A stretch of DNA of 64,000 nucleotides from Anolis carolinensis (taxonomy: Eukaryota). The stretch's first letter is position 1, and every line of letters starts with the position of its first letter. Positions 1 through 64,000 of this stretch are shown here, piece after piece. A model generated the notes under the pieces. The model was not told the origin of the DNA. It did not search any database and was given only the letters and a program-made list of their open reading frames with translations. The position numbers were made by a program, and so were the translations under genes. The stretch spans positions 231,958,107 to 232,022,106 of the forward strand of contig NC_085844.1 of assembly GCF_035594765.1 (NCBI RefSeq), read 5' to 3'.

Positions 1-3000
1 TCTTTCATCTCTGTATATTGTATCTATTATTTCTCTATCTTGCTCTTTGCTTGGTAAGTGCCTATATTCTCTCCTTGCATTCAGCATAAAAGTGCTATCA
101 TCTAATGATACCCTACCTCATTAAAGTTGTTCATGATGCAAAAGGGACTGTGATAGGCGCCGTCTTCTACCATAAATGGTTATGGAAAAGCAGAGCCACT
201 GAACGTGTGGAAATAGCATGATCCATCTCGAATAACCGTTAAAATTGGGCATGGCGGAAAACAACAACGGTGCACCACCAGAAACTTTTTACTGGGAAAA
301 AAACAGGCCCATAGCCCCAGGTGGCAAATATGAGAAGCAATAAGGTTTTTAAGAAGCTTTTGGTTCTTCCTGTATCACTCTCAAAAGACTAATTTAATTG
401 AAAAACCTGTTGTGCCTAGCTTTGTGTATGTAGAAAAGAAAAGGCCCAATTTTCCTCCAGGATTTGTATACTGGCTTACAAAAATAGTTATTTTTAAAAA
501 TAATTTCTCAGTTCTTGTCCCTTCCCCAATGCACTCTTAAATATCCAGCATATGATGCAGCTGAGCTTAACTTGTAAAGAAATTTTCTTGTATATTGCTA
601 CAAGAAAATGCTATTAGATATTCCCTAAGCGTCACTCCTACTTACAGTATTTGGCCTCTTTTTTATAAGATTCCTGTACAGTTTGCCTTGGAAAGGAAAC
701 ATCATGCTGTTTGTAATTTTAATGAAAATAATTATATCCGTCAAAATCCACTGTGTGATTTCGGGCTCTTAGTATAAATGTGTTTAGAAAGGAAAAAAGG
801 AACAAACACTCTGGATTGAATCAAAGGCATTTGAATGTAGAGGTTAATAGCTTGTGTGTATATCTCTGGTCTTTCTTTCCCCTTTTCATACCATTTAGAT
901 GGAAAACTTCTTCTATTCAATAAGAAAACAAAAAAATGGGGTATAGAATGAGGTAGTGAATGAGGAACACTTCATACCATATTGTTCAATAGGGCATATT
1001 TGTGATTTTATCGTTACAGAGATGATAATTTCATTTCATTGCAGAATGTGAGTTAGTATGGAACCTGTTAAAGGAGTTCAATCTAGAGTATGAAAGAGAA
1101 TAGCCAATAGAGATGTGAGGCATTTTTGGACATTCAGAATAGGGAATTGGGAGGAGGATATACATTTTGCAAGTAAAATAACAAAGGTAAATAATTTCAC
1201 CAGAAAAAGAACAGTATTTTTATCAATAAAATCAATTCGTTGAAAAGAATGAAGCAACCTACAAATGCATCTCTCAGCGCTTGTGGTTTCACCATTGCCA
1301 AGGGTTTAACATCGTTATATACTTTTCTAAGCAGGTGAGATAGATATGTGACTTTATTTTGTCTTCAAAGATGACCAAATTAATAGTGTAGACTCAGAAA
1401 AATAAATCCCAATGAGTTCAAAAAGCCTTACTACAGGGTTAGCAGGTGTAGGAAAACAGCTAAAAACACTGAAATATTTAACCCAATTAACCATGTAATG
1501 GAAACTCAAGTAATTTGTTGTGCCTTTGATATTCATTAACAGAATGTTATTATTTGGTGCAGTTTTTCCTGCTTTTATTTCATCATGGAAATCTAGGTGG
1601 GATACAAAGAGTTCTGCCCCATCCAGGCACAGATAATTGGAAAAACTGCTTAGCACAATAAATTGGCAGCATCATATGTCTTCAAATTGGAAGTTCTTTT
1701 TAGCATCAGTGCTCTCAAAACCAGATTGGCATGTGATTGATCAGAAGCACCGGGCTTCCATATGTTCATGGCTGTAAATATGCAATTAAGTGTGCTATAA
1801 TGTTTTTTTATGTTTGAAATTTGCTTTTTAACATCTGAAATGGACAATTTTAGTAATTTCAGTAGGGTAGAAATGTTTACTGAAAACTGTTTTGCCATTT
1901 TGGTGGTTTGCTTCCTTTTGTTGCTTGAGCGCCATTTGTTCTTCCAATTGTTCTTTTTGTTATAGAAGGGTTATACATTGTTGACAAATCACATACATTA
2001 CTCAGAAAAGCCCAAATGCAGTAATTTGCATGTCCAGATAAAAAGACCAGATAGGTGATGCGAGAAGGCCCTGCCACTACCTTGGAGACATCCAAAATTA
2101 TACAAGCCTAGATGGATACATACAGTCTGATCTGATATAAAACAATATTTTGATGTTGCTGAGATGAAGTATGTAAAATGACATATCACTACACTCAGTT
2201 TAGTGGCAGATCCACCACTATAGGCATGGCAAATTAATTCTGGATTTTTCTACCATTCACACCGGAGCTGCTCTGAGTTGAACAGAATCACTGCTGGTGC
2301 TGAATTAGGGTCCTGTGGCAACAGAGTTCCCATTCAGCTCATAGTAGCTGCAATGGGAGCAGCAATAAAATCTGGTGTGAGTTCACAAAACAGACAGACT
2401 GCCTAAATGGCATGATAACAGCATCGAACACAACTAAGGCTGAATATGTTGTATCTGAGGTTTTCTTTCCCCTAAAAAGATTCCTGGTATGAAAAATCAT
2501 TAACAAGGAGAAACATCTTTTCATCACTCTCAGTAACAGTTGTGGAAAACTATGGGGCTTTGGCTCAGCCCTTAAGTTTCCAGCATCTACCCAGACAAGT
2601 AGAGCATTCTCCAGAAATGACTTCACAGGGGCGAACTGTGGAAGGTGCTTAGCAAGGGAAACAAAATTGAGTGTTATCCAATATCAGGGGACAAATAACA
2701 GTTCATTCACATAGTATGCTTTTCCCATCTGTAGATGCTCAACTTCCCACAATTGTACTAATTTGCTCAATGACACCAAATCTGGTTGCATGGGAATTCC
2801 AAACACCAGAGTCCTATGGGAATTCTCTCATGATGGGAGAAAAAACCCACAATCAAGTGAAATTATAATGCTGTGTTGCCATTGCAGGAACATTATGACA
2901 ATGTTGCCATGAGATAGCACAGCAAAAATGTTAATGGAAACAGAGGAGATTCAGTTTCTAATTCTAGAAGCATGACATTGTCTGGTCAATATGTCACAGC

Positions 3001-3164
3001 TTTGTGTTTTTGTTGGTTTCTGCCCATGCCAGAAAGAGAATGGAGGACTGGCAAGACTGGAATAGGAAAAATTTAATACCTATAAATACCTCTGAGATAA
3101 TTAGAATGAGAAATGTTTCAATTAGAAGCTTGCTATTATCAACTCATAGAGTTCAGCTTTACAT

Positions 3165-3670
3165 TTGTTCTTAGTTGACATCAAGTCAACTTTGACTTAT
3201 GGAGACCCTATGAATGAGCAACCTCTATTTCTTTGATAATCAACTGACCTTCCCAAGTCATACAAAGTCAGGACCATATCTTTCTTTATTGAATCAATGC
3301 ACCCGTAATATGGGTTTCCTATGACCTCCACTGCCACTCACTTTGTTGTCTTTTCCAGAAGTCATGCCATGTCATCATGTGTCCAGATACAACATTCTCA
3401 TTTTAATAATTTTGGCATGTGGTGAACATTTAGACCAGATTTCTTCTAGGGCCCTTAATTTTTTTTACCAGTCCACAGTATATTTGAATGCAATTTTCCT
3501 GCTTCTTGGCAGGGGGTTGAACTGGATGGCCCAAGAGATCTTTTCCAACTCTATGATTCTATGATTCTATCTGTAGAGCTCTTTTCCAGGACTACATTTC
3601 TAATGTCTTTTCTTCCTATCAGCTTTCTTCACTGTCCAGCTTTGACATCCACATGTAGAAATCAGATATG
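3165..3670 (-). mobile_element. RTE-clade LINE 3' fragment, degenerate, interrupted by a CR1 tail
   Basis: Minus-strand translation gives RTE ORF C-terminal remnants GCQSWTVKKADRKK (~3610-3655) and GNPYYGCIDSIK (cf. GRPxxRWIDSIKE, ~3283-3320), followed by an RTE-type 3' tail near 3165-3215. Confidence 0.7.
3484..3570 (+). mobile_element. CR1 LINE 3' UTR fragment inserted into the RTE copy
   Basis: TTCCTGCTTCTTGGCAGGGGGTTGAACTGGATGGCCCA...TTCCAACTCTATGATTCTATGATTCTAT closely matches the 3' end of the CR1 at 40320-40416, including the octamer tail. Confidence 0.9.
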
Positions 3671-4254
3671 TTACGTCTTGGATGGTGCTAATTTTTATTT
3701 AATTATATATCTTTACAGTAGTTTGGACTATATTAGTGGTGCTGTGGCAAATAGAGAAAGGATGAGGAGAAATAGGGGAGAAAGAAGTAGGAAGAATAAA
3801 AAAGAGGCAAAGAGCAGAAACTAAGCAAACAGGCAATTAAATATATGATCATATGTAGGGTGTGTTCCATTTTGAAGCTTGAGATTAAAAGTGTTTTTGA
3901 GTGTGGAAAAGTTTATAGTATAATTAGTACGGTGATTTATCCTGACCTGAAAAGCTGCTATCTCATCTGTGGCATGTTTCTAGGTAATGTTCCTCATCAA
4001 CCATTTATGTTCAGGTCTTTTCTTCTCAGCAGAATTATTAGATGCTCTTGTTCTGTCCTTTAAAGACTACAGATATGACTTTTCTTCAGCACTACGTGCA
4101 CATGGTGGTGAACGTGTTTTGACTCACATCTCTGGAATATGTTCTGTGTGATCATGTGGGAAACATCACTAACATGGTAATGGGGCTTGGTTATTGCTGG
4201 TTAAAGGAAGTTTTCCCCCTTCCTTACTTGCACTAATAAATACAGTCTGTCTCA

Positions 4255-4404
4255 GACTCTTTCTACACAGCTGAATAAAATCCCAAATTTTCTGTTTTGA
4301 ACTGGAATATATGGCAGTGTGGACTCAGATAACCCAGTTCAAAGCAGATATTGTGGGTTTTTCTGCCTTGATATTTTGGATTATATGGCTGCGTGGAAGG
4401 GCCC
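4255..4404 (-). mobile_element. Palindromic MITE, PIF/Harbinger-like
   Basis: Imperfect TIRs (GACTCTTTCTACACAGC...GCTGCGTGGAAGGGCCC) flanked by TCA/TCA (4252-4254, 4405-4407); inverted copy of 4752-4890. Confidence 0.75.
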
Positions 4405-4751
4405 TCATAGCTAATTTTGGGTATGTCATGTATGTTAGGGGTCTGTTTTATAGTGCTTTAATCATGCTTCATTGGCTTTCCTTTGGCTATACGAGCTTTC
4501 TTGCTCTGTTTATCCCATGCAAGTGTACCTACTATGCAATTTAGTTGTAGCATGCTTCAAATGGCAAAATGTCAGTAAATATTTTGAAAACTGGAAAGAT
4601 GCCATAATGATGTGGTTAATATGTCAGTGGGACTATGAAACATTTCAGGTTCTGGCTGGTTTTAAAAGAGCTATCAAAGGTGCTAAAAGAACGAACAGCA
4701 CTTTGGATAGCTCCTTCGAAATGTGGATTAAAACCTGGGTTTACCAACTAA

Positions 4752-4890
4752 GGGCCCTTCCACACAGCCATATAACCCAGAATATCAAGGCAGATAATCC
4801 ATAATATCTGCTTTGGACTGGGTTATATGAGTCCACACTGCCATATGATCCAGTTCAATGTGAATTTTATATAGCTGTGTGGAAGGGGCC
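4752..4890 (+). mobile_element. Palindromic MITE, PIF/Harbinger-like
   Basis: TIRs GGGCCCTTCCACACAGC / GCTGTGTGGAAGGGGCC with TAA/TTA flanks (TWA target typical of Harbinger). Confidence 0.8.
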
Positions 4891-5327
4891 TTAGTGGTTG
4901 CAGAGCCATTGGCTTCCAATGATTCTGATATCCTGCATATGGAACACTTTACGTGTTCCATAAAGATGTACCGGTAATCCTTCACTATGTTTCTTCTCAA
5001 GGGAAGCAATAAGTACTTTTAACACTTTTTTTCCACTGCAAGAAAACCTTTAAAAATTATGCAGTTTTAAAAAGCTATTCACAATTCAGGACTATATCTG
5101 CACAAAATTCACTTGTTGTTGCTTTGTGCAGAAAACATCACTTTCTGCATGGGAAGATTTTCAACACAGAAATATTATTTACTGCTCAGAAAAAAGCCAA
5201 ATTTCTCTAAAAACAGAAACGGCTGTTTTCAGTTAAAATCACCTGCATACAATTTTTGTGCAGAACAGGTATCCAGGATGCACACAGGCAGTTATGAATG
5301 CATAACCACCACAATTATCTGCTTACC

Positions 5328-5476
5328 TCAAACATCTACACTGTCATAAAATGCAGTTTCAAAATGCAGTTTAACTACATTGAAGTTTGTTTTAGGGCAG
5401 TGTTTACTCATATATGAAATTCAATACAGTTAAACTGCATTATGAAACGGCATTATATGGCAGTGAAGATGGGCCC
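5328..5476. mobile_element. Degenerate Harbinger-like palindromic MITE
   Basis: CATCTACACTGTCATAAAATGCAGTTT...AAACTGCATTAT...ATGGCAGTGAAGATG forms an imperfect inverted repeat. Confidence 0.55.
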
Positions 5477-6781
5477 CCTTCACCCCTATCTCCACTCCAA
5501 TATGACTGACAAACATCTGATTCATATTTCTCTCCTCTTCCATGAGGAATCTCAAGTGTGGTAACCAAAACCAAAGTCACTCTCACCATTGCTTGTGTGA
5601 AGACAGTCCAAGTGTCAGTCAGTTGTAGCATCCTTCAAACTGCAAGCCACAGTAAATATTCTGAAAACTGGTCAGCAGTGAACAGACCCCCTTAATCCCA
5701 GTAGCGGCTGCCTGATAAGAAAAGATTGGGGAACTTTTATGTTCCCTACATATATCCTAATCTAGGGAATGCATAGGAATTGTGAAAACAAATTTATCAC
5801 AAATGCATAAGACTTTTATAATTGCCTTAGTGAATTCCAGGCAGCATTTTATGCACAGCAAATATATTTTTCCATGCAGGAAATAATATTTTTGTGCAGA
5901 AATATAATCTCATGTGCAGAACAAAATTCTGTTTTCTGTGCAAAATAACACATGGATTTTGCACAGAATTAGTTATGAACTACAAAAGATTCTCACCAGT
6001 CCACAGTTCTTGTCATCAGATTTTCTCAGTATTTGAAAAAAATGTTCTTCAATAATTTTTCAAATATTCTTTTCATCCCTATCATTCAGCAATGGGGTGT
6101 GTGTGTTTGTGTCTGTCTGTGGTGGGAAGTACCAAATAAAATCAAAGTGAATAATTCTTTAGTATTGCAAATAAAAACTGCACTTGGCAGATTTTCCCTT
6201 AAAGCCCCTCTTAATACGTATTGTCAAAATGTCTAAAGATGTCTCGTACTCATAAGCATTTAATTATTTGTGACACTCAAACTAATATTCAGAGCTGCGA
6301 GGAAAAAAAATAATGGTATTAAATATTTTCTCTTGTCAAAAGGTAACAAAACATTGCCTGCACGGCAAACTCTTCATTATTTTTATGTAGTTTATTTCTG
6401 GCATCTTTTTAGTAGTGATGAGACTGAATGAGGTTTCTGACATCCCCATCATATTCTTGATATTTTATGCACTCTTTCATTTTTATTCCTTGGTTGATTG
6501 ATTGATTTTGTACCATTTTACTGTTAAATAGTTATGCTCTGCCTTGCTTTATGAAAACGAATAGCAAAGGCACAAATAGAACTTCTCCTTTCAACTTGGT
6601 TGTCGTGATAGTGAAAGCAGCCCAATGTTCTTTTAAAACATCAAGTCAAGGATAACAGACATTTCATGTGTCTCCTGTGAGCTGCTGAAGCTCCATGTAA
6701 ATAGATGAATACAATATTGCAATTTTTTCCAGAAATGCAGACAAGGAGGAGGTTTGGTATCTCTCTCTCTCTCAGTTGGTT

Positions 6782-7026
6782 CAGCTTGAGTATCCCTTAT
6801 CCAAAATGGTTGGGTCCAGAATAAATTTGGATGATGATGTTGGTGATGATGATGGATTTTGGAATACCAGTAATTGCATATATTTTCATAATGAAATAAC
6901 TAAAAGTTGAAACCCAAGTTTAGTTACAAAAATAATGTATGGTTCATGTATATCTATAGCCTGGAAGTATTTTGTACACAATATTTTAGTAATTATGTGC
7001 ATGAAACAAAGTTTGTATACATTGTG
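6782..7026 (-). mobile_element. Tigger4/MER46-like non-autonomous pogo element, truncated
   Basis: Begins with TIR-like CAGCTTGAGTATCCCTTATCCAAAATG; body is the reverse complement of the element at 47873-48203. Confidence 0.7.
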
Positions 7027-8583
7027 CACAAGAAGAGGGCTCGAAATATCACAGAATTAATTTGTTCCCCAAAAAAGAAAGAAAAAGCTTTCTTTAAGTG
7101 GGAGGTACCGGGGCTTGAACATGCCTTGGAATGTCAACCTTTCACTTTGTTTTGCTATGTTTGTATATTATTTATTTGTAAAATTAGATGTATATCTGCC
7201 TTTCTTCTAGTGAAGTCAAGATGATCTATAGGTCCCTCCTTTTCCCCATTTTATTCCAAACACTGAATAAAGCAGCTCACAGTGCTCTTAAAAGTCATTT
7301 TGGAGGCTAGGAGATCCTCTGTAGAAGCTTTGGTATTTTCATGAATACTCCGGTCTTGACGCAATTATTTTTGAAATGCAGTTTTTAACATTTGTTAACA
7401 TTTGTTTTATTTTAAGTTACACTTTTAGTTTTAAAATACAAAAAGTGCTGAAAATCCTCCAAAATGATTTTGGAACACTGATGTTTTTATTGTATGGTTT
7501 TAGTTGTTAGGCCCTCATTACCTGAAAAGCAACATGTTACATTTAATGGCATTTGATGACCAACCATGAAATAATGAGCCAGACACAGAGATTGGGTTTT
7601 AAACAAGGGCCAATTTATCTGACCTAGAAACCTATTTAATTCTTCTAACATGTTCTTTCTAAGCTCTCAAGAGGAGCTTTAGGCAGACAGGGAAGGCAGG
7701 AATTTCTGAAAGCACATAGTAATGTTTAAAGTACAGAACAAATTCTTTGGAACACATCTTAGCTTTTTAAAAGTGTCTTGATAACATTTCAGCAACAAGG
7801 GTGCCTGTCAAGCAAAGGGACTAGATTCTTTCAAAATCTCTGGAGTGGACTATCTGAAATGGGCAGCCATAGTTTTCTCTGTGAAGCTGTGATACCATGG
7901 CATAATGCTTCTCCATTTTCAAATGAGCTACTGTTTTGGAAATGCAAAACATTCTGCAGGATTAATATGTGTGCTAAACATTACAGGAACCCCCTAGTAT
8001 CTTTCTGAATTGGAGCCTCAGATCTGAATTTTGTGACTTTAACTTCAGTCTCTAATTATATCTAAAGAATATCTGAAATGCACGGCAGGCTGAAAAGCAT
8101 CTTGGGGAAATTTTTTAGCAGGGATAAATAATTTAGTTTGACAGAATCAGATGAGAAGGAACAACTTGAAAACTGAGTTCCATTTAGTGTGTTATCAGTT
8201 TGAGACTCTGCCGACAAGAACATGTGGGGTGAGGCGGGTTAATATTCAATTGGCCACCCTCACCCTCCCCAAATTGGAACATATTAGGGTGGCTGTGTTG
8301 TGCCTGTATGTGTGTTTTGTCAAGCTGTCATGTTAATTGATAGAACAGTTTGTGTTAATTGGTAGAACATTTTGTATTAAACATATGCAAACATTTTGAG
8401 GTTGCATAGATTTAAATTAATTAAGTTAGATACCTGTGCAACAATTTTTTTAGTTCCTCTGGCAAAAGTACAAGCCTAATGTGTATCCGGTGAATTTTGT
8501 GACACTTGCCAGGGTCATTTTGGATTGGTCTGGGCCTTCTAAAAACATATCTGGATTAGATAGCATTGCAGAGCTCTTCAGAG

Positions 8584-8584
8584 T

Positions 8585-8625
<41 letters not shown>

Positions 8626-8635
8626 ACTGCTGTTG
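8584..8635. repeat. (GTT)n microsatellite
   Basis: Direct reading; about 14 perfect units followed by degenerate units. Confidence 0.95.
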
Positions 8636-10890
8636 TTTACTGGGACAGAAAAGGGCCAGTCTCTGTGCAGACATGGTGATGTTTGGAAATAGCAGTAATC
8701 ATTGTTATTATATTATAATATTATTTTAATTTATATTTCATATCTGGCTATAAAAACTGGGACACATTACTGCAGGTAGTATGGATGCATTAGTGATCTG
8801 TGGAGCTCAAGGTTGATGCAAAGTTATCTTAACATTAAGACTGAACACAATGATGTTTGCATATGTGTGTGTATGAAAGCAGATATTTGAAACTTGGAAT
8901 GACTGAATATATTGATCAATTTGCTGATGAATGTGTTCAGTTTCAGCTTAGAAAATAAAATGCTAATTGTATTGCATAATGAGTGTTTCGAAAATAAATC
9001 AGCAAAACCAAAGGTCTGGCCGAGCTTCTTAGAGTAATTTGAAAGGATCCTACAGAATTATAAAGACTCTAATAAATACCGGTTTAAGGAATTTTGAAGA
9101 CTCATATAAATACATTAACTGTTTAAAACATTGCAGTCTTATATGCGTGTCTACTCAGTGTACTCACTGGGGCTTATATGCTATGGTAAATGGATGGAAG
9201 ATTGCAGCTTAAATATTGTAATTAATAGGGAAGTGATAAAATTATCACTGCATGTTACATTTCTACTGTCCATTGACTCACCAGCTGAGTGGTAGTGCTA
9301 TGCACTCACTTAAAATCCACTGATGAAATGGGGCTGGTTTACTTGAAGTTAGAAATTCGATTTTGACCCGTGAGAGTTTTTTCTTCTTCTGTATATGAGT
9401 TTAATTCAAGAAAATCACATAGGCTAAAGTGTATACTGATATTGTTTTGCCACAGTTCTACAGAAAAATAGAAAACATAGTTCTAGGTCTCTGAAAATTC
9501 CTTTATTGATGTTAAAGAGGAATTGTGTGCTAATAACCTTTAGCAAATCTCCAAAAGGAAGGCATTCTAGGGTTATTGAAATAACAAGATAGGAGATCAT
9601 CACCCAGAGCATGCTTATAAGACCATGTAGTTCAAAAAATATTTCATATGGGTAGGGTTGTCCTATTGCCCAATTGGCAGGTTTTATCTGAGTACTAGGC
9701 ATGCCAATACAGTGCTACATTAGACTGTTTGCTGGCCCAGATTCCAAGCATTGTATTTTTTAGAAGCAATAACAACAACAACAACAACAAATCTTTAGCC
9801 TTGTAGAAGCAGAGATAACAACCAAAATGTGTAGATACTATTCTGTACTATACTTTTATGAGATATAAGCCTTCCACTGCTTTTCTGCATGTTTTACCAA
9901 TTGACAGAAGTCTCAAAGCTATGGCTATGATTTTTCATAGATTTATCATTCCAGTTCTCTCCCAATTCACTGAGTAATTGTTGCAGTTTTGGGAATGAAC
10001 CTGGTTTTTAAGGAAACATCTAACTGAAGCCTGCTTTTCAAGTCTTGAAAAAATTGCACAGAAGCACTGGAGTCATTGGAATGACTGTGGTACAAGAATG
10101 TAACACAGCAGAGTAGAAACTGCTAATCCTAAAATACAATTATTAATATTTGTGTTACGCCGGAATGTATTGTTTTGGCTGAGTTGCTTTTTCTTGACAT
10201 ATTTGCTTGACATGTTTGCTTGCACATTTCCTTTATACAGTGCATTTTTAAGGAATTTCCAGGGGGAAAAACCTAATTTTTGTTACTAAGGGTAGCTTCA
10301 CTTCTCCCACTGTCTGATATGGGAGAAAAAAAACAGTCCTCCCAATTATTGCCACTTTGTCTCCACTTTTCTCCTTCTGTCCATTGCCTCTGCTTATTTT
10401 TACTTTTCTTATCTCTCTCTCTCTCCTTTCTGCTGCTCCATCTCTGCTGAACACGTTAAATTAAGGTAGCATGTTTGGTATGGATGTAAAGAAGGCATTT
10501 TCAATGTAACTACTTCCAAAAGGCAGTGAAACTGTTTCCGTTGCCCTTTTGCCTTTCAGGCAAGACATGTATTTTATTCAGGCAGGTTTTTGGGAATGGG
10601 CTGGCTACAGAGGAAGTGGATTCAAACTGATAGGTGCTCCATATTTCTTTTTCAACGTCTTCATTGCTGCTTTCCAGTTTTATAATTCTGTAATTGCTCT
10701 TTAAATATAAGTCATGTACAAACACGCATATTTATTTACAGTGAATGCCCCCAGGTCCTGAGATTTTCAGGTTCAAAGGTGGAATTGATGAATCTAAAAC
10801 ACCATAAATCAATAAAATAGACCAATAGATAGAACAAGAAGAAAAGCCATGATTCAGTGGCAGTAGTTGTTGCAGCTACTGGTAGTTGTG

Positions 10891-11151
10891 ATGCCTCATG
10901 GGCCCTGTAGTCCTGTTCCTAGTACTATTGTGGCAGATGAAGATGAAAACATGGGGTTTTCGCCGGTTCAACAAGAGCCGGAGTCTCTTCACCTGCCGGA
11001 TGTTGATGTTTGCTCTCAAGAATTCAGTAAAACAGGCCTTGGGCAGAACTCCCCTCCATTTCCCAGGAAAGAATCTTATTCTAGAGACAGAGGAGTTAGA
11101 GAGGCCCAACGGAGGAGTTTACGGATCGCTGCCAAACAACAGGCTGATTAG
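10891..11151 (+). CDS. Putative LTR(U3)-encoded 86-aa peptide, or C-terminal tail of a retroelement ORF, with an RRSLRIAAK motif (outer copy)
   Basis: Open from the first LTR base to a TAG shared with the inner copy; no indels; 14 synonymous-only versus 11 amino-acid-changing codons between copies (manual alignment). No expression evidence. Confidence 0.6.
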   Translation: MPHGPCSPVPSTIVADEDENMGFSPVQQEPESLHLPDVDVCSQEFSKTGLGQNSPPFPRKESYSRDRGVREAQRRSLRIAAKQQAD

Positions 11152-11188
11152 GCCTGCTTCCCTTGGGAAATTCTAAGGAGTCTTTGTG

Positions 11189-11449
11189 ATGACTCATGGG
11201 CCTTGTAGTCCTGTTCCTAGTACTATTGTGGCAGACGAAGAGGAAAACATGGGGTTTTCGCCGGTTCAGCAAGAGCCGGAGTCTCTTCACCTGCAGGATG
11301 TTGATGTTTGCCCTCAAGAACTCAGCCAAACAGGCCTTGGGCAGAACTCCCCTCCGTTTCCCAGGAGGGAAAATTATTCTAAAGACAGGGGAGTCAGGGA
11401 GGCTAATCGGAGAAGCCTGAGAATTGCTGCCAAACAAATGGCTGATTAG
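11189..11449 (+). CDS. Putative LTR(U3)-encoded 86-aa peptide with an RRSLRIAAK motif (inner copy)
   Basis: Same length, frame and stop as the outer copy; internal ATG at 11249 in strong Kozak context (AACATGG). Confidence 0.6.
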   Translation: MTHGPCSPVPSTIVADEEENMGFSPVQQEPESLHLQDVDVCPQELSQTGLGQNSPPFPRRENYSKDRGVREANRRSLRIAAKQMAD

Positions 11450-11534
11450 GTCTGCTTCCCTTGGGAAATTCTAAGGAGTCATGCATCTGGACAGAGTTGG
11501 GTTTCGCTTCTCGTTCTCTTGGGAAAGAGTTCTG

Positions 11535-11573
11535 TTGGCGGGAAAACGAGACCCAATATAGGTGTTTGGCGCG
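11535..11573 (+). promoter_or_regulatory. Putative LTR core promoter: E2F-type site, CCAAT/TATA-like box, E2F-type site
   Basis: TTGGCGGGAAAA (11535-11546), CCCAATATAGG, TTTGGCGCG (11565-11573). The first site and the box are conserved in the outer LTR (12107-12118 onward). Confidence 0.45.
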
Positions 11574-12714
11574 AGGGATTCTTTGCGGAGTCAATTGATC
11601 AGCTTGAGGAGAGAGATCGTGTGTGGACTTCGTAATCCCAGTTCCTTGCTTCCCGGATCAAGCTTCAAACCTTGCCCTGTCTCACGGTTTTACCACGGAC
11701 TCTGTTCATGCTTCATGTTCGTCTTGTCTCCAGTCACGGATCTAGTCAAGAATCAAGTTTATTTCCAGCCTTGTTGTCAAGCTTCATTGGACTCTAAGAC
11801 TCTGTTATTTCCCCACACTATTGCTTGGCAAAGTGTGTGTTTCGGTCAAGTGGATTAAAACTTTGAACTCTAATATCTTATATTGGACAATACATTTCTG
11901 GACTATATTTGACCTCATCTGAAAGGTCTGCTTCTGAACTATATTCTTCACTTGTTTTTATTGATTTTATATATTTCTTTAATAAAGATATTAGATAGAG
12001 ACTGGCCTCTGTGTAAGGTTATTGGTGCTCTGCAGCCAGGGACCTGACAGTCTTGCATCTGGACAGAGTTGGGTTTCGCTTCTTGTTCTCTAGGGAAAGA
12101 GATTTGTTGGCGGGAAAACGAGACCCAATATAGGTGTGTGGCGCGAGAGATTCTTTGCGGAGTCAATTGATCAGCTTCAGGAGAGAGATCGTGTGTGGAC
12201 TTCGTAACCCCAGTTCCTTGCTTCCGGATCAAGCTTTCAAGCCTTTGCCTTGCCTTGCCGTGTATCCACGGACCCTGCTCCACGTTTCACGTTTTGCCTT
12301 GTTTCTAGTCACGGACCTAGCCAAGAACCAAGTTTATTTCCAGCCTTGTTGTCAAGCTTCATTGGACTCTAAGACTCTGACATTTCCCCACACTATTGCT
12401 TGGCAAAAGTGTGTGTTTCGGTCAAGTGGATTAAAACTTTGAACTCTAATATCATTTATTGGACAATACATTTTTGGACTATATTTGACCTCATTTGAAA
12501 GGTCTGCTTCTGAACTATATTCTTCACTTGTTTTTATTGCTTTTTAATATTTCCTTAATAAAGATATTAGATAGAGATTGGCCTCCGTGTACGGTTATTG
12601 GTGCCCAGCAGCCAGGGGTCTGACAGTAGTTTTTGTAAAGTTCGGTCTAAACCTGAGAGACAGTTCACTATCTCACTGATATGGAATCCATCATTAAAAA
12701 GTTCCAGTTTCTAT

Positions 12715-12822
12715 CCCTGATATCTCTAGGCAGGGCGGAGAGAGACCCATCTGAAACCCAGGAGAGCTGTTGATAAATCCTAGCTAGATAGTTTAACCAG
12801 ACATAGTTTCCTATGTTTCTGT
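12715..12822 (+). mobile_element. Degenerate 3' part of a squamate SINE with a CR1/LF-SINE-type tail
   Basis: GGCAGGGCGGAGAGAGACCC...GAAACCCAGGAGAGCTG...AGCTAGAT...TTCCTATGTTTC resembles a recalled SINE tail ending in TTCCTATG repeats. Confidence 0.4.
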
Positions 12823-14077
12823 GTTTCTGGAGAGTTCCTGGCTGACTTTAAGACCTTCACTCCATTCGACTAAAGTGTTTTGTGCAGGAGGTTTCACATC
12901 AATCTATGCTGGATTGAGTTTTTGGGTATGAAAGAAACACTTGGCATCCAAACAAGTGCTCAACATATATTTTGGGAAGCTAGTCTGCTTGGTCAAAAGT
13001 TGACTATGCTGGCCATTTGTTTGGTTAGGTATGTAAATACAGTTTCATGGAGAACTAGCATCTATGATACTCCTAAAATAGCTATTTAAAACATCCTGTT
13101 CAATGGTGCCATACTTCTGTATCTGAGATGTAAAATGTGAGAAACATGTCCTACTTGTGGTCTTCCTAAAGGCACAGTTAGAAATGTTAGAAAGGCTGAG
13201 AGAGTGTGACTTATCATTTAGTCAGTTTCCATGGCTGCCTGGGAATTCAAACTCTCATTTTCCACTTTCAGCACTCAAACTACATCTCTGTCATGCTGCC
13301 TGGCACTCTTTTTCACTGTGTATATATAGGAGAAAATATGCTATTTTTAATTTACTGTAGTTGGGTTACTTTTGTTGTCAGAAGTTGTGTTGAATTTGAA
13401 GTCCCTTTTATTGCACATTTTTTCAGTGTGTTGTTAGTATTTTAATGATGTAATAATTTTGCATAAATCCTTAAGCCGAATAGCCCTAGGATATATTTAT
13501 ATGAGGGGTAGTATTGAAATAATGAATCAATAAATTATGTTGTATTTTATATGACACCCCCCTTTCCAAATAGGGGAAATGTTGAAGCTTTGTATGAAGT
13601 GCATTACTTCATATGAAAACAATATAATGTAATTAAATGATCCTGCACCATTTAAACATGTAATTTAAATAGTATTTTGTTACACCCCCCCACCCCCCGA
13701 ATACACAGGTTCATAACCAAATGTTCTCCCGGACTCAGCTTTGAATCTGGAGACCCAGGTCATGGGGCTTTTAATTATTTGAAGGGCTTTTTGTCTTTCT
13801 GGTTGCATTTAGTTGTTTTAACTTAAGGTGTAAATTATTTTAATACTGTAAATAATTGAATACTATTGTAATAATAATTTATGCATATTTATTGTATTGT
13901 TCTTTAAAATGTGAGCTGATTTGAGTCACAATGGGGGGGGGAGTGAGATGATGATGGTAATGGTGATAATAATATACTATTTTAAATCAGGAAAACGGTG
14001 AGTACGAGATAAAAGATACATTACCTGGGGTCAATAATGGCACCTGTGAAAACTCTTGCATACATATTGCATACGTA

Positions 14078-14260
14078 GTTGTTATTGTTGTGGTCCTCCA
14101 AGCTGCTTCTGACTAATGGGAAACCAAAGCCAAACTTATCATAGGGTTTTCTTGAAAGATTTGGTCAAAAGATGTTTGCCTTTTCCTTCCTCTGAGGCTG
14201 AGAAAGCGTGACTTGTCCAAAATCACTTAGTGGGATTCCATGGTTGAGTGGGGAGTCATT
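14078..14260 (-). mobile_element. tRNA-derived CORE-type SINE with RTE-like tail
   Basis: (GTT)n tail, CCTCTGAGGCTGAGAAAGCGTGACTTGTCCAA CORE-like block; homologous to 26400-26610, 27255-27400 and 52290-52460. Confidence 0.7.
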
Positions 14261-14976
14261 ATCTAAAGCTCAACCCTGGCTTTCCCCTGTTGTCCAAATA
14301 CCATAATTAAAATATACTTCTATATGTTATTATCCTGAATAGGAGGCAAAGGCATTAATTTAACATTTTATATCTAAAATACACAAAACAGTTACCCACA
14401 GCCCCAGGAAAATTTATTGATTGATTTGGGAGAATCCCAATATAACAGAACTTAATCCTTCTTTATTTTATTTGATCTTGTTTATTTTATCTTAATGAAG
14501 TGGATTTCCTCCTTCTGTTTTTCAAGCATGGCATAAAATTCTGGACAGTCATTAGCAAGCACTGATTAAACAGCAATGTGACTTGTTATGTTTTATAGCA
14601 AACACTTAAGAATGTTTGTAAAACCACTGATAATGTATCGAAAGCATGGAAAATTTCATACCTTTTTTGAACCCATTGGAAATTGTAGTGCCATGAGGAA
14701 TTTTTTTTAAGTCCCTTCCAGCGATGGTTTTGATTTGAGCTTTTCATCCATTGTTGGACTACATGGATTTCTAAAAAAGAAAAAAAGAGAATTTTAATGG
14801 ATGTTTCAAAAACCATTTTTTCTGCATTTTTAAAAAGTGCTGTTGTTGTTTGTTTGCTTTAAAGCAGAGGTTCTAAAGACACCTATGTTATCAAAGTTGT
14901 AAAGTGAACATTTTGCAATAAATCTCTGAAGTGTCTGAGAAAAAAAATAGTGAGGGGGGTTGTGTGGAAAATATGA

Positions 14977-15181
14977 NNNNNNNNNNNNNNNNNNNNNNNN
15001 NNNNNNNNNNNNNNNNNNNNNNNNNNNNNNNNNNNNNNNNNNNNNNNNNNNNNNNNNNNNNNNNNNNNNNNNNNNNNNNNNNNNNNNNNNNNNNNNNNNN
15101 NNNNNNNNNNNNNNNNNNNNNNNNNNNNNNNNNNNNNNNNNNNNNNNNNNNNNNNNNNNNNNNNNNNNNNNNNNNNNNNNN
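14977..15181. other. Assembly gap
   Basis: Run of N. Confidence 1.
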
Positions 15182-15248
15182 TAAACGGGCCGGCAGAAGC
15201 TTGGATACACACACACACACACATACACACACATACACACACACATAC

Positions 15249-15565
15249 ACAGTCTCACTAATCCAAGCTAAACGGGCCGGCAGAAGCTTGGATAAGTGAA
15301 TATCTTGAATTATAAGGACTGATCAAGAAAAAGCCTATTAAACATCAAATTAGGTTATGATTTTACAAATTAAGCACCAAAACTTCATGTTATACAACAA
15401 ATTTGACAGAAAAAGTAGTTCAATACGCAGTAATGTTATGTTGTAATTACTGTATTTACGAATTTAGCACCAAAATATCACGATATATTGGAAACATTGA
15501 CTACAAAAATGGCTTGGATTATCCAGAGGCTTGGACAAGCGAGGATTGGATTAGTGAGACTCTAC

Positions 15566-15567
<2 letters not shown>
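15249..15567 (-). mobile_element. Tc1/mariner-type MITE (~320 bp), opposite orientation to 48420-48742
   Basis: TIRs AGTCTCACTAATCCAA / TTGGATTAGTGAGACTCTACTG; body is the reverse complement of 48420-48742; flanked by (CA)n and (TG)n. Confidence 0.9.
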
Positions 15568-15601
<34 letters not shown>

Positions 15602-16300
15602 ACAATTATAAAGGTTGAAGCTGGAATTGATTACAAATGTACAAGGCTGAGCGTGGCTTTGGAGAGGGAGCAGTTGTGCAAAGGCCTCTGCCCAGATCTA
15701 GGATATGATCTTCCTTTTTATTGATGAATCTTTGGGCTTTACTAGAAAGGGGTGATGTCTCTTAAGATGAGAAGGGGGAAGCATTTCATTTGACCTGCTT
15801 TCATAACTGAACTGACTGAATTAGTACTTCTCAGACTAAAAGTATGGATTGGATAGAGCTCTGAATTTTTTTACATTTCTATATTTTGTAATCCAAGAAA
15901 GAATGGATATATATGGAAAAGTTGCATATACATATGTATACATTAGAGTGAATTGAATACAAAATAGAAACACCGGGGAATGTGTTTATTTAAATGTGTG
16001 AATGGTTTTGTATACTTTGGAGAGGGTTAATTTAGAAATTGGACAGAATGTAGTTCACACTTCTAAGAGAATGTGGCTCTAGTTGACAAAAAATATGACA
16101 AGTGAAACACATATGGGCTAGAAATTGACTAATTTGTTTATCCTGAGTGTAGGACAGGAATAAGGAGGCACTATTTTTCCAGACATATATTTTTTGTGTT
16201 TCCCTTGTTTGATTCTAATATGAATTACCTGTGGATGGCTTACTCTTAGTGAATATTTATTTGTACTTGAATTATTATTTAAATATTGGCTTGCAGTTGC

Positions 16301-16359
<59 letters not shown>
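16301..16359. repeat. (TAA)n microsatellite
   Basis: Direct reading; about 19 units. Confidence 0.95.
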
Positions 16360-17242
16360 TAAATGGTTCATTTTAAAAGTGTAACTTCAGATACATATAT
16401 ATATAGAGAGAGAGGGGAGGGAGTGCTTTGGATAGCATGGGGAAGGTGTTTGCTTTGTTCTCTATGCTCCTGTTCTGAAGATTTCACCTCATGTTACACT
16501 GTTAATATTTTATGCATTTCCCAAATGCGCACATTCATTTCCAAATTTTACTTAAATATTGCATTATATTCCAACTGACTTTTATTTTGTATTTCCCCAG
16601 TTGTGCTCAGTTAAGCCATTCACATTGTAAAATATGGTAATTTTCCCCTCTTCATACTTTATTTCTTTCTCTAGTTTTGCAAGTGTGTGAATTCTTGAGT
16701 CATGAAAGGTGGGAAAAGCTGGCTTTAGCTGAGATTGTAACACCCAATGAAATTTGTATCCATCCCTAGCTACAAGAAATGTGTTATTTGTAATTTGAAT
16801 CTTATGATTTTAATACATGGTTAATTTCACTTGTTTTTTTTAAAAAAAATTAACTGTTTAATGACCTTTATATGTAAATGTGTGTAGTATTTAAGTTTTT
16901 TCTGTAGCATTCCAATTTGTAAAACAACTAAAAGTATCTTTAGCTGCTTTTAAATTCACAAGAAAACGAAAAGAGTTTTTTTGTAAAAATAAATGTAATT
17001 ATCGGATAGATCCTGGAACTATAATGACATCTTAATTACTTTAAAATAACTTTCCAATCTCTGTTTAAAAGACATCTAATATATCTTCTAGTTTGCACAT
17101 ACATATGGCACTGCTTTCAGGAGGAATCTTGCCAGCTTCTCTGACGTCCTTTTAACTTCCTATCAAATTTTTACAAATGCTTCACCAGAGCAAGTCTCTT
17201 TCCAGTTTGTTAAAAACTGAACAATTTACAACAAACAGTAAA

Positions 17243-17300
17243 ACTTTATTTATATCCCACTCCATCTCCCCATGGGGACTCGGTGGCTCACAATATGAAA
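17243..17300 (-). mobile_element. L2-type 3' tail fragment
   Basis: TTTATTTATATCCCACTCCATCTCCCCATGGGGACTCGG...CTCACA is the reverse complement of the tail type at 18740-18817. Confidence 0.55.
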
Positions 17301-17689
17301 AGGCAAATATTCAATGCCATACAGTACAATAAATAAACAATACAATTAAAAAGTATTTAATGATCAATTATAAAAGCAATATAGTGTAAAGCCAATAAGA
17401 ATATATTAAATAACATCAATAAGAACAAAAGAGAAAATGTTTTAAAGCCATTCCCATAAACCATTTCACATTTCATAAGGCCAGGTATTTAGTCATTCAT
17501 CTCTCCATAAGCTTGGGTACACAGGAAATTTTTTAGTGTCCTCATGTGATCAAAACAGTATCATCTTCAAAAACAGTGGTTAGGGAAATCGTAAGATTTG
17601 TAGTCATATAACAAAAATCTTCTAAGGGTTAAAAATGCCTAAATTAGGAAAAGCCTAAATCTAGCCCAATGAGGAATGAACACATCCAG

Positions 17690-18125
17690 TAGTCAGCCCT
17701 CCACATTTATAATTATTTGCTGATTTGATTGATATGTTCTTTCTAGGAATCTCTAGGAAGGAATTTACACTATGGAATTAATGCAGTTGAACATCACTTT
17801 AACTGCAATAGCTCCATGCTATGGAATCATGGGAGCTGTAGTTTAGTGAGGCATGGGTATTATTTTGCAGAGAAGGCTAAAGACCTTGTAACACTACAAC
17901 TCTCATGATTCCACAACATCAAGTTATGGCCCTTTAACTGATGTCAAATGGAATTCTGCAACATAGATGCACCTAGGTCCACTGGGAAAACTATGGTCAG
18001 CATTCACCAGAATGCGACCATAGCATTGCCTTGGGAGAGAGGTGTAAGGAAAACATTTTTATTTGTAGTTTTCAAAAAAAATTGTGAAGATCCTGCAGCC
18101 CTAACACTCACAAAACTGTATTTAT
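17690..18125. mobile_element. Tigger-like MITE remnant carrying a nested Harbinger-like MITE (~17757-17972)
   Basis: Host reads GTCAGCCCTCCACATTT...CTAGGAATCTCTAG|GTCC; the insert is palindromic (TACACTATGGAATT...GGAATCATGGGAGCTGTAGT...ACTACAACTCTCATGATTCC...AGATGCACC) with TAG on both sides. Confidence 0.6.
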
Positions 18126-18594
18126 ACTAGAAACAAAATAGTAGTGAAGCTGTTTCAATAAGGGAGTTACACGTTCCTTGTTACCAGCCCTGGTCAGCAC
18201 TCTAATTATAGCATTTTGGATCTGCTGAAGTTCCGAGATAGTTTGCAAGGTAGACCCACTTAGAGTGAATTATAAACATCCAGACAGGATGTACTCAAGG
18301 CAAAAGTCCCTGCCATCAGAGACATCTTCAGGAATGGGCACAGCTGGCACATCTCTGAGCTGAAATGTGTATTGGGAGAGAATGTATTTGTTCTTGCCCA
18401 TTTGTCCCTGTGTTGTCCCCCTCCCCAAGTGACCAATGGATACAGTATTCTAAAAAGATCCTGATCCTTCAGTGTTTGCTGAGATAAATAAATGGAACAA
18501 TTATAGGCCTTGGTAGGAGTGAGCTTCATACGTGTTTTGTCAGCTGTGTAACTACCTCTCCCTGACTCTGACATATTTTGCACTTTGGCCCAGT

Positions 18595-18817
18595 TTTGTG
18601 AATTCATCTCTTGTTTTAACACTTTATTTTGTATGTTGACCTTTTATGACTGTTTTTATCGATGCTGATGTTTTATTGTTGAGTAATTTGTTGTATTGTT
18701 TTGCTTTTGCTTCTATATTGCTGTGTCTGGGCAAGGCCCCATGTAAGCCGCTCCGAGTCCCTTTGGGGAGATGGGGCGGGGTATAAGAATAAAGTTATTA
18801 TTATATTATTATTATTT
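18595..18817 (+). mobile_element. LINE 3' end (L2-type tail)
   Basis: T-rich UTR, then TGTAAGCCGCTCCGAGTCCCTTTGGGGAGATGGGGCGGGGTATAAGAATAAAG and a (TTA)n tail; may extend upstream to ~18260. Confidence 0.65.
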
Positions 18818-19677
18818 GTGTGATTTTGGGCTAAATATATGTATATGTTTAACTTGCTGACTTTCCTTTTCGTTTTCTCTCTCCCCACATGCCCCCCCCC
18901 CCAAACACACAGAAAGTGATGGGAATAATCATTTTATAAAAGAGAAGAAATTTCACATCTTGACAGGTCCACACAGATAGAAGAGTTAGATATGAAGTAA
19001 AATGTGTTACAACAACATTGAGAAGTGGACAGTGTAGCTTTGGCAGAGCCAAAGAAAAATTAGTGTGTCAAAGTGTGAACAGGTCACATCACTTTGCTGA
19101 ATCACTGTTATCAAGAGGTTGAAAAAAGAAGAAGGAACAGCTCAGAGGTTTTTGTGGATCAGCTGTGCAGGGACTGTTTAGTTTTTCTTATTGTATTTCA
19201 CATTGCTCTGGGACTTAACTGCTTAGCTTTTACATAGAGCAACTGACATTATCAAGGTGCATTGTGCATTTTACAGTGGAAATGCAATTTTCTATTTCCG
19301 CTTGGATCCTGGGAATGTTGGCATTTTCCAGGCTGTCAGACAAATGAGTGCTCAGTAGGACATTTAGGCCTGTCTTTCTATCTAATCTATCTAATCTATC
19401 TCATTTCTAAAGTGCCCATCACCTTGGCATCTAGGTGTAACCTTCCTGTCCAAGTCTCTTTAGCTGGGATAATTTAGTCCTATGAGAGTTCAAATGCTTT
19501 CTGATCAGGTTGAAACCATTTCTTGAAGCATGGATTGAAAACCCATAGCTGTAATGGGCTTGATCCTTTCAGTATTCTCTTGTCTATATTGTTCACATCC
19601 ATGTATCTGGTGCATATTTATAATATATTCATTCATGATTTTTTTCCATGAGGAACATCAGAAGACCTTATGAATTT

Positions 19678-19808
19678 TGGTCTCAACCTGTGGGTCCCCA
19701 GATGTTTTGGCCTTCAACACCCAGAAATCCTAACAGCTGGTAAACTGACTGGGATTTCTGAGAGTTGTAGGCCAAAACCCCTGGGGACCCACAGTTTGAG
19801 AATCACTG
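19678..19808. mobile_element. Short palindromic hAT (Charlie-type) MITE
   Basis: GGTCTCAACCTGTGGGTCCCCAG...CTGGGGACCCACAGTTTGAGAATCACTG; near-perfect internal palindrome. Confidence 0.8.
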
Positions 19809-20224
19809 ATCTTGATGAAAGACATGTTGGAGCAATATGCTCTTGCAATCTTTGCTGCCCAAGATTGGACCTTTCAGAGGAGGGATATAAATCCTTCAAA
19901 TAGGCTAGACTTGAACACTATAGCCCAATGATGGTCCAGCCACCTAGGCAATAGAAGCTGTGAATTTGTACTCAGTACTCTCTCTGCATATTTCTTCGCC
20001 TAGGCAGGATACCTATGCTCACAATTCTTTCTCTCCCCCAGAATTTGTATATAGTCCTCCTAAATAGAAGCTCTGATAGGACTTCAGAAGCTTTGAACCT
20101 GAACAAGGAACCTTTCAAAGTTGTTAGAGCCATCAATATCTTAAGTCCCAACTCACCAGTCTAACCACCATGAATTGTCAACTCTCAGAGATTCTTCTAT
20201 CAACATATAACCATAAGTATTCAC

Positions 20225-21638
20225 TAGGGTTGGGCAATTTTTTGTATGCCCATTAAATTCATATCAAATTCGGATCTAAAGCACCTTTGAAGAGAGTTTT
20301 GACACATCTGCTCACTGGCTTCCTAATATTAAGAATTTGAATCAAAAGGCACCTTTTTTTTCATCTGTCTCGGATGTCTTCGGATGTAGCTGTAGCCCCG
20401 CTGAGAAGCGAAGCCAATCAGGGCGGAAGGAAGAGAGAGGGAGAGGTGAGGCCATCGTTCTTGTAGCCTTTTTAAAAAAAATGTTGTTTGAAAATTCCCA
20501 AAAAAATCAGTGGATGGATCAAACATTATGAAACTTGTTAGGCAAAGAGTGGTGAATATTTGTTTTGATTGTGGCAAATTTCATCCCAATAGCTTTAAAA
20601 GTGGAGGAGAACTGAGCCTCTGAATTTTCCCCATTTATAAAAGCATTGGGCTGAAGCAGACATTTCTCCAATAGTACTATGCCTGCTTTAAAACTACAAT
20701 TCCCAGATGTCCCAGGCCCTCTTTCCTCTTAACATTCCCCACCCCCTTTTGTCCTCACTTGACCATCTTGACCAAACTTTCATACGGTATGTGAATTCTT
20801 GGAAGGTATGAGAAGTTTAGAGAGAGGGAGGGAGAGGGAGGGAGAAGTTTGAGTGTTGGACTCCGATTGTGGCTTGATTCCCCACTCAGCCACCCACTTG
20901 GGCAAGTCACACACTCTCAGCCCCAGAAAAGCCAATGAAACAGGAAATAGCACTTTCAAACCAGGAACTGATTTCCTTATTCAGAGGCTGATGGCCATCT
21001 GTCAGGAATGATTTGATGGTGTAGTATGATTTCTGTTACTGGGTGATAAATGTCATTTCCTAATTGGTTCTGTCATAGAAACATGGCAAAATTTATGACG
21101 CTGCCTGAACTTTGTCTTTGTGCAAGTGACATGGAGCACATTATGGTTTCCTGGGACACTGTCCACCAATTTAACAAAATTTCAGCCACAAAACAAAGTT
21201 TATGAAGTAGAAAAATAACTCTCAAAGTAAAGACAACCCAATGAAACAGGAAATAAGACTTTCAAACCAGGAACAGATTTCTGCAGTTATTAAAAAATGG
21301 TTTATTATAAAAGCTATGAAAATTCTCCAAAAATCAGAGGATAAGGGAAACGTTCTGACTTTTGGTGAGCTAGCAGTGTTATATGTGTTCTACCACTGTA
21401 CCAAATTTGAAGAAGATAGCTCAAAAAATGAGGGCGTGAGAGTCCTGTAAATTCCCCCCAGTACTGTTTTTGGCCACTGCGCATGCGCATCCACCATTAA
21501 CAAATTAATTTAGAATATTCTGAGTTTCAATACTTTTTGGGGCCAAATTTCAGAAGTAGTTTCAGAAACGAAGCACTAGCGCCCCCTACTTTAGAAGCGA
21601 GTTTAGAACCATTTTTTTCCATGGATCGCACATGCCTA
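20225..21638. mobile_element. 1.4-kb non-autonomous hAT element with a nested SINE fragment (~20845-20935)
   Basis: Termini TAGGGTTGGGCAAT / ATCGCACATGCCTA; 8-bp TSD GTATTCAC / CTATTCAC (20217-20224, 21639-21646). Confidence 0.8.
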
Positions 21639-23218
21639 CTATTCACCTTTTTGTGGGCTCCATCCATACATTTTTGTCTTTTTTGTGATCCATCCATCCA
21701 TCCATGTTCAACTTTTGTGTGTGTGATTTTAAATGTTTTTTCCTTTTTAAAATTAACTCTGGGAGCTTCCATGGGTCCTACAGTAGCAGAAAGTCACCAT
21801 AGAAATAAATAAATGAATGAATAAATGAAATAAAATACCAGGCCATCTGTATTTTTCTTTGCACTAAACAATTGTATGCTATAAACATGCTTGTATTTTT
21901 CTGTGTCACTATGTTACTGCCAGCTGTTGTAACTAAAACATAGGCATCATAACTGATTATTCTGCTGAGAACTATTAGTAGAGTCATGATGGGTGCTGTA
22001 TGAAATGTCTAGAGCCTTTGGTTTCGAGAAGGGAATATGTAATATTGAGCAAATTGTCATACAGCTAGAACTCATGACAATTCTAATTGACAGACAATTT
22101 TTCCTGCAGAAATCTCCTGTTCAACATCAAGAAGGAAAAGTGAAGATCATAACTGCCGAAAAGGTTTCCTGCTTGTTCCATTTGTTGGGAGTTGTATGCA
22201 CACATACTTACACTCTCTCCCTCCACCCCCTTCACCCTCACACATAGAGAAAGCAGAGGTGAGCCATGTGCTAGAACCAACAAATCACATTTGTACTGCA
22301 TTCTGTGGCAGTGCAGATGGGGATAAAGAGAAGAGGGAGAGATTAATTGGGAATGTCTAAATATAATATTATCTAGCACAGTTCTGCATATGCTTACACT
22401 TCATTACAGCATTTCTGCCAAAGAATGCTATACCTATTATAGCATTTCTTTTGCTGGGGAATGCTATATGATTACAATTCATAATGGTAGTACCTTGATC
22501 TGGGCCTTTTAACCCCTTCTCAAACCTTGTCCTGTTGCCATTTTTCCTGTATTAAAAGGGTTTTTTTTATCCCCCTCTTGAAAAGGCTTGTGTCTACCTT
22601 CCTTTCTCACAGGGAGCACATTAAGTGACCTTATTAATTGTCCATATATAGAACATCTTTGTGATCAATTTTGGTGCCACTCCATCCAATCTTATAGGAT
22701 GTTTAAATTGGGGTTGAGAAAAAAAAGTCTCGTTTCAGTTTCTGGCAAGAGAAATTGGCTATGCTTTTGAGTTTATTTGATATTGTATCTGATTTCAACA
22801 CCATTTCTTTGGAATATTGCCTTTCAGCATTTGAGAAAAGACACATGTCATATTTTAAGAGTGGCAGGGGTAATTTGATAGTATCTTCACTTTCCTGTAA
22901 ACAAATGCCCTTTGTTTTTCTTCCTGGATGCATAAATATTCTGGAGTGCTGGAGCTTACATGGGTGAAAGCCATAATTTAAAGGTGAATTGGCTAGCATT
23001 TTGGTGTGTGTGTGTGTGTATGTGTGGAGATGGTTCAGGGACTATATGGACTACCCCTACAGCATATAGCCTCTTTGCTGGAAAAAACATGATGTGCCTC
23101 TCCTCTAAGATTCTATAAGTGGATATTCATTTTTTCAAAAATAAGTTGCAAAATACATGTGGACATTTTTGATGAGCTACAGTCTGGTGTGTTAGGGGAA
23201 GGCATACATTCTATAAGG

Positions 23219-23725
23219 CAGGCAAGAGCAAACCTTTTTTGCCTTGGGGCCACATTGTGGGCCCGACCAAGTGGGCTAGGCCAGAAGGAAGGTTGGCCAG
23301 GCACGTTCTGGGTGGTACAGGCCTGGGAGGGACAGGGCTTGTGAGATGGTGGGGCTGGGGTCGGGCCAGGGCTGGAGTCATCCTCAGGTTGTCTTCCTGG
23401 CATAAGGATGGGACTGCTCATCCCATTCTTATGACGGGAGGAAAACAAGACATGTAGTGACTGCTCCAATCGTCCCCCTTGATATTTGGACTATCAGCAT
23501 TATGGTAGGAGGAGGGCAAGACAGACGACGGCTGAGAGTACTCTGGAGGGTTCTCCGCTGCTGCGTGCCTTCCTCCATGTCCTTTCTGCATAAGGATGTA
23601 GTGGGCTACCATGTCCTTATGCCTTATGAAGCAGGCCACCATGTCCTTATGTCGAGAGGACAGGGGCCTGAGGTAAGAACCCAGGGGCTGCATCTGGCTC
23701 CTGGGCCTTAGTTTGCCCATGCCTG
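23219..23725. mobile_element. hAT MITE (507 bp)
   Basis: Termini CAGGCAAGAGCAAAC / GTTTGCCCATGCCTG; perfect 8-bp TSD CTATAAGG (23211-23218, 23726-23733); GC-rich body. Confidence 0.9.
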
Positions 23726-24347
23726 CTATAAGGGGTAGAATAAGGCAAAATATGAATTTATAGGAAATACGTTTAAAGGAAATCCCTTTCAGAGTATAAA
23801 AGGGGAGATAAAGCATCAAGAGGTTTGACATAAGGCAGTATTTGCCCTGATTGTATGCATGCCTTTCCCATAAAGTGTGAGATTAGACACCATGGGTGGA
23901 TAATGTGCTATAGATGTCTGTAAAAGCCTATTTTTGCTTTCCCCATCTTTAACCAGCCAGATCAAGTGCAATTTATTAAAGACATGTCTTTAATATGTAT
24001 GGACAGCAATCGCAGTTTATCAGAGAAGTCATATAAATATACTTAGCTTAACATTTAACTGTTTTTGCTCCAGAACATGGCCAGAAAGCCTGTTGTCCCA
24101 GGGCTACATGCAGCTTCTGGACTAATTTCATGCAACCTTCATTTCATAGAGCCTATAGAGTAGTAGCGGCAGAGAGAGAGGGATGTCTTAGCATACTGTA
24201 GAAAGTAGTTTTAGGTAATGTATTTTTTTAAATCCATAATCCTTTTTCCCCATGCAGAGGAGAGAAAGGGATTAGGAAAATTTGGGACCCTCCCCTCCGA
24301 GGACCAACTTTCAATATCCCCCCCCCCCCAAAAAAAGCAACAACCCC

Positions 24348-24500
24348 AGTACAATCCCTGTATTTGTGGGTGATATGTTCCACAACCCATTGGGACTACC
24401 TGAAACTGTTAATAATAGCAGCCTCTATATTTTGACTAGACTTGGACCAGAAGCCTATTATAGAATCACACTAGAAGACCCAGGGAATTACTACACTGAA
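24348..24500. mobile_element. Tigger-like MITE fragment
   Basis: TACAATCCCTGTATTTGTGGGTGATATGTTCC start and CACACTAGAAGACC motif shared with ~28780-29050, ~32790-32920 and ~41870-42080. Confidence 0.45.
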
Positions 24501-37854: not shown

Positions 37855-39646
37855 ACTCTTTGTTTTCCTTTTTACAGAAGAAATACACATGTGTTACTCA
37901 AAGTTATAAGCACATATGTCATTCATAGGATTCCAGCCAATATTTTTCAGTGAATTCTGTTCCTAATCAGTCATCTCAGGATGAATGTACCTGGCACAAA
38001 GAATATTTCCTGGCCGTTGTGGTGATAATTATCATGTGATAATGCTGTGGTTTAATTACCATGTGATAATGACTGTGACAAGGAACATCCTTTAATTGAA
38101 CAATGTACCCTTAATTTGTTAACCTGAAATGCCAGTGATTGAAACTCTTCTTGCCAAGTAGCAAGAAGACAAGGTGGATCTTCAGATTTAGAGATACTCT
38201 CCAAAGGAGAACAGCGCACAGGCATGGGCTACCAGCTCTGATTTTGGAGACCAAATGTGCTACAGTAGAACAAAAAATTAAATGGTAGAAAGACCAGAAG
38301 TTTCAAGTGTGAATGTGAGGACAATTCAAATTTATATTCCAAGACATTGTTCTCATTAGTAAATTATTTGATTCCAAACTTAGAGCTCATCTTATGTGGG
38401 CATGATAACTCATACACACACACGAGTTTGATCCTGGTTGTTTTCACAATTTTCCTCCACCTCCAGTAGGTATTCCTGCTTCTTTTTGATCGTGTGGGCA
38501 ACTACTGGTGTCTGAATGAGATGCCCATGGCGACCAGGACTCACATAGAGCTCTGCTGAAGTTTGGTAGCAGTGAAGGCAATATGGATGGTAAAGTGACA
38601 ATCCAGCAGGGTTGATGCAGTCTCAGACCAACTGGACTAGCTGGACTCCAACTCACCATTGGGGACAGTGTGGGTAACTGCCTCTGGACTAACCCAGACT
38701 GCCTGACAAGTGTAGAAGCAATGTAAGTCCTACTTAGAATAGGACCATTGATCTATTAATCATAACTAACTTAACTCCCACTGATTTCCATGGGTTTTTT
38801 TTCCCTGAAGAAACCTGGTAACAACACTCCAGTTGTCTCAAGTGTTCCCAATTATGATTGTGATTTAGGGATTAGGGAATGAAATGTTTGTTAAAAGGAT
38901 TATTAAACAAAAGTGAATTTGGCAAATTGATATTTAGCATTCTTGGGCTGCTTTTATTGTGTGTGGGATTGCTGTTTTATGTTTTCTTCCAGTGGATTTG
39001 GTTTTTAGGTAATTTTATGTGAGTGTAACAAGGATGCTATTTTATTACATAGGTATATTGCTTCATGTACATTGTGAAGGAACATGCCATTAAGAATACT
39101 TCAATATTCCAGTTGCTAAAATATGTGGAAAATTTGAAAATAATAAATGTCACATTCATATTTTAAATTTATATTGTACTCAGGCATACAAAAGGTTCCC
39201 TCTCTTGTTCCTTAAGGCAGATAGGGGGCAATGTAGTCCACATGACATTCAGTTGTGAGTACAAAAAACAGAAAAAGGCACACACACGGAGGCTAGGTGT
39301 CTGGTATTAAACTGAAAATTGCCATCATACATTGCACTCAAAGGATGCCAAAAATGGTCACTACTATATGTCAGCACCAATACGTTTTTTTTTTTTTAAA
39401 AAAGCAATCAAGAAAAATTGGTCACCTCAAAAGAGGCTGAAAGATGATGTGGGTTTGCATTTTAAATAAAAAATTTCTACAATTACATATATATTAATTA
39501 AACATTATTTTTCAAGTACAAGTGACTAACAATTCTAAATTATAACCATGAACCAATCAACTTCTTAATATTTTGAAACTTAAAATAGTTCTGCAGTACT
39601 GTGACCAATACCGGCTCAGTCTGATGCCCCAAAGCCAACTAGCCAA

Positions 39647-40416
39647 CAAGATACTTCATTTCGGCAGAAAAAATGGAAATCAAAGATACAGAATGGGGGA
39701 CGCCTGGCTTGACAGCAGTGTGTGCGAAAAAGACCTTGGAGTCCTCGTGGACAACAAGTTAAACATGAGCCAACAATGTGATGCAGCAGCTAAAAAAGCC
39801 AACGGGATTCTGGCCTGCATCAATAGGAGTATAGCGTCTAGATCCAGGGAAGTCATGCTCCCCCTCTATTCTGCCTTGGTCAGACCACACCTGGAATACT
39901 GTGTCCAATTCTGGGCACCGCAGTTGAAGGGAGATGTTGACAAGCTGGAAAGTGTCCAGAGGAGGGCGACTAAAATGATTAAGGGTCTGGAGAACAAGCC
40001 CTATGAGGAGCGGCTTAAAGAGCTGGGCATGTTTAGCCTGCAGAAGAGAAGGCTGAGAGGAGACATGATAGCCATGTACAAATATGTGAGGGGAAGTCAT
40101 AGGGAGGAGGGAGCAAGCTTGTTTTCTGCGGCCCTGCAGACTAGGACACGGAACAATGGCTTCAAACTACAGGAAAGGAGATTCCACCTGAACATCAGGA
40201 AGAACTTCCTCACTGTGAGGGCTGTTCGGCAGTGGAACTCTCTCCCCCGGACTGTGGTGGAGGCTCCTTCTTTGGAGGCTTTTAAGCAGAGGCTGGATGG
40301 CCATCTGTCGGGGGTGCTTTGAATGCGATTTCCTGCTTCTTGGCAGGGGGTTGGACTGGATGGCCCATGAGGTCTCTTCCAACTCTACTATTCTATGATT
40401 CTATGATTCTATGATT
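39647..40416 (+). mobile_element. Young 5'-truncated CR1 LINE (RT C-terminal region and 3' UTR)
   Basis: Uninterrupted frame EKDLGVLVD...[19 protein letters not shown]...[12 protein letters not shown]...WNSLP to the native stop at 40320-40322; (ATTCTATG)n tail; CpGs retained. Confidence 0.97.
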
Positions 40417-40856
40417 TGTTTAAGGCTAATTACCCGTTTAAATATTTTTCATTGAATTGTGCAATCAGTTCTCCACATTTTCTAAGACATGAGAGCACAG
40501 GGCCGCACGCGAAAGTGAAAAAAACATAAATAAATATTGCTTATGGGGCACCCATATTGCATCATTGGTTAAAAGGGCCCAGCAGAGACTGTACTACCTG
40601 AGACTTTTAAGAAACCAGCAACTGAATGAAAAACTGCTGGTGACCCTCTACCATTGTGCTATAGTGTTCTAACCTATTGCATTTGCGTGTTGTTTGGTAA
40701 CTGCACAGTGGCAGATAAGAAGGCGCTCCAAAGGGTCACCACTTCTGCACAGAGAATATCTTTGGAAGAACTTTATACATCCCACAGCCTTAAAAAAAGC
40801 TAAAAGTATTTTGGGGGATTCATCTCTCCCATCATACTCTTTTTTTTTTTCAATTA

Positions 40857-41621
40857 CAGTGGAGTTATGGTTATTTGACAAAAACGGGTGGGCCGAATGT
40901 CGAATAACTGGAACTGATGGATAATAGGGGGGCCATATTATCCCTCATGGCAATCAGGTTTGGGGAAGTGCCCTGTGTACATTGCTGCCTAGCAACGCAC
41001 AGGGGGCGCTTCCCAAGGGGCGAGTGCTCGCTGGAGCTATGGGGCTCATCCCTATGGCAAGTACTCAGCTCAGGGAAGTGCGCCATGAGGGCTGCTGCCT
41101 AGCAACACTCATAGGGTGCTTCCCAAGGGGCGAGTGCTCACCGGAGGAACGGGGCTTGTTCCTACGGCAAGCACTTGGCTCAGGGAAGTGTCCCATGAGC
41201 TCTGCTGCCTAGCAATGCACATGGGGCGCTTCCCAAGAGGCAGATGCTCACCAGAGCAACAGGGCTCATCCCTACAGTGAGCACTCGGCTCAGGGAATTA
41301 CCCCTTGAGCTCTGCTGCCTAGCAACATTCACAGGGAGCTTCCCAAGGGGTGAGTGCTTGCTGGAGCAACGGGGCTCGTCCCTACAGAGAGTACTCAGCT
41401 CAGTGAGCTCTGCTGCCTAGCAACACTCATGGGGCACTTCCCAAGGGGTGAGTGCTCACCGGAGTGATGGGGCTCATCCTTACAGTGAGCACTCGCCCCT
41501 TGGGAAGTGCCCCCTGTGCATTGCTAGACAGCAGAACTCACGGGGTGCTTCCCAAGGGCCTGGCATGTCGGATAATACGGATGGTCGGATAACCGGAAGT
41601 CAGTTAACCGGAACTCTATTG
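40857..41621. mobile_element. Tc1/mariner(Tigger)-type MITE containing a 110-bp tandem array
   Basis: Termini CAGTGGAGTTATGGTTA / TAACCGGAACTCTATTG with TA on both sides; internal units begin TGCTGCCTAGCAA at 40983, 41093, 41203, 41313 and 41411. Confidence 0.8.
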
Positions 41622-42746
41622 TATTATCATCTGTCAGAAGGTACAGGGTTACAAAGGCAAGGACAAACAGACCGAGAGACAGCTTTTATCCTAGAGTTAT
41701 AACTATATTGAACTTCATGGCTTCGCATTGATGTGGTATTAAGGGCTGTGTGGTGGTGGTGGTGGGAGTGTGGAGGTGTGTTGTTTTGTGATACATATTG
41801 GGGGAAAGCATTTAATTTTGTTATACAATAACAATAAAGTTATTCTATTCTATTTTTACCCAAGAGGGAACATTTCCCTAGGAATGTCCAGGTTATCCAG
41901 TGCAACTCTATTAACTTCTGCCAGAGGGTGATCATATACTTGTGCTGGAGGATCAAGAGATCCCTACGAAGATGTTCTCTTCAGGAATTTCTAGGTCTAC
42001 CAACATAACTTCATGATCAACTTCAGGGGGAAATTAACCATAGTTATAATGGAGGACCTAGGGAGTTCTAGAGAGATTATGCTAATCAATTCCACAAATA
42101 ATCAGACTCACAGAAATGAAACCCACACATGTAGAGTGCTGACTGTACTTGGACTGGTATGCAAAGTGATCTTGTATTGCCTTTGAGACTGAGAGACAGA
42201 AGTTTTTGTAACATAGGTTTTTATAGACTAATATCATCAGATGCATCAACCATACTTGGATTGGACAGCATTTTAAATAGAGTTCCTTTTCAAACAAAGG
42301 GCTGTATTAAGTAAAGTCTACCTTAGGAAGAAGGTATGTCACTTGTTGCTATGATAGCCAATCCAAATTGAGAAAAATTGTGGGGTTTGAAATGGAGGGT
42401 AAAATGAGTATTCTCAAGAACTTATACCTCTTCTAGTAAGATGACGTGATATGATGCCATTTTATGCAAAAGTAATGGAGGTGGGATGGGGCAGGGTGGG
42501 AAAGATTCAATGATAAATAATAGCACACTGCTTTCAGCATTAATGACATCACTGGCTGTCTCTCAACCACCAAGGTAAATCAAGATAATGAAAGAATCCG
42601 TTAAAAAGGAAAAGCAGAATTACCACTGAAATCATCCGTTTATTATCTAGGTATGCTTAATAGCCTGCTAGTTGATGAAAAATCATTTGCTAACCCCAGA
42701 GTATGGTTCATTTTCTGACTCTATCACTCAGCCGTACAGTGGCTAG

Positions 42747-42749
<3 letters not shown>

Positions 42750-42792
<43 letters not shown>
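42750..42792. repeat. (TA)n microsatellite
   Basis: Direct reading. Confidence 0.95.
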
Positions 42793-42795
<3 letters not shown>

Positions 42796-43051
42796 ATTAC
42801 TCCTATTGTCAGTGTCTTATATATATAATTTATGACAGCAATAATGTCCATTAACACATCTACTATGCAGTTCAGTCAGGACAGGTAGGCATTGCTGTGT
42901 GCTTCAGCTATTAGTAATAGCAAAGCCAGTTATTAATAGAAGTTTCTGACTTATTTTGAAGGGGTTAGAGGCTGGCCATAAGTGAATCCATTTGCAAGGT
43001 AATTTTAATTTTTGCTGCTTCCATAGGAAAATAGCGCCTTTGGTAAGACAC

Positions 43052-43065
43052 TTCTTTTCTTTTTC

Positions 43066-43129
<64 letters not shown>

Positions 43130-43135
43130 TTTTTT
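43052..43135. repeat. (TTTC)n microsatellite
   Basis: Direct reading. Confidence 0.95.
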
Positions 43136-45251
43136 GAGCTAATTCCTATTTTGCTTGCAAGGCCCCATGATTTATCTTTTACTTTTGTAATACATTTATA
43201 TATCGAACAGTGTTAGTGGAAAAAATTTAAAAAGCCAGGTGGAATAAAACCTACACTTCCTGACCCAGATATGTTGTCTTCCCCATTACTTACAATGTGA
43301 GACCTGTGTTACACTGAGAAAAAAGGCAAATGTACACAACACTGTTGCAGCAAAACCCTAGATTTAGGCACCCATTATTTCAGCATTGTTATCATCATTT
43401 CAGCATCTCTTCTATGCCCTCCAACAATTCTGAAAAGGAAACAGGGACACATGTGGCCAAGCAATATCAAAGTTAGTAAGTAGGAACACACAAGCTAGGA
43501 GAAGCTGCAGCAGGTTGATTTTGCCTGAGTCGATTGAGAAGGACATGATTATACCCCTCCTCTGCTCCTGCTGAGTTAATTTAATATAAACTGCTTTTAT
43601 GCTTTGACCTCAGTTTGTAGCAATGAAAGTAAGCTGAAGAAAAAGGAAAAAAGTGGAAGGAAGAGGGAAAAACTGGGACATTTTAAACACATCTGAAAAA
43701 ATAGGATGAAAGCGAATAAATCAACCCTCTCCATGTCAAGTCAGGACAGTTGGAGGATATGCTCATTTCTGCTGCACTGTTATTCTATGCCTTCTTACTG
43801 CTTGCAACTGCATTATATGACAGTATAGATGGGGCCAGAGATAACCTTAGATCAGGGATGAGACCACAAGATGTTGTTGGACTTCTTCCAGCATTCTTCC
43901 CGAATGGATGTATTGGGATTTGCAGTCCAGTAACATCTGGAGGGCTGGTTGATTCCCACCACTGTGCCAGTTCCAACAAAACAAAGCAAAATGAAAAACA
44001 GCCACTTCTGATTTTGTAAGGGTGCACCCTAGGCACACAGTTTTGCATTTTAAACTTCTAGCTGCAGTGGCATTTATGTGTTCATCCTTACAGAAAAGAA
44101 CACCATCCATGTTTCTTCCAAATTAATTGCATGTTTTATGCGAACGGAAACAAAAGTTGATGGAGAGGGAAACCACTGGGGTATTGGTGGAAGTAGTGAT
44201 GATTTGTCATTTCAAAGATACTGACCTTGCAACTCTAAACAGAACCTAGAAAAACAAGAATGTTTTTGTATGGAGTTGGTGGTTATGTGAGCTGCAACTA
44301 AAGAAGAAGCTCTCAACTTTGTAGTAGAGACTCATATGGCACCTTAGAGTCAGAAACGACTTGAAGGCACACAGCAATATGCTGCAGAGGTGACTGAGGA
44401 ATATATATGATGCATATATGTATATAGATATAAATAGATTATGTATGATTAAAAAGACAATTTGAAAGCAAAAAGCTAATATGATAAAGAATAATTAATT
44501 AAATAAGGAAGTGAGTTAAATGTGCAGGAACAATGAAGATAGAATAACGAATAACTTACTTTAAGGGGGTTTAACTGCATTGGTTTTGTTCTCTTCCTGC
44601 TCTATGATTTTATGAGCTAGATACCAAGTATTGCAAAGGCCAGTGAAATAGATAGGGATACATATGGTCTGTAGCTAAGATACAAACTTTTATCTCTGGA
44701 GTAGTGTCTGGTATAATCTAGCAGCTTAACATGGCAATGGCCAATGAAATAGAGTAGAAGATGCAAAATACCAAAGCCAAGCATGAGTGAAGAATGAGGA
44801 GCTATAGTTGTTGGTGGTTTCCATGTCAGGAGGATGGTGATTATAATCTGACCCAGCTCTGGGTTTTAGTAGGAACTTCAGATGAACTCTAGGGTGCAGA
44901 GCCCTCTTCCTATATCAGTTCAGCCTCTAGGCTAGCTTTTTTAATGTTCAGATGACAACCCATAATAGACTCACCATCCAGCTGACATAGAAAGCCATCC
45001 CCTGCCATCGGTGGCCATCAAGGAGAGAAGAGGAATTATATACAGCATTAAGTTGACTCACTGATACAAAATTATCAGCATTTCTCAAATCATTGCCCCA
45101 TAAAAGTGTGCAGATGGTAATGCATTGAGGTTTGATTGCCGACCAGCTTGCCCCATTTGATCTTAAAGGGTTTGTGTTCAATAATAGATCACAGCTATTT
45201 ACTGGCTAATTCAATGAGTTAGGGACCAGATCACAGTTAAAAGGTGGAAAT

Positions 45252-45391
45252 NNNNNNNNNNNNNNNNNNNNNNNNNNNNNNNNNNNNNNNNNNNNNNNNN
45301 NNNNNNNNNNNNNNNNNNNNNNNNNNNNNNNNNNNNNNNNNNNNNNNNNNNNNNNNNNNNNNNNNNNNNNNNNNNNNNNNNNNNNNNNNNN
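45252..45391. other. Assembly gap
   Basis: Run of N. Confidence 1.
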
Positions 45392-45431
45392 TAGACCCAT
45401 ATGATACAATTCAGTGCAGTTCAAACTGCAT

Positions 45432-45724
45432 TACTAAGTTACAAACATCCAACTTACAAATGACTCATAATTAAGACAACAGTGAGACAACAGGAAGTGA
45501 GAATAATCTACCCCATGGAAGGGAAATTCACTCCTGATAGAGTGATCATGGGGAAAAGTGTCTCAACTGAAGCTTTCTCACCAATCCTTGTTTCTACAAG
45601 AAGCCAAATTTTTCAAAATCCAATCATCATCACAGGGACAGAAAGTGAAGTAAAATCTTCTGAACAGGGAAACTGAGTAAAACAAACACCACAGGGGTGT
45701 TAACTCTTCCCTAAGCTGTCCAAA

Positions 45725-45769
<45 letters not shown>

Positions 45770-45893
45770 ATATATATATGTGTGTGTGTGTGTGGCTGGA
45801 GTTACACTTAAAATGTACCTTTTCTGATTTACAAATTCAACTTAAGAACAAACCTACAGAACCTATATTGTCTGTAATTTGGAGGTTGCCTAT
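45432..45893. mobile_element. Tigger-like MITE with an internal (CT)n(TA)n(TG)n microsatellite
   Basis: AAGTTACAAACATCCAACTTACAAATGACTC at the left; TTACAAATTCAACTTAAGAAC...GTAATTTGGAGGTTGCCTATA at the right. Confidence 0.65.
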
Positions 45894-46109
45894 ATATGGC
45901 AATGTAGATCCAGGCAGAGAGAGAGAAGATCTGCGGTTTTCACATAACCCGGATCCATATTTTTCTTACCTGAAATCTACAATGTTTCTGGCTTCCATCT
46001 AAAACATACCACAGAATCATTCTGAGTGACCTGGCACCCTGCACACTGCTAAGAGTGTGGCGATGCTTTCCCCATAACATTGGGGGAGCATTGCCCAAAC
46101 AGGGCAGAA

Positions 46110-46198
46110 ATGTGAGTTCCTGAGTCCTGAAGCCACCTTGAGAGAAGGGCGGGGTAGAAATACTGGAAATAAATAAATAAATAAATAAATAAATAAAT
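46110..46198 (+). mobile_element. SINE/L2-type 3' tail with (AAAT)n
   Basis: GAAGCCACCTTGAG...GAAGGGCGGGGTAGAAATACTGGAAATAAATAAAT. Confidence 0.6.
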
Positions 46199-47872
46199 GT
46201 GTTGGCTCCAATGGGAAGGTTCCCGTGTTTGGGTGGAAGCATACAAGGATGCTTCCAGCCTGGTTGGGGGCAAGGACTCTGCTGGAAGTCACACGACATT
46301 GTGTGATGGTTGGCGTGGTGCTCCGTCCTAGAAGAAGGCCCAAAGTGTCCTAAGCTGAAGTCGTTAGCTGTCAAAACTAGGTAAATCAAGTTGTTCCAGT
46401 TCCCTTTTAAAGCCTTTTCTCTTCATTTGAATATATTAATTGAGCTACTGTTACATTGGTTTGTTCTTTTAATTTGCTTTTAAAGGGGACAAAAACCCAA
46501 TCCTACAATATTGTGGTAATTTTACAAAAGCATAATGTACCTAATGTTTCTAAGGTTTCATTTTTTAGTACACGTTTCATTCCTGTTTTTGTCGTCCTTT
46601 AACTGTTAACATTTTTACCAGCTGTAAAGAAAACATCAAGCATCCTAAATGGGGTTGCAAAGTTATTAGCTCCTTCTCCCCTTGGACATGTTCTTATGCT
46701 TTATCTCTTGCATCCAACTGAGAAGATACCCTTGGAAATCCATAGGACTTATACAGAATGGGGATAAATGAGGTTGTGGCGATTGATGTCGGTGTCCCTT
46801 AGGTTTGCAGTGCTGTGTTGTTGTGTTTAATTGGTAAGCATTCTGCATTATACCCTGAGTGCTGAGGGGCTTGGGGATCATATATTTTCAGTTTCTCGAA
46901 CATGATTAGGTTTCTTGTAATTTACATTTTTTGCCACTAAACAGTGATACATTATATTTAGAAAATGAGATGCGCCGAGTGTTAGCAAGATGTGACAGTG
47001 ACAAATCTTATGAACGTTAATACTGAAAGCCATCATAGTTCAAGTCACAGTAGTTGTGTTAGAGCTTAGTCAAAAACATATAGATGGGAAAAGAAAGATG
47101 AGGAGGGAGAGAGACAGCGTCTGAGTTATCAAACTGTTATTGTTCAAATGCCATTTTTGGTTCATCTGTTTTTTAAAAAAATGTTACAAAAAAAGAAGGC
47201 AGTTCATGAATGTGAAACTTCAGGGAGGGGAAGAACACTTGAGCTATAACTCCCGTGAGGAAAAAATGATGGCAAATGCCTCATTTTTTTGCAAACATCC
47301 CAAAATGCCCTGTAGACATTTTGAGTTACTGCCATTCTAGTGTGTGTAGTATGCAAAATCACATCAGGTACCTAAGCAAATCTCTCTTTCCCCCTCCTTC
47401 CTTTTGTTCTATTTCTTTCCTTGCATTTGCACCACTGGTGCTGTCTGTCAGCATTTCTATTGTAATTGCCCCTTTCAGGGATATATTGCTCAGCTTTCTT
47501 TTTGCTCCTTTTCTCTCTTGCTCTCTTTTCTTTTTTATGTAAAAAAGAAGAGATAAGCTTTAGGCTAGAAACTGGCATAGGCAATTGGGTTTCACAGGTA
47601 GTCTGACTTGGAGAACCTAAGGAGTAATAGAGGGAGAAAAGCAACCACTTCAAAATGTTGACTTGCTTTTGTGGATGCAGCACTTCTTCACATACCCTAT
47701 ATCAATGTAGTTGATTCACAGGAATGGAACTCAAATATGTTCAGAAAAATCCACTAAGAGGTCTTAGGAAACCTAAAAGATGGGCAATTTATTTCAGTAT
47801 GACAGCTGGATTCAGTGTGCGTGCATGTGTATGATGCCAGTTGTGAGTAGGACAAAAGCTAAAAGTGTGGGA

Positions 47873-48203
47873 CAGGTTGAACATCCCTTATCAGGAAATC
47901 CAAAACCAGAAATACTCCAAAATCTGAAATTGTCCACGGGGTGGCTGAGATAGCAACACATTTCCTTTCTGATGGTTCAATATACAGAAACTTCATTTCA
48001 TGCACAAAAGTATTGCAAATATGTGTATAAAATTACCTTCAGGCTATGTGGATAATGTGTATGTGAAACGTAAATGAATTTCATGTTTAGGCTTGGGTAC
48101 TATATCTAAGAAGTCTCATTATGCATGTACACAAAACAAAAGCCCAATCAAAATTTAAAGCACTTCTAATCCCAAGCATTTTGAATAGAGGATACTCAAC
48201 TTG
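47873..48203 (+). mobile_element. Tigger4/MER46-like non-autonomous pogo element
   Basis: TIRs CAGGTTGAACATCCCTTATC / GAATAGAGGATACTCAACTTG; body TGTATAAAATTACCTTCAGGCTATGTG...AAATGAATTTCATGTTTAG resembles the recalled Tigger4 3' end. Confidence 0.75.
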
Positions 48204-48419
48204 AATATTTTACTTACAAGTTGTTCCTGCCAGAAACTGAGCCTCAAGAGAGGTATTTATTTTGACTTTTTAAAATGAAAATAAAGAAGTTGGTAGAAAA
48301 GCTGGGAAACCATCAAGCAATGTTATTGTAGCAAAGAGGAAGGATGTCACCTTCTACGGGAACTGACATAGGATCAAACTTGAGATCTAAGGATCCCAGT
48401 TATAAGTAGAATAAAAGTA

Positions 48420-48742
48420 CAGTAGAGTCTCACTTATCCAAGCCTCACTTATCCAAGCCTCTGGATAATCCAAGCCACTTTTGTAGTCAATGTTTTCAAT
48501 ATATCGTGATATTTTGGTGCTAAATTCGTAAATACAGTAATTACAACATAACATTACTGCGTATTGAACTATTTTTTCTGTCAAATTTGTTGTATAACAT
48601 GAAGTTTTGATGCTTAATTTGTAAAATCATAACCTAATTTGATGTTTAATAGGCTTTTCCTTAATCCCTCTTTATTATCCAAGATATTTGCTTATCCAAG
48701 CTTCTGCTGGCCCGTTTAGCTTGGATAAGTGAGACTCTACTG
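48420..48742 (+). mobile_element. Tc1/mariner-type MITE (323 bp)
   Basis: Perfect TIR CAGTAGAGTCTCACTTATCCAAGC / GCTTGGATAAGTGAGACTCTACTG; TA duplication at 48418-48419 and 48743-48744. Confidence 0.95.
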
Positions 48743-49984
48743 TAATGCTATACTTTGCCATATTTGCAATGGTTTTCTGATAGTGCATTTCCTTTTTTCT
48801 TTTTCTGGAAATATATAATTTACATATGTATTCTGATATGGGATAAAGTGAAACTAGCAGGTGTTTCCATCTCTAGTTCTAATCTCACAGGTTTGACATT
48901 CTTGTGCATTAAATATATAAACCGGAATCCTATTGCAGCAATATTTTGGTATATTGCATTGATGTGAGTTATAATGACAGGAGGAAAAAGGCCAGCAAGG
49001 CACTGGAGAGATTTTGGCTGGAATCCTGCAAGTGACATATGCACAGGTACGTGTGGCTTAAACATATATGTGACACTTTTTTGGATGGAGCTAGGTGTCA
49101 TAAATAATTCAGTGAGGAATGAAGCTAGCATGGGTTAAAACAGTCCAGAGGTAAAAAGTCAATAAAATAATAAGAAAGGCATTAGATTGAGAGGTGTGCA
49201 GAGGGATAGTCCAGAGAGGTTGTTGCCAGAAATCACAATACTGAAGGTGAAGGTATCAGGGCTGGGAGAAATATCTTCCATGAGTAGTGTCAATGTTGCT
49301 GCTAGCATGACCCTTTACTCTAGTCCACATTTACAAGGCTAATGATGGATGAGGAGCAGCTGGTCTGCTCTGTTTGAGCTATAGTTGTTTGCCATCATGT
49401 CCCAAACACTCATGTGTGTGTGGCTCTATCTCTTGTCCTGTTGAGATACATAAGAACCCAGATCAGTAAGAGGGAGAGTTAAGGTATGTCTCCCACTATC
49501 CAAAACTCACCTTTTAGGATATGTTCTGATCAGTGAAGGTAGGAGATGCTCAGAAAAACATTACTTCCAGTACTATGCATCCAGCTATAAGAACAGGTAC
49601 CTCCTCCTGATCCAGGATCTGTTAATAATTAAAACTATAGGAGCTTCTTCCCATATTTAACTTGAAAACCCTAGACAAGTTGCTATTTTTGTAGCACTCT
49701 GAGCAACATCCAAACCTATCCAATTCTCATAGATCTGGAAGAGGCTGATTCACTTACCAGAGGAGTAGGAATACAGTGGGAAGACAATTCAACCTACGGG
49801 CCGTTTTCAGGAAAAGGGACAGGAGGATGTGCGCACCATCTGATAAGGCATTCCCATTGTCTTAACAACATGTAAATTGCTTTCCATTATCTCCTCTTCT
49901 CATCAATAACACTACCACTACCCCCCCCCCCCCCGCAGTTTGCTAGGGAAGGAGAAGTCATGGGCTGAGTTCAATGTACTAGAG

Positions 49985-50115
49985 CAATGGTTCTCAACCT
50001 TTAGTCCTCCATGAATTTGGAATATCATCTCCCAGAAGCCCCAGTGGCCATGGACAATATCAGGAATTCTGGAAATCCAAAACACTTGAAGTACCAAATA
50101 TTGGGAACCAACACA
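49985..50115. mobile_element. Short hAT MITE, degenerate
   Basis: CAATGGTTCTCAACCT...TTGGGAACCA; related to 19678-19808. Confidence 0.6.
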
Positions 50116-50205
50116 CTAGAGGATATTGCCTTATGTGGCATCTTTTAAAAGGACATATCCAGCAGATGGAGGCAGAGCATTATGATCCACCTCCACGATG
50201 TAAGG

Positions 50206-50327
50206 CAGGCCTTCACAACCTGTGGCCCTCCAGGTGTTTTGGACTTAATTTCCCAGGATTTCTGAATATTGGAGAAACTGGGATTTCGAGGTCAAAACAC
50301 CTGGAGGGCCAAAGTTGTGCAGGCCTG
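50206..50327. mobile_element. Short palindromic hAT MITE
   Basis: TIRs CAGGCCTTCACAAC / GTTGTGCAGGCCTG; 8-bp TSD ATGTAAGG / ATGTAGGG. Confidence 0.85.
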
Positions 50328-63924: not shown

Positions 63925-64000
63925 TGAACATTGACAAGCTGGAATATATCCAGAGGAGAGCACCCGGAATTGTAAATGGTCTAGAAACCAAGACCCATGG
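63925..64000 (+). mobile_element. CR1 LINE RT fragment running off the window
   Basis: Translates as IDKLEYIQRRAPGIVNGLETKTH, equivalent to [22 protein letters not shown] in the young CR1. Confidence 0.85.

What the first reader, a model, noticed from the sequence alone, without database searches (positions are those of the whole stretch)
10891..11449. LTR-encoded 86-aa ORF with a signature of purifying selection
Seen: both LTR copies carry an ORF that is open from the first LTR base, has no indels over 87 codons and ends at the same TAG, whereas the 3' halves of the LTRs differ by several indels. Manual alignment gives 14 codons with only synonymous changes versus 11 replacement codons, several of them conservative (D/E, K/R, R/K). 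In codons 66-83 there are 9 synonymous codons versus 1 replacement. These include TTA/CTG (Leu) and CGG/AGA (Arg), each a double change that preserves the residue. Established: neutral DNA would give roughly three replacement changes per synonymous change, and some retroviruses place ORFs in U3 (HIV nef, MMTV sag). Inference: this family encodes a real polypeptide inside its LTR. It is either a stand-alone accessory protein (the second ATG at 10951/11249 has a strong Kozak context and would give 66 aa) or the C-terminal tail of Pol/integrase reading into the 3' LTR. Two copies are a small sample.
Basis: partly seen in the sequence, partly recalled or inferred. Interest (0 to 1): 0.88.

Follow-up and report, generated by a model that had tools for sequence, protein, structure and literature searches.

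The report
Retrotransposon integrase tail encoded inside LTR
The short reading frame is the last 87 amino acids of a lizard retrotransposon's Pol/integrase protein, which runs on into the element's terminal repeat, and it ends in a conserved motif that likely grips nucleosomes the way the host's HMGN proteins do.

Summary
Observation confirmed: 14 synonymous versus 11 replacement codons, beyond chance (p about 0.003). The locus is two nested solo LTRs of a young, high-copy Ty3/Gypsy chromovirus. In full-length copies Pol (RT-RNase H-integrase-chromodomain) reads through the polypurine tract into the 3' LTR and ends at this stop. So the ORF is the Pol tail, not a nef/sag-like gene: the second ATG is Leu in two families, and the ORF lies upstream of the TATA-like box and the inferred transcription start. 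Five families in this genome keep the tail (83-97 aa). Constraint is moderate over most of it but chromodomain-level on a terminal RRS[LA]RIAAK motif (pN/pS 0.10). Podarcis relatives end in PRRSARLKA. This resembles the acidic-patch motifs of HMGN (RRSARLSA) and yeast Dot5 (RRSARIAT). I infer a second chromatin tether beside the chromodomain (about 0.55); binding is untested and a nuclear localisation signal is the main rival. Pol running into the LTR is known from plant CRM elements; my paper searches found no HMGN-like motif on a retrotransposon integrase.

The parts
10882..10886 (+). 5-bp target-site duplication of the outer solo LTR (GTAGT, repeated at 12626-12630)
10887..11184 (+). Outer solo LTR (subfamily O), 5' part, interrupted by the inner LTR 29-33 nt after the stop codon
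10891..11151 (+). Pol C-terminal tail coding sequence, outer copy; orphaned in a solo LTR
   Evidence: in frame with Pol in full-length copy L063
11110..11136 (+). RRSLRIAAK motif (codons 74-82), HMGN/Dot5-like, outer copy
   Evidence: comparison with PMC12487698 and PMC13347269
11180..11184 (+). 5-bp target-site duplication of the inner LTR (GTCTT, repeated at 12050-12054)
11185..12049 (+). Inner solo LTR (subfamily I), 865 nt, TG...CA, about 99% identical to its best copies elsewhere
11189..11449 (+). Pol C-terminal tail coding sequence, inner copy
   Evidence: in frame with Pol in L031 and L032
11408..11434 (+). RRSLRIAAK motif, inner copy
11555..11562 (+). TATA-like box of the inner LTR (LTR nt 371); outer counterpart at 12127
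   Evidence: function inferred from position
11585..11594 (+). 10-nt site complementary to the primer-binding sequence of full-length copies (LTR nt 401); inferred transcript 5' end and self-primer; outer counterpart at 12157
   Evidence: with one compensatory change in family E
11981..11986 (+). AATAAA polyadenylation signal of the inner LTR; outer counterpart at 12557
   Evidence: function inferred
12055..12625 (+). Outer solo LTR, 3' part

Best explanation
The ORF is the C-terminal tail of the Pol polyprotein (integrase-chromodomain end) of a Ty3/Gypsy chromovirus, read through the polypurine tract into U3 of the 3' LTR, and its terminal RRS[LA]RIAAK motif likely acts as an HMGN-type arginine anchor on the nucleosome H2A-H2B acidic patch. 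Shown: the read-through, its presence in five families, and protein-level selection concentrated on the motif. Inferred: the tail is made only from full-length RNA, whose 3' end carries U3; after proteolytic processing it stays on integrase as a likely disordered acidic linker ending in a basic motif; the motif would tether the integration complex to nucleosomes while the chromodomain, whose three aromatic cage positions look intact, would read methyl-lysine. The window's two copies are solo-LTR remnants, predicted not to be translated from their own promoter.
For: Frame continuity: L031 356-aa, L032 803-aa and L063 1173-aa stretches end in the tail, with Pfam RNase H, integrase, SH3_Tf2-1 and Chromo upstream in L032. 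The junction PPT|TGTGATG in frame is seen in all 58 printed of 60 family C/D loci and in family E. Tail lengths 87, 87, 97, 92 and 83-84 aa keep the motif in the Pol frame. pN/pS over 10 non-independent pairs of five families: chromodomain 0.09, motif 0.10 (pS 0.80), rest of tail 0.52-0.55, chromodomain-PPT linker 0.96. All 8 invariant motif residues show synonymous codon differences among five natural copies. Of 130 loci, 83 read RRSLRIAAK, 42 RRSARIAAK and 5 differ by one residue (60 were found with queries holding the motif). Rare variants within subfamilies I and O: 22 synonymous of 47, expected share 0.29, p=0.009. Podarcis P0021 and 4 of 14 listed cluster members (the 4 whose model reaches that far) have an acidic tail ending PRRSARLKA; gene model P0160 starts with that tail ahead of Gag, as expected if it lies in the LTR. 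RRSxR occurs once in 141,213 residues outside the last 140 aa of the fetched proteins (redundant set). HMGN2 RRSAR and Dsup RRSSR bind the acidic patch by cryo-EM (PMC12487698, passages); Dot5 RRSARIAT needs R6, R7, R10 for nucleosome binding (PMC13347269, passages), 7 of 8 identical to families C and E. An HMG14_17 hit in this genome reads QPQRRSARLSA (L197). Foamy virus Gag uses an arginine anchor that shapes integration (PMC12125541, abstract).
Against: The binding role rests on an 8-residue resemblance; nothing here tests it. No Pfam family, HMG14_17 included, hits the tails and no PDB sequence matches the motif alignment. The window's own subfamilies have Leu at position 4 (RRSLR), not seen in the three proven motifs. 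A bipartite NLS-like pattern overlaps it in 4 of 5 families. Most of the tail is only weakly constrained (first 55 codons dN/dS 0.40-0.69). In family E 8 of 11 printed copies lose the frame or stop before the motif, 6 of them in the PPT G-run, so copies without the tail exist. Only 3 of 113 wider relatives carry R[RK]SxR after the chromodomain, and the two acidic-tail relatives P0048 (Crotalus) and P0050 lack it. The Podarcis tail aligns only weakly (best E 3e-4, pairwise) and its DNA was not seen.
Confidence: 0.55

Rival explanations
1. Pol tail whose basic end is a nuclear localisation signal (bipartite: RR/RK, 13 residues, RRSxR), not a nucleosome anchor.
For: RR or RK lies 13 residues before RRSxR in families I, O, D and E, with fixed spacing. 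Integrase C-termini often carry import signals (recalled, Ty1).
Against: Family C has RH there. Ser, Ile, Ala, Ala are invariant although import signals do not need them, and RRSxR lacks the Lys usual in importin-alpha major-site motifs (recalled). The two roles are not exclusive.
Confidence: 0.22
2. Pol tail with a non-specific basic DNA/RNA-binding end or a docking motif for another host factor; the HMGN likeness is coincidental.
For: The last 30 residues are net basic (+5) in all five families; P0048 and P0050 have basic ends without RRSxR.
Against: Charge alone does not explain an invariant RRSxRIAAK with saturated synonymous sites or its recurrence in Podarcis.
Confidence: 0.17
3. Stand-alone accessory protein of U3 (nef/sag-like), started at the first or second ATG or fed by splicing.
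For: ATG at LTR nt 5 in all families; three UniRef gene models attach the tail or its start to other sequence (P0008, P0009, P0016).
Against: The frame is continuous with Pol and no stop separates them. The second ATG is Leu in families C and D. The first ATG is part of the LTR terminus. The inferred start site lies 135-145 nt downstream of the stop in the five families. The gene models are unverified predictions.
Confidence: 0.03
4. Accidental read-through; the synonymous excess comes from promoter constraint or mutation bias.
For: Low dS (0.06-0.12) in the first 55 codons suggests DNA-level constraint or recombination there.
Against: The frame-specific signal, the spectrum-calibrated tests, double synonymous changes and frame-keeping length changes.
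Confidence: 0.03

Closest known systems
Vertebrate chromoviruses, V-clade (Amn-like/Sushi-like); Amn-ichi of Anolis (Piskurek et al., cited in PMC2774666; that paper was not held)
   Same: gag and pol with PR-RT-RH-IN-GPY/F-chromodomain, TG...CA LTRs, 5-bp duplications; nearest named proteins are Anolis carolinensis UniRef models, 62-95% over chromodomain plus tail, which already include the tail.
   Different: An 83-97-aa extension after the chromodomain, encoded in the LTR; most fungal and amphibian relatives end 5-30 aa after the chromodomain. Identity with Amn-ichi itself was not tested.
Plant CRM group A centromeric retrotransposons (CR motif; PMC3059260, passages)
   Same: [quoted passage not shown]
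   Different: In CRM the CR motif replaces the chromodomain; here the tail is added behind a type I-like chromodomain. No sequence comparison with the CR motif was made; copies here are spread along all large contigs.
HMGN nucleosome-binding motif and HMGN-like motifs of Dsup and yeast Dot5 (PMC12487698, PMC13347269; passages)
   Same: R-R-S-x-R-[LI]; RRSARIAA versus Dot5 RRSARIAT and HMGN RRSARLSA; Podarcis RRSARLKA.
   Different: Carried on a retrotransposon integrase, at the C-terminus, no Pfam HMG14_17 match; binding untested; Leu at position 4 in three families.
Prototype foamy virus Gag chromatin-binding sequence (PMC12125541, abstract)
   Same: Arginine-anchor tethering of an incoming retroelement to the acidic patch, affecting site choice.
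   Different: On Gag, different motif, experimentally shown; here on integrase and only inferred.
HIV nef / MMTV sag (recalled)
   Same: Coding sequence overlaps U3.
   Different: Those are separate genes on spliced RNAs; this is the end of Pol.

Membership tests
Ty3/Gypsy chromovirus | Pol order PR-RT-RH-IN | tested here: met
   Pfam scan of L032 frames
Ty3/Gypsy chromovirus | Chromodomain at the integrase C-terminus after the GPY/F module | tested here: met
   PF00385 E=9e-10 and PF24626 in P0001
Ty3/Gypsy chromovirus | TG...CA LTRs with short target-site duplication | tested here: met
   Exact 5-bp duplication at 45 of 48 solo LTRs, near match at the other 3
V-clade (Amn/Sushi) | RT phylogeny with Amn/Sushi reference elements | not tested
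   No reference sequences fetched; nearest named relatives are squamate, amphibian and fungal chromoviruses
Tf1/Sushi self-priming group (recalled) | [quoted passage not shown] | tested here: met
   10-nt complement at LTR nt 401 (I, O), about 418 (D), 430 (C), about 400 (E), with a paired change in E; priming itself not shown
CRM group A | [quoted passage not shown] | tested here: met
CRM group A | CR motif in place of a chromodomain; plant host; centromeric | tested here: not met
   Chromodomain present; lizard-type host; copies dispersed
HMGN-like acidic-patch motif | R-R-S-x-R core | tested here: met
   125 of 130 loci; Podarcis
HMGN-like acidic-patch motif | Acidic-patch-dependent nucleosome binding | not testable with these tools
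   Needs a binding assay or structure
HMGN protein family | Pfam HMG14_17 domain | tested here: not met
   0 hits for 5 tail queries at E<=10 and for 2 window ORFs at E<=1
U3 accessory gene (nef/sag type) | Separate ORF with own conserved start or spliced mRNA | tested here: not met
   In frame with Pol; second ATG not conserved; splicing could not be judged from the runs laid

The most novel reading that the evidence does not exclude
Squamate chromoviruses added a second chromatin reader to integrase by extending Pol into U3: an HMGN-mimic acidic-patch anchor behind the chromodomain, kept from anoles to lacertids, so the integration complex engages nucleosomes bivalently, and thousands of solo LTRs carry a ready-made nucleosome-binding exon.
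Probability: 0.5. Interest if true: 0.75.

Novelty: new variant of a known kind. Interest (0 to 1): 0.55.

Why it matters
How vertebrate LTR retrotransposons reach chromatin and choose sites is poorly known. If the motif binds the acidic patch, this is a retrotransposon integrase mimicking HMGN, a vertebrate parallel to the LTR-encoded targeting domain of plant centromeric elements, and it is testable with a 30-40-residue peptide. It extends the small set of HMGN-like motifs. It also shows that solo LTRs can carry selected coding sequence that gene predictors splice onto other models. If the motif is only an import signal, the finding is a modest annotation detail of a known element type.

Tried and rejected
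Complex prediction of the 40-aa tail end with this genome's H2A and H2B: no answer (score 0.01, controls not folded); PMC12487698 reports that AlphaFold 3 also fails on HMGN2. RNA: no RNA holder listed on record; contigs of 4 guessed-RNA runs cover the region but cannot show start sites, strand or translation. Ten-base periodicity in 141 insertion flanks: none (p=0.28; control family p=0.50), low power. Fixed-versus-rare contrast as a neutral control: did not separate (12:9 between subfamilies; singletons 24 synonymous, 25 replacement, 1 stop in I and O), probably because rare variants in 30 of thousands of copies come from replicating lineages; replaced by the spectrum-calibrated test. The 0 of 30 'open' counts for families C and D are a one-codon offset in my script; one search shows 30 of 30 C tails and 26 of 28 printed D tails complete (protein-selected). 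Nucleotide-level gap counts across families were too noisy to use. HMMER over 1.84 billion representatives: 4 hits, three with family sequence and one unrelated repeat protein. Pfam and PDB sequences: nothing for the tail. Protein atlas unreachable. Earlier scan findings: none. Paper searches: retrotransposon+integrase+acidic patch+arginine anchor 0 papers; HMGN-like+retrotransposon 2 listed, on Dsup and Dot5; integrase+acidic patch+retrotransposon+nucleosome 7; retrotransposon+integrase+C-terminal+HMGN 6; chromovirus+Anolis 5; chromovirus+squamate 2; gypsy/pol ORF overlap 0. None of the listings describes this tail; most were seen as listings only. Four papers sought by id were not held, including the Anolis element description, which may already note the overlap. 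No supplements were read.

Full report
Observation. The two ORFs (10891-11151, 11189-11449) are 261 nt each, without indels, with 14 synonymous and 11 replacement codons and 9 versus 1 in codons 66-83. dN/dS is 0.19 in frame, 0.23 in the antisense frame sharing third positions and 1.14-1.82 in the other four; neutral simulations reach this in 0.1-0.3% of runs. With the mutation spectrum taken from the non-coding part of 29 and 26 related LTRs, 17 of 31 synonymous differences gives p=0.003.

Anatomy. The repeat pattern A A' B' B is one solo LTR inside another: outer 10887-11184 plus 12055-12625 flanked by GTAGT, inner 11185-12049 flanked by GTCTT. No internal sequence of the element lies in the window. 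The genome search gave 3152 and 2613 first-look candidates, 40 scored each. Three full-length natural copies have LTR pairs 99.0-99.5% identical, so the families are young. They encode gag and PR-RT-RH-IN-SH3-chromodomain: a Ty3/Gypsy chromovirus. The nearest named proteins are Anolis carolinensis models, so the host is most likely an anole-type lizard.

What the ORF is. In L031, L032 (inner type) and L063 (outer type) the integrase frame passes the chromodomain and the polypurine tract and continues without a stop into the 3' LTR, ending at the same codon as the window ORF. Three more families do the same: C (97-aa tail, most listed copies in a 1261-aa open frame), D (92 aa) and E (83-84 aa). 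In E only 3 of 11 printed copies keep the frame to the motif; 6 lose it in the PPT G-run. A sixth family without a chromodomain ends Pol before its PPT in all 30 loci.

Not a stand-alone gene. The second ATG is Leu in C and D. The sequence just after the 5' LTR is complementary over 10 nt to a site about 30 nt downstream of a TATA-like box: LTR nt 401 in I and O, about 418 in D, 430 in C and about 400 in E, where both partners change together (11 of 13 LTR sites; 3 primer sites, one with a further mismatch). That is the self-priming arrangement of Tf1/Sushi elements (recalled, paper not held) and places the transcript start downstream of the stop (LTR nt 253-295). The ORF is thus wholly in U3, present only at the 3' end of full-length RNA. 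This step is inference; no start site was measured.

Where selection acts. Between L032 and L063, dN/dS is 0.05-0.15 in gag, PR, RT, RH and most of integrase, 0.09 in the chromodomain and 0.32 in the tail (0.69 first 55 codons, 0.21 last 31); the chromodomain-PPT linker gives 2.1 and the SH3 part 0 synonymous against 7 replacement changes. Over five families, pN/pS is 0.09 for the chromodomain, 0.52-0.55 for most of the tail and 0.10 for the nine-codon RRS[LA]RIAAK motif, whose synonymous sites are near saturation (pairs are not independent). The motif is intact in 125 of 130 loci. The tail is acidic in its first part and basic in its last 30 residues in all five.

Beyond this genome. Of 113 relatives with an alignable chromodomain, most end within 5-30 residues of it; 30 run more than 40 residues, many as fused gene models; 3 have R[RK]SxR afterwards. 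One is the nearest non-anole relative with a tail, Podarcis muralis P0021 (62% over integrase-chromodomain): a junction like ours (RGDGVM), an acidic stretch and PRRSARLKA, in two variants. Gene model P0160 has that tail before Gag, suggesting it is LTR-encoded too. Crotalus P0048 and unnamed P0050 have acidic tails with basic ends but no RRSxR.

Mechanism. HMGN proteins bind the H2A-H2B acidic patch through RRSARLSA and Dsup through RRSSR, by cryo-EM (PMC12487698, passages); yeast Dot5 does so through RRSARIAT, needing its three arginines (PMC13347269, passages). Families C and E read RRSARIAA; I, O and D read RRSLRIAA. Foamy virus Gag tethers to nucleosomes by an arginine anchor that shapes integration (PMC12125541, abstract). 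I therefore read the tail as a flexible acidic linker ending in an acidic-patch anchor that works beside a chromodomain with the three aromatic positions of type I (sequence; definition in PMC3059260). Confidence is about 0.97 for the Pol-tail identity, above 0.9 for protein-level selection and about 0.55 for the anchor role. The chief rival is a bipartite nuclear localisation signal, and both could hold. No profile or structure database supports the motif.

Comparison and novelty. Pol extending into the 3' LTR to encode a targeting domain is established for plant CRM group A (PMC3059260, passages); there it replaces the chromodomain. V-clade chromoviruses and an Anolis element (Amn-ichi) are described (PMC2774666, passages); the original paper was not held and may mention the overlap. 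UniRef models already contain the tail unannotated. Searches returned no listing that describes an HMGN-like motif on a retrotransposon integrase; the library lacks most subscription journals. Verdict: new variant of a known kind, interest 0.55.

Noticed in passing
window 11585-11594 and 12157-12166; L031 1617-1630: Primer-binding sequence complementary to an LTR site in five families, with a compensatory change in family E: self-priming signature that marks the likely transcript start.
   Followed up: yes
window 10891-11055 versus 11189-11353: The first 55 codons have much lower dS (0.06-0.12) than the rest of Pol (0.24-0.38) and the last 31 codons (0.65-1.3): recombination between subfamilies or DNA-level constraint in U3.
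   Followed up: no
L032 versus L063, SH3_Tf2-1 region and chromodomain-PPT linker: 0 synonymous against 7 replacement changes in SH3, and dN/dS near or above 1 in the linker; single-copy damage, recombination or PPT-related DNA constraint.
   Followed up: no
L124-L135: Family E: 6 of 11 printed copies lose the Pol frame in the PPT G-run; slippage, assembly error or spread in trans.
   Followed up: partly
P0008, P0009, P0016, P0017: Database gene models (for example a cation-transporting ATPase) carry the LTR tail or its start: annotation artefacts or exonisation.
   Followed up: no
L136-L165: A young Gypsy family with a single frame of about 1600 aa, SH3_Tf2-1 but no chromodomain and short LTRs; a natural control for targeting.
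   Followed up: partly
flanks of L002-L135: Insertion sites show a weak pattern: G/C-rich ends of the 5-bp duplication and alternating A/T bias in the next bases.
   Followed up: no
window 39552-40322: 256-aa open frame resembling the 3' end of a CR1-type LINE (family name recalled, not searched).
   Followed up: no

What the first reader, a model, noticed from the sequence alone, without database searches (positions are those of the whole stretch)
11110..11136. RRSLRIAAK: an HMGN-like candidate nucleosome-binding motif at the end of the LTR peptide
Seen: R-S-L-R-I (codons 75-79) differs at 7 nucleotides between the copies (11110-11136 versus 11408-11434) with no amino-acid change. The rest of the peptide is acidic and Pro/Ser-rich, with three S-P sites. 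Established: HMGN proteins bind the H2A-H2B acidic patch through RRSARLSA, and viral tethers (KSHV LANA N-terminus, foamy virus Gag CBS) use short arginine anchors. R-R-S-L also fits the Aurora B consensus [R/K]-x-S-hydrophobic. Inference: a phospho-regulable chromatin tether used for nuclear retention or integration targeting. The motif is short, so a plain NLS or nucleic-acid-binding role is also possible.
Basis: inference. Interest (0 to 1): 0.8.

Follow-up and report, generated by a model that had tools for sequence, protein, structure and literature searches.

The report
Candidate nucleosome grip on retrotransposon integrase
The short peptide coded inside this lizard jumping gene's terminal repeat is really the tail end of its integrase enzyme, and it ends in a strongly preserved motif that looks like the one HMGN-type proteins use to hold nucleosomes, which may help the element choose where it inserts; binding is not yet shown.

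Summary
Codons 75-79 differ at 7 bases, all silent, between two nested solo LTRs (16 of 200,000 random placements are all silent; whole-ORF dN/dS 0.20-0.28). The 'LTR peptide' is not a separate gene. In 36 Anolis carolinensis protein models the same 84-96 residues follow an integrase chromodomain at a fixed distance, so pol reads into the 3' LTR of a chromodomain-bearing Ty3/Gypsy element. The SH3-chromo region is 90-97% identical between subfamilies and the tail only 46-82%, yet R-R-S-x-R-I-A-A is nearly fixed, with x = Ala or Leu. The Ala form matches 7 of 8 residues of yeast Dot5's tested acidic-patch motif, and the fixed positions are those that contact H2A-H2B in HMGN2 and Dsup structures. 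Best reading (0.55): the integrase grips nucleosomes twice, by a cage-intact chromodomain and by an HMGN-like arginine anchor. Binding is inferred, all relatives found are from one species, and the Aurora-B-type site is present in only 17 of 38 tails. I found no report of such a motif in a retrotransposon integrase, but could not read the paper describing an Anolis chromovirus.

The parts
10882..10886 (.). 5-bp target-site duplication of the outer solo LTR, left copy
   Evidence: identical to 12626-12630
10887..11184 (+). Outer solo LTR, 5' part (starts TG; U3 region coding the integrase tail); interrupted by the inner LTR
   Evidence: 89% identical to the start of the inner LTR
10891..11151 (+). 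86-codon ORF, copy 1 = orphaned C-terminal tail of the integrase; its ATG is part of the LTR terminus and the Val codon at 10888-10890 is in frame with the S-V-M junction seen in full integrase models
11110..11136 (+). HMGN-like motif RRSLRIAAK, copy 1 (codons 74-82), four residues before the stop
11180..11184 (.). 5-bp target site of the inner LTR inside the outer LTR, left copy, about 30 nt after the stop codon
   Evidence: identical to 12050-12054
11185..12049 (+). Inner solo LTR of the same family, 865 bp, TG...CA, nested in the outer LTR
11189..11449 (+). 86-codon ORF, copy 2 (integrase tail), 75 of 86 residues identical to copy 1
11408..11434 (+). HMGN-like motif RRSLRIAAK, copy 2
11981..11986 (+). 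AATAAA near the 3' end of the inner LTR (likely poly(A) signal); late position as described for Sushi-type LTRs
   Evidence: PMC3601003 passages
12050..12054 (.). Target-site duplication of the inner LTR, right copy
12055..12625 (+). Outer solo LTR, 3' part (ends CA), 8% divergent from the matching part of the inner LTR, with 6 indels
12626..12630 (.). Target-site duplication of the outer solo LTR, right copy

Best explanation
The region is two solo LTRs, one inserted into the other, of an Anolis chromodomain-bearing Ty3/Gypsy retrotransposon. In full elements pol does not stop at the chromodomain but runs through a 23-residue linker into U3 of the 3' LTR, adding an 84-96 residue tail to the integrase: acidic and Pro/Ser-rich first, basic at the end, closing with R-R-S-[A/L]-R-I-A-A five residues from the C-terminus (shown in annotated protein models, not at protein level). 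The motif most likely binds the H2A-H2B acidic patch as HMGN, Dsup and Dot5 do: the fifth residue (R78) as arginine anchor, R74/R75 as second anchor, S76 hydrogen-bonding to the patch (inferred). With the chromodomain reading methyl-lysine on H3 (inferred from its intact aromatic cage), the integration complex would hold a nucleosome at two points on a long flexible tether, aiding chromatin capture and biasing insertion toward silent chromatin (inferred). The solo-LTR copies in this window are remnants and probably make no peptide. Confidence that the ORF is the integrase tail: about 0.95; that the motif binds the acidic patch: about 0.6.
For: Selection on the protein; 9 of the 11 amino-acid differences between the window copies recur on both sides in other copies, so they are lineage differences and not decay. 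Integrase context: P0003 has zinc finger, rve, SH3 and chromo domains followed by the tail at 83% identity; P0042, P0035 and P0060 add RT and RNase H upstream; best solved relative is Ty3 Gag-Pol, E 2.7e-145; chromo Trp to tail Met is 55 residues in 36 of 36 models. Motif conservation in 38 tails with pairwise identity down to 0.38 and four main lengths: R74, R75, S76 37/38 each, R78 and I79 38/38, A80 36/38, A81 38/38, position 77 Ala 20 / Leu 18; mean entropy 0.21 bits against 0.94 for residues 9-73. The fixed positions are the contact positions in solved complexes: HMGN2 R23 and R26; Dsup R363, R364, S365, R367; the fourth residue is not named as a contact (PMC12487698 sections 6-8). Dot5 RRSARIAT binds nucleosomes through its three arginines and needs the acidic patch (PMC13347269 passages). 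Chromodomain aligns to HP1 with F157, W178, F181 at the cage positions. RRSxR[ILV] arises in 96 of 200,000 shuffles of the tail. Precedent for targeting by a retrotransposon ORF running into the 3' LTR: plant CRM elements.
Against: No binding, expression or insertion-site data. All relatives with the tail are Anolis carolinensis, about 6 effective sequences of one shallow clade; no tail homologue outside it turned up. The motif is 5-8 residues, the pattern was chosen after seeing the sequences, and acidic-patch binders follow no strict sequence rule; similar motifs bind in some structures and not in others (PMC10606924 passages). The motif is not the only conserved block: residues 3-8 score better (0.16 bits) and 16-21 and 54-59 are also kept. 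Among four host-gene chimeric models left out of the count, one has R78 and one R74 replaced. The integrase models are automated annotations, so splicing artefacts are not excluded for any single one. The only structural hint is a helix over the motif at pLDDT about 50 in a failed model, whereas the Dsup segment straddles H2A helix 2.
Confidence: 0.55

Rival explanations
1. The basic end of the integrase tail is a nuclear import or nucleolar/nuclear retention signal, like the C-terminal NLS of Ty1 integrase.
For: Basic, C-terminal, on a flexible tail. Ty1 integrase has a C-terminal NLS (reference titles in PMC3605345; search listing). A non-infectious element must bring its cDNA into the nucleus (established knowledge).
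Against: No K-[K/R]-x-[K/R] pattern in 0 of 38 tails and no bipartite pattern in the two window copies. The fixed residues are Arg, Ser, Ile and Ala, never Lys, while the one Lys varies (K 31, R 6, G 1); classical NLSs centre on Lys (recalled). Non-classical Arg-rich signals were not tested.
Confidence: 0.13
2. The motif docks on another host protein (a tethering factor), as the Ty1 integrase tail binds RNA polymerase III and the MLV integrase tail binds BET proteins.
For: Short conserved motifs at integrase C-termini are the usual place for such tethers (abstract openings of PMC7459421, PMC10050235, PMC4027182). I79-A80-A81 are conserved beyond the five residues resolved in HMGN2, and a helix is weakly predicted there.
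Against: The Ala form is 7 of 8 identical to the Dot5 motif, which also carries I-A, so these residues fit the HMGN-like class. Leu-dependent motifs such as a D-box or cyclin-docking RxL (recalled patterns) fail in the 20 of 38 tails with Ala.
Confidence: 0.13
3. The basic end binds nucleic acid: target DNA, the cDNA ends in the intasome, or genomic RNA in the particle, or pairs with the tail's own acidic half as an auto-inhibitory switch.
For: Last 30 residues net +5 to +6, remainder net -8 to -12 in five tails checked. Dot5 and Dsup also bind DNA through other segments.
Against: Plain charge would tolerate Arg/Lys exchange and shifts in spacing; none is seen at 74, 75 or 78 in 38 tails, while basic residues just upstream (60-70) vary freely.
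Confidence: 0.12
4. The ORF is also or mainly made as a free 86-residue peptide from its own ATG in LTRs and solo LTRs, acting as an HMGN mimic in trans.
For: The Met is present in 38 of 38 tails. Several host gene models run into the tail (P0001, P0002, P0005, P0006), one of them an NCBI model.
Against: The ATG lies in the LTR terminus; CRM chromoviruses also mostly start with TGATG (PMC3059260 legend), so it can be kept as an integrase recognition end. The frame is continuous with the chromodomain in 41 of 47 chromodomain-bearing models. U3 lies upstream of an LTR's own start site (established knowledge; start site not mapped here). In the window the frame is closed 9 and 5 codons upstream.
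Confidence: 0.05
5. The stretch is conserved as DNA (a U3 promoter or enhancer site) and the peptide is incidental.
For: It lies in U3, next to CCAAT-like and NF-kB-like words (recalled consensus, seen at 11144-11152 and 11165-11174).
Against: 7 of 15 nucleotides differ while all 5 residues stay; the ORF has no indel against 6 in the non-coding part.
Confidence: 0.02

Closest known systems
Vertebrate chromoviruses (Ty3/Gypsy V-clade: Sushi-ichi, Amn-ichi, Amn-ni, Amn-san)
   Same: RT-RNase H-integrase-SH3(GPY/F)-chromodomain order, TG...CA LTRs with late AATAAA, 5-bp target duplication. A full-length chromodomain Ty3/Gypsy element of Anolis carolinensis is in print (Piskurek et al., PMID 19118606; title only) and may be this family.
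   Different: An 84-96 residue LTR-coded tail after the chromodomain ending in an HMGN-like motif; not mentioned in any passage I saw. Identity with Amn-ichi and placement in the V-clade were not tested.
Plant CRM group A chromoviruses (also Beetle7, Bingo1-4 and 7)
   Same: The gag-pol ORF extends into the 3' LTR; in CRM group A the LTR codes the putative targeting domain (PMC3059260, PMC3605345 passages).
   Different: CRM's CR motif replaces the chromodomain and its partner was unknown in that paper; here a cage-intact chromodomain is kept and the LTR adds a second module. Sequence likeness to the CR motif was not tested.
HMGN-like acidic-patch motifs: vertebrate HMGN (RRSARLSA), tardigrade Dsup (RRSSRLTS), yeast Dot5 (RRSARIAT)
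   Same: R-R-S-x-R-hydrophobic spacing in an acidic/basic low-complexity setting; window form 6 of 8 and Ala form 7 of 8 identical to Dot5, 5 of 8 and 6 of 8 to HMGN (motifs).
   Different: Carried by a retrotransposon integrase; Leu at position 4 in both window copies is not among the three tested motifs; no HMGN family match; binding untested.
Viral acidic-patch tethers: KSHV LANA, HCMV IE1, foamy virus Gag CBS, probably MLV p12
   Same: A short arginine anchor that ties a mobile genome or pre-integration complex to chromatin; loss of Gag tethering redistributes foamy virus integration (PMC9040877, PMC11054761 passages).
   Different: Those are on Gag or latency proteins, not on integrase, and are not paired with a histone-mark reader in the same chain.

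Membership tests
Chromovirus (chromodomain-bearing Ty3/Gypsy) | pol order RT - RNase H - integrase | tested here: met
   In relatives that carry the tail: P0042, P0035, P0060; best PDB match Ty3 Gag-Pol. The window itself holds only solo LTRs.
Chromovirus (chromodomain-bearing Ty3/Gypsy) | Chromodomain C-terminal to integrase core and GPY/F-SH3 module | tested here: met
   PF00665, PF24626, PF00385 in order, above curated cut-offs, in P0003 and P0042, P0035
Chromovirus (chromodomain-bearing Ty3/Gypsy) | TG...CA LTRs with short target-site duplication | tested here: met
   Both LTRs, 5-bp duplications
Chromovirus, type I chromodomain | Three aromatic cage residues as in HP1 | tested here: met
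   F157, W178, F181 of P0004 align with HP1's Y, W, F and were invariant in 21 of 21 aligned models; definition from PMC3059260
Chromovirus, type I chromodomain | Binding to methylated H3K9 | not testable with these tools
   Needs a binding assay
V-clade (Sushi/Amn) chromoviruses | Groups with Sushi-ichi and Amn elements in an RT tree | not tested
   No reference sequences were available from the tools; host and domain order fit the description in PMC2774666
V-clade (Sushi/Amn) chromoviruses | Sushi LTR end motifs TGTYANR and CNTNACA, late AATAAA | tested here: inconclusive
   5' end has G at the Y position; the 3' motif fits the inner LTR but not the first base of the outer; AATAAA is late
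HMGN protein family | HMG14/17 family domain, small free-standing protein | tested here: not met
   No Pfam family at E up to 10, no PDB match; the segment is an integrase tail
HMGN protein family | Exact RRSARLSA core | tested here: not met
   5 of 8 identical in the window copies, 6 of 8 in the Ala form
HMGN-like motif class (HMGN, Dsup, Dot5) | Arg at positions 1, 2 and 5 and Ser at 3 (contact residues) | tested here: met
   37, 37, 38 and 37 of 38 tails against contacts in PMC12487698 and Dot5 mutants
HMGN-like motif class (HMGN, Dsup, Dot5) | Binds nucleosomes through the acidic patch | not testable with these tools
CRM group A centromeric retrotransposons | ORF extends into 3' LTR | tested here: met
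   41 of 47 chromodomain-bearing models run into the LTR-coded tail
CRM group A centromeric retrotransposons | CR motif in place of a chromodomain | tested here: not met
   A true chromodomain is present; not a member
Aurora B substrate motif | [R/K]-x-S-large hydrophobic conserved at the site | tested here: not met
17 of 38 tails; a like pattern in 4,926 of 20,000 shuffles.

The most novel reading that the evidence does not exclude
A vertebrate LTR retrotransposon has evolved, inside its own LTR, an HMGN-type acidic-patch anchor on its integrase and uses it together with an HP1-like chromodomain as a two-point nucleosome reader; this would be the first HMGN-like motif in a mobile element and the first acidic-patch tether on an integrase, and thousands of solo LTRs would leave ready-made nucleosome-binding tails that host genes can pick up.
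Probability: 0.45. Interest if true: 0.85.

Novelty: new variant of a known kind. Interest (0 to 1): 0.66.

Why it matters
How vertebrate chromoviruses pick insertion sites was not addressed in any paper my searches returned. A chromodomain plus an acidic-patch anchor gives a concrete and cheaply testable mechanism. It would add a fourth, independent case to the three known HMGN-like motifs, in the 'untapped realm' that the HMGN/Dsup structure paper expects. It would show that the tether foamy virus puts on Gag can sit on integrase instead, and would suggest what LTR-coded integrase extensions such as the plant CR motif region may do. If binding fails, what remains is still a clean case of a selected, LTR-coded integrase extension in a reptile.

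Tried and rejected
Searches that found nothing: Pfam on both ORF copies; relatives of similar length; PDB with the tail; ESM Atlas with the tail, best score 0.78, below the lead threshold; Atlas with chromo plus tail gave only chromodomain clusters; Rfam and tRNA scans of the window; no further copy of the LTR or ORF in the window. The representative-library search gave 4 hits, of which P0007 is a repeat-driven chance match to an unrelated protein and was dropped. P0018 (Rhineura floridana) shares the chromodomain but the model splices into a host gene before any tail, so it says nothing on the tail. The AlphaFold2 model of P0004 failed (mean pLDDT 37, chromodomain not recovered), so no fold search was run. 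No complex prediction was sent: no histone sequences were available to it and the method fails on HMGN2. Rejected readings: a simple tandem duplication (order is A-A'-B'-B with two target duplications); a DIRS/Ngaro split-repeat element (TG...CA ends, target duplications, integrase relatives); an antisense ORF (5 stops); CpG decay as the source of the silent changes (5 of 31 differences touch a CpG); a tail-less sister family (P0015, 16, 17, 55, 56, 57 simply end at or before the junction, and P0055 reads an LTR-like start in another frame, so absence is not shown). Piskurek et al. (PMID 19118606) is not held.

Full report
Observation. Window 11110-11136 and 11408-11434 both translate to RRSLRIAAK. 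Codons 75-79 differ at seven nucleotides and all are silent, two of them double changes within one codon. Seven random substitutions in these codons were all silent in 16 and 10 of 200,000 trials. The two 86-codon ORFs differ at 31 nucleotides, 17 synonymous and 14 non-synonymous, dN/dS 0.20-0.28 (Fisher p 3e-5 to 7e-4); without codons 74-82 it is 0.36-0.50 (p 0.02-0.08). The other sense frames give 1.35 and 1.83, and the antisense frame that shares the wobble position has five stops in each copy. The ORF has no indel, the non-coding 3' part has six. The differences cluster in the last third of the ORF (p 5e-4), so the motif-coding stretch probably has deeper ancestry than the rest of the two LTRs; this explains the number of silent changes, while selection explains why all are silent. 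Nine of the eleven amino-acid differences recur on both sides in other copies, so the two LTRs come from separate lineages of the family.

Anatomy. The repeats at 10887-12625 have the order A-A'-B'-B. An 865-bp LTR (11185-12049, TG...CA) sits inside a second LTR of the same family (10887-11184 plus 12055-12625). Each has its own exact 5-bp target duplication. No internal sequence and no other copy lies in the window. These are two nested solo LTRs. The best database matches are all Anolis carolinensis, so the window is that species or a close relative (inference).

What the ORF is. A search of proteins of similar length found nothing; a search of longer proteins found five Anolis models holding the peptide at their very C-terminus. 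Two of them have integrase SH3 and chromo domains directly upstream. Further searches and cluster look-ups gave 61 proteins, of which I dropped three (P0007 unrelated, P0018 another species with no tail, P0058 a 46-residue fragment); of one 33-member and one 17-member cluster only 15 each were listed. Of the 58 examined, 47 have the chromodomain core, 41 of these continue into the LTR-coded tail, and 36 reach the motif. Four of the five that do not are cut short and one leaves homology after about 22 residues. Six end at or before the junction; eleven lack the chromodomain core, four of them being host-gene models that run into a solo LTR. The distance from the chromodomain Trp to the tail Met is 55 residues in all 36. 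The longest models show RT, RNase H, zinc finger, integrase core, SH3 and chromodomain in Ty3/Gypsy order, with Ty3 Gag-Pol as best solved relative. The junction reads S-V-M, and the window's LTRs start T-GTG-ATG in that frame; the preceding Gly/Glu-rich residues would be the polypurine tract (inference). So pol reads into U3 of the 3' LTR, and the window holds orphaned copies of the integrase tail. These are automated gene models; the fixed spacing over many loci makes a shared splice artefact unlikely, but I had no genomic DNA of a full element.

Conservation. Between eight representatives the SH3-chromo region is 90-97% identical, the linker 52-91% and the tail 46-82%. Over 38 tails (36 models plus the two window copies; about 6 effective sequences; lengths mostly 84, 86, 91, 96) the motif reads R 37, R 37, S 37, Ala 20 or Leu 18, R 38, I 38, A 36, A 38, then K 31, R 6, G 1; mean entropy is 0.21 bits against 0.94 for residues 9-73. 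The pattern used to pick the motif was written. The four chimeric models were not counted: one has R78 replaced, one R74. On a tree of the tails without the motif, the Ala/Leu state needs at least two changes. Other blocks are conserved too: residues 3-8, next to the LTR end, score best, and 16-21 and 54-59 are kept. Of the three S-P sites, 7 and 54 are conserved and 24 is not.

Mechanism. HMGN2 contacts the acidic patch with R23 and R26; Dsup with R363, R364, S365 and R367; the fourth residue is not named as a contact (PMC12487698, sections 6-8 read; passages). Yeast Dot5 RRSARIAT needs its three arginines and the acidic patch to bind nucleosomes (PMC13347269, passages and one supplementary file that was cut when stored). 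The lizard family fixes exactly positions 1, 2, 3 and 5 and lets 4 vary, and its Ala form matches Dot5 at 7 of 8. RRSxR[ILV] appears in 96 of 200,000 shuffles of the tail. The chromodomain keeps the three cage aromatics of HP1, the type that recognises H3K9 methylation (PMC3059260 and PMC12477314 passages; Gao et al. 2008 not read). I therefore infer an integrase that holds a nucleosome by a methyl-lysine reader and, about 110 residues further on, an arginine anchor. The nested insertion into a copy of its own family fits a bias for silenced chromatin but is a single event. Serine phosphorylation could switch the anchor off as modelled for HMGN2 S24, but the Aurora-B-type pattern is in only 17 of 38 tails. 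Against: nothing is shown by experiment; all evidence is from one species; acidic-patch binders obey no strict sequence rule (PMC10606924 passages); the structure prediction failed and gave only a weak helix over the motif. Rivals are an import signal (no classical pattern in 38 tails), a docking site for another host protein, nucleic-acid binding, a free peptide, and DNA-level constraint, the last refuted by the silent changes.

Comparison. It is a chromovirus by domain order, chromodomain and LTR ends; V-clade placement was not tested (PMC2774666 passages; PMC3601003 passages). An ORF that runs into the 3' LTR and codes a targeting domain is known in plant CRM elements and some Reina elements (PMC3059260, PMC3605345 passages), but there the CR motif replaces the chromodomain. 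It is not an HMGN protein but fits the HMGN-like motif class. Known viral acidic-patch tethers are LANA, IE1, foamy Gag and probably MLV p12 (PMC9040877, PMC11054761 passages), none on integrase. Ty1 and MLV integrase tails tether to other proteins (listings and abstract openings only).

Novelty. Ten literature searches showed no report of an HMGN-like or acidic-patch motif in a retrotransposon integrase, nor of an LTR-coded tail in a vertebrate chromovirus; PMC13524379 (passages) has nothing on lizards. The library lacks most subscription papers: Piskurek et al. on an Anolis chromodomain element (title only), Gorinsek 2004 and Kordis 2005 (titles only) were not read and may already note the extended ORF; Repbase, Dfam and GyDB entries and the figure supplements of the HMGN papers were not seen. 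Viral and metagenome contig collections stayed unchecked. Verdict: real and selected, reinterpreted as an integrase tail; new variant of a known kind; interest 0.66.

Noticed in passing
window 10887-12625: One solo LTR inserted into another of the same family, about 30 nt after the tail's stop codon; plant surveys say LTRs are usually avoided as nesting targets (PMC12477314 passage). Possible self-targeting.
   Followed up: partly
window 11061-11151 and 11359-11449: Differences between the two LTR copies cluster in the last third of the ORF (20 in 91 nt against 11 in 170 nt), suggesting exchange between subfamilies; a second variable patch lies about 200-250 nt into the non-coding 3' part (16 of 50 columns).
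   Followed up: partly
window 11144-11152, 11165-11174 (and 11442-11450, 11463-11472): The stop codon overlaps a CCAAT-box-like word on the minus strand and an NF-kB-like word follows; both are kept in the two copies. Labels are from recalled consensus, not from a call.
   Followed up: no
P0001, P0002, P0005, P0006, P0019: Anolis gene models (two ATP13A-type ATPases, a LINE RT fragment, an NCBI uncharacterized locus, a 'calmodulin-lysine methyltransferase' isoform) contain this tail or the whole integrase; probably annotation chimeras, but possible exonisation of a nucleosome-binding tail.
   Followed up: partly
tail residues 3-8, 16-21, 34-35, 54-59 (window 10897-11067): Other conserved blocks in the tail, including an S-P-x-F-x-R block and two conserved S-P sites; unexplained.
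   Followed up: no
P0015, P0016, P0055, P0056, P0057: A sister subfamily with a slightly different chromodomain whose models end at the LTR junction; whether it has the tail is open.
   Followed up: partly
window 40963-41558: GC-rich 110-bp tandem array of about 5 copies that is also self-complementary.
   Followed up: no
window 15251-15591, 48419-48738, 54509-55174: A roughly 300-bp dispersed repeat in four copies, both orientations, two in tandem, flanked by TA runs; looks like a non-autonomous DNA transposon (label recalled).
   Followed up: no
window 4297-4858: Element with long inverted arms (63 and 50 nt, 90% complementary), MITE-like (label recalled).
   Followed up: no
window 39624-40416, 59049-59642, 63860-63999, 3495-3570: 232-codon ORF and related copies ending in an 8-bp tandem tail; resembles the 3' end of a CR1 LINE (recalled); no Pfam match.
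   Followed up: partly
window about 14970-15190 and 29300-29700: Runs of N (assembly gaps) inside ORF calls.
   Followed up: no
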